64,000 bases of DNA from Escherichia coli O127:H6 str. E2348/69 (GTDB lineage Bacteria; Pseudomonadota; Gammaproteobacteria; Enterobacterales; Enterobacteriaceae), in assembly GCF_000026545.1 (NCBI RefSeq), contig NC_011601.1. One strand, 5' to 3'. The notes under the pieces were generated by a model, which was given only the letters and a program-made list of their open reading frames with translations, made no database searches and had not been told where the DNA came from. This document shows, one piece after another, positions 1-64,000 of this stretch. The position numbers and the translations under genes were made by a program. How positions within the stretch are numbered: the first letter of the stretch is position 1; each line of letters begins with the position of its first letter.

Positions 1-64
1 TAATACGCTGGATCTCGGCACTTACGGCACCACTACCCTCGACGAAGTACGGCAGATAATTTAA
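1..64 (+). CDS. flgD: flagellar hook capping protein FlgD, 3' end only (5' end outside window)
   Basis: In-frame C-terminal peptide ...GTTTLDEVRQII then TAA at 62-64; lies directly upstream of flgE as in the flg operon. Confidence 0.6.
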   Translation, partial: NTLDLGTYGTTTLDEVRQII

Positions 65-88
65 GCCTTCACATTTCAGGAGTCAGTC

Positions 89-1294
89 ATGGCCTTTTCT
101 CAAGCGGTTAGCGGATTAAACGCTGCCGCCACCAACCTCGATGTTATTGGCAACAATATCGCCAACTCCGCCACCTACGGCTTTAAATCAGGCACGGCCT
201 CTTTTGCCGATATGTTTGCCGGTTCGAAAGTGGGACTGGGGGTAAAAGTTGCTGGTATCACTCAGGACTTTACCGATGGCACGACCACTAACACCGGGCG
301 TGGTCTGGACGTTGCTATCAGCCAGAACGGTTTTTTCCGTCTGGTAGACAGCAATGGTTCGGTGTTCTACAGCCGTAACGGACAATTTAAGCTGGATGAA
401 AACCGTAACCTGGTGAATATGCAAGGTTTACAGCTGACGGGTTACCCGGCAACCGGTACGCCGCCGACTATTCAGCAAGGGGCGAATCCGACCAATATTT
501 CGATCCCGAATACCCTGATGGCAGCGAAAACTACCACCACGGCGTCGATGCAGATCAACCTGAATTCCAGTGATTCGCTTCCCTCTGTTAACGCATTTGA
601 TGCCAGCAATGCGGATAGCTATAACAAAAAAGGTTCGGTGACTGTTTTCGATAGTCAGGGTAATGCTCATGACATGAGCGTCTACTTTGTGAAGACCGGG
701 GATAATAACTGGCAGGTCTACACCCAGGATAGTAGTGATCCAAACAGCATTGCGAAGACAGCGACAACACTGGTGTTTAATGCCAATGGCGTTCTGACCT
801 CAAATCCAACAGCGAATATTTCCACTGGCGCAATTAACGGCGCAGATCCCGCCACGTTTAGCCTGAGCTTCCTCAACTCCATGCAGCAAAATACCGGCGC
901 TAACAACATTGTGGCAACCACCCAGAACGGCTACAAACCGGGCGATCTGGTGAGTTATCAAATCAATGATGACGGTACGGTTGTCGGCAACTATTCCAAC
1001 GAACAAACCCAACTGCTGGGGCAGATTGTACTGGCGAACTTTGCCAACAACGAAGGTCTGGCATCCGAAGGCGACAACGTCTGGTCCGCTACGCAATCTT
1101 CTGGCGTGGCGCTGTTGGGTACAGCCGGGACGGGCAACTTTGGCACACTGACCAACGGTGCGCTGGAAGCGTCCAACGTCGATCTCAGTAAAGAACTGGT
1201 CAATATGATCGTTGCCCAGCGTAACTATCAGTCTAACGCCCAGACCATCAAAACCCAGGACCAGATCCTCAATACGCTGGTTAACTTACGCTAA
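89..1294 (+). CDS. flgE: flagellar hook protein FlgE
   Basis: 401-aa ORF with rod/hook N-terminal motif (MAFSQAVSGLNAAATNLDVIGNNIANS) and C-terminal motif; operon position. Confidence 0.95.
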   Translation: MAFSQAVSGLNAAATNLDVIGNNIANSATYGFKSGTASFADMFAGSKVGLGVKVAGITQDFTDGTTTNTGRGLDVAISQNGFFRLVDSNGSVFYSRNGQFKLDENRNLVNMQGLQLTGYPATGTPPTIQQGANPTNISIPNTLMAAKTTTTASMQINLNSSDSLPSVNAFDASNADSYNKKGSVTVFDSQGNAHDMSVYFVKTGDNNWQVYTQDSSDPNSIAKTATTLVFNANGVLTSNPTANISTGAINGADPATFSLSFLNSMQQNTGANNIVATTQNGYKPGDLVSYQINDDGTVVGNYSNEQTQLLGQIVLANFANNEGLASEGDNVWSATQSSGVALLGTAGTGNFGTLTNGALEASNVDLSKELVNMIVAQRNYQSNAQTIKTQDQILNTLVNLR

Positions 1295-1313
1295 TCGCTG
1301 ACGGGATAGCTCA

Positions 1314-2069
1314 ATGGATCACGCAATTTATACCGCGATGGGAGCAGCCAGCCAGACGCTGAATCAACAGGCGGTAACCGCCAGTAATCTGGCCAATGCC
1401 TCAACGCCCGGTTTTCGCGCGCAGTTAAACGCCTTGCGCGCAGTGCCGGTGGAAGGGCTTTCACTGCCCACGCGCACGCTGGTAACGGCGTCAACACCGG
1501 GTGCAGACATGACGCCCGGCAAGATGGATTACACCTCGCGCCCGCTGGACGTTGCGTTGCAGCAGGATGGTTGGCTGGCCGTGCAGACCGCTGACGGCAG
1601 TGAAGGGTATACGCGTAATGGCAGCATTCAGGTTGATCCTACCGGGCAACTGACAATTCAGGGACATCCGGTGGTAGGCGAGGCGGGGCCAATTGCTGTG
1701 CCGGAAGGGGCGGAAATCACTATTGCTGCCGATGGCACAATCTCGGCGCTGAATCCGGGCGATCCGGCAAATACGGTTGCGCCAGTGGGGCGTCTGAAGC
1801 TGGTGAAAGCCACGGGCAGCGAAGTCCAGCGCGGTGACGATGGCATTTTTCGTTTAAGCGCAGAAAGCCAGGCTACGCGTGGGCCGGTACTGCTGGCAGA
1901 TCCAACCTTGCGTGTGATGTCGGGGGTTCTGGAAGGCAGTAACGTCAATGCCGTTGCGGCAATGAGCGACATGATTGCCAGCGCACGGCGTTTTGAAATG
2001 CAGATGAAGGTGATCAGCAGCGTCGATGATAACGCAGGCCGTGCCAACCAACTGCTGTCGATGAGTTAA
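1314..2069 (+). CDS. flgF: flagellar basal-body rod protein FlgF
   Basis: 251-aa ORF with rod-protein N- and C-terminal motifs; gene order flgE-flgF-flgG. Confidence 0.95.
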   Translation: MDHAIYTAMGAASQTLNQQAVTASNLANASTPGFRAQLNALRAVPVEGLSLPTRTLVTASTPGADMTPGKMDYTSRPLDVALQQDGWLAVQTADGSEGYTRNGSIQVDPTGQLTIQGHPVVGEAGPIAVPEGAEITIAADGTISALNPGDPANTVAPVGRLKLVKATGSEVQRGDDGIFRLSAESQATRGPVLLADPTLRVMSGVLEGSNVNAVAAMSDMIASARRFEMQMKVISSVDDNAGRANQLLSMS

Positions 2070-2162
2070 TTGAAAGGATACATGACAAGTATAAGTTGCC
2101 CTATGCGCAAGTTTATCGGGTCTATGGGGGCAATCGCAATTTATCGATTTAGCGAGCTCTTG

Positions 2163-2196
<34 letters not shown>

Positions 2197-2222
2197 AGAA
2201 GACATATGCACTTTGTCACTAA

Positions 2223-3023
<801 letters not shown>

Positions 3024-3075
3024 GGCTTAACCGGTGGCAGGTTCACCGGTTTACTGATTTTTGAAGATGATAGCC

Positions 3076-3774
3076 ATGCAAAAAAACGCTGCGCATACTT
3101 ATGCCATTTCCAGCTTGTTGGTGCTTTCACTAACCGGCTGCGCCTGGATACCCTCCACGCCGCTGGTACAAGGGGCGACCAGTGCACAACCGGTTCCCGG
3201 TCCGACGCCCGTCGCCAACGGGTCTATTTTCCAGTCTGCTCAGCCGATTAACTATGGCTATCAACCGCTGTTTGAAGATCGTCGACCACGCAATATTGGC
3301 GATACGCTGACTATCGTGTTGCAGGAGAACGTCAGCGCCAGCAAAAGCTCCTCTGCGAATGCCAGCCGTGACGGTAAAACTAATTTTGGCTTTGATACTG
3401 TGCCGCGCTATTTGCAGGGGGTGTTTGGTAACGCTCGTGCCGATGTCGAAGCCTCCGGTGGTAACACGTTCAACGGAAAAGGCGGGGCCAATGCCAGCAA
3501 TACCTTTAGCGGTACGTTGACGGTGACGGTTGACCAGGTACTGGTCAACGGCAACCTGCATGTGGTGGGTGAAAAACAGATCGCTATTAATCAGGGTACC
3601 GAATTTATTCGCTTCTCTGGCGTGGTTAATCCACGCACTATCAGCGGCAGCAATACCGTACCATCTACTCAGGTGGCGGATGCGCGCATTGAATACGTAG
3701 GCAATGGCTACATTAACGAAGCGCAAAATATGGGCTGGTTGCAGCGTTTCTTCCTTAACCTGTCGCCAATGTAA
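3076..3774 (+). CDS. flgH: flagellar L-ring lipoprotein FlgH
   Basis: ORF 3061-3774; start set at internal Met (MQKNAAHTY...) to give the expected 232 aa; lipobox LTGC. Confidence 0.9.
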
Positions 3775-3785
3775 GTGAGGCTGTG

Positions 3786-4883
3786 GTGATTAAATTTCTC
3801 TCTGCATTAATTCTTCTACTGGTTATCACGGCGGCTCAGGCTGAGCGTATTCGCGATCTCACCAGTGTTCAGGGGGTAAGGCAAAACTCACTGATTGGCT
3901 ATGGCCTGGTGGTGGGGCTGGATGGAACCGGTGACCAGACAACCCAGACGCCGTTTACCACACAAACGCTTAATAACATGCTCTCACAGCTGGGAATTAC
4001 CGTTCCGACGGGCACCAATATGCAGCTAAAAAACGTCGCTGCGGTAATGGTGACGGCGTCACTTCCGCCGTTTGGACGCCAGGGGCAAACCATCGATGTG
4101 GTGGTATCTTCCATGGGTAATGCCAAAAGCTTGCGTGGCGGTACGTTGTTGATGACACCGCTTAAGGGCGTTGACAGTCAGGTGTATGCTCTGGCGCAGG
4201 GCAATATTCTGGTTGGTGGCGCTGGAGCCTCCGCTGGCGGTAGCAGTGTTCAGGTGAACCAACTGAACGGTGGACGGATCACCAATGGTGCGGTTATTGA
4301 ACGTGAATTGCCCAGCCAGTTTGGCGTCGGGAATACCCTTAATTTGCAACTTAACGACGAAGATTTCAGCATGGCGCAGCAAATCGCTGACACCATCAAT
4401 CGCGTGCGTGGATATGGCAGCGCCACCGCGTTAGATGCGCGGACTATTCAGGTGCGCGTACCAAGTGGCAACAGTTCCCAGGTCCGTTTCCTTGCCGATA
4501 TCCAGAATATGCAGGTTAATGTCACCCCGCAGGACGCCAAAGTAGTGATTAACTCGCGTACCGGTTCGGTGGTGATGAATCGCGAAGTGACCCTCGACAG
4601 CTGCGCAGTAGCGCAGGGGAATCTCTCGGTTACGGTCAATCGTCAGGCCAATGTCAGCCAGCCAGATACACCGTTTGGTGGTGGGCAGACTGTGGTTACT
4701 CCACAAACGCAGATCGATTTACGCCAGAGCGGCGGTTCGCTGCAAAGCGTACGTTCCAGCGCCAGCCTCAATAACGTGGTGCGCGCGCTCAATGCGCTGG
4801 GCGCTACGCCGATGGATCTGATGTCTATTTTGCAATCAATGCAAAGTGCGGGATGTCTGCGGGCAAAACTGGAAATCATCTGA
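3786..4883 (+). CDS. flgI: flagellar P-ring protein FlgI
   Basis: 365 aa from GTG start ([13 protein letters not shown] signal peptide); ORF track starts one codon earlier. Confidence 0.9.
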
Positions 4884-5824
4884 TGATCAGCGACAGCAAA
4901 CTACTGGCAAGTGCGGCCTGGGATGCGCAATCACTCAACGAACTAAAGTCGAAAGCGGGCGAAGATCCAGCGGCAAATATCCGTCCGGTGGCCCGCCAGG
5001 TGGAAGGGATGTTCGTGCAGATGATGTTGAAAAGCATGCGCGACGCTTTACCAAAAGATGGCCTGTTCAGCAGCGAGCACACTCGCCTGTATACCAGTAT
5101 GTATGACCAGCAGATTGCCCAACAGATGACGGCGGGCAAAGGTCTGGGGCTTGCAGAGATGATGGTTAAACAGATGACGCCAGAACAACCATTGCCAGAG
5201 GAGCCCACGCCAGCAGCACCGATGAAATTCCCGCTCGAAACTGTGGTGCGTTATCAAAATCAGGCGCTTTCTCAGCTGGTGCAAAAGGCCGTACCACGTA
5301 ACTACGATGATTCGTTGCCGGGTAACAGTAAAGCATTCCTCGCGCAACTCTCACTGCCCGCCCAACTGGCAAGCCAGCAAAGCGGTGTGCCACATCATTT
5401 GATCCTCGCTCAGGCGGCGCTTGAATCTGGCTGGGGGCAACGGCAAATCCGCCGCGAAAACGGCGAGCCGAGTTATAACCTGTTTGGCGTCAAAGCCTCT
5501 GGCAACTGGAAAGGGCCAGTCACTGAAATCACCACGACTGAATATGAAAACGGCGAAGCGAAGAAAGTAAAAGCGAAATTTCGGGTCTACAGCTCGTATC
5601 TGGAAGCATTGTCGGATTACGTTGGGCTGTTAACACGTAATCCGCGCTACGCTGCCGTGACGACCGCCGCGAGTGCGGAGCAGGGGGCGCAGGCCCTACA
5701 GGACGCGGGCTATGCCACCGATCCTCACTATGCCCGCAAACTCACCAACATGATTCAGCAGATGAAATCGATAAGCGACAAAGTGAGCAAAACCTACAGT
5801 ATGAACATTGATAATCTGTTCTGA
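4883..5824 (+). CDS. flgJ: flagellar rod assembly protein / muramidase FlgJ
   Basis: 313 aa from internal Met MISDSKLL; C-terminal glucosaminidase-like region; ORF track gives a longer upstream-extended frame. Confidence 0.9.
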   Translation: MISDSKLLASAAWDAQSLNELKSKAGEDPAANIRPVARQVEGMFVQMMLKSMRDALPKDGLFSSEHTRLYTSMYDQQIAQQMTAGKGLGLAEMMVKQMTPEQPLPEEPTPAAPMKFPLETVVRYQNQALSQLVQKAVPRNYDDSLPGNSKAFLAQLSLPAQLASQQSGVPHHLILAQAALESGWGQRQIRRENGEPSYNLFGVKASGNWKGPVTEITTTEYENGEAKKVKAKFRVYSSYLEALSDYVGLLTRNPRYAAVTTAASAEQGAQALQDAGYATDPHYARKLTNMIQQMKSISDKVSKTYSMNIDNLF

Positions 5825-5889
5825 ATAACTCAAGTCCGGCGGGTCGCTGCCGATAATACTCTGTAATTGAAGGCTTATAAGGAACCTCC

Positions 5890-7533
5890 ATGTCCAGCTT
5901 GATCAATAACGCCATGAGCGGACTGAACGCGGCCCAGGCGGCGTTAAATACGGCAAGTAATAATATCTCCAGCTATAACGTTGCCGGATATACCCGCCAA
6001 ACCACTATTATGGCGCAGGCCAATAGCACGCTGGGCGCTGGCGGCTGGGTTGGCAATGGCGTCTACGTTTCTGGTGTGCAGCGTGAGTATGATGCATTTA
6101 TTACCAACCAGTTACGTGCGGCGCAGACGCAAAGTAGCGGCCTGACTGCCCGCTATGAGCAGATGTCGAAAATCGACAATATGCTCTCCACCAGTACCTC
6201 TTCGCTGGCAACACAGATGCAGGATTTCTTCACCAGCCTGCAAACGCTGGTAAGTAGCGCGGAAGACCCGGCAGCGCGCCAGGCGCTGATTGGGAAATCA
6301 GAAGGGTTGGTGAATCAGTTTAAAACCACCGATCAATATCTGCGCGACCAGGACAAACAGGTCAATATCGCGATAGGTGCCAGCGTTGATCAGATCAACA
6401 ATTACGCTAAACAAATCGCCAGCCTGAACGATCAAATCTCGCGTCTGACAGGCGTGGGGGCAGGGGCGTCACCTAACAATCTGCTGGATCAACGCGATCA
6501 ACTGGTGAGTGAATTAAACCAGATTGTTGGCGTAGAAGTTAGCGTTCAGGATGGTGGCACTTATAACATCACGATGGCCAATGGCTACTCACTGGTTCAG
6601 GGAAGTACGGCGCGGCAGCTGGCGGCAGTTCCTTCCACCGCCGACCCTTCTCGTACGACTGTCGCTTATATTGATGGGACGGCTGGCAATATTGAGATCC
6701 CGGAGAAATTACTGAATACCGGGTCGCTGGGCGGCATTCTGACATTCCGTTCTCAGGATCTGGACCAGACGCGTAATACGCTCGGACAACTGGCGCTGGC
6801 ATTTGCCGGGGCTTTCAACACCCAACACAAAGCCGGATTTGATGCCAACGGCGATGCCGGTAAAGATTTCTTTGCTATCGGTAAGCCCGCGGTTCTGCAA
6901 AACACGAAAAACAACGGTGACGTTGCGATCGGTGCCACGGTAACTGATGCCTCCGCGGTACTGGCGACAGATTACAAAATCTCGTTCGATAATAATCAGT
7001 GGCAGGTCACCCGCCTTGCCAGCAATACCACTTTTACGGTGACGCCGGATGCCAACGGTAAAGTGGCATTTGATGGTCTGGAGTTGACGTTTACAGGAAC
7101 GCCTGCCGTTAACGACAGCTTCACGCTGAAACCGGTAAGTGACGCCATCGTCAACATGGATGTATTAATCACTGACGAAGCGAAAATCGCCATGGCGAGC
7201 GAAGAAGATGCGGGTGATAGCGACAACCGCAACGGTCAGGCCCTGCTGGATCTGCAAAGCAACAGTAAAACGGTGGGCGGTGCGAAATCCTTTAACGACG
7301 CTTATGCCTCATTAGTGAGTGATATCGGGAATAAAACCGCGACGTTGAAAACCAGTAGCGCCACGCAAGGTAATGTGGTGACGCAGCTTTCCAATCAGCA
7401 GCAGTCGATTTCCGGTGTCAATCTCGATGAGGAGTACGGAAATCTGCAACGTTTTCAGCAGTATTACCTGGCGAATGCGCAGGTTCTGCAGACGGCAAAC
7501 GCGATTTTTGATGCGCTGATTAACATTCGCTAA
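5890..7533 (+). CDS. flgK: flagellar hook-associated protein 1 FlgK
   Basis: 547-aa ORF with conserved N- and C-terminal axial-protein motifs. Confidence 0.95.
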   Translation: MSSLINNAMSGLNAAQAALNTASNNISSYNVAGYTRQTTIMAQANSTLGAGGWVGNGVYVSGVQREYDAFITNQLRAAQTQSSGLTARYEQMSKIDNMLSTSTSSLATQMQDFFTSLQTLVSSAEDPAARQALIGKSEGLVNQFKTTDQYLRDQDKQVNIAIGASVDQINNYAKQIASLNDQISRLTGVGAGASPNNLLDQRDQLVSELNQIVGVEVSVQDGGTYNITMANGYSLVQGSTARQLAAVPSTADPSRTTVAYIDGTAGNIEIPEKLLNTGSLGGILTFRSQDLDQTRNTLGQLALAFAGAFNTQHKAGFDANGDAGKDFFAIGKPAVLQNTKNNGDVAIGATVTDASAVLATDYKISFDNNQWQVTRLASNTTFTVTPDANGKVAFDGLELTFTGTPAVNDSFTLKPVSDAIVNMDVLITDEAKIAMASEEDAGDSDNRNGQALLDLQSNSKTVGGAKSFNDAYASLVSDIGNKTATLKTSSATQGNVVTQLSNQQQSISGVNLDEEYGNLQRFQQYYLANAQVLQTANAIFDALINIR

Positions 7534-7544
7534 GGGGAGATAAA

Positions 7545-8498
7545 ATGCGTTTCAGTACCCAGATGATGTACCAGCAAAACATGCGTGGCATCACCAATTC
7601 TCAGGCAGAATGGATGAAGTACGGCGAACAGATGTCGACGGGTAAGCGAGTCGTTAACCCTTCAGATGATCCCATTGCTGCATCACAAGCTGTTGTTCTC
7701 TCCCAGGCACAGGCACAAAACAGCCAGTACACGCTGGCGCGTACTTTCGCCACTCAAAAAGTGTCACTGGAAGAGAGTGTGCTTAGCCAGGTCACCACTG
7801 CTATCCAGAATGCTCAGGAAAAAATTGTCTACGCCAGCAATGGCACCTTGAGTGACGATGACCGGGCCTCACTGGCTACGGATATTCAGGGGCTTCGTGA
7901 TCAGTTACTGAATCTGGCGAACACCACTGACGGTAACGGGCGCTACATTTTTGCCGGTTATAAAACAGAGACTGCGCCGTTTAGTGAGGCTGACGGTGAT
8001 TATGTCGGCGGAACAGAAAGTATTAAACAACAGGTCGATGCTTCGCGTTCGATGGTGATAGGACATACGGGCGACAAAATTTTCGACAGTATTACCAGCA
8101 ACGCGGTAGCGGAACCAGACGGTAGCGCTTCTGAAACCAATCTTTTTGCCATGCTGGATAGCGCCATCGCAGCCCTGAAAACGCCGGTCGCGGATAGCGA
8201 AGCGGATAAAGAAACCGCCGCTGCGGCACTGGATAAAACCAACCGCGGACTGAAAAACTCGCTGAACAATGTGCTGACTGTTCGCGCGGAATTAGGCACG
8301 CAGCTGAACGAACTGGAGTCGCTTGATTCATTAGGTAGCGATCGCGCTTTAGGGCAAACGCAGCAGATGAGCGATCTGGTTGATGTGGACTGGAATGCAA
8401 CTATTTCATCTTACATCATGCAGCAAACGGCATTGCAGGCATCGTATAAAGCATTTACCGATATGCAGGGATTGTCGCTCTTCCAGCTCAACAAATAA
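7545..8498 (+). CDS. flgL: flagellar hook-associated protein 3 FlgL
   Basis: 317-aa ORF, flagellin-like N- and C-termini; last gene of the flgB-L cluster. Confidence 0.95.
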   Translation: MRFSTQMMYQQNMRGITNSQAEWMKYGEQMSTGKRVVNPSDDPIAASQAVVLSQAQAQNSQYTLARTFATQKVSLEESVLSQVTTAIQNAQEKIVYASNGTLSDDDRASLATDIQGLRDQLLNLANTTDGNGRYIFAGYKTETAPFSEADGDYVGGTESIKQQVDASRSMVIGHTGDKIFDSITSNAVAEPDGSASETNLFAMLDSAIAALKTPVADSEADKETAAAALDKTNRGLKNSLNNVLTVRAELGTQLNELESLDSLGSDRALGQTQQMSDLVDVDWNATISSYIMQQTALQASYKAFTDMQGLSLFQLNK

Positions 8499-8540
8499 GC
8501 TCGCTTTAAAACATATCATGAAACTGGGTATGTTTTGTCT

Positions 8541-8575
8541 GCCCGCTCTGGGATCGCCGGGGCGGGCATTTTTTT
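8541..8575 (+). terminator. rho-independent terminator downstream of flgL
   Basis: Stem gcccgc(8541-8546)/gcgggc(8562-8567) followed by a T7 run. Confidence 0.7.
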
Positions 8576-8592
8576 GCATGAGACATAACGAA

Positions 8593-9377
<785 letters not shown>

Positions 9378-9408
9378 AAATATATCCTTCGGCTTTGCGT
9401 GGATGATA

Positions 9409-9438
9409 ATTATACAGCACATGTAACGCTAATGTCAT
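9409..9438 (-). promoter_or_regulatory. candidate sigma70 promoter of the toxin-antitoxin operon
   Basis: On the minus strand: -35 ATGACA (9433-9438), 18-nt spacer, -10 TATAAT (9409-9414); overlapping inverted repeats (tgtaa...ttaca) could be an autoregulatory operator. Confidence 0.45.
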
Positions 9439-9463
9439 TACAGCAAAGATGCTACCCCTGAAA

Positions 9464-9490
9464 TAAAAAAGCCCTGGCAGTTACCAGGGC
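9464..9490 (-). terminator. rho-independent terminator of rne
   Basis: Hairpin gccctgg-cagtta-ccagggc (9471-9490) followed on the minus strand by a T-run (plus-strand aaaaaa 9465-9470). Confidence 0.65.
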
Positions 9491-9510
9491 TTGATTACTT
9501 GAGCTAATTA

Positions 9511-12500
9511 TTACTCAACAGGTTGCGGACGCGCAGGAGCGGCAGAGGCATGATGCGTTGCCGTATGACCACCTGCGGCACCTTTGCCTTCGAAGGCAAA
9601 AGTAGGGCGCTGCCAGTCACTGTGACGCGGTGCCTCCGGAACATATTCCGGTGCCGGAGCGCGCGTCATTGGCGCGGTAGCGTGGTTATGCTCAACGGTG
9701 ATCTCTGGTTCAACCGCGGCTACCGTTTCAACTTCTGCTGCGACTTCAGCGACGACTGGCGCGGCAGGTTGAGCAACAACTTCAGGTTCAGCAACCACAA
9801 CCTCAGCAGTTTCGGCAACTTCTTCAATATCTGCCGTCTCTTCCTGCGGTTCAACTACCGGTTCTGCGTGTTCTGCAACTTCCTGGGCTACGGCAACATC
9901 AGACTCGGTAATCACCTGCGGCTGTTCAGTTACCGCGGCGGCAATTACTACAGGATGCGTCGTTTCAACCACTTCCGGTTGCGGTTCGGCAATCTGAACG
10001 GGGGCTTCTACGACTTCAGCCACTTCTTCAACAACTGGCGCGCTAACAACCGGTTCGACAGCGGCGGCGACAGGGACCTCAGTCACCATCGGCTGCACTT
10101 GTACTTCTTCCTGTTCGCGCTGCTCTTCGACCTGTACATCTTGCGGACGTACAATTGGATAGCGGATCCAGACTTTGCCAGAGGCCAGTTCCGGAGATGC
10201 GCAAGCTACGGTCAACGGCATTGGCGATTGGGTTGGATAACGCTCGTCACGATAGCGACGACGACGCTGACCACTCACGCGCAGGTGACGAGGCGAGCGG
10301 CGAGAACGACGCGGCATGCCACCGTTGTCACGGTTATCGGCATTGTTCTCTTCTTGCTGTTCTGGTGCAGCTTGCGCTACGACTGGCAGCGGGACTTTCA
10401 CCAGTTCTGTGCGTGGAGCTGGCGCTTCCTGAACAATTGGTTCGGCAGCGACAGTTTCTTCAACCACCGGTGCGACTACCGCTTCTTCGGCTACGCTTTG
10501 CTCGTAACGCACTTTCTGATTGAGCTGACGCTGTTTACGACGCGGCTGAACCGGACGTACACGTTCTTCCTGTTCGGTTTCCTGAACAGATTGCTCTTCA
10601 ACATTCAGCGCCTTCGCTTCTTGTTGCGCCTGACGTTTATCATCGTTACGGCGGCGGCTACGTTCACGACGCGGCGCTTGCTGCTCGTCGGTGGTACGCG
10701 CTTTTTCCGTTACCTCAGCCTGCTGACGGCTCTCACGCGTCTCGACAGTCTGCTGCTGTGCCTGGCGACGATTACGACGGTTTTCTTCGCGATTATCGCT
10801 GCCTTCTGTACGTTCACTACGGGAGTCGCGGCGCTCATTACGGTCACGGCGGTTGTTCTGACGAGGCTTGCGACGATCCTGTTGACGTTCCGGTTTCGCT
10901 TCTGCTTTCGGTGCTGGTTGCTCGGCCGGTTTGGTTTCTTCACCACCGCTGAACAGCGCTTTCAGTGCGCCGAAGAAGCGGCTCAACAACCCTGGTTGTG
11001 CAGGAGATGCTGGTGTTGCCGTTGCAGCTTTAGGTGCTGGGGCTACAACAGGCGCGGCAGGTTCAGCTGGGGTTGGAGCTGGCGGCACATCCGGCATGGC
11101 AAAGGTTGCCAGCGCAGGTTGTTCCGGACGCTTACGTTCAGCGAACTCTTCTTCAGACGGCAGCGCCATCGCTTCTTCATGCAGCTTCGGCAGCATGTAG
11201 CTTAAGGTTGGAGTTTCTTCCCCTTTACGCACGCGCAGCACATGGTAGTGCGGGGTTTCCATCTGATCGTTTGGCACAATCACACAGCGCACGCCGTCCT
11301 GACGAGTTTCAATCGCATTCACTGCAGAACGTTTTTCATTCAGCAGGTAAGACGCGATTGGCACAGGAACAATGGCGTGAACTTCCTGAGTGTTCTCTTT
11401 CAGCGCTTCTTCTTCGATCAGACGCAGAATAGAGAGCGACAACGATTCGTTGTCACGCACGGTACCGGTACCGGAGCAGCGCGGGCAGACGTGATGGCTG
11501 GATTCACCCAGTGATGGGCTCAGACGCTGACGGGACATTTCCAGCAGGCCAAAGCGAGAAATATGGCTGATTTGAATACGCGCACGGTCCTGACGCACCG
11601 CTTCACGCAGACGATTTTCTACCGCACGCTGGTGGCGTACTGGCGTCATGTCGATGAAGTCGATAACAATCAGGCCGCCGAGGTCACGCAGGCGCAGCTG
11701 ACGAGCAATCTCATCGGCAGCTTCGAGGTTGGTGTTAAACGCGGTTTCTTCGATATCGCCGCCGCGGGTCGCGCGTGCGGAGTTGATGTCGATGGCGGTT
11801 AACGCTTCGGTGCTGTCGATAACAATGGAACCACCAGATGGCAGACGAACTTCACGCTGGAAGGCGGACTCAATCTGTGACTCAATCTGGTAGTGGCTGA
11901 ACAGCGGGATCTCGCCGGTGTACAGTTTGATTTTGCTGCTGAAATCCGGGCGACCTAATGCAGCGATATGCTGGCGTGCCAGTTCGAGCACTTTCGGGTT
12001 ATCGATAAGGATTTCGCCGATATCCTGACGTAAGTAATCGCGGAATGCGCGAACGATGACGTTGCTCTCCTGATGAATCAGGAACGGAGCTGGGCGGCTT
12101 TCAGCGGCTTTTTTGATGGCTTCCCAGTGTTTCAGACGGAAGCTTAAATCCCATTGCAGCGCCTCAGCAGATTTGCCGACGCCAGCGGTGCGCACGATAA
12201 GCCCCATGCCTTCCGGCAGTTCAAGGCTTGCCAGTGCTTCTTTTAATTCGGTACGGTCGTCGCCTTCGATACGACGAGAAATGCCACCCGCGCGCGGGTT
12301 GTTCGGCATCAGAACCAGATAGCTACCCGCCAGACTGATAAAGGTGGTTAATGCCGCGCCTTTGTTGCCGCGCTCTTCTTTATCGATCTGAACAATGACT
12401 TCCTGACCTTCACGCAACACATCTTTAATGTTGGGACGACCATGAGCACTGTAGTTAGCAGGGAAATATTCGCGGGCAATTTCTTTTAGTGGGAGGAAAC

Positions 12501-12696
12501 CGTGACGTTCAGCGCCGTAATCAACAAAAGCAGCTTCCAGACTCGGTTCAATGCGGGTGATTTTACCTTTGTAGATGTTTGCCTTTTTCTGCTCGTGCCC
12601 TGGACTTTCGATATCCAGGTCATACAGACGCTGCCCATCTACAAGGGCAACGCGCAACTCTTCCTGCTGAGTTGCGTTGATTAACATTCTTTTCAT
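9511..12696 (-). CDS. rne: ribonuclease E
   Basis: 1061-aa ORF; N-terminal S1/catalytic region ([30 protein letters not shown]...) and Arg/Pro/Glu-rich low-complexity C-terminal scaffold. Confidence 0.95.
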
Positions 12697-13057
12697 CGTA
12701 ACTTACTCATTATTCTTACATTGACGACTAAGCTGCGGGCAAAGTAACGCCTTTCCGGGTGTGAACCGATGGCCTCGTGTCTAGTCGCGTCGCCAACCTC
12801 ACGGTTATCGTCAGCTCAAAGAGGCGCAGAGTGTCGGTTGCCCGTTTTTCATGCGGAAAAACAGCGCAATTATCAAAGAAACAGACTGGGTATTACTCTC
12901 CAGAAATATTTCCATCTACCGGTAAGGACTGCAACCCGCAGCCCGCTAACTGCCTGAAAGATCAATACGTCTTACACCATTGCTGCGTGGATGATCGGTC
13001 GGGCAAAATGGGTTATTCCGTAAAATTTCTTGTTTTAACAAGGATGGACACGGAAAC
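12697..13057 (-). promoter_or_regulatory. rne 5' untranslated leader (autoregulatory)
   Basis: Long non-coding stretch upstream of the rne start; a leader of about 360 nt is known for rne; exact 5' end not determinable from sequence. Confidence 0.45.
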
Positions 13058-13151
13058 GGCCTCATTATTCCACTGCAAGCCTTGTTATAGCAAGATGACT
13101 TTTACCATTTATCACCCGCTTACTCACAGTTTTTTCACTTCTTGCTGGTGA
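12831..13151 (+). CDS. yceQ: small ORF overlapping the rne leader (YceQ-like; doubtful gene)
   Basis: ORF 12777-13151; 106-aa version from GTG at 12831; no convincing RBS or domain. Confidence 0.25.
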
Positions 13152-13268
13152 TTGGTTTAATAACCATCAATAAAGTGATCACGTAGTGAAGTAATAAGGT
13201 GCAAAACTAAATATAAGCATAGAAAAATGAGTGGCGCGAATCCTGTTGGCTAATTAGAATCGCCCACC

Positions 13269-27689: not shown

Positions 27690-29879
27690 TCAGAATTGAT
27701 ACGTGCCGGTAATGCTGAAATTACGCGGTGCGCCGTAGACGATAGAACCTTCCACGTTGGTATCGTAGGTTTTGTCGAACAGGTTATTGACATTCCCCTG
27801 TAACGAGAAGTTTTTCGTCACCTGGTAGCGGGTGAAGAGATCCACCAGCGCGTAGCTGCCTTGCTCGGCGCGGAAGGTGCCATACGGTGTCACGGTGTCG
27901 GTATACACGCGATTTTGCCAGTTAACACCACCGCCGACCGTCAACTCTGGCATGACAGGCAACCGATAGCTGGTGAACATTTTAATCGTGGTGCGTGGCA
28001 GATTAGGATTAACGGCGTTTCCTTCGTTATCCTCTGCAATATAGCGCGTTGCGCCAAACGTCAGCTGCCAGTTGTCGGTAATTGCGCCGTTGAGTTCAAA
28101 TTCCACCCCTTTACTGACTGTTCCATCCACCGCTTTATAGGCGGTTTCGCCGTTGCTGCCGGGGATAGGTGTACCGGTGGACTGAGCGACATTATCCTGC
28201 TCAATACGGAAGATGGCTAACGTGGTGGTCAGACGGCTATTCATCCAGTCCGATTTCAGACCCAGCTCGTAGTTGTTACCGGTGATTGGCGCCAGATATT
28301 TGCCTGAACTGTCACGATCCTTTTGCGGCTGGAAAATAGAGGTATAGCTGGCGTAGGTCGACCAGTTATCATTGATGTCAAACACCAGTCCAGCATAAGG
28401 CGTGGTGTGGTTTTTCTCCATGCTGTAAGTCAGCGTATCAACTCGCCAGTTGGTATAACGTGCGCCGAGGATCAGATGCAGCGGATCGGCAAGGGTGACA
28501 CGAGTGGCAGCATATAACGATTTCATATGTGTGGTATCGTCCTGCGCCAGGCTCTGTGGTGACCAGTCGGTTTGTGGGAAATTGCCATTAAAGTTGTAGA
28601 AACTGCCAATTTCATCCGGGAAGATGTTTGCCCATGAACTGAAGTAACGATTGTTTTGTTTGCTGTAACTGCCACCAAACATTAGATTGTGCTGACGACC
28701 AAACAATTCATAACTACCGTCAGCAAACAAATCCAGCGCATCAACTTTACGTTTGCCGCTGTTCCAACCGGTGCCGCCGACATAATCAAAGCCAGGTCCA
28801 TAATTACTGTATGGCCCAACCAGCATACCATCCGCTTTATTTACATAGGCATCGACATACATCATTTTGCTGTCAAATTCGACTTCGGAGTGGGTGGCAT
28901 TCAGTGTCGCTTGCCAGGTATCAGCAAACCGCTGCTTGAGGGTCATAAAGACCTTGTTGATCTCTTTATCGTTATACGCCCAGTCAGGTGCGGTACTGCG
29001 CGCGCGATCGTAACTGTTGCCGCTGCCATCAGTATTCCAGCGCGGTAAACCGCCCCACGTTGGGCTATTAACATCAATGCGCTGATATTCGTAACCGGCT
29101 GAAAGCGTCGTAAGATCGCCTAAATCAGCATCAACAATGCCGGAGAAGAAGGTCTTTTCACTGTTGTAGCGGTCCAGCCATGAGTCGTTATTCTGGTAGC
29201 CGCCGACAATTCGCGCGCGGATTTTACCATCTTCGGTGAGTGGACTTTGTAAATCCGCCACATACCGTTCTTTGTTCCAGCTACCGTATTCCGCCGAGAC
29301 ATCGCCTTTAAATTCACGACTGGTCGCGTGTTTTCGAACCATATTAATTGCCGCAGATGGATTACCCGTACCGGTCATGAGGCCTGTCGCGCCACGCACT
29401 ACTTCTACGCGTTCAAACAGTGCCATATCAGAAAGTGCGTCGCCCAGATTCCAGCGCGATTCAAAATAGGTGGGGATACCATCAACCATATAGTTATCGA
29501 TCTGGAATCCGCGGGAATAATAAAGAGCACGATCGGAATCCGCCTGACTTTTGCTGATCCCCAGCGTGTTTTCCATCACTTCGCCCAGCGTTTGTAACTG
29601 CTGATCTTCCATCCGCTGCTGGCTAACAATAGTGACCGACTGAGGAATATCACGTTGAGTCATCTGCATTTTGGTACCCGCAGAGGTAGACGTTACGCTG
29701 TAATCATTTTCGTCATCAACTGGAGTAGTGGCTGAACCCTCAACAATCACCGTTTCTTCAGTGGCTGGTGCAGCAAAAGCGGCGGAAGGTAAGAGTGCCA
29801 GTGCTATGCAGGCGGCAAGCAGTGACGGTTTGGAGGTGGTTTGATGTTGATTATCCCTGTTAAATTGTGTTGAAAGCAT
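27690..29879 (-). CDS. fhuE: TonB-dependent ferric-siderophore outer membrane receptor FhuE
   Basis: 729-aa ORF with signal peptide, TonB box region and C-terminal aromatic residue. Confidence 0.95.
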   Translation of the reverse strand: MLSTQFNRDNQHQTTSKPSLLAACIALALLPSAAFAAPATEETVIVEGSATTPVDDENDYSVTSTSAGTKMQMTQRDIPQSVTIVSQQRMEDQQLQTLGEVMENTLGISKSQADSDRALYYSRGFQIDNYMVDGIPTYFESRWNLGDALSDMALFERVEVVRGATGLMTGTGNPSAAINMVRKHATSREFKGDVSAEYGSWNKERYVADLQSPLTEDGKIRARIVGGYQNNDSWLDRYNSEKTFFSGIVDADLGDLTTLSAGYEYQRIDVNSPTWGGLPRWNTDGSGNSYDRARSTAPDWAYNDKEINKVFMTLKQRFADTWQATLNATHSEVEFDSKMMYVDAYVNKADGMLVGPYSNYGPGFDYVGGTGWNSGKRKVDALDLFADGSYELFGRQHNLMFGGSYSKQNNRYFSSWANIFPDEIGSFYNFNGNFPQTDWSPQSLAQDDTTHMKSLYAATRVTLADPLHLILGARYTNWRVDTLTYSMEKNHTTPYAGLVFDINDNWSTYASYTSIFQPQKDRDSSGKYLAPITGNNYELGLKSDWMNSRLTTTLAIFRIEQDNVAQSTGTPIPGSNGETAYKAVDGTVSKGVEFELNGAITDNWQLTFGATRYIAEDNEGNAVNPNLPRTTIKMFTSYRLPVMPELTVGGGVNWQNRVYTDTVTPYGTFRAEQGSYALVDLFTRYQVTKNFSLQGNVNNLFDKTYDTNVEGSIVYGAPRNFSITGTYQF

Positions 29880-29940
29880 TTGAAATCTCTTGGTTTATGT
29901 TGTCGTCAGGCTCATGCCGGAGGAGGGGGATGAGCGGTTA

Positions 29941-29995
29941 TATTTAGTGTGCGAATAATTTTGCATGTAAATGCAAATGAGAAATATACGCATTC
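29941..29995 (-). promoter_or_regulatory. candidate Fur box / fhuE promoter region
   Basis: AT-rich hexamer repeats (gaataat...aatgagaaat) upstream of fhuE; weak match to the Fur consensus; fhuE iron regulation is established knowledge. Confidence 0.3.
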
Positions 29996-30212
29996 ATATT
30001 TGGCGTGTAAACCAAACAGAGAATGTCTTTTCAGCGCATTCGCAGGCAGAAATGGGAATAATGGCGATATATCCGGCAGCAAAACGATTTTTTGCTTAAG
30101 AAATCGTGAGTTAAGGTTGAAAGAGCAGGTTTAACTCGACCATACTCTATACTCGCAGTGTGGCGCGGCGTAGCATGGCGCAACGCATGGCTATTTGAAA
30201 AAGGAAAATGTC

Positions 30213-30572
30213 GTGGCAGAAGAAACTATATTTAGCAAAATTATTCGTCGTGAGATCCCCTCCGATATCGTCTACCAGGATGATCTGGTAACGGCGTTTC
30301 GCGATATTTCGCCGCAAGCGCCAACGCATATTCTGATCATTCCAAATATCCTCATTCCGACTGTGAACGACGTGTCTGCTGAGCATGAGCAGGCGCTGGG
30401 ACGCATGATCACCGTAGCGGCAAAAATTGCTGAGCAAGAAGGTATTGCCGAAGATGGCTATCGTCTGATCATGAACACCAACCGCCATGGCGGACAAGAG
30501 GTTTACCACATCCATATGCACTTGTTGGGTGGCCGTCCGCTGGGACCAATGCTGGCGCATAAAGGTCTGTAA
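30213..30572 (+). CDS. hinT: HIT-family purine nucleoside phosphoramidase HinT
   Basis: 119 aa from a GTG start ([16 protein letters not shown]); HIT motif HIHMHLL. Confidence 0.9.
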
Positions 30573-30574
30573 CG

Positions 30575-30952
30575 ATGAGAAAAGGATGCTTTGGGCTGGT
30601 GTCTCTGGCGTTGTTACTGCTGGTGGGCTGTCGTTCACATCCGGAAATTCCGGTGAATGATGAGCAATCGCTGGTGATGGAGTCATCTTTATTGGCTGCG
30701 GGCATCAGTGCAGAAAAGCCCGTCCTTTCGACGTCTGATATTCAACCTTCAGCATCCTCAACGCTATATAACGAAAGGCAAGAACCCGTTACCGTTCATT
30801 ATCGTTTTTACTGGTATGACGCCAGAGGGCTGGAGATGCATCCTCTGGAAAGGCCACGCAGCGTTACCATTCCCGCACATTCGGCGGTAACGCTGTACGG
30901 CAGCGCCAATTTTCTGGGGGCGCACAAAGTCAGACTTTATCTATATTTGTAA
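30575..30952 (+). CDS. ycfL: lipoprotein YcfL
   Basis: 125-aa ORF with lipobox LVGC. Confidence 0.85.
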   Translation: MRKGCFGLVSLALLLLVGCRSHPEIPVNDEQSLVMESSLLAAGISAEKPVLSTSDIQPSASSTLYNERQEPVTVHYRFYWYDARGLEMHPLERPRSVTIPAHSAVTLYGSANFLGAHKVRLYLYL

Positions 30953-30965
30953 GGGGTGAATCTTG

Positions 30966-31587
30966 ATGACAAAAATGAGTCGCTACGCCTTGATTACCGC
31001 GCTGGCGATGTTTCTCGCCGGGTGTGTGGGGCAACGTGAACCTGCACCGGTAGAAGAAGTGAAACCAGCGCCGGAACAACCAGCCGAGCCACAACAGCCT
31101 GTCCCCACAGTGCCCTCGGTGCCGACGATCCCGCAGCAGCCAGGCCCAATTGAGCACGAAGATCAAACTGCACCGCCTGCGCCGCATATTCGCCATTATG
31201 ACTGGAATGGTGCAATGCAGCCGATGGTCAGTAAGATGCTTGGGGCTGACGGCGTGACTGCGGGTAGCGTCCTGCTGGTTGATAGCGTTAACAACCGTAC
31301 TAACGGTTCGCTGAATGCCGCAGAAGCGACCGAAACGCTGCGAAATGCGCTGGCTAATAACGGTAAATTTACCCTGGTTTCCGCCCAGCAGCTGTCGATG
31401 GCAAAGCAACAGTTAGGTTTGTCGCCGCAGGACAGTTTAGGCACCCGTAGTAAAGCCATAGGCATTGCCCGCAATGTCGGCGCTCATTACGTGCTGTACT
31501 CCAGCGCCTCTGGCAACGTTAACGCTCCGACCCTACAAATGCAGCTGATGCTGGTGCAGACGGGTGAAATTATCTGGTCAGGTAAAG

Positions 31588-31607
<20 letters not shown>
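30966..31607 (+). CDS. lpoB: outer-membrane lipoprotein LpoB (PBP1b activator)
   Basis: 213 aa with lipobox LAGC and Pro/Gln-rich linker. Confidence 0.9.
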
Positions 31608-33448
<1,841 letters not shown>

Positions 33449-33470
33449 CCCTGGCTTATGTGAGGAAGCG

Positions 33471-34013
33471 ATGATTATCTATTTGCACGGTTTTGACTCT
33501 AACAGTCCGGGTAACCACGAGAAAGTCTTACAATTGCAGTTTATTGACCCGGATGTACGGCTAATAAGCTACAGTACGAGGCATCCGAAACATGATATGC
33601 AGCATTTGCTCAAAGAAGTGGACAAAATGTTGCAACTGAACGTCGACGAGCGCCCGCTCATTTGTGGTGTTGGTCTGGGCGGTTATTGGGCTGAGCGGAT
33701 TGGTTTTCTCTGTGATATCCGCCAGGTGATCTTCAACCCTAATTTGTTCCCTTATGAGAACATGGAAGGGAAGATTGATCGCCCGGAAGAGTACGCCGAT
33801 ATTGCCACTAAGTGTGTGACCAACTTCCGTGAGAAGAATCGCGATCGTTGCCTGGTGATTTTGTCGCGTAATGATGAAGCGCTTAACAGCCAGCGGACAT
33901 CTGAAGAGTTGCATCATTATTACGAGATTGTCTGGGACGAAGAGCAGACGCACAAATTCAAGAATATCTCCCCGCATTTACAGCGCATTAAAGCGTTCAA
34001 AACCCTCGGGTAA
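33471..34013 (+). CDS. ycfP: esterase YcfP (UPF0227)
   Basis: 180 aa from [18 protein letters not shown]; ORF track frame extends upstream. Confidence 0.85.
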
Positions 34014-34039
34014 ATGCCCTCGTCGCATCAGGTAACCTT

Positions 34040-34138
34040 GCCGGTACCTGATGCGCTCCGGATTCTGTGGGTTGGATAAGGCGTTCCGCCGGATCCGACA
34101 GTCGAGCATCAATGCCTGATGCGCCTCTTATCAGGCCT
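34040..34138. repeat. REP element cluster
   Basis: Palindromic units gccggatccg... / gcctgatgcgcc...ggcgcatcaggc downstream of ycfP. Confidence 0.5.
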
Positions 34139-34411
34139 ACCGAACGCCCTCCATACACACCTCACTCTATATCATTCTCACAAATCAGCTCAAATAATAA
34201 ACAACAAACTCTGTTTTTTGATCTCACCCGGTAAAGTCGCCTATCTTTTCAGCAACAAAACTTGATTAACATCAATTTTGGTATGACCAATGCACCATTC
34301 ATGTTATTCTCAATAGCGAAGAACATTTTCATTGCTGTAACCTGTTGTTAATTAAGAGCTATGTTAATAACCATTAATTAACAATTGGTTAATAAATTTA
34401 AGGGGGTCACG

Positions 34412-35716
34412 TTGACTACGCCATTGAAAAAAATTGTGATTGTCGGCGGCGGTGCTGGTGGGCTGGAAATGGCAACACAGCTGGGGCATAAGCTGGGACG
34501 CAAGAAAAAAGCCAAAATTACGCTGGTCGATCGTAACCACAGCCACCTGTGGAAACCGCTGCTGCACGAAGTGGCGACTGGCTCGCTTGATGAAGGCGTC
34601 GATGCGTTGAGCTATCTGGCCCATGCGCGCAATCATGGTTTCCAGTTCCAGCTGGGTTCCGTAATTGATATTGATCGTGAAGCGAAAACAATCACTATTG
34701 CAGAACTGCGCGACGAGAAAGGTGAACTGCTGGTTCCGGAACGTAAAATCGCCTATGACACCCTGGTAATGGCGCTGGGTAGCACCTCTAACGATTTCAA
34801 TACACCAGGTGTCAAAGAGAACTGCATTTTCCTCGATAACCCGCACCAGGCGCGTCGCTTCCACCAGGAGATGCTGAATCTGTTCCTGAAATACTCCGCC
34901 AACCTGGGCGCGAATGGCAAAGTAAACATTGCGATTGTCGGCGGCGGCGCGACGGGTGTAGAACTCTCCGCTGAATTGCACAACGCGGTCAAGCAACTGC
35001 ACAGTTACGGTTATAAAGGTCTGACCAACGAAGCCCTGAACGTAACGCTGGTAGAAGCGGGCGAACGTATTTTGCCTGCATTGCCGCCACGTATCTCTGC
35101 TGCGGCCCATAGTGAGTTAACGAAACTTGGCGTTCGCGTGCTGACGCAAACCATGGTCACCAGTGCTGATGAAGGCGGCCTGCACACTAAAGATGGCGAA
35201 TATATTGAGGCTGATCTGATGGTGTGGGCAGCCGGGATCAAAGCGCCAGACTTCCTGAAAGATATCGGTGGTCTTGAAACCAACCGTATCAACCAGCTGG
35301 TGGTGGAACCGACGCTGCAAACCACTCGCGATCCAGACATATACGCTATTGGCGACTGCGCGTCATGCCCGCGTCCGGAAGGGGGCTTTGTTCCGCCGCG
35401 CGCTCAGGCCGCACATCAGATGGCAACCTGCGCAATGAACAACATTCTGGCGCAGATGAACGGTAAGCAGCTGAAAAATTATCAGTATAAAGATCACGGT
35501 TCGCTGGTATCGCTGTCGAACTTTTCCACAGTCGGTAGCCTGATGGGTAACCTGACGCGCGGCTCAATGATGATTGAAGGACGAATTGCGCGCTTTGTAT
35601 ACATCTCGCTGTACCGAATGCACCAGATTGCGCTGCATGGTTACTTTAAAACCGGATTAATGATGCTGGTGGGGAGTATTAACCGCGTTATCCGTCCACG
35701 TTTGAAGTTGCATTAA
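34412..35716 (+). CDS. ndh: type II NADH:quinone oxidoreductase
   Basis: 434 aa from a TTG start ([17 protein letters not shown] Rossmann motif) preceded by an aaggggg SD; the ORF track ATG at 34385 lacks an SD. Confidence 0.9.
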
Positions 35717-35726
35717 TCGGCTTGTA

Positions 35727-35815
<89 letters not shown>

Positions 35816-35942
35816 ATTCCTTCAGACTCCTCCGAATCCCTAAGTATTTCCAGCCATTCCCGCGCTTTTCATCTTCTGTCTGATAGCTGCTTTTCTCCTT
35901 CGCTTGCATGATTGGCATAACAGCAAAGAAGGAGGTATTCCC

Positions 35943-36482
35943 GTGAATAAGTCAATGTTGGCGGGTATCGGGATTGGTGTCGCAGCTGCGCTGGGCGTAG
36001 CGGCAGTGGCCAGTCTGAACGTGTTTGAACGTGGCCCGCAATACGCTCAGGTTGTTTCTGCAACCCCAATCAAGGAAACGGTTAAAACACCGCGTCAGGA
36101 GTGTCGCAACGTTACAGTGACCCATCGTCGACCGGTGCAGGATGAAAATCGCATTACCGGGTCGGTGCTCGGCGCTGTTGCTGGCGGCGTGATTGGGCAT
36201 CAGTTTGGTGGTGGTCGCGGTAAAGATGTCGCCACTGTTGTGGGGGCGCTGGGGGGTGGATATGCAGGTAACCAGATCCAGGGCTCTCTCCAGGAAAGCG
36301 ATACTTACACGACTACGCAACAGCGTTGTAAAACGGTGTATGACAAGTCAGAAAAAATGCTCGGTTATGATGTGACCTATAAGATTGGCGATCAGCAGGG
36401 CAAAATCCGAATGGACCGCGATCCGGGTACGCAGATCCCGCTAGATAGCAACGGGCAGCTGATTTTGAATAACAAAGCATAA
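35943..36482 (+). CDS. ycfJ: glycine-zipper membrane protein YcfJ
   Basis: 179 aa from a GTG start (MNKSMLAGIGIGVAAALG); Gly-rich segments. Confidence 0.85.
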   Translation: MNKSMLAGIGIGVAAALGVAAVASLNVFERGPQYAQVVSATPIKETVKTPRQECRNVTVTHRRPVQDENRITGSVLGAVAGGVIGHQFGGGRGKDVATVVGALGGGYAGNQIQGSLQESDTYTTTQQRCKTVYDKSEKMLGYDVTYKIGDQQGKIRMDRDPGTQIPLDSNGQLILNNKA

Positions 36483-36543
36483 CAAGGTTGTACTCTGCAA
36501 TTTAGCCCCTCATTCGCTCAAGCTGAGGGGCTTTTTTTGCGAC

Positions 36544-37176
36544 TTATTTCAGCAGTTCCGGCCATAAACGCAAAGTCGTTCGGGCAATCTGCATCAGTTT
36601 TTCCAGCGATGCACCTTCGCGTGCGCTGATCGACATCCCCTGAATAATACAATTAAGGAATTCTGCCAGATGCGTCACGTCACAGTGGGGCGGGATTTCC
36701 CCGCGCGCTTGTCGTTGACATAAAAACTGCTGCAAAGTGCGCTCTTGCATCGCATGGCGTGATTTCAGCGTATTGGCGATATCTCCAGAATCCGGGGAGA
36801 GGGTGGTGCAGTTGTTGATCATGAAGCAGCCAGCCGGAGTGTCTTTGCTGGTAAAGCAGTTGGCGATGGCAGCAAAATAGTCAGCCAGCGCAGACTCCAC
36901 GCTTTTCTCTTCACAAAACAGCTGTGCTTCATGCTTGGCGGCAAAACGATCGATATAGCGGTCGAGTACGGCGCGGAATAACCCCTCTTTGTTGGTAAAT
37001 TCCGCGTATAGCGTGGGCGCTTTAGCTCCGGTCGCTTCAACGAGGTCCGCAAGAGAAGTCGCTTCATAACCGTGCTGCCAGAACAATTTCATGGCCTTAT
37101 CAAGCGCGGCATCCCTGTCGAACACTTTTGGGCGGCCACGGCTTTTTTTTACACATTGTGTTGAGTCAGTTGCCAT
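36544..37176 (-). CDS. comR: TetR-family repressor ComR (YcfQ)
   Basis: 210 aa from MATDSTQCVKKSRGRPKVFDRDAALDKAMKLFWQHGYEATSLADL (TetR HTH). Confidence 0.85.
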   Translation of the reverse strand: MATDSTQCVKKSRGRPKVFDRDAALDKAMKLFWQHGYEATSLADLVEATGAKAPTLYAEFTNKEGLFRAVLDRYIDRFAAKHEAQLFCEEKSVESALADYFAAIANCFTSKDTPAGCFMINNCTTLSPDSGDIANTLKSRHAMQERTLQQFLCQRQARGEIPPHCDVTHLAEFLNCIIQGMSISAREGASLEKLMQIARTTLRLWPELLK

Positions 37177-37331
37177 GATGCCGTTGTACCTGGTGACTGT
37201 GAATGAAAGGTTATTATAAAAATAATCACCTCCGTTCACCAGTCCACAAACCATAAAAATAATTGCTTTCTATTTAACTGAAATTTAAAGATTTTTAAAT
37301 TAATTAATGATTGTTATAAAAAATATCTTGT

Positions 37332-37349
37332 ATGTGATCCAGATCACAT
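37332..37349. promoter_or_regulatory. perfect palindrome ATGTGATC-ca-GATCACAT in the comR-bhsA intergenic region (candidate operator)
   Basis: 8-bp inverted repeat with 2-bp spacer, contains two GATC sites; positioned upstream of bhsA. Confidence 0.35.
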
Positions 37350-37416
37350 CTATCATTTAGTTATCGATCGTTAAGTAATTGCTTGCGACGTCATTCATCT
37401 GCATAAGGCCACTATT

Positions 37417-37674
37417 ATGAAAAACGTAAAAACCCTCATCGCTGCGGCGATTTTAAGCTCAATGTCATTTGCCAGCTTTGCGGCTGTCGAAGTTCAGTCA
37501 ACGCCAGAAGGCCAACAAAAAGTCGGTACTATCAGTGCTAACGCGGGGACAAATCTGGGATCGCTGGAAGAGCAGCTGGCGCAAAAAGCGGATGAGATGG
37601 GCGCAAAATCTTTCCGTATTACTTCTGTAACCGGTCCGAATACCCTCCATGGAACAGCAGTAATTTATAAATAA
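37417..37674 (+). CDS. bhsA: stress-induced outer-membrane protein BhsA (YcfR, DUF1471)
   Basis: 85-aa ORF with signal peptide. Confidence 0.9.
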   Translation: MKNVKTLIAAAILSSMSFASFAAVEVQSTPEGQQKVGTISANAGTNLGSLEEQLAQKADEMGAKSFRITSVTGPNTLHGTAVIYK

Positions 37675-37713
37675 GTATTAACCCTCATTAATGCCTGCTA
37701 CTGCTGATTTTTT

Positions 37714-37747
37714 CCCCGCGACATGCCGTGTCGCGGGGATTTTTTTA
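37714..37747. terminator. bidirectional rho-independent terminator between bhsA and ldtC
   Basis: Stem ccccgcgaca/tgtcgcgggg flanked by T-runs on both sides. Confidence 0.65.
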
Positions 37748-37755
37748 TCCGAGCT

Positions 37756-38718
37756 TTACAGAGTTTGTGGGCTCACTTGATGACGGCGGACATCCACCGG
37801 CATCCCGGAACGGACATCCATCACATGTTGCATCACTTCAGCGTCAGTTTGTGCTGCATCTTTAAATGATTGCATTGCGCTATTCAGCGTAATTGGCAGC
37901 AGCTGCGGATCGTCATCAATCTTCTCAGACAGCGGCTGATGTACTTCAACCAGACGCGCACCGTTTGGTTCGGCAGAGACTTTTATCGGAGTGTTGATGA
38001 TATTCACTTTGGTGCCTGGGGTGACCTGGCTAAAGAGTGTTTTGATATCGTCATCCCGCAGACGAATACAGCCAGAACTTACCCGCATGCCAATGCCGAA
38101 ATCGGCGTTCGTACCATGAAGCAAATAAACGCCGCCATAGGCCGCCAGACGAATCGCATGATGGCCCATTGGGTTATCCGGTCCTGCCGGCACTACCGCA
38201 GGCAACTCAATTCCCTGTGCCTTATACCGCGCGCGGATGTTTGCCGTTGGCGTCCAGGTTGGGTTTGCACGTTTGTCTGAAACGGTAGTCACCATCGTTG
38301 GCGTCAGCGTGTCACCACCTAACTGACCAATGCCGATGGGATACACGGTTACCGAATTTTTACCCGGCGGGTAGTAATAGAGACGCAGCTCCGCAATGTT
38401 GATCACAATGCCTTCGCGCGGCGCGTCTGGAAGTAGGGTTTGCAACGGGATCGTTAACACGCTACCCGCGCGCGGTACGTAAGGATCAACGCCGGGGTTA
38501 GCCTGTAACAGAGCGAGAAAGCCGACGTTATATTTTTTGGCGATCGCTTCCAGAGAACCACCGTCATTTTCCACCACATGAAATTTGTTTTCACCAACCA
38601 GACGACTGCCCGCTGACGGCAGCGGCCAGGTGTTGGCTTTTGCCGGTAGCGCCAGCGCCACGGCAGCGGCGAACGTAAAAAACGTTAGCCAGCGAGAAAA
38701 ACGCGTTTTGATCATCAC
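37756..38718 (-). CDS. ldtC: L,D-transpeptidase LdtC (YcfS)
   Basis: About 320 aa from a GTG/ATG start (MIKTRFSRWLTFFTFAAAVALALPAKA); LysM and YkuD domains (catalytic Cys in SSGCIRLRD). Confidence 0.85.
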   Translation of the reverse strand: MMIKTRFSRWLTFFTFAAAVALALPAKANTWPLPSAGSRLVGENKFHVVENDGGSLEAIAKKYNVGFLALLQANPGVDPYVPRAGSVLTIPLQTLLPDAPREGIVINIAELRLYYYPPGKNSVTVYPIGIGQLGGDTLTPTMVTTVSDKRANPTWTPTANIRARYKAQGIELPAVVPAGPDNPMGHHAIRLAAYGGVYLLHGTNADFGIGMRVSSGCIRLRDDDIKTLFSQVTPGTKVNIINTPIKVSAEPNGARLVEVHQPLSEKIDDDPQLLPITLNSAMQSFKDAAQTDAEVMQHVMDVRSGMPVDVRRHQVSPQTL

Positions 38719-38860
38719 CAAAGTCCATAATAAATATAATGTTATTGTAATAAAAAGGTAAGTCTGAATTATGGAGGGTGACAGTGTCGGATAGTGCAGG
38801 GAAGTGCAAAGAATTTGTAAATGTTGCAGATGGGGGCGCAGAGACGCCCCCGATTTACCA

Positions 38861-41800
38861 TCAAGCGATCGCGTTCTCTTCCAGTTCACGCATAAACTGG
38901 CGTACCCATTCGATACGCGTTTTCCGCTCGCTCAAATCCTGAATAAACTTCAGACGCGTCGGACCATCAAGGCGGTAATGCTGCGGCTGTTTTTGCAGCA
39001 AACCAATCAACCAGGCTGGATTAACGTGATTCTTCTCGGCAAATTCGATCACGCCGCCTTTCTCATTACCTTCCAGCTTCCTGATCCCCAGTTTCTGCGC
39101 TTGCTGGCGCAGACGGGCAATATCCAGCAGGGTACGCGCCGGATCCGGCAGCAGGCCGAAGCGATCGATAAGCTCGACTTTGATCTCTTCCAGTTCGTTT
39201 TCCGTTTTGGCGCTGGCAATACGTTTGTAGAACGACAGACGCGTGTTCACGTCAGGGATGAAATCATCTGGCAATAGCGACGGCATCCGCAGCTCGACTT
39301 CTGTTTGCTGGCTGGTGAGATCTTCCAGCGACGGCTCGCGTCCGGCTTTCAGCGCATCGACGGCGTTTTCCAGCAACTCCATATACAGCGAGAAACCGAT
39401 GGTTTCCATTGAGCCGCTTTGTTCTTCGCCAAGCAGTTCACCCGCGCCGCGGATCTCCAGATCGTGCGTTGCCAGCGCAAAACCTGCACCGAGATCTTCC
39501 AGCGAGGCAATCGCTTCAAGACGTTTTTGCGCATCGGTAGTCATCGCTTTTGGATGCGGCGTCAGCAGCCATGCATATGCCTGGTGGTGCGAACGCCCGA
39601 CGCGACCGCGCAACTGGTGCAACTGTGCCAGACCGAAGTGATCCGCACGTTCAATGATAATGGTGTTGGCGGTAGGAATGTCGATCCCGGTTTCGATAAT
39701 GGTGGTACAAACCAGCACGTTGAAACGTTGATGATGGAAATCATTCATCACCCGTTCCAGTTCGCGCTCACGCATTTGCCCGTGACCGATAGCAATCCGC
39801 GCTTCAGGTACCAGTTCTGCCAGCCGTTCGGCGGCTTTCTGGATGTTTTCCACATCATTGTAGAGATAATAAACCTGTCCTCCGCGCAAAATTTCACGCA
39901 GGATCGCCTCCCGGACCACCAGACTGTCATACTCACGGACAAAGGTTTTAACTGCCAGACGACGGGCGGGCGGCGTGGCGATAATCGACAGATCGCGCAT
40001 TCCGCTCATTGCCATATTCAGCGTACGTGGGATCGGCGTTGCGGTAAGCGTCAGAATATCCACGTTCGCGCGCATCGCTTTAATGCGCTCTTTATGACGT
40101 ACCCCGAAGCGGTGTTCTTCATCGACAATCAGCAGGCCTAAATCTTTAAACTTGACGTCACTTTGCAGCAGTTTGTGCGTACCGATCAGAATATCAATTT
40201 TCCCTTCCGCCACTTCCGCAAGGATTTGCGTCTGCTCTTTGGCGCTGCGGAAACGGGAGATCATTTCGATACGTACCGGCCAGTTGGCGAAACGGTCGCG
40301 GAAGTTGTCGTAATGCTGCTGCGCGAGAAGGGTGGTAGGCACCAGCACCGCCACCTGTTTGTGGTTATCTACCGCCAGGAAAGCGGCGCGCATCGCCACT
40401 TCTGTTTTACCAAAGCCAACATCGCCGCACACCAGACGATCCATTGCCAGCGGCTGACACATGTCGCTAAGCACCGCATTAATGGCTTGAGCCTGATCCG
40501 GCGTGGTTTCAAACGGGAAGCTGTCGCAGAATAACTGATACTGCTCACGATCGTGTTTAAACGCGAAGCCCTCTTTGGCGGCGCGTTGCGCGTAGATATC
40601 CAGCAATTCCGCCGCCACATCACGCACTTTTTCCGCCGCTTTCTGCCGTGCGCGTGACCAGGCATCGCCACCAAGTTTATGCAGTGGTGCGTTTTCTTCT
40701 GCGCCACCCGCGTAACGGCTAATCAGATGCAGTGACGACACCGGAACATACAGTTTGGCGTCGTTGGCATAGGTGAGCATCAAATACTCGCCAGTAATGC
40801 CTCCAGCTTCGAGCGTGGTCATTCCGGCATAACGACCGACGCCGTGCTCCAGATGGACCACCGGCTGACCAATATGCAGCTCCGCAAGGTTACGGATCAG
40901 TGTATCGGGGTTGATGGCGCGGCGAGAATCCTGACGACGACGGGCAACGCGTTCACCGAGCAGATCGCTTTCGCAAATCAGCGCCAGATTACGTACCGTA
41001 TCGACAAAACCATGCTCTGCAGCGCCAATCATCAGATAACGCCCACGGTCGCTGGCTTCATCAAGACGCATAATGCGTTGCGGAGCAATTTTAATTCGCG
41101 CGAGCAGTTCACCCAACGCTTCACGGCGGCCTTCACTTTCTACCGAGAACACCACCGGACCGTCGAAAGACTCGAGGAACTTACGCAGCGCATCCAGCGG
41201 CGCTTTTTGTTGTGCCTGAATGGCCAGGTCTGGCAGTTTCTGGAAACCTAAATTGGCATTCGCTGCTTTTGTCGGTAAATGTTCAGTTTTTAGCTGCACA
41301 CGGGGCCAGTTTTTCAGCTCTGAGAAGAGCTCATCCACCCGCAGCCAGAGCGATTGTGGTGGCAACAGTGGGCGCATTGGGTCGACACCGCGATTCTCAA
41401 AACGCGCGAGCGTGTCAGCCTGGAAACGTTCGGCACTGTTTTCCAGATCGCCAGTATTTACCAGCAGCGTATTGGCAGGGAAATAACTGAACAGTGGCGG
41501 CAGCGGTTCGCTGAAGAATAGTGGCTGCCAGTACTCGATCCCGGCAGGTAATGTGCCTTTACTCACTTGCTGGTAAATATGTTCCGGATCGCGCTTCACT
41601 TCGAAGGTATCACGCCACTGGCTGCGGAACAGTTCAATTGCCGCTTTATCGGTCGGAAATTCGTGCGCGGGCAGCAGATTGATCGCATCTACTTCCTCCA
41701 GCGTGCGCTGGCTATCGACGTCAAACACCCGCAGGCTGTCGATTTCATCATCAAAGAAATCAAGACGATAAGGCAGCTCACTCCCCATAGGGAAGAGATC

Positions 41801-42307
41801 CAGCAACGCGCCGCGCGTGGCGTATTCGCCGTGCTCCATCACCTGGTCAACATGGCGATAACCGGCGCTGTCCAGTTGGGTTCGTAATGCATCTCGTGAC
41901 AGGCGCTGACCTTTTTTCATCACCAGCGCATGACCGTGGAGAAAGCTGTGCGGGCAAACGCGCTGCATAAGCGTATTCACCGGAACAATCAGTACGCCAC
42001 GCTGCATGGTCGGTAGCTGGTAAAGGGTGGAAAGGCGCGAGGAGATAATGTCCTGATGAGGCGAAAAACTGTCGTAAGGGAGGGTTTCCCAGTCCGCCAG
42101 ATTCATCACCATCTGATCGGTAAACTGGCTGATTTCATCATGCAAACGCAGAGCATTTTGCATATCTGGTGCAATGAGTACCACCGGACCGGCGTGACGT
42201 TCGGCAATTTCCGCTACCAGCGTCGCGCAGGCAGCGCCGGTTAACTCGCCCAGCAGACGCTGCTCACCCGCTTTGACGGGCAGCGTATAACGATATTGTT
42301 CAGGCAT
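38861..42307 (-). CDS. mfd: transcription-repair coupling factor Mfd
   Basis: 1148 aa from MPEQYRYTLPVKAGEQRLLGEL; superfamily-2 helicase motifs (Walker A GDVGFGKTEVA, DEEHRFG). Confidence 0.95.
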   Translation of the reverse strand: MPEQYRYTLPVKAGEQRLLGELTGAACATLVAEIAERHAGPVVLIAPDMQNALRLHDEISQFTDQMVMNLADWETLPYDSFSPHQDIISSRLSTLYQLPTMQRGVLIVPVNTLMQRVCPHSFLHGHALVMKKGQRLSRDALRTQLDSAGYRHVDQVMEHGEYATRGALLDLFPMGSELPYRLDFFDDEIDSLRVFDVDSQRTLEEVDAINLLPAHEFPTDKAAIELFRSQWRDTFEVKRDPEHIYQQVSKGTLPAGIEYWQPLFFSEPLPPLFSYFPANTLLVNTGDLENSAERFQADTLARFENRGVDPMRPLLPPQSLWLRVDELFSELKNWPRVQLKTEHLPTKAANANLGFQKLPDLAIQAQQKAPLDALRKFLESFDGPVVFSVESEGRREALGELLARIKIAPQRIMRLDEASDRGRYLMIGAAEHGFVDTVRNLALICESDLLGERVARRRQDSRRAINPDTLIRNLAELHIGQPVVHLEHGVGRYAGMTTLEAGGITGEYLMLTYANDAKLYVPVSSLHLISRYAGGAEENAPLHKLGGDAWSRARQKAAEKVRDVAAELLDIYAQRAAKEGFAFKHDREQYQLFCDSFPFETTPDQAQAINAVLSDMCQPLAMDRLVCGDVGFGKTEVAMRAAFLAVDNHKQVAVLVPTTLLAQQHYDNFRDRFANWPVRIEMISRFRSAKEQTQILAEVAEGKIDILIGTHKLLQSDVKFKDLGLLIVDEEHRFGVRHKERIKAMRANVDILTLTATPIPRTLNMAMSGMRDLSIIATPPARRLAVKTFVREYDSLVVREAILREILRGGQVYYLYNDVENIQKAAERLAELVPEARIAIGHGQMRERELERVMNDFHHQRFNVLVCTTIIETGIDIPTANTIIIERADHFGLAQLHQLRGRVGRSHHQAYAWLLTPHPKAMTTDAQKRLEAIASLEDLGAGFALATHDLEIRGAGELLGEEQSGSMETIGFSLYMELLENAVDALKAGREPSLEDLTSQQTEVELRMPSLLPDDFIPDVNTRLSFYKRIASAKTENELEEIKVELIDRFGLLPDPARTLLDIARLRQQAQKLGIRKLEGNEKGGVIEFAEKNHVNPAWLIGLLQKQPQHYRLDGPTRLKFIQDLSERKTRIEWVRQFMRELEENAIA

Positions 42308-42434
42308 AACGGTTGTCAGATTCTCGTTAGGATATGCCTCAACATATGGGGGCATATCTCTGATAAGCAATGCTGTTCATTATCCGTAATCGGCATGGTT
42401 TAGCAAATTGAATCGCCCCGGCTGGGGCGATGAC

Positions 42435-43508
42435 TTAGCGGGAGTAACTGACGGTAGCGGGCAGAGAAGGCGGGGAGAACAACAGATCGCTGAATGCGCG
42501 CTGTGAAAGTTTTCTTACCAGCAAGCCCGCAACAGTACAGATGAACAAACTAACAAAGGGGTAAACCAGCAGGAGTGTCAGTTCGACTTGTGGCGACCAG
42601 CGTGCTGCGTTCATTTGCGCAAGCAGAGTTAAGCTGAATATTTCAACCAGAATGCGATGGGTGGTGTAGATAGCAATGGTGTTGGAGCCAATCACATTCA
42701 GCAGGCTGGTGGAGCGCATGCCGAAACGCTGCTCGTACTGATAAAACAGCTTCATGATTACCACAATCGATACCAGCGACAACAGCAGCGAGATATTAAA
42801 CAACCAGGCACCGACTGCCAGAACGGTCAGCAAAGAAGCCATCAGCAGATGGCGGCGCAACGGTACCGCTTTAACACAGGTCATTAATGTTGCGCCAAAC
42901 CATGCGCCAAGGCTGTAATAAGGCAAATTGCGGATCACACTGTTCATTCCCCACCACGGTGTGGGTACGAAATTAATAGTCACACTCATCAGTACAAACA
43001 GAACAAATAACGGCAGGGCCAGGCGGTTAAAAATTTTACATATCACGAAATAGACAATTAACGCATACAGATACCACAAGCTGGTGCTGGCGGTGATCAT
43101 CCCGTGCAGGAACTCGCCGGTGGAATCGGCATAAGCAGCATTGGAGGCATTGCTTAAATTGCGCTCAGGTGCCAGCCACTGATTTAGTGCACTTAGCGCC
43201 AGCCACTGCACCACGCCCCAAAGCGCCAGCACCCAGAAGATGTTCCAGATGCGTTTATCGAGACAATTTCCCCACGGTACGCTGTCGATATAGCGGCGAA
43301 TCAAATAGCCAGAGATAAAGAAAAAAACCGGCATACGAAAGGGTGCAAGGTAAAGATTGAAATAGATCCAGCATTTGCTCAGGACTTCTGATAACGGATG
43401 CTGGAAAGTGGTCAGATGCGGATAAAAGGTAATGACCGAGTGATAAATCACCACCAGACAAATACATAACCCTTTGATCTGGTTAATCCATAGCTCTTTT
43501 TGTTTCAT
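42435..43508 (-). CDS. ycfT: inner-membrane acyltransferase-family protein YcfT
   Basis: 357-aa polytopic membrane ORF. Confidence 0.85.
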   Translation of the reverse strand: MKQKELWINQIKGLCICLVVIYHSVITFYPHLTTFQHPLSEVLSKCWIYFNLYLAPFRMPVFFFISGYLIRRYIDSVPWGNCLDKRIWNIFWVLALWGVVQWLALSALNQWLAPERNLSNASNAAYADSTGEFLHGMITASTSLWYLYALIVYFVICKIFNRLALPLFVLFVLMSVTINFVPTPWWGMNSVIRNLPYYSLGAWFGATLMTCVKAVPLRRHLLMASLLTVLAVGAWLFNISLLLSLVSIVVIMKLFYQYEQRFGMRSTSLLNVIGSNTIAIYTTHRILVEIFSLTLLAQMNAARWSPQVELTLLLVYPFVSLFICTVAGLLVRKLSQRAFSDLLFSPPSLPATVSYSR

Positions 43509-43657
43509 CAGGTCAACACGCTCTTTTTATTTAACATGCGGTTGATCCTGCGTGGCGAGTCGCGTGGTGTAATGCGTATCTGTCTGTATTTGGTTATTTT
43601 TCAGATAAAGATCAGGCCACATGGCCGATGATAAAATGAGGCACTTTAGCCGATTGA

Positions 43658-46906
<3,249 letters not shown>

Positions 46907-46934
46907 AGGCAGTACATTAAAACAAGGAGCGGCA

Positions 46935-47846
46935 ATGTATTACGGGTTTGATATTGGTGGAACAAAAATTGCGCTAGGCGTGTTTGATAGCGGTCGGCAG
47001 TTGCAGTGGGAAAAGCGGGTGCCGACACCGCGTGACAGCTATGACGCATTTTTAGATGCAGTGTGCGAGCTGGTAGCCGAAGCTGACCGGCGTTTTGGCT
47101 GTAAAGGTTCTGTCGGCATCGGTATTCCGGGAATGCCGGAAACAGAAGATGGTACGCTGTATGCCGCCAATGTCCCTGCTGCCAGCGGTAAACCGCTGCG
47201 TGCCGACCTGAGCGCACGTCTTGATCGCGATGTACGCCTTGATAACGATGCCAACTGTTTTGCCCTTTCTGAAGCATGGGATGATGAATTTACTCAATAT
47301 TCACTGGTGATGGGGTTGATTCTCGGCACCGGCGTTGGCGGCGGGCTGATTTTCAACGGTAAACCAATTACCGGTAAAAGCTATATTACCGGCGAGTTTG
47401 GCCATATGCGTCTGCCGGTTGATGCGTTAACCATGATGGGGCTGGATTTCCCGTTACGCCGCTGCGGCTGTGGTCAGCATGGCTGCATTGAAAATTATCT
47501 GTCTGGTCGCGGTTTTGCGTGGCTGTATCAACACTATTATCATCAACCGTTGCAGGCTCCTGAGATCATTGCGTTTTATGATCAAGGCGATGAGCAGGCA
47601 AGGGCGCACGTTGAGCGTTATCTGGATTTATTAGCGGTTTGTCTGGGAAATATCCTGACCATTGTTGACCCTGACCTGGTCGTCATTGGTGGTGGCTTAT
47701 CGAATTTCCCGGCAATCACAACGCAACTGGCGGAAAGGTTGCCTCGTCATCTCTTACCTGTAGCTCGTGTTCCGCGCATTGAACGCGCGCGCCACGGTGA
47801 TGCGGGGGGAATGCGTGGTGCGGCCTTCCTACATCTAACCGATTAA
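46935..47846 (+). CDS. nagK: N-acetyl-D-glucosamine kinase
   Basis: 303 aa from [18 protein letters not shown] (ROK family). Confidence 0.9.
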
Positions 47847-47861
47847 TCAACAGAGGTTGCT

Positions 47862-48683
47862 ATGCTGTCGCGTCGGGGTCATCGGTTAAGTCGTTTTCGT
47901 AAAAATAAACGCCGCCTGCGCGAGCGTTTGCGTCAGCGTATTTTTTTCAGAGATAAAGTGGTGCCGGAAGCAATGGAAAAACCAAGAGTACTCGTACTGA
48001 CAGGGGCTGGGATTTCTGCGGAATCAGGTATTCGTACCTTTCGCGCCGCAGATGGCCTGTGGGAAGAACATCGGGTTGAAGATGTGGCAACGCCGGAAGG
48101 TTTTGATCGCGATCCTGAACTGGTGCAAACGTTTTATAACGCCCGTCGTCGACAGTTGCAGCAGCCAGAAATTCAGCCTAACGCTGCACATCTTGCGCTG
48201 GCGAAACTGCAAGATGCTCTCGGCGATCGCTTTTTGCTGGTGACGCAGAATATCGACAACCTTCATGAGCGTGCCGGTAACACCAATGTTATTCATATGC
48301 ATGGGGAACTGCTGAAAGTACGTTGTTCGCAAAGTGGCCAGGTCCTCGACTGGACCGGAGACGTTACGCCAGAAGATAAATGCCATTGTTGCCAGTTCCC
48401 GGCACCCTTGCGCCCGCACGTAGTGTGGTTTGGCGAAATGCCACTCGGCATGGATGAAATTTATATGGCGTTGTCGATGGCCGATATTTTCATTGCCATT
48501 GGTACTTCGGGGCATGTTTATCCGGCGGCTGGGTTTGTTCACGAAGCGAAACTGCATGGCGCGCACACCGTGGAACTGAATCTTGAACCGAGTCAGGTTG
48601 GTAATGAATTTGCCGAGAAATATTACGGTCCGGCAAGCCAGGTGGTGCCAGAGTTTGTTGAAAAGTTGCTGAAGGGATTATAA
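47862..48683 (+). CDS. cobB: NAD-dependent protein deacylase CobB (sirtuin), long isoform
   Basis: 273-aa ORF; Arg/Lys-rich N-terminal extension precedes the sirtuin core ([14 protein letters not shown], Zn cysteines). Confidence 0.9.
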
Positions 48684-48695
48684 AGCGGGAAAAAT

Positions 48696-48792
48696 TGCCT
48701 GATGCGCTACGCTTATCAGGCCTACAAGGGGACGCAATTAATTGAATTTGCGGGTTTTGTGGGCCAGATAAGGCGTTCGCGCCGCATCCGGC
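48696..48792. repeat. REP elements
   Basis: gcctgatgcgctacgcttatcaggcc and gccagataaggcgttcgcgccgcatccggc palindromes. Confidence 0.5.
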
Positions 48793-48820
48793 ATAATAGA
48801 CGCACACTTTACTGCCTCTT

Positions 48821-49609
48821 TTACCGTTTACTCGTCAATAACAACGCGGCAATAAACGTACAGACACCAATCAGCCCTGCCCAGAGCGGCGATATTCTGG
48901 TAATTGCAAAGCTATTATCGATATACAGGCATAAAGCCTGATAGCCCATATTGGCAACAGTCATCGCCACTGCAAACTTTAATGCATAATTAAGGCGCGT
49001 CGTGTAGTTAAAAAATGCCGTAAAGACGATGAATGCAACCGCCCAGGCAAAAAGGCCTAATGTCGTGGTACTGCCGGGAGGATCATTCTCCTGCTGTTGT
49101 CCGGGATGCGGATAATATGTCAGTGGCGGCGTCGGTTGTTTTAATATCTGTGCTTGTAAAACAGCCAATGCATTATTGATTCCCTGATACCAGAGATCTA
49201 CATGTAAATAAGCCAGAGTGTGATTTTCTACCAGAAGGCCGAGATGTTTATCGTCCATACTGCTTTCGACCTGGCCGTTGGTTATCATAATTAACCGTGG
49301 CTCGCGGGTAGTAAAGAGTAACAGAACACTTCCTTTTACATTACTCATTGAAGATGCCGCATGCGCCAGCATCGCTTTGCCATTTTGCCTGAGACTGGCT
49401 TCATTATTAATGTCGGGTAAAACCACAATAAACGGTACAACTCCGGTTTGTTGGCGAAAAAGTTCGGCTTTATGCGCGATCTCTTCAGCATCTGGTACAG
49501 TACCGGTAACATCTGTAAAAAGAGTCTTCATTATTGGAATTAAGGGCTTACTGATTGCCGTCAGAGGCAGGAACATCAGTAAACTGAGCAGTATCATGAT
49601 TTTTTTCAT
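48821..49609 (-). CDS. ycfZ: inner-membrane protein YcfZ
   Basis: 262-aa ORF with signal peptide and C-terminal transmembrane segments. Confidence 0.85.
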
Positions 49610-50067
49610 GGGCGGGACTTCCGTTTCCTGCGTGTCTTTTTAGAGGAGGGCATACTGATTAATAAACCGACGGCGATAAAAATAACGCCCATAATGCCGA
49701 TAAACCCCCATTTAAAAAAATTAACCCACAGGTTATTTATCTCAGCCTTTTCAGGATGTCCTGGAGAATAATAAACATTAACTTTATCGCCTTCGCTGTC
49801 TTCATAAAAATCGCTGCCAATACTCGAATTGAAAATTAGCGTGTAATCTGGCGTCGGACGAAAGGCAACGACGGGATACCACGAACCATTTTTACCCGTA
49901 CGATGAGAATGACTGGAGTGCCAGACGGTATCAACAATGACGCCTTCAGTATGAATCGCGTCTTTGCTATAGGTGAACTGGTTATAAAAGATAACAACAG
50001 AAATGAGGATCAGTACCAGACCGATACCGAAGAATATACGAAAGAAAACTCTACTGTCCTGGCTCAT
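49606..50067 (-). CDS. ymfA: inner-membrane protein YmfA
   Basis: About 153 aa from [22 protein letters not shown]; start uncertain (alternatives at 50076 and 50109). Confidence 0.8.
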
Positions 50068-50124
50068 TAGCCACATCCTTGCTAAATAAAAAACGGGCGG
50101 TAATACCACCGCCCGCTTGCTGAA

Positions 50125-51171
50125 TTAACGTCCTGCTTTCAGCTTCTGATAATACTCTTCATAAATGCTGCTGGCGGAGCCTACGTCATTTTGCCATTCA
50201 CCATTTTTAATGGTTTCAGCATCCGGGTAGAGCGTTTTATCGTTCGCCACTTCCGGACTTAACAGCTTACGCGCCGCAAGGTTTGGCGTTGGATAACCGA
50301 TAGTTTCAGCAACCTGTTTTGCCACATCCGGGCGCAGCAGGAAGTTGATCAATTTCAGCGCGCCTTCTTTGTTTTTGGCATTTGCCGGGATCGCCAGGCT
50401 GTCCATCCAGAAAATGCCGCCTTCTTTCGGCCACACCACATCAATTGGCGTACCCGCCTGGCGTGCAACGAAAGCAGAACCGTTCCAGATCATGCCGAGG
50501 TTAACTTCGCCTTCCATATACGGGTTCGCCGGGTTATCGGAGTTAAACGCCGCGACGTTTGGCATCAGCTTTTTCAGCTCGTTGTATGCAGCTTCAATCT
50601 CTTTCGGATCGGTGGTGTTACCGGAGTAGCCCAGCTTACGCAGCGCCATCTGGAACACTTCACGGGCATCGTCGGTCAGCAGCAGGCTGCCTTTGTACTC
50701 AGGTTTCCACAGATCGGCCCAGCTGGTGACAGATTTCGGATCCACCGCATCACCGTTAACGCCAATCGCCGTTGCACCCCAGATATACGGAATGGAATAG
50801 TCGTTATTCGGGTCAAACGGCTTGTTGAGCATGTCTGGATCGAGGTTGCTGAAATTGCTTAACTTCGACTTGTCGATCTTCTGGATCATCCCTTCTTTAC
50901 GCATTTTATCGACGTAATAGGTTGAAGGAACCACCAGGTCATAGGCACCGTCTTTGTACGTTTTCAGCTTCGCGTACATGGTTTCGTTCGACTCGTAAGT
51001 CGAATAGATAACCTTAATACCGGTTTCTTTGGTGAACTGTTCAAGCAGTCCTGGCGGCACGTACTCGGTCCAGTTGTAGAAATACAGCGTGTTGTTGTCA
51101 TCGGCGTGAGCGGCGCTCATGCCCAGTGCCAGAGCACCCGCCGCGAGCAGGTGGCGTGACCATTTTTTCAT
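50125..51171 (-). CDS. potD: spermidine/putrescine ABC transporter periplasmic binding protein
   Basis: 348-aa ORF with signal peptide. Confidence 0.95.
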   Translation of the reverse strand: MKKWSRHLLAAGALALGMSAAHADDNNTLYFYNWTEYVPPGLLEQFTKETGIKVIYSTYESNETMYAKLKTYKDGAYDLVVPSTYYVDKMRKEGMIQKIDKSKLSNFSNLDPDMLNKPFDPNNDYSIPYIWGATAIGVNGDAVDPKSVTSWADLWKPEYKGSLLLTDDAREVFQMALRKLGYSGNTTDPKEIEAAYNELKKLMPNVAAFNSDNPANPYMEGEVNLGMIWNGSAFVARQAGTPIDVVWPKEGGIFWMDSLAIPANAKNKEGALKLINFLLRPDVAKQVAETIGYPTPNLAARKLLSPEVANDKTLYPDAETIKNGEWQNDVGSASSIYEEYYQKLKAGR

Positions 51172-51962
51172 TTAACGTCCCCTGTGTTACCTTTCGTTTT
51201 ATCACGAGCAATAAGCTGGCTGGCAATAACCATCACCAGCGACAGCACCAGTAATATGGTTGCCAGCGCGTTAACTTCCGGCGATACGCCGACTTTGACC
51301 ATCGAATAAATTTTTAACGGCAGAATTTCATAACTCGGCCCGGTGACAAACGAAGAAACCACCACGTCGTCCATCGACAGGGTAAAGCTTAACACCCAGC
51401 CCGCCGCTACCGCTGGCATTGCCAGAGGCAGAATGATTTTTCGCAGAATGGTAAATTCGCTGGCACCGAGATCTTTCGCCGCTTCCAGCATTCGCACGTC
51501 AAAACCTTTCAGGCGCGAATACACTGTCACCACCACAAATGGCAGGCAGAAGGTGATATGCGAGAACAGCAGCGACCAGAAGCCAAGCTGAATACCCAGC
51601 AGCATAAACAGCACCAGCAGCGAAATCGCCATCACGATATCTGGTGACATCATCACCACAAACAGCATTCCGCTAACGAACGGCTTACCACGAAAGCGAT
51701 AACGGTACAGCGCAACTGCCGTCAGTGAACCGATAAGCGTAGCAAACGTCGCCGAAAACACCGCCATTGTTAGTGAATGCTGCGCTGCCTGTAACAGGCT
51801 GTCGTTGTTCATCAGCAGGCTATACCATTTGGTGGTAAAACCCTGCCAGTTGATGCCAAAGCGCGAGCTGTTAAAGGAGTTCACAATCAAAATAATGATT
51901 GGGATATACAGGTACGCGTAGATAGCGGTCATAAAACCGCCGCGAAGCAGTCGACCGATCAT
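51168..51962 (-). CDS. potC: spermidine/putrescine ABC transporter permease
   Basis: 264-aa ORF with the ABC permease EAA-like motif. Confidence 0.95.
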   Translation of the reverse strand: MIGRLLRGGFMTAIYAYLYIPIIILIVNSFNSSRFGINWQGFTTKWYSLLMNNDSLLQAAQHSLTMAVFSATFATLIGSLTAVALYRYRFRGKPFVSGMLFVVMMSPDIVMAISLLVLFMLLGIQLGFWSLLFSHITFCLPFVVVTVYSRLKGFDVRMLEAAKDLGASEFTILRKIILPLAMPAVAAGWVLSFTLSMDDVVVSSFVTGPSYEILPLKIYSMVKVGVSPEVNALATILLVLSLVMVIASQLIARDKTKGNTGDVK

Positions 51963-52078
51963 TCGAGTTCCACCTTCTTATTCATAAGGCGGGACACTTT
52001 CAGGATTTTGAATTTATTCAATTTTTTCCTTTCTCCAAAATCTCTCCAAAACGTTTCCCCAAAACTAGGCCACGCATT
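51959..52078 (-). pseudogene. potB: 3'-terminal remnant of potB at the prophage junction
   Basis: In-frame codons ...SRLMNKKVELE then TGA overlapping the potC start as in the potABCD operon; no start codon and no permease body upstream, where the integrase gene begins instead. Confidence 0.5.
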
Positions 52079-52128
52079 TTACAACACTTTTTTCCTGAGA
52101 TGGTGACGGATATTCCATATGGTGTTTA

Positions 52129-53247
52129 TCAAATAACCAACTTAACCCATTCCTGACCTCGAGTATCGTTATAGCGATCGGTGGTTGCCTGGACTTTATG
52201 TCCTAGTAATGTTTTTGTATCAATACCCTGTGCACGGTACAGCCGTTCTGATAGAGAGCGTTGTTCATGAAATGTTGGCGGAGTTTTTCCTGCTGGTGGA
52301 ATTATCCCAGCCAGATCCCGTGCTTTGGCAAAGTAGTCGCTCAGGTTGTCTTTACTCATCGGCTTCGGTTGTTTCTGGTGCCGACTATGGATTAGATATG
52401 GACTTAATATTCTGTCTCGGCACCCATCAATAACTTCTTTTAACGTTATCCCAATGGCATCACAGCGTAGTGTAAGCGGTAACGCCAGACGCATTCCGGT
52501 TTTTCCCTGGGTGATATGCAAGTGTTCGTTCCACACATCTGAAAAACGCATGTGGCAAATGTCATCACGGCGCTGACCAGTAACAATCGCAAGAAGCATT
52601 GCGTTACGGATAAAGTGTTTTTCAGGCGTTGCATTGTAAATTTTTTGCCAGTCTTCCATGGTGAGCCTGGCTCTGGTTACTTTAGGGATCGGTTTACGGG
52701 TAGCCTCCGGAGGATTCCATCCAGGAGGAACTTCCCCTGCATGCTGTGCTTCTTTATAAATATCAACCCATAATCCACGATTTACTCTCGCTGTGCTGAC
52801 CATGTCTTTATCCAGCCACTCATCCAGTATTAATGCAAAGTCTCTTACTTCCAGTTCTTTCAATGGGTGGTTTCCCAGACGGGAAACCAGGTATGCAGCC
52901 ATTCGGGTTTTTTCTTTGTGAGTTGTAGCTGCAATATCTCCATTTTTCAGTCGCGTGTCCTGTATTTTCAGATATCGATCAACCCATGCCTTTAATCTGA
53001 TACCCTGACGTTTTGTTGCTGACGGACTTTCATCAATTTTGCGCATGAAATATTCAGCTTCTGCTGCAGCTATTCGCTGATTGGCTGTGGAAGCGATTTT
53101 TTCTGCCTTACCTTTGTCTGTTCCGAGTCCGTGAAATTTTCCAGTCACAGGATTTTTATACTGGTAGTAAACTCTGCCAGTTCTGCGATCAAACTTTTCG
53201 TAAAGACCGGCTACGTCAGTGCTGTTTTTTCGTGGCCTCGGTGACAT
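52129..53247 (-). CDS. int: prophage tyrosine integrase (lambda Int family)
   Basis: 372-aa ORF; C-terminal catalytic region HEQRSLSERLY...LLGHK...RYNDTRGQEW parallels lambda Int. Confidence 0.9.
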   Translation of the reverse strand: MSPRPRKNSTDVAGLYEKFDRRTGRVYYQYKNPVTGKFHGLGTDKGKAEKIASTANQRIAAAEAEYFMRKIDESPSATKRQGIRLKAWVDRYLKIQDTRLKNGDIAATTHKEKTRMAAYLVSRLGNHPLKELEVRDFALILDEWLDKDMVSTARVNRGLWVDIYKEAQHAGEVPPGWNPPEATRKPIPKVTRARLTMEDWQKIYNATPEKHFIRNAMLLAIVTGQRRDDICHMRFSDVWNEHLHITQGKTGMRLALPLTLRCDAIGITLKEVIDGCRDRILSPYLIHSRHQKQPKPMSKDNLSDYFAKARDLAGIIPPAGKTPPTFHEQRSLSERLYRAQGIDTKTLLGHKVQATTDRYNDTRGQEWVKLVI

Positions 53248-53494
53248 GAGTTAAAATCTCCTTCAGTGCATCATCATCGCCAGTATGAATTTCCGGCGCA
53301 ATTCCCGTTTCACCAGGCCCAACAAATACTGCTCGGCGATCTATCAGCCAACGCCCACGAATTTTTTGTGGTCTTGGAACGATGTATCCTAGTTTTCCGT
53401 ATTTCACCAGGGTAGTGTTTGTTATTGGGAGACTGAACCGTTTTGGTTTCCACTCGTCGAGCGTTATCAGGTACTGTTCGCTCATGGCTATCAC
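53216..53494 (-). CDS. xis: prophage excisionase
   Basis: Small ORF overlapping the int start by 32 nt; winged-helix Xis-like sequence (YLITLDEW...); true start may be 53485. Confidence 0.7.
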   Translation of the reverse strand: MIAMSEQYLITLDEWKPKRFSLPITNTTLVKYGKLGYIVPRPQKIRGRWLIDRRAVFVGPGETGIAPEIHTGDDDALKEILTHVTEATKKQH

Positions 53495-53546
53495 TCCGGA
53501 ACGCGCCAGTTGCAGAATATCAACGACAACTGGCGACGGTTGAACA

Positions 53547-56018
53547 TTAAAAATCAGCCTGATTCGGGATCAGTTTTTGCCAGATAGCTGAAACGTATTT
53601 TGCCTGGTGACGAGCGTCATCAAGTGCATTATGGCGCTCACCTTCGAATGGAATAGCCGTTCTGGCATCGAAGTCTATGGCTTTCCCCAGCTCAACGATT
53701 GTGCGTACATCGCGATCGTTGTAGTAACGCCACGGGCAGGGGATCCCCTGCCGTTCGTATGAACGGCGCAAAATCGTGTTGTCGAAGTTGGCTCCATTTC
53801 CCCAAACCTGAACAAAAAATTCACCGGAGTTTTCGTCGATAAATTCCCGCAATTGTAACAGTGCATCATCTAACGGGATTTCATCGGTCATAATGGCAGA
53901 TTGCGCTTCGCGTGATTGCTTAAGCCACCATTTAATGGTGTCCCGATCAATGACTCCGCCAGCAGTTTCCAGATCGATAGTCTTACTAAATTCCGGTCCC
54001 ATATCTCCGGTTTGCGGATCGAAAAATATTGCACCTATTGAGATGATCGGGGCATCAGGATTTTTTCCCATGGTTTCAAGGTCGATCATTAGATGGTCAC
54101 ACGTCCTGCTGGTGGATGTGATTTCGTGATGACCGTTCACCTTAATTGAGTGATCTGCCGTCTCGCCAGTCTCATTATCGCTATTGTGATGCTGATTGCC
54201 GCCAGTGTTCTCCTTGTGTGGATGCTCAGCGCCTTCCATTTCCTCCGGATCATCTTCCTGAACTTCAACCTGATACTCTTCATCGAATGTTTCCTGGTAT
54301 GTTGCGTCGCCCATCACCGCACCACAATCAGGGCAGTTGCCGCCGCCGGTCTGACCGCAGGCGGTGCAGACTTTTTCCACTTCCTGTTGCACTACTGGTT
54401 CAGGTAGTTTCGTTTCTGGCTCGTTTTGTTGCGTATTTGGGCTGTTTTGTTCCGCTTTCTGGTCGTTCTGTTCCGTTTCTTGCTGGTTCTGGTTCACAGA
54501 ATCGCGGGTTTCAATCCCCTTCACCCATTTCGGATCATTCGGATCGCTAATCCCTGCAACAAATTCACCACGTGATACTGCAAGCAGTTCATCGGCGTCA
54601 GGCTGGCTGATATTGGCTGCCTGCATAATTTTGTTTACTTCGTCAGCGGTAACTTTTACCGGCCCTGGTTGTGCGGTCGTGTCAGATGCACCAGTATTTT
54701 GTTGTGAACCTGAGTATGTACCGTTTTTGCGGGCGAAATATTCTTCTTTCGTGATTTCAGTAGCCCCTGCAGCCAGTGCCTTATCCAGACCAGAAAGTTT
54801 GTTTGCGCGACCGTATTTTTCGCTATCCTTGTCGGTGAAGAGGAAGTAGAACGGCCCTTCACGCTCTACAGATGGTTCGACTTCCACTTTGCATTCGGTT
54901 TTTTCGTTGTCCGGAATTGCCGTTTCCACTGCATCAGTTTCTGGTACTGGCGACGAGAGAGTATCAGTTGCGCTCTGATTTGTTCCTTCATCTTCAAACA
55001 CGCCCTTTGTAGTCAGGTATTCAGTAATGTATTTGTTCAGTGCCACAGGGTCTTTGTGAATGTCGATCGGACGTTCACGGACAAGGCCAAAAATAGTCTG
55101 GCGGTCGTAGCGAAGGGCATCAGGCTGTTTGCGCATTGATGCCGAGATACGCTTCCAGTCTTCGCGGTAGTTGTCGATAACTTCATTTTTTGCCCAGCGA
55201 TGGATGCTGCCGTCAATGTTTCCGGCATCCACATCACCAGGCCAGAGAGCGTAGGCCAGTTCGTCATCCAGTGTTTTCCATGTCTGCTTGTATTCGCGAT
55301 GAGTGGCAGCAATGACCGGGCTGATTTTTCCTGTTGAATTTTCAGTGTTCTGTTGATTGGCTCTGGCGCGGGCGAGATCAACAACAGACGTGTATTTTCC
55401 GGTTTCCTTGCGTTCACCTTCGCGACGTTTTTTCCAGATGCGCATCTCTGCCTGAATTTCGGGCCATTTGGCACCAGGCTTACATTTATGCTTAACCCAC
55501 CCGATGGCATGCAGCTTAAGCTCCGGATACATGGCGTTAACTTCTGGCATTTTCATCAACGCTTCAACGATATGTCCGTCGAATGTTGCCATGTCTTCCT
55601 GCAACAATTCCTGTGCGCTAATCACCATATCAACGGTGATGTTTTCACATGTGTCGAACTTAACCATGACAGCGTTCTGTACTTCAGGGGCCAGCTTGTC
55701 AAAAGTGACGTTCATCGGATCGGATTCAGTCTCAACCGGGACAAAAGAAGCAGAATCCTCATCCCAGCGGTTTTCCTGCATATATTCAGCATCCCATGAA
55801 TCGAGGGCAGGGCGGGGTATGCCAGGTTTATCCTCGCAGACAATAAATTTATAAGCGCAGTCCTGAGCAGCCGGATAATGTTCCAGGAATTGCCAGTGAA
55901 ATTTTGCTCGAGCACGGCGTTCGTCGCCAGCTTCAATGGCTGTGGCTACAGCCACAGCGCCTTCTTCCCTTGTTGCCAGTTCGTCAGGAATAGCGGCGCA
56001 AATAAAGACTTTACTCAT
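53547..56018 (-). CDS. prophage exonuclease with C-terminal DnaQ-like (DEDDh) 3'-5' exonuclease domain
   Basis: ORF 53547-56054 (alternative start MSKVF at 56018); C-terminus has DLETMG and HNALDDA motifs; central Gln/Asn/Glu-rich linker and a Cys4 cluster CTACGQTGGGNCPDCG. Confidence 0.7.
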   Translation of the reverse strand: MSKVFICAAIPDELATREEGAVAVATAIEAGDERRARAKFHWQFLEHYPAAQDCAYKFIVCEDKPGIPRPALDSWDAEYMQENRWDEDSASFVPVETESDPMNVTFDKLAPEVQNAVMVKFDTCENITVDMVISAQELLQEDMATFDGHIVEALMKMPEVNAMYPELKLHAIGWVKHKCKPGAKWPEIQAEMRIWKKRREGERKETGKYTSVVDLARARANQQNTENSTGKISPVIAATHREYKQTWKTLDDELAYALWPGDVDAGNIDGSIHRWAKNEVIDNYREDWKRISASMRKQPDALRYDRQTIFGLVRERPIDIHKDPVALNKYITEYLTTKGVFEDEGTNQSATDTLSSPVPETDAVETAIPDNEKTECKVEVEPSVEREGPFYFLFTDKDSEKYGRANKLSGLDKALAAGATEITKEEYFARKNGTYSGSQQNTGASDTTAQPGPVKVTADEVNKIMQAANISQPDADELLAVSRGEFVAGISDPNDPKWVKGIETRDSVNQNQQETEQNDQKAEQNSPNTQQNEPETKLPEPVVQQEVEKVCTACGQTGGGNCPDCGAVMGDATYQETFDEEYQVEVQEDDPEEMEGAEHPHKENTGGNQHHNSDNETGETADHSIKVNGHHEITSTSRTCDHLMIDLETMGKNPDAPIISIGAIFFDPQTGDMGPEFSKTIDLETAGGVIDRDTIKWWLKQSREAQSAIMTDEIPLDDALLQLREFIDENSGEFFVQVWGNGANFDNTILRRSYERQGIPCPWRYYNDRDVRTIVELGKAIDFDARTAIPFEGERHNALDDARHQAKYVSAIWQKLIPNQADF

Positions 56019-56110
56019 TTGTTTTAACCTCATGACAGATTTAAGGATGAACAAATCCCTGCCATTGCTGGCATATAAGAATGAAACCGGATATTTATTA
56101 CGGAACTGTT

Positions 56111-56302
56111 TTAAAGACCTGCCGGGATTTCGATATTATCCTGGTGAATAACTTTATCGACCGGGTAACAGTTACCGGGAATTTTCTGTTCGGTTGCTGC
56201 AGTCATACACTACTGCATTGTCCTGTGAACACTGACTGCAATATCAACTGGCTCTCCGGAAACAAGAAAAACTGTCAGAACAAGCACAAATGCTGAATTC
56301 AT
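56111..56302 (-). pseudogene. ydfD: ydfD-like lysis-protein gene interrupted by an in-frame amber codon
   Basis: MNSAFVLVLTVFLVSGEPVDIAVSVHRTMQ then TAG, then the frame continues CMTAATEQKIPGNCYPVDKVIHQDNIEIPAGL; total length equals a 63-aa gene; start overlaps the dicB stop as ATGA. Confidence 0.6.
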
Positions 56303-56487
56303 TGTGCACATCCTTTTGGCATCAGACGTAAACGAGCCAGCATTGAAACAATGCATATTTTATTTAATAGCTCCCGTTCTTGTTTTCTCTTGTTAATGGC
56401 ATCTTCAGTAAATACTGGGTTACTGATAGTGACACCAATTTCAAAACAACCTTCAGACGTATTAACGTTTGGTAATAACGTTTTCAT
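56299..56487 (-). CDS. dicB: cell-division inhibitor DicB
   Basis: 62 aa from internal Met (MKTLLPNVNTSEGCFEIGVTISNPVFTEDAINKRKQERELLNKICIVSMLARLRLMPKGCAQ); lies downstream of dicF in the dicA-side operon. Confidence 0.75.
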   Translation of the reverse strand: MKTLLPNVNTSEGCFEIGVTISNPVFTEDAINKRKQERELLNKICIVSMLARLRLMPKGCAQ

Positions 56488-56656
56488 TATCGCGTCCTCA
56501 ACAATGAATTTTGTGATGCAGTGCCTGGTGCCTCCAGGTGACGTTAACCAGTTAACAATTAACGCCGGATACAGAGAATCCACCCATAACACTGTTTTTG
56601 GTTTTAACTGTTCCGCGTGCGCTCAGCCGCATTCACCACATCACAAAATTCACTTT

Positions 56657-56714
56657 AAAAAGGGCGGCAGAGCAGTCACGGAGTAAAACTGATACCGCCA
56701 AACGTCACCAGAAA
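56657..56714 (-). ncRNA. dicF: DicF small RNA
   Basis: Minus-strand sequence TTTCTGGTGACGTTTGGCGGTATCAGTTTTACTCCGTGACTGCTCTGCCGCCCTTTTT matches the recalled DicF sequence including its terminator hairpin and U-tail. Confidence 0.75.
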
Positions 56715-57055
56715 ATTGATAACAGAGGGCGTTGCAGCGGGGTTGTCACTTAAGCGTATGGTCAACCTGACAACCCGGTGTCCTCAACGGGGGAAGGAAT
56801 AACCCCGCCATACTTACCGCCGCGCCATTTCGCGGATTGCCACAACCGGAAGCGCACGGTCGACGAAAATTTAACGACAGGCTATCTATGAACCAGCTAC
56901 CTCGCCGTGCGCTTTCGCGTTATGGTCTGACTTTTCAGGGAAATATCCTTTCAGTAAACTGTCAGTGCCGGATGCTCACCCGTGTCCGGCGCACGCACTC
57001 CACCTCATCCGTGGAGAACTCCTTAATTACCAACCTTAGCTTCGTTGGTTAGCTA

Positions 57056-57274
57056 TTAACGCGGGTATGTAATCATTCTGGCAATGCTTAATGTCGCTGC
57101 TTTTTCCAGATTAGTGATATCCTGCTCCAGAGCGGACAGATTTTCAGCCTGCTTAGCCCTGGCTTCATTGGCCCATTTCAGATCCTGCGCTGCATTAATT
57201 TTCTGGCGCATCCACTCATAAAGTTCATCATCGGTATAGTCTGGCGCGATGATGACGGGTTCTCGTTTCTGCAT
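57056..57274 (-). CDS. ydfC: Qin-type small prophage protein YdfC-like
   Basis: 72-aa ORF in the expected position and size between ydfB and dicF. Confidence 0.6.
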   Translation of the reverse strand: MQKREPVIIAPDYTDDELYEWMRQKINAAQDLKWANEARAKQAENLSALEQDITNLEKAATLSIARMITYPR

Positions 57275-57303
57275 ACTGATTCCTCGCGGTGCTGTTTCGC
57301 TTA

Positions 57304-57432
57304 TCAGCCGTTAGATTTTGCCGAACTGGAAAGTGCCTGTTTAAATTCGCTGAAGCTGAGAGCTTCTTCGCCTTCGGCAAGACCTTCGAAGTATTCTTCG
57401 TAAGCCTTTTCCATGATTGTGTCGAAATCCAT
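57304..57432 (-). CDS. ydfB: Qin-type small prophage protein YdfB-like
   Basis: 42-aa ORF (MDFDTIMEKAYEEYFEGLAEGEEALSFSEFKQALSSSAKSNG), below the ORF-track cutoff; found by direct translation. Confidence 0.55.
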   Translation of the reverse strand: MDFDTIMEKAYEEYFEGLAEGEEALSFSEFKQALSSSAKSNG

Positions 57433-57433
57433 A

Positions 57434-57589
57434 TCACCCACCTGAATTTCTTTCCAGCCAGCGACGCGCTCCAGATTCGGTTTTAAACGTTTTGCTTTTG
57501 GTATACGTCATCGCGGTGAACGTACCGTCCTGGTTGGGGAACACGCCACATACCAGAGATTCGCTGTTGCCAAGATCGATAGTATCCAT
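57434..57589 (-). CDS. ydfA: Qin-type small prophage protein YdfA-like
   Basis: 51 aa from internal Met (MDTIDLGNSESLVCGVFPNQDGTFTAMTYTKSKTFKTESGARRWLERNSGG); the ORF-track frame extends to 57682. Confidence 0.55.
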   Translation of the reverse strand: MDTIDLGNSESLVCGVFPNQDGTFTAMTYTKSKTFKTESGARRWLERNSGG

Positions 57590-57780
57590 GTTGACCTCAT
57601 TTCCCCTTAACGCCGGGGTAGCGGAACTGTTTGCTGAGAACACCGTGCGGTGTCTTGATGGATCGTAATTTAGTTTTCTCATGAATATTGATCAAGTGCT
57701 TTTGATGATAAAACTCAATATTTAATGCAAAATAAAGCCAATACATTGAAATGTAAGGCTTTAAAATTTGTGAAGGGGGG

Positions 57781-58188
57781 TTATTGATGTTTGTTACGTT
57801 TGCGAGCTTCTAGTAGCTCGGTGAATAGGCGATTAAAATTCTCAACGCGGGCACGGAGTTCGCTGATTTGTGCTTGCTGCTCTGATTTTGGAAGTGCGCG
57901 ATACAATCGCAACATCTCCAACTCATCTTCCGATAAGTCTAAGGCGCTGTTGAGTGCAACTGGTGGATCTGGTGTTTTATCCTCGTCACCAAACAGTATC
58001 CAAGTTGGTGAACATTGCAATACCTCAGCCAGGCGATGCAAATTTTGCCCGCGCGGGGCTGTATGGTCGCTTTCCCATAGTGAAATTGATGAGCCAGATA
58101 CGCCAGCAGCTTTGCTTAAATCGTTTTGACTTAAACCAACCTGTTTGCGTCTTTCTCTAATTCGTTGACCTAAAGTTTTCTCGTTCAT
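57781..58188 (-). CDS. dicA: prophage repressor, DicA-like (XRE-family HTH)
   Basis: 135-aa ORF; HTH region QRIRERRKQVGLSQNDLSKAAGVSGSSISLWE and the VLQCSPTWILFGDEDK segment recalled from DicA. Confidence 0.85.
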   Translation of the reverse strand: MNEKTLGQRIRERRKQVGLSQNDLSKAAGVSGSSISLWESDHTAPRGQNLHRLAEVLQCSPTWILFGDEDKTPDPPVALNSALDLSEDELEMLRLYRALPKSEQQAQISELRARVENFNRLFTELLEARKRNKHQ

Positions 58189-58209
58189 ATTTAGATATCT
58201 TAATAACCC

Positions 58210-58239
58210 TTGACTTGAGATTCCTTGAGTGATTACTAT
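58210..58239 (+). promoter_or_regulatory. candidate rightward promoter and operator region of the dicA/dicC switch
   Basis: -35 TTGACT (58210-58215), 18-nt spacer, -10-like TACTAT (58234-58239); three TTGAG pentamers 11 and 14 nt apart. Confidence 0.4.
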
Positions 58240-58265
58240 TGAGAAAACTCAACTTTGGAGGGGTG

Positions 58266-58493
58266 ATGTTTAAATCAGACGTAATTAATTTTTATGGGAC
58301 GAAAGCCAAAGTAGCGAAAGCTGCTGGTGTTGATCCATCTGCTGTTTCTCAATGGGGGGAACTGGTTCCTGAAGGTCGCGCGATGCGCCTGCAAGAGGCA
58401 TCCGGCGGGGAACTTCAGTACGACCCCAAAGTTTATGACGAATATCGTAAGGCAAAGCGGGCGGGGCGGTTGAACAATGAAAATCACCCCTGA
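58266..58493 (+). CDS. dicC: Cro-like regulator, DicC-like
   Basis: 75 aa from internal Met (MFKSDVINFYGTKAKVAKAAGVDPSAVSQWG...); divergent from the repressor gene. Confidence 0.75.
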   Translation: MFKSDVINFYGTKAKVAKAAGVDPSAVSQWGELVPEGRAMRLQEASGGELQYDPKVYDEYRKAKRAGRLNNENHP

Positions 58494-59028
58494 ACAGGTT
58501 TGTGAGGCTCTGGATGCCTGGGTATGCCGACCAGGAATGACACAGGAGCAGGCGACGATATTAATCACGGAAGCATTCTGGGCTCTGAAAGAACGCCCGA
58601 ACATCGATGTTCAACGCGTCACGTTTAATGATGGCGAGGTTGATCAACGGGCGCTGTGCGTTAACCGGGTGAAGATATTCGAACGCTGGAAAGCTATCGA
58701 CACCAGGGATAAGCGGAAAAAATTCACGGCGCTGATTCCGGCAATTATGGAGGCTATCCGAATTAGTGATTTCAGGCTGTATCGTGAGATCAGTGATGGA
58801 AAAAGCATTACGTACATGATCGCCGGATTAAACAAAGAATATGGCGATGTGGTGGAGTCCGGGCTGCTTTTTGCGGATCCATCTGTTGTGGAACGTGAGA
58901 CTGACGAGCTTATAGAAAAAGCTATTGCTTTCAAGCATGCGTATCGTCAGCAATATCAATATTACTTTGCAGATAAACAAATGTCTGCCAGGGGTTCGTA
59001 TGAGTATCGATGCACTACGATGGGCTAA
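58477..59028 (+). CDS. prophage early protein, YdaT-like (CII-analogue family)
   Basis: 183-aa ORF overlapping the dicC stop; segment KFTALIPAIMEAIRISDFRLY resembles the recalled YdaT core; function uncertain. Confidence 0.5.
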   Translation: MKITPEQVCEALDAWVCRPGMTQEQATILITEAFWALKERPNIDVQRVTFNDGEVDQRALCVNRVKIFERWKAIDTRDKRKKFTALIPAIMEAIRISDFRLYREISDGKSITYMIAGLNKEYGDVVESGLLFADPSVVERETDELIEKAIAFKHAYRQQYQYYFADKQMSARGSYEYRCTTMG

Positions 59029-60040
59029 AAAGGTGAAAACCGGCAGTTCATCCAGTAAGTCTGTATTGACCTGGCTTGCTGATATGTGCGGTGCCGATTT
59101 GTGTGCATACCCGTCTGTATCTGCACTGGCAGAAGTAACGGAACTGAACAAAAAGACTGTGCAGGACAGCTTACGACACCTGATGGAGATTGGGTTAATT
59201 GTTGATACCGGTGAGAGAAAAGGCAGAACAAAGCAAATTGTGGTGTACCGACTTATCGGTGTAGAAGAAAGTGTTGCCGAGCCTGAATACACCCAAAAAC
59301 GGGAGTCTTTAAAGGTGGGTAAAATCGGTGCTGTTAATAAAAACAGTACCGAAAATGGTTATGTTTCAGCACAAAACAGACCCAAAAACGGAACTCTTAG
59401 CTGCATGGAAAATAACCAAAGACACCCAAATTTTCCATCAAAGACACCCAAAAACGGATCACGGAACCCAAAGGAACCCAAAGAGCTAAACCCCACACAT
59501 AACGCACGCGAGAGTGCTCCGACCAGTGAGCAGAAAGTTTTGTCGTTACAGGCTGCACCTCCTGTATTCCTGGATGGCCTGAGCGAACCCATCGAAAAAT
59601 TTCCGATGACCGATAGCTGGTATCCGTCACGGGATTTTCGACGACGGGCTGCGTTGTGGGGGATGGCTTTGCCGGAGACAGAATTCACACCTGCTGAACT
59701 TGCCGCCTTCCGGGACTACTGGGCTGCTGAGGGGAAAGTGTTTACGCAGATTCAGTGGGAGCAGAAATTCGCCCGTCACGTAAATCACGTCAGGGCGCAG
59801 GTTAAACCAGTCAGCAAGGGGGTAAACCATGCAGCAGCACCAGGTGACACCGCATCACGGGCAGTTCAGGAAATTCGGGCAGCACGTGAGCAGTGGGAAC
59901 GTGAAAACGGATTTATCAGCGACGGAAACGGCCTGGAAGCTGTGGGAACTCATGGGGGAGGTTTATTCGAACCGCTGGACCCAGAAGAACGGGGCCGCAC
60001 CTTCGAAGCTCTGGATTGCACAGATTGGTGCGATGACTGA
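59000..60040 (+). CDS. phage replication initiation protein (O-like, N-terminal winged HTH, DnaT-like C-terminal region)
   Basis: Start taken at MSIDALRWAKKV (ORF track 58925); HTH segment LAEVTELNKKTVQDSLRHLMEIGLIV. Confidence 0.7.
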   Translation: MSIDALRWAKKVKTGSSSSKSVLTWLADMCGADLCAYPSVSALAEVTELNKKTVQDSLRHLMEIGLIVDTGERKGRTKQIVVYRLIGVEESVAEPEYTQKRESLKVGKIGAVNKNSTENGYVSAQNRPKNGTLSCMENNQRHPNFPSKTPKNGSRNPKEPKELNPTHNARESAPTSEQKVLSLQAAPPVFLDGLSEPIEKFPMTDSWYPSRDFRRRAALWGMALPETEFTPAELAAFRDYWAAEGKVFTQIQWEQKFARHVNHVRAQVKPVSKGVNHAAAPGDTASRAVQEIRAAREQWERENGFISDGNGLEAVGTHGGGLFEPLDPEERGRTFEALDCTDWCDD

Positions 60041-60494
60041 GCAGAAAATCCGACAGGTCTGCCGCCAGTGCATGGACCGCTGCCGGGCGGGTGAAACATG
60101 GCCTCCGGACCTGGCTGAGTTTGTGGCGCTGATTTCTGAAAGCGGAGCCAATCCATTCGGTCTGACGGTGGATGCCGTGATGGAGGAGTACCGTCGCTGG
60201 CGCAACGAGTCCTGGCGATACGACGGGAGCGATAAATACCCGTGGTCTCAGCCTGTGCTGTATCACATTTGCCTCGAGATGCGTTCAAAGGGGATTGAGC
60301 GGCAGATGACCGAAGGGGAGTTAAAACGGCTTGCAGAACGGCAGCTGACGAAATGGGCAAAGCATGTTAGTAACGGCCTGAGTGTTCCGCCAGTCCGGCG
60401 ACAACTGGCGGCACCCAAACGCCCGTCGGGGCCAACGCCAATTGAGTTGCTGAAACAGGAATATGAACGCCGGAAAGCGGCTGGGCTTGTCTGA
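59829..60494 (+). CDS. phage replication protein, lambda P-like (helicase loader)
   Basis: 221-aa ORF; C-terminal DKYPWSQPVLYHICLEMRSKG parallels lambda P (ESYPWKSNAHYWLV...); overlaps the O-like gene out of frame for about 210 nt; start uncertain (alternatives 59952, 60033). Confidence 0.7.
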   Translation: MQQHQVTPHHGQFRKFGQHVSSGNVKTDLSATETAWKLWELMGEVYSNRWTQKNGAAPSKLWIAQIGAMTEQKIRQVCRQCMDRCRAGETWPPDLAEFVALISESGANPFGLTVDAVMEEYRRWRNESWRYDGSDKYPWSQPVLYHICLEMRSKGIERQMTEGELKRLAERQLTKWAKHVSNGLSVPPVRRQLAAPKRPSGPTPIELLKQEYERRKAAGLV

Positions 60495-60526
60495 GTTGAG
60501 AAGTAATTTTTACCGGGAGGAAATTT

Positions 60527-60801
60527 ATGGAGACTGTTTTTGACGCACTGAAAGCAATGGGAAAAGCCACATCCATAGAACTTGCTGCGCGCGTGAAGAA
60601 GTGCTGAACGAACTATGGGAACTGAAAAAGGCTGGTTTTGTTGATAAAAGCGCGTACACCTGGCGTGTGGCTGATAACAACGTTCAGCAGGAACAGCCAG
60701 CGCAGGCAGAACTGCCGGAAGAAACCACCACAATGAGTGAAGTTATGCAGCGCATACTGGCATTTTATCAGGGAAATGTTCGATATTTTAGACGTTACTA
60801 G
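60527..60801 (+). pseudogene. small prophage gene split by a frameshift
   Basis: [26 protein letters not shown] then stop at about 60605; the reading frame continues after a 1-nt shift as ...[25 protein letters not shown]...RYFRRY (60601-60801). Confidence 0.45.
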
Positions 60802-61240
60802 ATTAAAGAGCATTAGTTCAGATGTGAATTGACATTGTGTGGCACAGGGTTGGGCTAGCGTGGGGGTTTGCTTTGTGTAAGAAACGGATGCTCTGCAAAT
60901 TACTACTAATGCTTAATGTTAGTCTGATCTGCTCCCCGATGATTAATACACCGCTATGTTAGTAATGTCTGTAGATCGCTGTGTGTTGCATCCATCGGTT
61001 GACCCCACAGTCCAAACCAGACTGTCAGCTTTGATTCGATTCTATCTACTCAACCTGTCAGGTAATGTCTGAGCTAATACACAGAGTACGGCTATCGCGA
61101 ACTTTAAGCTAGGTATCTGATACGCACCGTTCACTTGGTCGTACTTCTTGCACTGACTAGCTATCGTGCGCAGTTATTTATAGGTAATCTCCAGTGTATA
61201 ATTTTCCAACTTATGGGAGATTGTAAAACAGGAGGAATAT

Positions 61241-62083
61241 ATGAGGAAAAAATCGTTTGGACGTTGCCCGTTTGATTTCGACGAAGATGTAAAAAAAATA
61301 GCCGCGATAAATAAATATATCCATGCGAAATTTGAGAGGCATAAAAATAAAATAGATAACCTAAAGGGGGTGGAACAAAAATTGATGGTTTTACATTACT
61401 TTAATGTACTGAATGAACTTAGTAATCAGGCTATATTTTCTTTGAGTACCGGAGCCTTTTCAGCATCGGAAGTATTAACTAGAGTTATAATGGAACAGGC
61501 TGCCAATCAATTTTATATAGCAATTGATGATGGAAAAAATGCACAAGCATTACTCAAGGGTAGTAAGAAATTAGTTCATAGTAATGGGAAACGGTGGCTG
61601 GAGTGTTTAAAATCCAAAGAAATGACTAATCCAGCAGCAGATGAAAGGATTCGTATCGGAAAAGAGCTAACTGATATGTTTAATAGATTGTGGCCAAATA
61701 CACCTGAATATCCTGGAACCAAAAAGCTTTTCGAAGTAATTGGCTGGGAAACACACTATCATGCCTATTACGTCCCTCTTTGTGATTCAATACATACATT
61801 CTCTGATGATATGGCAAATATAGTATCTCTATATAATGCAATCCAAAGCGATAAAACTACTGCTATCGAACTCACTCTTGCAGTTAAACAAGAAAATAAA
61901 CGGCTGGCAATTTATAATGTCGTAATTGCTATTGGCCTGCGGTGTGAGGCCTTAGTAAATGTATTTAACTCTTTAGGTTATCGAGATATTATAACTGAAA
62001 TGGCGCCAACAATAGATGCAGTCAACCAGATTATAATTCGATATGATGATTTCGAACATTCCAGAATTTTTTATTGTCAATAA
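61241..62083 (+). CDS. hypothetical protein, AT-rich cargo gene (predicted mostly alpha-helical; function unknown)
   Basis: 280-aa ORF with AGGAGG SD 7 nt upstream and TATAAT -10 at about 61196; Lys/Ile/Asn-rich codon usage unlike the flanking prophage backbone. Confidence 0.7.
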   Translation: MRKKSFGRCPFDFDEDVKKIAAINKYIHAKFERHKNKIDNLKGVEQKLMVLHYFNVLNELSNQAIFSLSTGAFSASEVLTRVIMEQAANQFYIAIDDGKNAQALLKGSKKLVHSNGKRWLECLKSKEMTNPAADERIRIGKELTDMFNRLWPNTPEYPGTKKLFEVIGWETHYHAYYVPLCDSIHTFSDDMANIVSLYNAIQSDKTTAIELTLAVKQENKRLAIYNVVIAIGLRCEALVNVFNSLGYRDIITEMAPTIDAVNQIIIRYDDFEHSRIFYCQ

Positions 62084-62140
62084 TTAATTGGCAGAATTCG
62101 TACATGCACAACAACTAGTTATAGTTGACCTATTTCGCTC

Positions 62141-62709
62141 TTGAGAGACAACCATACTCAAATCTTCCACATTGCAGGAGATTTGAGTATGAATACGTCA
62201 CCGAGGAACAAAGACAGTATCATAGGCCCAAAAAGACCACTTCAGATATCTCATATCTGGGGGCTCCAAATCCGGCTTGAACTGGAAGGTAAAACGCGTG
62301 ATTTAGCTCGGTTTCAAGCAGAGCTACGGTGCTGCAACTGAAAAACTGGCAGTCCTATCCAATTTGAGATAACCAAAGGGACAAGAGAAGCTGTTTCTGC
62401 ATTGATAAAGCTTGGCAATTTACGCAGTAAAGACTACTTGTTCCGATCTCGGGTCGGTACTAACCAACACATATCAATCCTGCAATATAACCGAATCTTT
62501 CATAGGAGGGAGAAAAGCTTGGTCTCGAAGATTCGCTTTACAGCACACATTCCATGAGAAGAACAAAACCTTGCCTTGTCTGCAAGAAAACTAAGAATCT
62601 CCGGGTGATCCAACTTCCGTTGGGCCATAAGAAAACGGAAAGCACAGTTCGTTATCTGGGTATAGAAGTTGATGATGCATTAGAGATCTCTGAATCGATC
62701 GAAGTCTAA
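62141..62709 (+). pseudogene. decayed tyrosine recombinase (integrase-family) gene
   Basis: Recombinase segments spread over three frames: ...KRPLQISHIWGLQIRLELEGKTRDLARFQAELRCC / FEITKGTREAVSALIKLGNLRSKDYLF / SMRRTKPCLVCKKTKNLRVIQLPLGHKKTESTVRYLGIEVDDALEISESIEV (HxxR...Y catalytic tail). Confidence 0.6.
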
Positions 62710-62715
62710 AGCTGT

Positions 62716-62737
62716 CAGGGCTGCAGCAGCAGCCCTG
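62716..62737. repeat. perfect hairpin (9-bp stem, 4-nt loop) immediately after the recombinase relic
   Basis: cagggctgc-agca-gcagccctg; no U-tract follows, so not a canonical terminator. Confidence 0.5.
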
Positions 62738-63121
62738 TGCCAAGAGCGTACCAATATATGTCTCAAAAAATTGGGCACAGGTCAATATCAATACCAACAA
62801 CTCTGATTGTGCTCATGTGATTTACTCCTGTAGAAAACGCAGACAGTAAAAATATTTCACTGGCTGCTTCAGACAGGGCGTCCATCATATCATTACATAA
62901 CAATAGCGGGGCACGATATCTAGACATGCAGCAACGATGGACATAGAATGAGTACAATCAAAAGCATGTTTAACTACTTTAATTTAAAAATCTTAGAATC
63001 TTAGGTGTAGAGTTCAATACTTAGTTACATACCCTTTTGAAAGCATCACAAATCATAACTATGAGCCTGTTAAAGGCATAGGTATTCTTAATTAAGAGCA
63101 TTTTAATGAGAGAAAAATAAA

Positions 63122-64000
63122 ATGAAAAGACTATATTATACCCATCATGATAGTCGAACCTTAAAACTTGCTATAGAAGGTGATGTTTCTGATAATGCGA
63201 ATATTTTTACAGTAATTGTAGGTAAAAATGGCGTTGGAAAAAGCAGATTGTTATCTCAGATTGCTAAAGACTGTATTCAAGATATTCATTTCTTGAAAAC
63301 TTTTAATCCATTATTTGACAGAGAAATAACACCAAAGTTAATTGCCGTATCTACCAGCCCATTCGATAAATTCCCTCCAGGGCGTAGGTCATTAAATCAC
63401 CAAAGGAAAGAAAATAATTATCGCTATGTGGGTATGCGTGGAGAAGGCCCCTTCGGCGTATCAAATGCCGTATCCCTTTTATCTTCAGCAGCGAGAGGTT
63501 GGCTAGAGAAACTTGCTTATTCAGAAAATCCTGCAAATTTACTCGATGTTTTTCATTCTATTGATTTTGAGCCCCATATAGAGTTTGTATTTAAACCAAC
63601 TTACAACGGACCGGACACTCCTGACTATAACTTCATTGGTGTATATTCAGATGAGATATTAACGGAAGTTAAGGAGTTATATTTAAAATACAATATAAAA
63701 ATTGACAGGAAGAATATTGAGAGTCTCTTAAAGTTAAACTCCGAATCACGTCATGATATTTACGAAGCACTGGTTGAAATTAATCGATTTGAACCTGAAC
63801 GTAGGGCTGTAACCTTGTCAGTCGATTTTACCAATGGTGAAACATTGGTTGGCTCGACTTATGCGAATAATTATTTTTCTAGATCAATTCTTAAACTTAT
63901 GAACGCTGGCTTCATGAGATTGATGGATATGCGACTCATAAAAAAAAGCTATGGTCCCATGTCACTTAAACGTGCGAGCTCGGGAGAACAATGTTTATTA
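63122..64000 (+). CDS. ABC-type (AAA_15/AAA_21/OLD-like) ATPase, N-terminal 293 codons; runs off the window end
   Basis: Open frame from the ATG at 63122 with no stop to 64000 (absent from the ORF track for that reason); Walker A VIVGKNGVGKSRLL near residue 33; ABC-signature-like SSGEQ at the last codons; AT-rich. Confidence 0.7.
   Translation, partial: MKRLYYTHHDSRTLKLAIEGDVSDNANIFTVIVGKNGVGKSRLLSQIAKDCIQDIHFLKTFNPLFDREITPKLIAVSTSPFDKFPPGRRSLNHQRKENNYRYVGMRGEGPFGVSNAVSLLSSAARGWLEKLAYSENPANLLDVFHSIDFEPHIEFVFKPTYNGPDTPDYNFIGVYSDEILTEVKELYLKYNIKIDRKNIESLLKLNSESRHDIYEALVEINRFEPERRAVTLSVDFTNGETLVGSTYANNYFSRSILKLMNAGFMRLMDMRLIKKSYGPMSLKRASSGEQCLL

Follow-up and report, generated by a model that had tools for sequence, protein, structure and literature searches.

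The inverted repeats of the Z-region of phage P2 were reportedly described by Nilsson, Karlsson and Haggard-Ljungquist in 2004 (Mol Biol Evol 21:1). In the GenBank entry AJ512677 of the Nilsson lab, a 'left inverted repeat' (3-115) and a 'Right inverted repeat' (1616-1706) are given for the P2 Z-region, and in P2-like phages the repeat, as an inverted pair, brackets this hypervariable region of accessory genes. A review citing Nilsson 2004 states that inverted repeats flank fun and enable site-specific recombination. Variable loci next to cos were reported by Rousset et al. 2022 (PMC9122126) as P2/P4 defence hotspots; the passages of that paper dealing with these loci leave the mechanism of exchange open and call for experiments.

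The stretch considered here, positions 60802-61240 of a window of 64,000 nucleotides (the whole DNA that was analysed, from the chromosome of Escherichia coli O127:H6 strain E2348/69, NC_011601.1), carries a repeat of the same family as those of the P2 Z-region (52.6-63.5 bits, E 3e-14 to 7e-19). Both have the architecture of box A, the CAGACTGTCAG core, TGTCAG, and GAGCTAATACA, and both lie at the edge of hypervariable accessory genes. Whereas the Z-region repeats are found between G and FI, the window copy is located between DUF977/lygF and hokD in a lambdoid (Qin/Rac/mEp460-like) prophage; the site between G and FI tells where the family was met with and is no property of the repeat. In contrast to the Z-region, the full copy is not a backbone copy but lies inside, at the 5' end of a cassette. 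It contains an insertion of 32 nt; of its partners, that in the backbone is decayed and the right-hand one is absent. The kind of repeat, a boundary repeat at a cassette end, is known; the context is new.

The outer part of the window copy resembles the ends of ISSen4, with the initial TGA and the same blocks TGACCTGC-CCC, GATTA-ACA, and GTTAGYAAYGTC. Unlike ISSen4, it comes without orfA/orfB, without a significant second end, and without a target-site duplication; the terminus runs into the Z-region repeat and not into a transposase leader, and the hotspot termini are inside-out. In two phage records, the ISSen4 transposase is labelled 'IS407'.

The arrangement also recalls other systems of gene exchange. 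As in the hotspots of PMC9122126, a fixed slot in a temperate-phage backbone is filled with alternative accessory or defence genes (DUF5677 and Septu PtuAB here; QueH, DUF4145, and others elsewhere), but in comparison with the hotspots as presented in the relevant part of that paper, the window-type slot has recognisable flanking repeats common to two phage families. Imperfect repeats at cassette boundaries, unrelated genes, and a tyrosine recombinase nearby are reminiscent of integron attC sites, but the copies of the present family form mainly inverted pairs and not direct arrays, no conserved hairpin is predicted, and the window recombinase is not IntI-like (194 aa, catalytic domain only) and is absent from other cassettes. 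A passenger unit delimited by an IS-type end and present in two unrelated replicons is a feature shared with mobile insertion cassettes and MITEs; in contrast to them, the second end is not significant, direct repeats are lacking, and the ends of most family members are reversed. One cassette is present in a lambdoid and in a P2-like phage with the same start base, the repeat family flanks hotspots of both groups, and the end of the repeat on the cargo side is an IS3-family terminal repeat; together this gives a testable handle on the mechanism of cargo exchange in prophage defence/moron hotspots. An unannotated gap of 440 bp is explained, and caution is advised against calling a small RNA at such places in genome annotation.

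Layout of the stretch in its prophage

The host element in E2348/69 is a Qin/Rac-like lambdoid prophage. The RefSeq annotation of the window runs from potC-int-xis through dicB, DicF, dicC, ydaT, and replication P to a DUF1627 pseudogene (frameshifted, incomplete), followed on its 3' side by DUF5677, an integrase pseudogene, Septu PtuAB, IS481, and hokD-rem. Between the DUF1627 pseudogene and the DUF5677 gene, RefSeq annotates no feature. The earlier note had described 60802-61240 as free of sizeable ORFs and as lying at a backbone/cargo boundary, and both statements hold: the largest ORFs touching the stretch have 30-46 aa and none is annotated, homology to many E. coli prophages (the lambdoid side) stops at 60877-60899, and homology to P2-like cargo begins at 60924. 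The stretch is likely the left edge of a swappable accessory-gene slot of the prophage.

The preceding backbone gene has lost its natural stop, and its frame continues to the TAG at 60799-60801. Positions 60560-60732 resemble DUF1627 genes, while from 60735 on the sequence resembles the 3' ends of DUF977 genes in other E. coli, and the tail aligns with the end of lygF in mEp460_ev081. The stretch itself can be described, in our reading, as four pieces: the decayed backbone repeat, a 34-nt junction, the composite repeat, and a putative promoter with a ribosome-binding site (61174-61235) (Table 1).

Table 1. Features in and around positions 60802-61240 (positions of the window)
Feature	Position	Strand	Basis or remark
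Backbone pseudogene tail	60733-60801	+	DUF977/lygF-like 3' end fused behind frameshifted DUF1627 fragment
Decayed left boundary repeat of the lambdoid DUF977-hokD hotspot	60810-60890	-	left-type HMM
Junction, 34 nt	60891-60924	.	between backbone repeat and cassette
ISSen4-like (IS3 family, IS407-like) terminal inverted repeat	60925-60971	+	TGATCTGCTCCCC...GTTAGTAATGTC
Z-region-type boundary repeat proper	60962-61082	+	right-type and composite HMM, family alignment
Box A	60962-60980	+	contains first GTAATGTCTG
Lineage-specific 32-nt insertion	60981-61012	+	
Core CAGACTGTCAGCTTTGAT	61018-61035	+	
Second TGTCAG	61056-61061	+	
Box D GTCTGAGCTAATACAC	61067-61082	+	overlaps second GTAATGTCTG (61062-61071)
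Candidate sigma-70 promoter of the DUF5677 gene	61174-61202	+	-35 TTATTT, 17-nt spacer, -10 TATAAT
Ribosome-binding site AGGAGG	61230-61235	+	
DUF5677 gene, first cargo gene	61241-62083	+	Pfam PF18928, E 3e-9; RefSeq
Small tyrosine recombinase pseudogene, catalytic domain only	62189-62709	+	RefSeq: frameshifted, internal stop
Possible degenerate inverted second copy	62696-62784	-	not significant

Positions 60925-61082 are a full-length copy of a boundary repeat of ~130 nt, aligned to model positions 1-126 of a composite HMM (63.5 bits, E 6.7e-19) that was built without window sequences. In the window the whole composite repeat, with the ISSen4-like terminus joined to the Z-region-type repeat, measures ~158 bp. 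The right-type HMM, derived from P2-like copies, matches 61009-61081 (52.6 bits, E 3e-14). No second good copy is found in the window or further downstream in E2348/69, where no repeat marks the point (L001 13491) at which the lambdoid backbone starts again on the right. The 'relic of an element end', one of the proposals of the earlier note, can therefore be sharpened to a complete boundary repeat with an IS3-family-type terminus, accompanied by a decayed partner at 60810-60890.

This partner is matched by the left-type HMM over model positions 10-92 (12.8 bits, E 0.0035), with its box A, CGGATG at 60885-60890, facing the cargo in inverted orientation. It is orthologous (84% identity) to a well-preserved copy in mEp460_ev081 (L005 3075-3172, E 1e-9), and more copies are present 3' of DUF977 in strain 2017.15.01CC (E 4e-11) and in an ST131 strain (E 2e-7). 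Bracketing pairs are observed in mEp460_ev081 and strain 2017.15.01CC and a left copy in the ST131 strain, around differing cargo, and a lambdoid copy shows a direct 38-nt match (97%) to Yersinia P2-like phages. The members of the window pair are separated by only 34 nt, with the cargo downstream of both. Since the cargo is outside the pair, and no right-hand copy is found before hokD, the window copy would at present not act as a bracketing pair. No homology links the junction to the lambdoid backbone or to the P2-borne cassette. Its GCTTAATGTTAGTC resembles GCTATGTTAGTAATGTC at 60953-60969, a likeness without statistical support, and the first copy of ATGTTAGT may have arisen by partial duplication of the IS-type repeat's inner part.

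The short repeated words reported earlier are all present: the 10-mer GTAATGTCTG at 60962-60971 and 61062-61071, the 8-mer ATGTTAGT at 60916-60923 and 60956-60963, and a related copy nearby, AGGTAATCTC at 61182, which matches GTAATGTCTG in 9 of 10 positions. There are likewise two copies of TAATACAC (60944 and 61075). When the 439 bp were shuffled 2000 times with dinucleotides preserved, 6.6% of the shuffles had a repeat of 10 nt or more (P ~0.07) and 71% one of 8 nt or more, and the five repeated 8-mers compare with a shuffle mean of 1.7 (P 0.065); the window-wide counts of each repeated word are unremarkable. By themselves, the repeats are only marginally above chance; they are explained by the homologues, which show a repeat family. 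Judged from the family alignment, the two GTAATGTCTG 10-mers are conserved boxes of the boundary repeat, whose identity to one another is not kept in the P2-borne homologue, with GTAATGTCCG and ATAAGGTCTG instead. The significance of the stretch therefore comes from its membership of the repeat family and not from its internal repeats. A 9-nt inverted repeat (60809-60817 and 60905-60913) was considered as a fimS-like switch and rejected, as ~1.2 such pairs are expected by chance in 800 bp (our own estimate) and no other support was found.

The repeat family, its IS-type terminus and the shared cassette

The 'Right inverted repeat' of AJ512677 overlaps the HMM-defined family of the window copy. 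At least 120 contigs of IMG/VR contain the core motif, beside completely different cargo; most of them have the length of a P2-like phage (30-36 kb). In nhmmer searches, inverted pairs 1-5 kb apart are found in 57 loci and three copies in 15. Over 77 distinct cargo/repeat junctions, a step of no more than 2 nt at position -22, counted from the core, takes the information content from 0.02 bits up to 0.87-1.3 bits; this edge lies at AAYGTC|CGC. The conservation of the 17-nt core is partly circular, as the IMG/VR loci were fetched with that motif; the independent evidence is provided by the left-type and lambdoid copies, which were found by HMM. Homologous recombination that exchanges whole segments, from repeat to repeat, would equally produce a sharp edge of conservation.

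The first 47 nt of the repeat are 89-93% identical to the left end (IRL) of hundreds of ISSen4 copies, in which orfA/orfB come next. An HMM of IS inverted repeats matches 60925-60971 with E 1.7e-10, and both IRL and IRR of ISSen4 align over the whole 45 nt of the window terminus. The homology of the cassette with the P2-borne copy begins at 60924, i.e. at the IS-type terminus, and the alignments place the exact left end of the mobile cassette at the outer TGA. The IS-type part is colinear with the repeat, on its cargo side, in ~40 of the 120 loci, phage P2 itself included, and most hotspots have their IS-type termini directed at the cargo. In a tblastn search with ISSen4 OrfA/OrfB, the window cassette gave no match, and the sole weak one in L001 is an unrelated IS481-family gene.

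Positions 60924-62293 (to 62673 in strain 98208) are ~90% identical overall, and 86-93% by segment, to DNA of P2-like prophages, in which the cassette (strains AST215 and 98208) is inserted between the tail-fibre assembly gene G and the sheath gene FI. In lambdoid and P2-like prophages alike, the cassette consists of the repeat, the DUF5677 gene, and a small tyrosine recombinase, with the composite repeat at its 5' end. The DUF5677 protein has no PADLOC or NCBIfam match, and a protein-based locus search with it yielded no copies but near-identical ones, with the context unchanged. A DUF5677 gene of 53% identity is found elsewhere without the upstream repeat, hence the repeat is not DUF5677-specific. 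According to a preprint, an Enterococcus DUF5677 gene was tested and is not among the active defence genes. The intact recombinase of strain 98208 (194 aa, PF00589 E 9e-18) falls below all cut-offs of the XerC/D/IntI type, for instance with 49 bits against a cut-off of 220 for the XerA/integron-integrase model.

The earlier note had also proposed a regulatory region for the cargo gene. This is plausible for the last ~70 nt only, where the predicted TTATTT, TATAAT, and AGGAGG are located, and does not extend to the repeat, which is not confined to DUF5677 genes. The candidate -10 is perfect and kept in the P2-borne homologue, while the -35 is weak; in a consensus promoter scan of the plus strand of 60802-61240 (at least 4 of 6 matches per hexamer) neither the candidate nor any other promoter is listed. 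In strain 98208 an ISEc12 element separates the repeat from the promoter region, and the DUF5677 gene is intact.

Proposed explanation and its alternatives

In the Qin/Rac-like lambdoid prophage of E2348/69, the stretch probably forms the non-coding border on the left of a hotspot for accessory (moron/defence) genes. From the anatomy of the family, whose inverted pairs surround unrelated cargo in two phage groups, we infer that the repeats act at the DNA level, as recombination handles or ends for the exchange of cargo between phages. Recombination between shared repeats, with an initial capture by an end-specific activity, is favoured over any role of the adjacent recombinase. The copy in E2348/69 itself is probably an inert scar plus promoter context. 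An intact right-hand partner was not found, nor was a further ISSen4-end match on the chromosome, where the match lies in one place.

A mobile insertion cassette at 60925-62784, as a non-autonomous transposon of the IS407 type with two inverted ISSen4-like ends around DUF5677 and the small recombinase, moved by an ISSen4-family transposase in trans, is rather unlikely, although it would explain the arrival of the cassette in both lambdoid and P2-like phages. The left end is a near-perfect ISSen4-type inverted repeat with an outer terminus that coincides to the base with the start of the cross-phage homology, and an IS407-like remnant (IRL and an orfA fragment 65% identical to ISSen4 OrfA) is held in the P2-like Z-region of locus L092. 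On the minus strand, TGACCTGTGCCC from 62784, followed by CGCTCTTGGCACAGGGC, faces outwards as a transposon end should, and this second copy, if real, would possibly close an IS-ended unit of 1.86 kb. However, over 62784-62696 the composite HMM, aligned from model position 1, gives only E 0.058, which is not significant (the left-type HMM gives E 0.0059 on 62754-62697), and the sequence is absent from the P2-borne homologue, whose homology ends at 62673. There is no target-site duplication of 3-4 bp, the flanks in the window being AGTC and ATAT, nor is there one at the IS-type termini of loci L090, L114, and L129. Further against a transposon, all window-type copies found share one context, no other ISSen4 end is matched on the E2348/69 chromosome, and in most hotspots the orientation of the termini, towards the cargo, is wrong for carrying it.

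The inside-out termini can also be read differently, with the composite repeat as the transposase recognition end that bounds the hotspots of P2-like and Qin/Rac-like lambdoid phages and with cargo turnover by an IS transposase acting in trans; we consider this unlikely. The 45 nt on the cargo side would then work as an IS3-family end (ISSen4-type) directed at the cargo, the host's IS copies would supply the enzyme, and the inside-out ends would capture, for example, circular DNA at an abutted-end junction, with 60925-61082 as one active or recently active end. If true, the turnover would differ from homologous recombination or phage integrase action.

That the small tyrosine recombinase two genes downstream uses the repeat as its site (att-like or for inversion), within a self-mobilising or invertible module, is quite unlikely. 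The 194-aa enzyme, reduced to a catalytic domain, always accompanies this DUF5677 gene and weakly resembles DNA invertases of the tyrosine type (far below the cut-off of NF007371, E 5e-5). In strain 98208 the cassette lies between two direct repeat copies (L007 5002-5155 and 9969-10055), a pattern expected after Campbell-type integration, and, according to a preprint, DUF5677 genes are enriched beside serine recombinases in Bacillota, which was counted on the same side. Among the ~120 repeat-bearing hotspots, however, the enzyme is present only in DUF5677 cassettes and thus cannot be the general enzyme of the family. Moreover, the window has it as a pseudogene and strain AST215 in truncated form, with the repeat retained in both, and no cassette variants in inverted orientation were seen.

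A function at the RNA or protein level, as a small regulatory RNA, a structured 5' leader of DUF5677, or a small protein (the 38-aa ORF 60956-61072), is very unlikely. In its favour, conservation over the whole 317 bp amounts to ~85% in a comparison of the two cassette lineages, both of which have the 38-aa ORF open (differences: 4 synonymous, 4 non-synonymous), and read-through into the repeat is conceivable from an ISSen4-type IRL promoter. The IRLs of this type normally carry a weak inward promoter, as in IS3-family elements. Yet the flanking cassette is equally conserved, so the 85% reveals no extra constraint, and the DUF5677 gene of 53% identity has no such upstream element. The 38-aa ORF was rejected as a small protein, since its frame in respect to the core differs from that of other family members, owing to the 32-nt insertion, and many copies are without an ATG. 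In respect to the small RNA that the earlier note had suggested, all searches were negative. At the Rfam gathering threshold the whole window gives only rne5, SraB, and DicF, all elsewhere, and a permissive search of 60600-61400 gives no match at E<=1. The fold energy is not below that of shuffles (z -0.70 for the plus and +0.95 for the minus strand), and no terminator-like site is found in 60802-61240. The check on structure and covariation that had been recommended, carried out with RNAalifold on 56 diverse family members, yields -1.0 and 0.0 kcal/mol for the two strands, i.e. essentially no consensus.

It is highly improbable, and already largely refuted by the composite copies in other loci, that the 47 bp are the scar of an ordinary, later deleted ISSen4 insertion unrelated to the adjoining repeat, with the rest decayed and the repeats due to chance: the high identity to the IRL that active ISSen4 copies carry in hundreds of E. 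coli replicons, the internal 8-10-mer repeats near chance, and the landing of ISs in the corresponding stretch of other strains (ISEc12, an IS629-type element) would fit such a scar, but the IS-type repeat joins the Z-region repeat in the same position and orientation in ~40 loci, mutually diverged, at left and right ends, and including phage P2 and a lambdoid prophage, so that what is indicated is not a recent scar but one conserved composite unit. Besides, the outer terminus would be next to the repeat if an IS had inserted beside it, whereas here it is the inner end, and the remaining stretch fits the repeat family at E 3e-14.

For the boundary repeat as preferred above, the HMM can serve as a practical marker of accessory-gene slots in prophages. 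A scan of 298 Gb of contigs with the 15-nt GCRGACTGTCAGATT, a pattern that is too short, returned nearly all chance matches among the 120 loci listed; the true family members among these loci are from Mixta, Enterobacter, Erwinia, Xenorhabdus, an Enterobacteriaceae isolate, and Rheinheimera.

Homologies within the stretch

Between positions 60700 and 61300 the sequence agrees with the chromosome of E. coli E2348/69 at 100% identity, and RefSeq annotation places this segment in a Qin/Rac-like lambdoid prophage whose insertion adjoins potC. The prophage genes run in the order integrase, excisionase, exonuclease, dicB, ydfABC, repressor, dicC, ydaT-like, replication genes and a frameshifted DUF1627 pseudogene and, after an unannotated gap, DUF5677, a tyrosine-recombinase pseudogene, an AAA ATPase with HNH, an IS481-family element and hokD-rem. 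The AAA ATPase/HNH pair corresponds to Septu PtuA (E 2e-165) and PtuB (E 1e-83) in PADLOC. The gene order, Septu and DicF confirm the setting supposed in the earlier note, namely that a lambdoid prophage carries a cargo island here, with the stretch 60802-61240 at its left edge. The presence of DicF also fits the Qin-like identity of the prophage. The Septu system (11423-13418 in the E2348/69 locus L001) is complete and lies in the same island downstream of the cassette (boundary repeat, DUF5677 gene and small tyrosine recombinase), and the IS481-family element follows PtuAB, inserted directly upstream of hokD.

The stretch holds no sizeable ORF, as described: the largest one touching it has at most 46 aa, and the RefSeq annotation there is empty. 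All the repeated 8-10-mers reported from it were found in place. As internal repeats they are statistically weak, since 2000 dinucleotide-preserving shuffles of the 439 bp give a repeat of at least 10 nt in 6.6% and of at least 8 nt in 71% of cases, and both words occur at expected counts across the whole window. By these statistics alone the words are nearly at chance level, which would have come close to the refutation that the earlier note had proposed for itself; the homology evidence stands apart from them and supports the feature.

Three homologies tile the stretch: a backbone tail, an IS-like end and a shared cassette. The backbone tail is similar to the DUF977 gene lygF, at its 3' end, and to the spacer behind that gene in mEp460-like lambdoid phages; many E. 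coli prophages match it as well, and the homology with the window ends at 60877-60899. The DUF1627 pseudogene is chimeric, and its DUF977 tail has lost the stop codon, which is why the ORF ends at 60801 and the ORF-free stretch was taken to begin there. Related prophages (e.g. locus L265) carry DUF1627 and DUF977 separately, each as an intact gene. Hundreds of E. coli replicons, both chromosomes and plasmids, carry counterparts of the IS-like end, with up to 20 copies per genome; on inspection these prove to be the left-hand terminal inverted repeat of the IS3-family element ISSen4. ISSen4 itself has orfA/orfB, with a programmed frameshift, behind this repeat; the window has no transposase there. 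The shared segment (60924-62293) is 90% identical to a P2-like prophage segment of strain AST215, and in strain 98208 the match reaches 62673. It comprises the IS-like end, ~270 bp of non-coding DNA, DUF5677 and the small tyrosine recombinase, and in the P2-like prophages it occupies the classical Z/fun slot, flanked by the genes for tail-fibre assembly and the sheath. Of 5426 complete E. coli genomes, only 55 have 80% or more of 60924-61240.

Coordinates of features in the window
Feature	Position	Strand	Basis or remark
RNase E 5' UTR element	12721-13057	-	Rfam, gathering threshold
SraB sRNA	14918-15086	+	Rfam, gathering threshold
DicF sRNA	56662-56713	-	Rfam, gathering threshold
DUF1627 pseudogene	60527-60801		Frameshifted DUF1627 fragment to ~60732, then DUF977/lygF-like 3' end
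Match to lygF end and spacer	60733-60877
Left-type repeat match	60890-60810	-	HMM, E 0.0035 (weak)
IS-like end	60924-60970		89-93% identity
Composite repeat	60925-61082		Composite HMM, 63.5 bits, E 6.7e-19
38-aa ORF	60956-61072
32-nt insertion	60981-61012		Peculiar to DUF5677 lineage
23-nt string	61013-61035
Candidate -35, TTATTT	17 nt upstream of -10	+	Weak
Candidate -10, TATAAT	61197-61202	+	Perfect
AGGAGG	61230-61235	+
DUF5677 ATG	61241
DUF5677 module	61241-62709
Weak, possibly degenerate inverted repeat copy	62696-62784
Stem-loop	62716-62737		Perfect 9-bp stem, 4-nt loop
Septu system	63122-64000		Extends past window

The boundary repeat and its IS-type part

Strain 98208 has the 23-nt string again at the right-hand limit of its P2 cargo, where TGTCAGG follows at the same 20-nt distance and the string recurs inverted at the left flank. 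In IMG/VR, CAGACTGTCAGNTTTGAT as a search motif hit at least 120 contigs, the majority about as long as P2-like phages (30-36 kb), and their alignment gave a conserved element of ~86 nt beside wholly unrelated upstream sequences. The element runs from box A (AAYGTCCGC...TCGCTCAAAG) through the core, 17 variable nt of a few subtypes and a second TGTCAG to box D (AAGTCTGAGCTAATACA). Since the IMG/VR loci were selected by the motif of the 17-nt core, its invariance among them is in part built in; independent evidence is given by the left-type, lambdoid and other-genera copies, all from HMM search. The element HMM finds inverted pairs 1-5 kb apart in 57 loci and three copies in 15, with box A oriented toward the cargo at both ends of hotspots. 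In the window's copy, the two GTAATGTCTG words of the earlier note correspond to box A and to the beginning of box D; the two TAATACAC words correspond to the inner block of the IS-type part and to the last part of box D.

The same sequences are labelled 'left inverted repeat' and 'Right inverted repeat' in AJ512677 ('P2-EC31 proviral Z-region', Nilsson lab), and a review cites Nilsson et al. for inverted repeats on either side of fun that allow site-specific recombination; the repeat family is therefore already known. It was described in 2004 for P2-like coliphages, and the present feature adds a member to it from a new phage context. Outside Enterobacterales, matches occur in Rheinheimera oceanensis (locus L215; inverted pair 5.7 kb apart, 2601-2659 and 8320-8412) and in a Desulfobulbaceae MAG (locus L157; single match, 8793-8862, E 8e-7 to 2e-5); either genuine spread or a binning artefact could account for them.

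In the window, AST215 and 98208, a sequence of the form TGAYCTRCYCCC...TGTTAGYAAYGTC stands before box A. Mutually diverged versions of this IS-type extension also precede it in further hotspots that hold different cargo, phage P2 included. Both IRL and IRR of ISSen4 align to the 17 distinct full-length composites (from left and right copies) across all 45 nt, with the same conserved blocks, and the IS-part HMM is colinear with a repeat copy, on its cargo side, in ~40 of 120 loci. The composite HMM, which holds no window sequence, matches the window's copy end to end, the 32-nt insertion being the sole irregularity. We therefore assign this segment with high confidence to the Z-region boundary-repeat family, as a member with an IS3-family-type terminus, and the earlier suggestion of an element-end relic is borne out. 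The recognition of its cargo-facing part as an ISSen4-type terminal repeat may be new.

Hotspot borders and a probable role in cargo exchange

The left-type match is orthologous to a good copy right after lygF in mEp460_ev081 (E 1e-9), where a second, truncated plus-strand copy stands after the cargo, before mokW/hok. Strain 2017.15.01CC has a full composite after DUF977 and a truncated copy before hokD, enclosing a DUF4145 gene and two hypothetical genes; QueH comes after the left copy in an ST131 strain. One lambdoid copy has 38 nt in common with Yersinia P2-like phages at 97% identity. Since repeats flank the DUF977-hokD slot in these relatives, the lambdoid slot is a hotspot bounded by the P2-type repeat family, a location that may be new for it. 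We hold with similarly high confidence that 60810-60890 is the decayed backbone partner and the stretch a cassette/hotspot border.

Among 77 distinct right-type junctions outside the DUF5677 lineage, the information content stays near 0 as far as position -23 from the core, reaches 0.87 bits at -22 and 1.3 bits at -21, and remains high from there on; copies keeping the IS-type part have a second discrete edge at the TGA terminus. From such abrupt edges it follows that the junctions between cargo and repeat always fall at fixed positions. Taken alone, they fit both homologous exchange of repeat-to-repeat segments and site-specific joining.

The repeats would probably act as DNA-level handles for cargo exchange between phages, with the E2348/69 copy an inert relic beside the DUF5677 promoter. 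The inertness is suggested by the lack of a right partner (the backbone resumes after PtuB without a repeat), the recombinase pseudogene and the absence of any other ISSen4-end match on the E2348/69 chromosome. The feature functions like a hotspot or cassette boundary. It differs from an insertion sequence in having neither transposase nor target duplication, and from an integron in having neither IntI nor hairpin and in its inverted pairs; nor is it an RNA element. For the turnover of prophage hotspots, the repeat gives a concrete lead that can be tested.

Promoter, RNA and transposon readings

Of the regulatory region proposed in the earlier note, only a predicted promoter survives. In a chromosomal context, the region upstream of a DUF5677 gene of 53% identity is short, unrelated and free of the repeat, so the repeat is not a DUF5677 regulatory element. 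The candidate -10 is kept in the P2-borne copy; a stricter consensus promoter scan did not list the candidate promoter. In strain 98208, ISEc12 (locus L007, 5151-7765; equivalent to window 61073-61082) separates the repeat from the promoter region and leaves DUF5677 intact. In IMG/VR 2660238215_000016, an IS element, probably of IS629 type to judge by its end, interrupts the repeat at the equivalent of 60978/60979. Given these two independent insertions in other strains, the stretch tolerates disruption, and the data are consistent with a predicted promoter within 61084-61240 and a dispensable repeat.

The small RNA also suggested finds no support: RNAalifold on 56 diverse copies gave no consensus structure on either strand, Rfam has no match in or near the stretch at either threshold, no terminator-like site lies within it, and its minimum free energy is ordinary (z -0.70 and +0.95). 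The 38-aa ORF is open in both cassette lineages; as a small protein it was rejected, its frame relative to the repeat varying among other family members.

DUF5677 has no PADLOC or NCBIfam match. It always travels with the 194-aa tyrosine recombinase, which has the catalytic domain only and is intact in strain 98208 (two-gene module at 7925-9458 in L007). A preprint reports DUF5677 enriched beside serine recombinases in Bacillota; the homologue tested there was not among the active defence genes. The small recombinase is unlikely as a general repeat enzyme, being present solely in DUF5677 cassettes among about 120 hotspot loci. Directly after its pseudogene stands a stem-loop (CAGGGCTGC AGCA GCAGCCCTG), within the weak inverted repeat copy. 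A transposon-like unit reaching from the composite to this copy (60925-62784) is improbable: its right end is not significant (E 0.058) and direct repeats are lacking.

Of the surviving ideas the most novel, capture of cargo by IS3-family transposases acting on inside-out ends, is improbable. The outer TGA terminus faces the cargo, inside-out for a cargo-carrying transposon, and no target-site duplications were seen at the IS-type termini. Made up of an IRL and an orfA fragment (65% identity to ISSen4 OrfA), an IS407-like/ISSen4-like remnant (917-1155 in IMG/VR 3300011590_000007) lies in a P2-like Z-region, with ~1.1 kb between it and the right boundary repeat; this is the only hotspot seen with IS-type ends and transposase remnants together. 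In P2-EC31 (AJ512677), a single cargo ORF lies between two direct IS-type termini, GGG(G)AGCAGGTCA (150-161 and 1573-1596), the second of which abuts a diverged, opposite terminus (TCACTTCCTCTT...), resembling the abutted-ends junction of an IS circle.

Follow-up and report, generated by a model that had tools for sequence, protein, structure and literature searches.

A DUF5677 gene of Escherichia coli prophages as a credible but unproven single-gene, HEPN-like defence or toxin candidate

In HEPN domains as described previously, helix 2 carries an Ex3[KR] motif, helical elements are frequently inserted between it and helix 3, and helix 3 terminates in the catalytic histidine; in AbiV, AF0298 and Parep1/8 the canonical Rx4-6H motif is swapped for other arrangements of histidine and basic residues, and HEPN domains devoid of the motif have been described as probable binding domains (PMC3710099). 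A second defence-enriched locus of P2, which holds the gene fun, has been described by Vassallo et al. (PMC9519451). In Bacillota, the neighbourhoods of serine recombinases that serve as markers of defence genes are enriched for DUF5677, and one DUF5677 ORF from this group was tested in E. faecalis and fell outside the five ORFs reported as protective (10.1101/2025.10.07.681051). That ORF is a distant homologue of the protein analysed here and represents the sole published test of a DUF5677 ORF.

We analysed a stretch of 64,000 nucleotides of E. coli O127:H6 str. E2348/69 (contig NC_011601.1), hereafter the window, which contains a DUF5677 gene located in a Rac-type lambdoid prophage. The organization of this locus is like that of integron cassettes and of the serine-recombinase defence genes, as it combines a one-gene unit, a repeated site, a site-specific recombinase and variable, often defensive cargo. 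Unlike an integron, its recombinase is a tyrosine recombinase of 194-200 aa and not IntI, and the repeated sites are 24-bp palindromes and not attC; no flanking attC array was found in the window. PD-T7-1, PD-T7-5 (Vassallo et al. 2022) and HEC-08 occupy an equivalent cargo position beside the same short tyrosine recombinase. When compared to the single-gene HEPN Abi proteins, the DUF5677 protein lacks the Rx4-6H arginine and has its conserved arginine in helix 2. The features of the locus are as follows.

60868..60888 (+): decayed palindromic site (GCTTTGTGTAAGAAACGGATG), 5 mismatches to the 17-mer core
60924..61240 (+): conserved leader of the DUF5677 cargo unit, 317 bp; homology with the P2-borne copy begins at 60924
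61197..61202 (+): TATAAT -10-like hexamer with a weak -35
61231..61236 (+): AGGAGG ribosome-binding site, 4 nt 5' of the ATG
61241..62083 (+): CDS of the 280-aa DUF5677-family protein, predicted to be all-alpha and to contain a HEPN-like core
62084..62133 (+): 3' tail of the cargo, found only with the DUF5677 cassette and extending to the start of the recombinase module
62134..62751 (+): short tyrosine-recombinase module, a block conserved in all sampled E. coli contexts
62153..62165 and 62179..62191 (+): perfect 13-nt inverted repeat (CATACTCAAATCT / AGATTTGAGTATG) overlapping the recombinase start codon
62189..62709 (+): dead tyrosine-recombinase gene, disrupted by an 82-bp deletion together with frameshifts and a stop
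62717..62751 (+): recombinase-proximal hairpin and boundary site (…CAGGGCTGCAGCAGCAGCCCTGTGCCAAGAGCGTAC), the site itself at 62735-62751; cargo diverges downstream
63122..64000 (+): 5' part of the Septu gene ptuA, which continues past the window end

The ORF at 61241-62083 (+) begins with ATG and has no in-frame start further upstream. A preliminary description of this DNA had called it a well-formed gene, and we found its coordinates to be exact and its strong Shine-Dalgarno sequence, AGGAGG, to be real. The TATAAT that had been read as a -10 box is also present and, like the AGGAGG, is kept in the allele of strain S88 (~92% identical), but its -35 is weak (the best one is TTATTT), and because of this poor -35 a consensus promoter scan did not call a promoter for the gene; a promoter at 61197-61202 is plausible as judged from the sequence. 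The CDS has a GC content of 34.9% (GC3 27%), whereas the window as a whole has 50.5% and the neighbouring replication genes have 47-58%, in agreement with the AT-richness relative to these genes noted before. The leader (60924-61240) is ~92% identical to that of S88 with a single 19-bp indel. It gave no Rfam match, and its RNA folding z-scores (-0.98 and +0.71) showed no unusually stable fold. The only small ORF that both alleles retain (60956-61072; 38 aa, ATG start) lies inside the leader and differs at 4 amino acids between them; no clear ribosome-binding site precedes it, and a comparison of just two alleles says little about selection on it.

In RefSeq the product is WP_001227887.1, a DUF5677 domain-containing protein. 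Profile searches, which had been proposed earlier as a check, matched Pfam PF18928 (DUF5677; residues 49-195, E=8.9e-9) and, over the full length, phrog_4167 (E=1e-176), a PHROG with no assigned function, and neither family supplies one. The protein had been regarded as of unknown function, which holds in so far as DUF5677 is a family with no assigned function, but it is not an orphan, as RefSeq, Pfam and PHROG all place it in a family. It is a direct member of DUF5677, yet its E value to the model marks it as a divergent branch; all 44 aligned homologues, this protein included, match the Pfam model. Among 1.84 billion representatives, searched exhaustively with HMMER, about 53 clusters at 50% identity were recovered (E<=0.001), most of them single-domain proteins of 270-300 aa, and a profile built from the 44-sequence alignment retrieved nothing beyond DUF5677. 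For this protein, PADLOC-DB v2.0.0 held no family at E<=1 and NCBIfam gave no match, while a PADLOC scan of 10 homologues yielded two marginal matches only. Searches of PDB sequences with phmmer and the family profile returned chance-level matches only, and a literature search by accession found nothing. The plasmid search produced a single match, an 8.5-kb record of this very E. coli segment, and a single-protein scan of viral contigs produced 11 near-identical prophage copies. By sequence, this is a protein of DUF5677 and of no named defence system.

Structure prediction was more informative. The AlphaFold2 model built with the 44 homologues was confident (pLDDT 94.8, pTM 0.91) and comprises ten helices. 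As had been suggested for this gene, we compared the model by Foldseek, and after DUF5677 relatives the matches in AFDB50 included an LA2681-like HEPN protein over the full length (E=1.6e-7), together with AbiU2-like, Apea-like and generic HEPN proteins, so that six of the seven informative names were HEPN families. Foldseek against the PDB gave nothing significant and no HEPN Pfam family matched any of the DUF5677 members at E<=0.1, for which reason the assignment to the HEPN fold is structural only; likewise, no sequence or profile similarity of the DUF5677 protein to AbiV or to the AbiU2-like, LA2681-like and Apea-like HEPN proteins was detected. A HEPN-like fold is reasonably supported by the model.

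The alignment of the 44 homologues revealed five invariant residues (R81, E85, F164, Y173 and H185) and nine conserved in at least 90% of sequences (E77, L79, N89, W119, P158, S183, D190, N193 and Y225). In the model, the helix 73-94 carries E77x3R81 together with E85 and N89, a hairpin spans 99-150, and the helix 170-186 ends at H185. A four-helix up-down bundle with an insert between helices 2 and 3, as in HEPN domains, is thus predicted, and the acidic residue of Ex3[KR] is found as E77x3R81 in the helix 73-94, which by its topology would be HEPN helix 2. R81 and E85 would lie close to H185 in the predicted fold. The defining Rx4-6H motif is missing, since none of the 44 homologues has an arginine 4-6 residues before H185. 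The earlier statement that no catalytic motif could be named is therefore true of the sequence, but in the predicted structure a HEPN-like core is seen whose conserved site is non-canonical. The protein may work like a HEPN nuclease; it cannot yet be classed as one. Dimers are the usual form of HEPN RNases.

Comparison with seven other E. coli loci resolved the segment into two units, the DUF5677 cargo (60924-62133) and the recombinase module (62134-62751). P2-like prophages of S88 and other strains carry a copy (92% identical in DNA and 87.5% in protein) between the tail-fibre-assembly and tail-sheath genes, and homology between the lambdoid and P2 contexts runs from window position 60924 to about 62670. 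On the P2 map, fun lies between G and FI. About 56 of the 5,426 complete E. coli genomes (~1%) carry the gene. These E. coli copies fall at >99% or at about 90% identity. All sampled copies of the first group are in a lambdoid prophage with the same dead recombinase, Septu and hokD, and represent one recent clone; all those sampled of the second are in a P2-like prophage. In E. coli the gene is always attached to the recombinase module. Its ORF is intact at 16 of the 18 loci examined, with a stop in the L159 copy. The coding DNA of the two alleles differs by 7.6%, with a dN/dS of 0.36 and 35 amino-acid differences, none of them at a family-conserved position. Horizontal acquisition, already suspected from composition, is supported by the foreign GC content, by the ~90% identical cassette copy in an unrelated P2-like prophage and by the presence of the gene in so few genomes.

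Distant DUF5677 homologues are mostly solitary, amid ordinary chromosomal genes of large genomes, and no defence-hotspot residence was found for those of Pseudomonas, Aeromonas and Sulfurimonas. One homologue adjoins a ParDE pair. A Vibrio parahaemolyticus homologue (L022 1290-2141; 22% identical) is a cassette (L022 1139-2259) of a chromosomal superintegron, with the ~125-bp array repeats, present in 16 copies in 10 kb, on its flanks. A search for an adjacent small antitoxin gene, as in type II toxin-antitoxin systems, revealed no partner common to the contexts. Next to the closest homologue outside E. coli (L003 8001-9563; 53% identity), 30 bp downstream, begins a 237-aa ORF that matched neither Pfam nor PADLOC and may represent a partner gene that the E. 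coli cassette lacks. For this homologue, a UniProt match from Aeromonas hydrophila shares the fold.

The recombinase module is homologous to seven loci (L023-L029) from 62134/62135 to 62742-62751, and lies at 11233-11871 in the P2-borne locus L002. Intact recombinases of 194-200 aa are encoded in L002 and L024 (Pfam Phage_integrase, E=5e-17); they consist of a tyrosine-recombinase catalytic domain only and are similar in size to FimB/E-type invertases. Intact recombinases include WP_001514314.1 of S88 and WP_001305361.1 of ATCC 25922. In the window copy, the internal 82-bp deletion takes out the region of the first catalytic Arg. The recombinase relic reported earlier beside the gene is thus real and frameshifted, but it is no leftover of the lambdoid phage and instead forms part of the small mobile unit of the gene. 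The module was present in 800 of the 5,426 complete E. coli genomes. The 13-nt inverted repeat (62153-62191) is conserved in every sampled recombinase context; it could act as a binding site, or as a hairpin with a regulatory or translational role.

A 24-bp palindrome, GTCCGCTC-TGTGCCAG-GAGCGGAC, coincides with cassette boundaries in the E. coli loci; in its fullest form, GACAGTCCGCTC-TGTGCCAG-GAGCGGACTGTC, inverted arms flank an asymmetric 8-bp spacer. One copy lies ~26 bp 3' of every recombinase gene and the cargo beyond it diverges at once, while a second copy delimits the upstream cargo on its far side, directly abutting the DUF5677 unit in S88. Copies were located at L024 4431-4462, 6629, 7648 and 8711 and at L002 9985-10001. 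Within 3.5 kb of a recombinase (89 kb in total) the examined E. coli loci contain 24 copies, compared to none in the other 141 kb. The decayed site at 60868-60888 is homologous to an intact site in the same lambdoid position of JS316, its flanks aligning with L023 2758-2804. In a scan of 100,044 species' genomes, the exact pattern occurred at at least 120 loci (L030-L149) from Pantoea, Enterobacter, Erwinia, Hyphomicrobiales and others, often as arrays in which copies of like orientation are spaced 0.6-3 kb apart and separated by small genes. Among the matches listed, a recombinase homologue was within the flank in 1 of 120 of these loci, which weakens the interpretation of the palindrome as a recombinase-specific att site. 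The palindrome may be the site of the recombinase, served in trans elsewhere, or it may be a REP-like dispersed element at which exchange takes place for other reasons. With the terms tried we found no paper on a system of this recombinase and palindrome, which is not proof that it is undescribed; the palindrome as a mark of cassette boundaries may be a more novel observation than the DUF5677 gene.

The surroundings of the gene include known defence genes. A complete Septu system (PtuA, E=1.9e-165; PtuB, E=1.1e-83; L001 22323-24318) lies directly downstream, and in the genome ptuA, which encodes an AAA ATPase, is followed by ptuB (HNH), an IS481 family transposase gene and hokD. In JS316, the same lambdoid slot upstream of hokD holds PD-T7-1 beside the same recombinase. 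Elsewhere the recombinase neighbours PD-T7-5 (EC1) and the PADLOC candidate HEC-08 (ATCC 25922, DA33135 and STEC1590), and other flanking cargo includes dynamin-family genes, a DUF4365 protein and unannotated genes. The cargo varies on either side of the recombinase. The gene thus adjoins Septu, occupies the P2 fun hotspot and uses a slot common to PD-T7-1, PD-T7-5 and HEC-08, a context that supports the proposal that it sits where prophages carry defence or toxin cargo. The recombinase module looks like a marker of a site at which small defence genes are swapped. Together with the palindromic sites, the module could be a genomic marker for further small defence genes and could account for their transfer from one prophage hotspot to another, unrelated one. 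Kinship of the DUF5677 protein to its slot-mates was considered and rejected, as hhalign gave a probability below 1% for each of PD-T7-1, PD-T7-5 and HEC-08 (0.3% against HEC-08/DUF3644 HEPN); in addition, HEC-08 has a canonical HEPN motif, RNRVVH, and the DUF5677 protein has none.

Taking these data together, our tentative reading, which we place somewhat short of an even chance, is that the gene encodes a prophage-borne, stand-alone, HEPN-like anti-phage effector of the abortive-infection type, probably an RNase with a non-canonical site. We hold it at this level because the defining motif is missing and the sole related experiment was negative, while the fold is reasonably supported and the context strongly suggestive. 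The cargo is a self-contained, horizontally acquired unit made of the leader, its own ribosome-binding site and the CDS. The core of the protein is predicted to be a HEPN-type four-helix bundle in which helix 1 (~44-69) and helix 2 (73-94) would be followed by the helical-hairpin insert (99-150), by helix 3 (170-186), which ends at the invariant H185, and by helix 4 from residue 188. The protein would remain inactive in the lysogen and be triggered by infection with another phage. H185 could then cleave RNA without metal together with R81, E85 and N89 of helix 2, which would stand in for the missing arginine of Rx4-6H, and this cleavage would halt the growth of phage and host. Such a function in anti-phage defence, which we infer, would give a role to a Pfam domain of unknown function if the gene indeed protects against phages, and a HEPN variant without the signature arginine would imply that motif-based searches for HEPN toxins should accept more sequences. 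A broader proposal, which we consider quite improbable as a whole, is that DUF5677 constitutes a new family of HEPN-like, single-gene Abi nucleases with a split site (helix-2 Arg and helix-3-end His) and is at the same time cargo of a previously undescribed integron-like exchange, in which the FimB-sized recombinase and the palindromes shuffle PD-T7-1, PD-T7-5, HEC-08, Septu and DUF5677 among lambdoid, P2-like, plasmid and island hotspots.

Other explanations have to be weighed against this effector reading. The absence of Rx4-6H, in the light of the motif-less HEPN domains regarded as probable binding domains (PMC3710099), would also fit a non-catalytic HEPN-like binder or sensor, or a regulator benefiting the prophage through superinfection exclusion, anti-defence or control of Septu, which the gene always accompanies in the lambdoid lineage. 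We consider this unlikely, while granting it appreciable weight: E77, R81, E85, N89, S183, H185, D190 and N193 are conserved over 44 very divergent homologues, a polar set that resembles an active site, and copies of the gene lack Septu in P2-like prophages and stand alone in other genera. The gene could instead be a selfish, stabilising element of the recombinase cassette, an addiction or toxin-like gene comparable to the toxin-antitoxin cassettes of integrons and with no direct anti-phage role. Its constant association with the module in E. coli agrees with this, as do the homologues in an integron cassette and beside ParDE and the enrichment of DUF5677 near serine recombinases. However, we found no conserved antitoxin-like ORF or structured RNA, the neighbours of the homologues vary, the recombinase is present in 800 genomes and the gene in ~56, and the gene outlives a dead recombinase, all of which makes this explanation rather improbable.

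If the gene were a neutral passenger, or were slowly decaying and at present without function in E. coli, this would account for its rarity (~1%), the single recent clone of lambdoid copies, the stop in L159 and the already dead recombinase. We find this decidedly improbable in view of the dN/dS of 0.36, the unchanged conserved residues, the ORF intact at 16 of 18 loci, the strong ribosome-binding site and the conserved leader. Lastly, a prophage location and a PHROG family might suggest a housekeeping protein of the phage (replication, morphogenesis or lysis). A match of this kind had been named beforehand as one result that would refute the earlier proposal, and none was found: phrog_4167 has no assigned function and tblastn against 50,697 deposited phage genomes gave no match. 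Furthermore, the gene occupies non-homologous positions in two unrelated phage types and non-phage chromosomal sites in other genera, and a housekeeping role is hardly tenable.

Two minor observations were made in addition. At the 5' end of the DUF5677 cargo unit, 45-50 bp (window 60921-60970) recur with 88-95% identity on several E. coli plasmids (L026 12165-12214; STEC plasmids), without the DUF5677 gene and without an annotated feature at that position. The P2-borne locus L002 encodes a predicted membrane protein of 125 aa (11894-12271, - strand) between the recombinase and the tail-sheath gene.

Follow-up and report, generated by a model that had tools for sequence, protein, structure and literature searches.

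A decayed tyrosine-recombinase gene in an Escherichia coli prophage and the putative gene-cassette arrays to which it points

A broken recombinase gene and its intact relatives

The chromosome of Escherichia coli E2348/69 carries a Rac/Qin-like lambdoid prophage (dicB, ydfABC, DicC, YdaT, and O/P-like replication genes) in which recombinase-like segments, spread over three frames (62141-62709), lie between two accessory genes, one for a DUF5677 protein and one for the ATPase PtuA. All coordinates given here refer to the 64,000-nt stretch of this chromosome that was analysed as a whole (hereafter the window), and all features described lie on its plus strand. The locus raises the question of what this recombinase once did in the midst of accessory genes and whether it had any part in bringing them there. 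An earlier note, made from the sequence alone, had taken the gene to be decayed, had suggested that the cargo was delivered by a small integrative element, and had considered a perfect 9-bp hairpin directly after the relic as a possible former recombination site.

The relic (62189..62709) starts with an ATG at 62189, ends with a stop codon at 62707-62709 and carries the tail LGHKKTESTVRYLGIEVDDALEISESIEV, i.e., both the segments in three frames and the catalytic tail that had been described are present in the sequence. The feature is already known as an annotated pseudogene in RefSeq, where PGAP labels it 'tyrosine-type recombinase/integrase; frameshifted; internal stop'. Mapping the frameshifts against homologues, as the note had suggested, located three indels by alignment to five relatives (four intact, and the copy at locus L016 with one internal stop): an 82-bp deletion after 62304, the insertion of a single T at 62339 and the loss of a single base after 62510. 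Two copies of TAGCTCTGTT border the deletion, an arrangement that points to slippage; codons ~39-66 were lost with it, among them that of the box-I Arg51. Private substitutions occupy 29 of 659 alignment columns. Once the three indels are repaired, the gene reads colinearly over 200 codons, and 154 of the 172 comparable residues (90%) are those of the intact protein WP_001305361.1, with four residues that are invariant in the family changed (W6R, Q14P, Y159C, and L171P). With Arg51 deleted and the frame broken by three frameshifts, the window copy lacks a complete catalytic R-K-H-R-H-Y set. The same 701 bp recur as a single aligned piece, at 98.1-99.9% identity, in 17 other complete E. coli genomes, and the same 518-bp form of the relic is found in about a dozen IMG/VR prophage contigs; lesions shared in this way exclude a sequencing error, which the note had named as a possible undoing of its claim. 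A megablast search found no further copy of the gene in E2348/69, and the separate arm-domain integrase of the prophage is located elsewhere in it.

The intact homologue is a protein of 200 aa that consists of the catalytic domain only (PF00589, E 5.3e-19, 69.1 bits against a cut-off of 27.1, residues 35-184), and this match, the PGAP label, the indel alignment and the repaired reading together bear out the claim of a decayed tyrosine-recombinase gene. Among intact members R51, K79, R151, H174, and Y183 are invariant and H148 nearly so. The AlphaFold model of the intact protein (mean pLDDT 83.6) was matched best by Foldseek to XerA (5hxy, E 5e-8, TMq 0.7), with XerH, Cre, Tn1549 Int, and VchIntIA next in rank, and its identity to the catalytic domains of XerA, XerH, Cre, and IntI is 15-20%; a sequence search of the PDB gave no match, and none of the curated family cut-offs for Xer, Fim-type invertase or integron integrase was reached. 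The family is large and widespread, with at least 8000 protein clusters at E < 1e-10, identities of 80-90% across gammaproteobacterial genera, and at least 378 loci in one-genome-per-species contigs of Gamma-, Beta-, and Alphaproteobacteria. Among 5426 complete E. coli genomes about 900 carry it, as do several hundred or more other proteobacterial species, and it occurs also on sixty viral contigs and many plasmids.

Sites at the module edges and the movement of cassettes

Alignment of ten E. coli loci delimited a conserved int module of ~710 bp that begins 55 bp before the ATG and ends about 45 bp after the stop codon. Its edges are sharp and identical in at least six unrelated left flanks and at least seven unrelated right flanks, and both are built like the core sites of tyrosine recombinases, with two arms of ~10 bp around a 7-bp spacer. 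The module is conserved as far as the spacers; in the outer arms beyond them conservation is only partial. The upstream site, B', consists of the outer arm AATGTCCGTTCC, the spacer TCGCTCA, and the inner arm TAAGGGACAACC, and the downstream site, A', of the inner arm GCAGCAGCCC, the spacer TGTGCCA, and the outer arm GAAGCGGACRTT. Full palindromic sites of 28 bp are found at the far ends of the neighboring cargo, with the consensus GTCCGCTC-TGTGCCA-GGAGCGGAC for A and GTCCGCTCC-TCGCTCA-GAGCGGAC for B; B approximates the reverse complement of A, and in E. coli the two spacers differ at 2 of 7 positions. In scans with position weight matrices (PWM) real sites score 30-43 bits, against a background in which shuffles of the window give 0-3 hits of at least 10 bits, mostly below 15 and one of 22.5.

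These scans revealed arrays of the pattern A-cargo-B-13 nt-A-cargo-B'-int-A'-cargo-B in CP4-type islands (L002, L003, and L016), in two kinds of lambdoid prophage (L004 and L013), in the Z/fun hotspot of P2-like prophages (L101 and L102), on a resistance plasmid (L014), in Enterobacter, Pseudocitrobacter, and Brenneria (L021-L024), and in IMG/VR contigs; in Acerihabitans (L025) only the two int-proximal sites are left. Nearly all sites that score at least 20 bits (62 of 64) share the strand of int. The composite B-linker-A junction has matches in 1484 of the 5426 complete E. coli genomes, and the 30 matches that were sampled all lie outside annotated features. There are cassettes on either side of int, with one to five genes each on either strand, and they are highly diverse: 39 of 43 A-to-B segments are distinct, and most encode unannotated proteins. 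Six of ten cassette proteins match known defense families in PADLOC (PD-T7-1, Old, Septu, bSEFIR, and an Aga-type REase), e.g., PD-T7-1 adjoins the intact int in the sister prophage L013, and outside Enterobacterales the cargo comprises mostly regulators, oxidoreductases, and transporters.

Movement of cassettes can be followed directly in two comparisons. In the first, a cassette of 1147 bp is the same from site to site in two arrays (L013:3869-5015 and L016:5852-6998, 99.2% identity over all 1147 bp), being second from int in a lambdoid prophage and adjoining int in a CP4-type island, and the int genes of these two loci differ by 8%. The cassette has kept the right arm of A and the left arm of B, and the partner arms differ, which is what a crossover in the 7-bp spacer would leave behind. 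In the second, the strain JJ1886 has a single A site made up of the left arm of A8434 of L003, the spacer TGTGCCA, and the right arm of A12702 of L003; between these two direct A sites L003 holds about 4.27 kb with a 366-aa gene, int, and genes for 245 aa and 269 aa, a block that is found also in a lambdoid prophage at 99.8% identity. The comparison of empty and occupied states places the crossover within 15 bp common to both A sites, the spacer included, a resolution that leaves formal room for another enzyme or for short-homology events. Some arrays, that of JJ1886 among them, have no int in cis, and this counts against a reading as recombinase-driven cassette arrays.

The anatomy of these loci, the positions of the sites, the identity of cassettes across arrays and the empty/occupied polymorphism of the A site are direct observations. 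On their basis we think it likely that the exchange is catalysed by the 200-aa Int, which would act between inverted core-type sites, B' upstream and A' downstream, that enclose this catalytic-domain-only enzyme in the intact array. Each cargo unit would carry a full palindromic A site on its left and a B site on its right, with B-13 nt-A joining consecutive cassettes, so that recombination of A with A or of B with B could excise or insert one or several cassettes at a time. The excision product would be a circle of cargo with one composite junction, and the two different spacers would keep the inverted A and B sites orthogonal.

Could the same anatomy belong to a Fim-like DNA invertase that flips segments between inverted sites and so produces phase-variable expression of defense genes rather than exchange of cassettes? 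The enzyme resembles FimB/FimE in size and in its catalytic-domain-only build, and A and B are mutually inverted versions of each other with cargo genes on either strand; in Pseudomonas-type clades the two spacers are even exact reverse complements, and there is a weak NCBIfam match to a tyrosine-type DNA invertase (25.5 bits). That score falls far short of the 222 bits set as the family cut-off, in E. coli the spacers of A and B are mismatched at the two positions mentioned, and the polymorphisms seen are insertion/deletion and cassette transposition, not inversion. Moreover, every cassette common to several loci has the same orientation in all of them (a 314-aa c0 cassette in three, PD-T7-1 in two, a 288-aa cassette in two, and a 366-aa cassette in five, a small sample), and we hold an invertase to be unlikely.

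A second alternative sees in the int module a tiny mobile element with terminal inverted repeats that enters defense islands, the A and B palindromes being unrelated terminators or sites of a host recombinase (XerCD). Sharp module edges on both sides with inverted terminal sites would fit such an element, A and B sites fold into stable hairpins and are intergenic, and some arrays have no int. Against it, the outer arms beside int share their motif with the arms of the distal sites and travel with the cassettes, the spacer types alternate regularly with almost all sites co-oriented with int, and the sites have no T-tract and appear unlike E. coli dif. Sites also decay together with int: the relic-type loci sampled (the window, L131, L138, and L142) are all without intact sites, and L016, where int has a single recent stop, keeps them. 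This joint decay links the sites to the enzyme, and the tiny-element account appears to us very improbable.

The third alternative takes up the suggestion of the earlier note, a small integrative element. A mini-island or IME of the ordinary kind would have integrated once with the DUF5677 gene, the Septu genes or both, and then decayed, and the hairpin would be a terminator or a former att site. A decayed gene of the integrase family between two accessory genes in the accessory region of a prophage would fit this account, and in L004 and L102 the whole A...B array does act as one inserted block. The protein of 200 aa, however, has neither an arm-binding nor a core-binding domain, the position of the gene is central in the variable region and not at its edge, the cargo on each side of it changes independently at fixed sites, and no direct-repeat pair of the attL/attR type surrounds the region. 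We therefore judge a classical element improbable. What stands of the proposal is that the DUF5677 gene and the ATPase gene (ptuA) are recombinase-associated cargo; what does not is the vehicle, in place of which we see an array of independently exchangeable cassettes.

The layout of the proposed cassette arrays extends well beyond the enteric bacteria. The order of left site, hairpin over the Shine-Dalgarno sequence, open reading frame, hairpin, and right site is kept across Gamma-, Beta-, and Alphaproteobacteria (60-70 loci), with sequences that are clade-specific. When each sequence is folded on its own, 55 of 67 family loci have the Shine-Dalgarno sequence paired within a 5'-UTR hairpin, the sequence of which differs from that in the window; RNAalifold found no consensus structure in a MAFFT alignment of 36 5'-UTRs, the stems being out of register in the alignment. 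The hairpin after the stop codon is strong, with a median of -24 kcal/mol and, at 46 of the 72 loci, z < -2. In distant clades the left site is, e.g., GYCCGCTT-TGGGTCG-GTTAGCGACC, and in the right site the inner arm is supplied by the 3' arm of the hairpin and followed by a spacer of the CGGCCAG- or CGACCCA-type and the outer arm AAGCGGMC. The half-site CGGCCAGAAGCGGMC has 93 matches with up to 3 mismatches in 19 non-enteric loci, against 16 in shuffles, and is frequently present as inverted pairs with a distance of about 42 bp. A simple regular expression for E. coli-type sites was tried on GC-rich non-enteric loci and discarded as unspecific (20 observed against 12.7 expected).

The window as a candidate dead array

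Measured against intact arrays, the window retains the remains of three sites. The type-B site upstream of the relic (B', 62122..62153), at the spacer of which six unrelated left flanks converge exactly, has the degenerate outer arm TAGTTGACCTATT, the spacer TCGCTCT (62135-62141), and the inner arm TGAGAGACAACC; intact loci have at this place an outer arm such as TGTCCGTTCC. The type-A site downstream (A', 62726..62753) is the sole PWM match of the array in the window and scores 14 bits against 30-43 for intact sites, with the inner arm GCAGCAGCCC, the spacer TGTGCCA (62736-62742), and the degenerate outer arm AGAGCGTAC (62743-62751). A distal type-A site at the left edge of the variable region (60865..60891, GGTTTGCTT-TGTGTAA-GAAACGGATGC) can be aligned with its intact counterpart in the sister prophage L013 (TTGTCCGCTT-TGTGCCA-AGAGCGGACTT); it has suffered a 2-nt deletion and several substitutions and falls below the 12-bit threshold for PWM listing. 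Intact A or B sites are absent from the window even when 3 mismatches are tolerated.

The hairpin after the relic (62716..62737) is perfect, with 9-bp arms and a 4-nt loop (CAGGGCTGC-AGCA-GCAGCCCTG), and there is no T-tract behind it, just as the note had it. It is ruled out as a canonical intrinsic terminator by this missing tract and by a terminator scan that makes no call, and it may nevertheless act as a barrier to transcription. Hairpins after the stop codon are conserved across the family, and the one seen here is thus a constituent of the int-proximal site and not a palindrome that arose by chance. The suggestion that it is a former recombination site holds for one half: the 3' arm is the inner arm of A', and the hairpin as such is not the crossover site; all contexts diverge at the spacer TGTGCCA. 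The 5' arm is an inverted second copy of the int-specific motif, and the whole could be an additional binding element and/or a transcriptional insulator. Of the two further checks that had been suggested, a search of the window for a second copy of the hairpin, with 3 mismatches tolerated, found none (chance expectation 0.03), and a search for flanking repeats returned only the degenerate A-type site at 60865-60891. A second hairpin, read from the sequence as CATACTCAAATCT-N13-AGATTTGAGTATG, covers the Shine-Dalgarno sequence and the ATG (62153..62191) and would presumably throttle the translation of int; an Rfam scan of 60700-63200 gave no match.

Between the distal A site and B' lies the DUF5677 cassette (60924..62121), with a gene at 61241-62083 for a protein of 280 aa (Pfam DUF5677, E 3e-9). 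In P2-like prophages (L101 and L102) the segment recurs at 90% identity in the Z/fun hotspot, where it begins directly behind an A site that is near-intact. In APEC E18006 the cassette adjoins an int of 194 aa, and in IHE3034 the int is truncated. The loss of the B' outer arm is common to the window and the P2-prophage copies and thus predates their 10% divergence. On the other side of the relic, the Septu cassette (62754..64000) has a promoter-like site in its leader (62921-62949, promoter scan) and contains ptuA, which runs from 63122 past the end of the window, with ptuB beyond it; PADLOC identifies the two overlapping genes as a Septu pair (PtuA, E 1.9e-165; PtuB, an HNH nuclease, E 1.1e-83) and has no model for the recombinase or for DUF5677. 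This Septu cassette is seen only together with the relic (18 genomes), so that its delivery as a cassette is argued by analogy, e.g., with a second, different Septu pair that directly follows int in L106. The outer junctions of both cassettes are without recognizable sites, and this counts against the cassette-array reading: 32 nt of unrelated sequence separate the decayed distal A site from the DUF5677 cassette, and no distal B site follows ptuB.

Taken together, the relic is probably the inactivated recombinase gene of a site-specific gene-cassette array, and we favor, with similar confidence, the view that this dead array has left the prophage of E2348/69 with its DUF5677 and Septu genes as stranded cassettes. 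The enzyme would have been killed by the slippage deletion and two frameshifts, all sites would have degenerated, and the cassettes would have become fixed; with every site in the window degenerate, they are to be regarded as frozen. The message for the window itself is modest, and the value of the relic lies in what it points to. In the openly searchable literature (subscription-only papers lay outside this scope), queried also by site sequences and protein accession, we found no description of the recombinase, the sites or the arrays. It is about an even call whether the recombinase family and its A/B sites constitute a previously undescribed platform for capture and exchange of cassettes across Proteobacteria, integron-like and mechanistically distinct, that in Enterobacterales shuffles anti-phage defense genes between lambdoid prophages, the P2-like Z/fun hotspot, CP4-type islands, and plasmids.

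The ways in which defense genes travel from one hotspot to another, in prophages, satellites, and islands, are for the most part unexplained, and homologous recombination between conserved flanks is usually invoked. If the proposal is true, it would supply a concrete mechanism, i.e., a dedicated small recombinase and two orthogonal, inversely oriented sites per cassette, and would explain part of the unexplained variability of 'defense hotspots'. Such a system would be a naturally evolved analogue of recombinase-mediated cassette exchange, its site pair would serve as a simple bait for new defense genes, and it would need to be added to the annotation of mobile elements.

Comparison with known systems

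In function the system is akin to integrons, to the pdif modules of Acinetobacter, and to the rAID arrays of Bacteroidales. By family-level scores, however, the recombinase is neither an integron integrase nor a Fim-type invertase, the cassette ends are not attC sites, and they appear not to be dif-like. Several features are shared with integrons: a tyrosine recombinase stands beside diverse, exchangeable cassettes that bear their own sites, A' is attI-like in having its own inner arm, and excision between like sites would yield the same kind of product, a circle of cargo with a composite junction. Anti-phage genes are likewise abundant in the cargo of chromosomal and mobile integrons (10.1101/2024.07.02.601686; 10.1101/2024.07.02.601719). 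The differences lie in the enzyme, the sites and the layout. The recombinase scores 15.9 bits for integrase_gron (TIGR02249) against a cut-off of 265 and by this score lies outside the IntI family, whose members have a characteristic extra segment in the catalytic domain, and its 200 aa leave no room for a core-binding domain. The sites are near-perfect double-strand palindromes of 28 bp with two inverted spacer types, whereas attC of integrons is an imperfect palindrome of 57-141 bp that recombines as a folded single strand; and the cassettes lie on both sides of int, with genes on either strand and apparently their own promoters, whereas integrons take up mostly promoterless, co-oriented cassettes on one side of intI, at attI.

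In the pdif modules of Acinetobacter, too, cargo lies between inversely oriented core-type sites that are strung along mobile replicons (PMC6449649, PMC5790767). Here as there, modules are bounded by inversely oriented sites, B scoring as a reverse-complemented A and the two alternating. The pdif sites are dif-like, however, and are thought to use the host XerC/XerD, whereas the arrays described here contain a dedicated small recombinase and are hosted by prophages, islands, and plasmids of many Proteobacteria. The A consensus given above bears no evident resemblance to the dif sequence of E. coli.

FimB and FimE share with the recombinase a length of about 200 aa and a build of the catalytic domain only, and they act on short inverted repeats. 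The scores against the Fim-type families fall far below their cut-offs (NF007371, 25.5 bits against 222; NF007370, 18.2 bits against 221), and we found no invertible promoter segment for the recombinase family. Unlike the integrases of phages and ICEs, the protein has no N-terminal DNA-binding domains, and its gene lies inside the variable region.

A recombinase with an array of protective genes, integron-like and yet not an integron, has a counterpart in rAID-1 of Bacteroidales, which Ross and colleagues, in a 2019 study cited in PMC12632615, are said to have reported as a tyrosine recombinase with an array of diverse protective genes and conserved repeats between them, conferring immunity against T6SS toxins. 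Phylum, recombinase family and cargo differ. Another possible relative is Tn6212, the 'XerC transposon' in ICEs of P. syringae, a cargo block headed by a XerC-type gene, bounded by short palindromes or repeats and recently spread between ICEs; neighboring metal-resistance blocks have these repeats at their ends as well (PMC3583860, PMC10945833). Judged by this description, Tn6212 may be related to the recombinase family. None of the ~100 loci examined contains the boundary repeat of Tn6212 (14 bp, AAATACGTTATCAC), and the P. syringae locus L081 is not Tn6212. The sfx sites of the R64 shufflon have a conserved 7-bp spacer, GTGCCAA, with one conserved and one variable arm, and their recombinase Rci, of ~384 aa, only inverts pilV segments. 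In this composition the sfx sites appear to resemble the sites of the A/B arrays, where TGTGCCA(A/G) is joined to the strongly conserved half-site GCCAGAAGCGGMC.

Loss of the recombinase and its probable regulation

Both the Shine-Dalgarno sequence and the ATG of the recombinase gene (int) are paired within the perfect 13-bp inverted repeat CATACTCAAATCT-N13-AGATTTGAGTATG (window 62153-62191), and stems that sequester the Shine-Dalgarno occur in 55 of the 67 members of the recombinase family, even though their sequences are quite different. This 5' hairpin, for which there is no Rfam family, probably acts as a translational brake. The gene itself was inactivated by an 82-bp deletion (window 62296-62311) between two copies, seen in intact genes, of the 10-bp direct repeat TAGCTCTGTT, and such a loss between direct repeats is the signature of replication slippage. 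The distal A site, itself decayed (A being one of the two types of recombination site bounding the cassettes), has TGTGGCACAGGG (window 60838-60849) immediately to its left. This sequence is the reverse complement of the core CCCTGTGCCACA of the int-proximal A site; it is also present in the sister prophage L013 and may be an inverted remnant of the 3' end of an older int. The window prophage is in general decay. The record annotation lists a DUF1627 gene fragment, a ydfD interrupted by a stop codon and, directly 3' of ptuB, an insertion of the IS481 family (annotated decay features at L001 7428-7630, i.e., window 60527-60729, 3012-3203 and 12273-13361).

Intact, empty and hotspot loci

At the locus that holds the relic in the window, the sister prophage of strain AR437 (L013 5085-6998) carries int in intact form, flanked by PD-T7-1, which PADLOC names as a defence gene (E 7e-157). 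An "empty" A site was recovered from JJ1886 (ST131; L103 8990-9040, compared with 8434 and 12702 of the CP4-type island L003), exactly where other strains hold a 4.27-kb insert containing int. A TonB-receptor/Fec-like iron-uptake operon adjoins this empty site, and in L003 the operon is bounded by A and B sites. Arrays were also found in the Z/fun hotspot, between the tail-fibre assembly gene G and the sheath gene FI, of the P2-like prophages of IHE3034 and APEC O1:K1:H7 (L101 7976-9391 and L102 7756-10192, respectively). The latter runs from A to B and comprises the DUF5677 cassette, an int of 194 aa whose C-terminus has been replaced, and a membrane protein of 125 aa; all that is left in IHE3034 is the A site, DUF5677 and an int that breaks off after 153 nt. 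Therefore, a published defence hotspot harbours the int-cassette system.

Recombinases beyond Enterobacterales and possible cassette promoters

Among the loci outside Enterobacterales (L017-L020 and L030-L100), several genomes encode 2-3 recombinase copies (Glaciecola XM2, Hydrogenophaga NFH-34 and MAG ZJ1.bin68). Cargo was inspected in the four plasmid loci (L017-L020), where LysR/AraC regulators predominate, together with oxidoreductases or transporters, but the Photobacterium plasmid (L020) differs in carrying a RES-family gene and a type I R-M system. Pseudomonas-type loci might permit inversion, since the spacers on either side of int are exact reverse complements of each other there.

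The region's best promoter-like site, TAGACA-17-TAGAAT (window 62921-62949, 10/12 matches), falls within the leader of the Septu cassette, which suggests that cassettes bring their own promoters; in this they would be unlike most integron cassettes.

Follow-up and report, generated by a model that had tools for sequence, protein, structure and literature searches.

The open reading frame that runs off the 3′ edge of the window, as we call the 64,000-nucleotide stretch of the Escherichia coli O127:H6 str. E2348/69 chromosome analyzed here, is very probably the 5′ two-thirds of ptuA in a two-gene standalone Septu operon, ptuA-ptuB, which is carried as prophage cargo and would act by a Septu-like mechanism. 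The two genes form a pair with a 14-nt overlap, their clade-invariant motifs are intact, their products belong with PtuA and PtuB by profile HMM and by predicted fold, and the pairing is conserved across genera.

Direct translation of positions 63122-64000 (+) yields a stop-free frame of 293 codons, exactly as the initial annotation of this DNA had reported. The remaining five frames across these 879 nt contain 17–32 stops each, and the chance of 293 open codons, calculated from local base composition, is 2.4e-10. The segment comprises codons 1–293 of a 457-codon gene that ends at window-equivalent position 64495 and is thus cut by the window edge. Motif searches located a Walker A motif or P-loop (GKNGVGKS, aa 34–41; 63221-63244, +), which contains the catalytic Lys40 and is spanned by VIVGKNGVGKSRLL (aa 31–44), and an ABC signature (SSGEQ, aa 286–290; 63977-63991, +), in which the canonical Gln290 is kept. 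The spacing between them is 245–250 residues, in agreement with the N-terminal Walker A and the SSGEQ some 250 residues on that had been noted previously. Between them lies the motif STSPFDKF (aa 77–84; 63350-63373, +), which may occupy the position where a Q-loop-like element would be expected; all of its residues from S77 to F84 are invariant in the clade alignment described below. A slippage-prone A8 homopolymer is also present within ptuA (63940-63947, +).

The gene had been considered compositionally foreign, and its GC content bears this out, being 0.358 in the ptuA fragment and 0.378 across 60900-64000 vs. 0.511 in the remainder of the window. An AT-rich stretch of 412 nt upstream of ptuA (62710-63121, +) is the presumed promoter region and includes sigma-70-like matches at 62921-62949 (TAGACA-17-TAGAAT) and 62970-62999. 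These matches are candidates only, because the 12 promoter-like sites found are not in excess of the 12.5 expected from shuffled sequence. A terminator scan found none after ptuB, and its counts were likewise not above shuffled expectation.

The sequence beyond position 64000 was obtained from complete genomes. Megablast searches with 62900-64000 against 5,426 complete E. coli genomes found the ptuA region in 18, all at an identity of at least 99.8%. Since the final 10,101 nt of the window align to the E2348/69 chromosome (locus L002) with no mismatches, compared with 55 mismatches for FORC 064, L002 is a legitimate continuation of the window, with L002 positions equal to window positions minus 53,899. 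Both genes are complete in this extension, which the initial annotation had called for. PtuA is 457 aa in length (L002 9223-10593; WP_000827088.1, RefSeq product “AAA family ATPase”) and the fragment is identical to its 5′ part. The Walker B motif (IILIDEPE, 308–315), the D-loop (SLH, 317–319), and the effector partner, all previously expected past position 64000, are located just beyond the edge, as is an H-loop (ATHSP, 345–349). The partner is indeed the nuclease sought downstream: ptuB (window-equivalent 64482-65117; L002 10583-11215) overlaps the last 14 nt of ptuA in the same orientation and encodes a 211-aa protein (WP_001124204.1, RefSeq product “HNH endonuclease”). The HNH nuclease PtuB is of the beta-beta-alpha-metal type, contains two CxxC pairs, and has a C-terminal domain made up of helices; its motifs consist of CVYC (56–59), E74-H75, N91, CVVC (93–96), and C99-N100. 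Among four carrier loci examined, an intact and identical PtuA is encoded at three and a frameshifted ptuA at one, and PtuB is identical at all four.

Both proteins of the extended locus are assigned to Septu by PADLOC, end to end. Full-length PtuA matches PDLC00283 at 1.9e-165 over aa 2–455 of 457 and profile positions 3–447 of 448, and PtuB matches PDLC00325 at 1.1e-83 over aa 4–209 of 211. This assignment supports the proposal that an ABC/OLD-like ATPase here forms the core of an anti-phage system. The accompanying statement that its family could not be assigned from the fragment holds for Pfam, which returned nothing below E 1e-3 for the 293 aa alone, but not for PADLOC-DB, in which the fragment already matches PtuA PDLC00283 at 6.6e-76. 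For the full-length proteins, Pfam identified AAA_21 (1.7e-14) and AAA_15 (4.7e-12) in PtuA and HNH (1.1e-4) in PtuB, and no TOPRIM, DUF4435, or helicase domain in either. In fold searches against the PDB, the predicted folds of PtuA and PtuB best match solved PtuA and PtuB. No NCBIfam model reached its cutoff with the fragment or the full proteins. This database holds PtuA and PtuB models only as retron Ec78 equivalogs (NF041760/NF041761), which were nevertheless the best matches, at 65.8 bits vs. a cutoff of 500 for PtuA and 30.6 vs. 150 for PtuB; scores so far below cutoff explain the generic RefSeq product names. Since the locus lacks a reverse transcriptase and a TOPRIM domain, and no permease is annotated near ptuAB, the pair is classified as standalone (type I) Septu. 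The PtuA profile, the PtuB profile with an intact H-N-H/metal site, the conserved pairing, the predicted folds, and the lack of a reverse transcriptase are the sequence- and model-based features by which Septu membership was judged, and all of them are found here. The system is accordingly of an already known, database-catalogued kind, and its novelty is low because public defense-system HMMs already recognize Septu of this kind.

Septu was one of five candidate families listed in the initial annotation, and the only one to survive; Gabija, PARIS, Lamassu, and OLD fail because TOPRIM and DUF4435 domains are missing from the locus, as is a helicase. It is very improbable that the pair represents another ABC-ATPase defense family, whether PARIS (AriA/AriB), Gabija (GajA/GajB), OLD, Lamassu, or AbiL/AbiEii, even though AriA resembles the C-terminal lobe of PtuA and provides both the best PDB match by phmmer (1.5e-12, aa 279–354) and the best profile match (4.8e-17). 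PtuA also has partial PADLOC matches to AriA, ATPase-Toprim_I-B, and AbiLi, and Pfam AAA_21 is itself named “putative AbiEii toxin.” However, the non-Septu models (AriA, PDC-M01A, AbiLi, ATPase-Toprim) cover only ~75–130 residues around the signature and Walker B, whereas the PtuA models span the whole protein with E-values stronger by more than 130 orders of magnitude. Moreover, the conserved partner is an HNH nuclease rather than AriB, GajB, or LmuA, and solved PtuA chains rank ahead of AriA in fold searches with the predicted model.

The individual families were rejected on similar grounds. PARIS shares the ABC ATPase sensor class, but the similarity of its AriA extends over only ~75 residues from signature to H-loop, AriA models match only aa 270–353 or 225–352 of PtuA, and AriB, the effector of PARIS, belongs to the DUF4435/TOPRIM proteins, in contrast to the HNH protein encoded here. 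Gabija and OLD were dismissed for lack of a TOPRIM domain (Pfam) and of an adjacent helicase gene, and the clade profile meets OLD structures only near Walker B, at ~4e-6. No Lmu model is among the best 25 PADLOC matches; the modeled insertion is predicted to be compact alpha/beta with no long coiled coil, and the partner is an HNH protein, all of which speaks against Lamassu. It is exceedingly unlikely that ptuA encodes a conventional ABC ATPase, either a transporter NBD or a housekeeping protein, whose prophage neighbor happens to be an HNH endonuclease of the selfish or homing kind. A transporter NBD is expected to be ~200–250 aa long, whereas PtuA has 457 aa, including a 245-residue insertion, and no permease nearby, and its NCBIfam transporter matches score below 22 bits vs. 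cutoffs above 200. Neither this outcome nor the two others against which the defense reading had originally been set, a packaging ATPase or the lack of a defense-type partner, applies to the locus, in which the nuclease partner is present.

The overlapping ptuA-ptuB pair is also conserved in Klebsiella and Pseudomonas, where identity ranges between 86% and 43%. The pairs of K. variicola, P. putida, and P. aeruginosa overlap by 14–17 nt and are surrounded by unrelated flanks. In the PtuA alignment (A1; 41 clade members, 42–90% identity), G34, N36, G37, G39, K40, and S41 are invariant, as are S286, S287, G288, E289, and Q290 and the Walker B, D-loop, and H-loop motifs. The PtuB alignment (44 homologues) is invariant at C56/C59, E74-H75, N91, C93/C96, and C99-N100. 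Neither ORF is interrupted at the E. coli locus, and no clade-invariant catalytic residue has been lost from either protein. Members of this clade, PDLC00283/00325, occur widely across Gammaproteobacteria, where prophages, islands, and plasmids carry them. A tblastn search found no full-length relative among 50,697 phage records, the best match being to a Vibrio phage at 39% identity over 44% of the query. The PHROG collection contains a separate family that PtuB matches over its full length (phrog_36683, 2.5e-153, “unknown function”), whereas PtuA has partial matches only, all unannotated; because these matches are not labeled as defense, phage-protein catalogues hold a Septu nuclease that is unrecognized as such. 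On the P. putida contig (L005 8097-13297), the PtuAB homologue has as neighbors an AAA_21/AAA_15 ATPase (568 aa), a HATPase_c_3 protein (573 aa), and two unannotated ORFs, a neighborhood that looks like a defense island with a second ATPase-based system.

The relationship to retrons deserves separate consideration, since PtuAB proteins also serve as effectors in retron I-A systems, or type II Septu (retron-Eco7/Ec78, Eco4/Ec83). It is extremely unlikely that ptuAB represents the effector half of such a system, with a reverse transcriptase and ncRNA that were lost or lie elsewhere. The best NCBIfam matches are indeed the retron Ec78 PtuA and PtuB models, and the top fold matches of the predicted structures are retron-associated PtuA chains; yet neither score comes anywhere near the retron equivalog cutoff of its model. 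The annotated genes in the 9 kb flanking ptuAB on each side include no reverse transcriptase, and the 6 kb around the homologous loci examined in K. variicola, P. putida, and P. aeruginosa likewise lack one. Rfam searches (E≤0.1) identified no retron RNA at the locus, where the matches were limited to sok and, downstream of hokD, a sub-threshold one to isrK. The retron systems need a reverse transcriptase and msDNA as antitoxin and sensor, neither of which is found here, and retron PtuA is ~550 aa long, being extended at its N terminus and equipped with a helical flap that binds msDNA (PMC12819146), in contrast to the 457 aa of the present protein.

Within standalone Septu, distance from the CHARACTERISED systems identifies the present PtuAB as a divergent clade by sequence. 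Besides AriA, phmmer searches of PDB sequences with PtuA matched retron PtuA (~1e-9 to 1e-10) and Septu 8EE4 (3e-7), with all matches confined to the signature-to-H-loop segment. PtuB had no phmmer match among PDB sequences, and solved PtuBs were reached only by the clade profile and fold search. The Septu system of E. coli ATCC 25922, for which PMC12819146 and PMC12640716 refer to structures 8EE4, 8EE7, 8EEA, and 8SUX (Li et al. 2024 NSMB), has the same two-gene ptuA-ptuB organization, with an ABC-type ATPase, an HNH nuclease, and no reverse transcriptase, and its proteins are of similar size (465 and 243 aa, compared with 457 and 211 aa here). The PtuB model finds its best PDB match in the ATCC 25922 PtuB, and the three predicted C-terminal helices of PtuA and the helical C-terminal domain of PtuB are consistent with the reported Septu PtuA-CTE/PtuB-CTD helix bundle. 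On the other hand, PtuA similarity to this system is limited to ~55 residues around Walker B (3e-7) and PtuB similarity is marginal. A further difference concerns the signature, in which Gln290 is invariant in the present clade; the solved standalone E. coli PtuA has Leu at this position and lacks ATPase activity (PMC12819146).

Comparison with Septu Ec-B88 (E. coli JBBDAGI-19-0041; PMC13096335), another standalone PtuAB from E. coli, reveals corresponding catalytic residues: PtuB H75/N91 are numbered identically in both, and PtuA K40/D312 correspond to K43/D316 of Ec-B88. The Ec-B88 and ATCC 25922 PtuAB and retron-Eco7 PtuB sequences were taken, with errors, by OCR from a supplementary figure of PMC13096335. 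BLASTP identities are approximate because of these OCR errors and a garbled first alignment block; they amount to 27% over 150 residues for Ec-B88 PtuA and 44% over 57 for ATCC 25922 PtuA. With the same approximate sequences, the best PtuB match was 7.8e-4 and Ec-B88 PtuB gave no significant match. It is over the C-terminal ATPase lobe that the clade shows ~27% identity to the experimentally studied PtuAB of E. coli Septu and retron systems. PADLOC places Ec-B88 in clusters PDLC00271/00344 and ATCC 25922 in PDLC00310/00357, and none of the experimentally tested systems compared here falls in PDLC00283/00325.

The initial annotation was right to place the gene in a prophage cargo region. The ptuAB pair is cargo of a Qin/DicB-type lambdoid prophage in E2348/69-like E. 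coli, in which the gene order is exonuclease, ydfD, dicB, DicF RNA (56662-56713), ydfC/B/A, a cI-like repressor, dicC/cro, ydaT, an O-like gene, P, a DUF1627 remnant, DUF5677, a recombinase pseudogene, ptuAB, sok/hokD, rem, DUF968, rusA, and Q. Rfam matches at the gathering threshold comprise rne5 (12721-13057, −), SraB (14918-15086, +), and DicF on the minus strand, and their positions indicate that the window starts in the core chromosome near rne and ends in a DicF/DicB-type prophage. The exonuclease gene (53547-56054, −; annotated as “3′-5′ exonuclease”) is an 835-aa ORF with a long acidic, Gln/Glu/Asn-rich low-complexity center and a C-terminal exonuclease-like domain, an architecture not usually seen in prophage early genes.

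A composite AT-rich cargo island (GC 0.33–0.40) extends from gene P to sok/hokD; it occupies 60900-64000 of the window and runs ~1.3 kb past the edge, including ptuB. In the Qin prophage of K-12, which shares this backbone, the slot is filled by ydfV-flxA-relBE; the two prophages become homologous again 16 bp upstream of hokD (K-12 L009 5120-5873). Only short two-copy direct or inverted repeats, consistent with chance, were found as flanking marks of insertion. A full-length sok element (Rfam, 112 bits) lies between ptuB and hokD at L002 11363-11529, within a sok-hokD interval of L002 11363-12633 (window-equivalent ~65262-66532). In E2348/69, an IS481-family element (L002 11524-12618) separates sok from the hokD start codon and probably uncouples hokD from its leader; the element is absent in FORC 064.

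Two neighbors of ptuA share the island and provide context only. A decayed recombinase had been noted beside the ATPase gene, and RefSeq annotates a tyrosine-type recombinase/integrase pseudogene there (62189-62709, +; “frameshifted; internal stop”), which is not a Septu component. Its final ORF fragment retains a C-terminal LGH...T..RY motif, and an intact 194-aa homologue in E. coli S88 matches PHROG integrase families. Upstream lies a DUF5677 gene (61241-62083, +; 280 aa) whose product has no PADLOC or NCBIfam match and a full-length match to phrog_4167, of unknown function. The possibility that it encodes a third Septu component was rejected, because DUF5677 is absent beside PtuAB in other genera and occurs in the absence of PtuAB elsewhere: the DUF5677 and recombinase genes are found together, at ~90% identity, in 35 other E. 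coli genomes lacking PtuAB. In S88 (NC_011742.1; L012 6092-7625) and ~34 other genomes, they are flanked by the genes for tail-fibre assembly and the tail sheath in a P2-like prophage, at a site that we take to be the P2 Z/fun accessory or defense hotspot. The two genes may constitute an uncharacterized pair of phage-hotspot cargo genes. Because this pair and PtuAB each occur without the other, the AT-rich island is considered composite. DUF5677 has been reported to be enriched beside recombinases, yet it was not among the protective ORFs (preprint 10.1101/2025.10.07.681051).

The location of ptuAB bears on the question of whether it functions mainly in defense. A true PtuAB by descent could serve chiefly as a prophage addiction or toxin-antitoxin-like stabilizer, or could be an inactive relic, instead of an effective defense system. 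Its slot is the one filled by relBE in K-12 Qin, the hok/sok killer locus follows immediately downstream, and free retron-Eco7 PtuAB is toxic on expression (PMC12640716). In addition, the host prophage contains pseudogenes and IS elements, one carrier has a frameshifted ptuA, and carriage is rare (18 of 5,426 genomes). We nevertheless regard this reading as distinctly unlikely. The intact ORFs and the retention of all clade-invariant catalytic residues, along with an intact PtuA at three of the four loci and PtuB at four of four, argue against decay; every tested standalone Septu protects against phage (PMC13096335), and addiction and defense roles are compatible with each other.

By analogy with characterized systems, an ATPase sensor/scaffold, an HNH effector, and abortive-type protection are the most likely mode of action of the ptuAB locus. 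PtuA, an ATPase of the ABC/SMC class, has a large insertion of ~245 residues that separates Walker A from the signature and is followed by three C-terminal helices, modeled at residues 392–456; the helical C-terminal domain of PtuB is modeled at residues 155–203. PtuA is expected to oligomerize and to dock PtuB via the C-terminal helices of both proteins, which would keep the nuclease silent in uninfected cells. Phage infection would then release or activate PtuB, which would cut nucleic acid, and arrest of the infected cell would abort phage replication.

Several elements of this model have precedents. PtuA of E. coli Septu is described as a hexamer and that of retron-displaced PtuAB as a tetramer (PMC12819146), and a 6:2 PtuA:PtuB assembly is given for E. 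coli Septu (PMC12819146 and PMC12640716). In a nine-helix bundle, the helical C-terminal domain of PtuB is held between pairs of C-terminal extensions contributed by PtuA (PMC12819146). ATP binding is reported to inhibit the nuclease in standalone Septu (PMC12640716), and a citing paper links Septu to phage tail fibre sensing (Stokar-Avihail 2023). [quoted passage not shown] For PtuAB systems, tRNA-Tyr variable loop cleavage has been reported in vivo, and supercoiled DNA is reported to be nicked in vitro.

Retention of the canonical signature Gln makes ATP hydrolysis by the present PtuA plausible on sequence grounds. The invariant full set of ABC catalytic residues, including this Gln, and the identity of at most 27% to the studied PtuABs mean that a switch by ATP hydrolysis could apply. 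It is conceivable, though unlikely, that clade PDLC00283/00325 works differently in this way, with ATP hydrolysis rather than occupancy as the switch and with a trigger or target unlike tRNA-Tyr cleavage or DNA nicking.

The recognition of ptuAB adds an intact Septu locus to the inventory of the EPEC prototype E2348/69 and of 17 other complete E. coli genomes. The presence of relBE in K-12 and of Septu here on the same backbone identifies the slot between the replication genes and hokD of Qin-type prophages as an exchangeable cargo site for toxin and defense modules. Strains that carry the locus are predicted to be possibly resistant to some therapeutic or laboratory phages, given that other Septu clades act on Demerecviridae and T-even phages. 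The present clade should also be a useful comparator for the questions of what Septu targets, tRNA or DNA, and what role ATP plays in its regulation.
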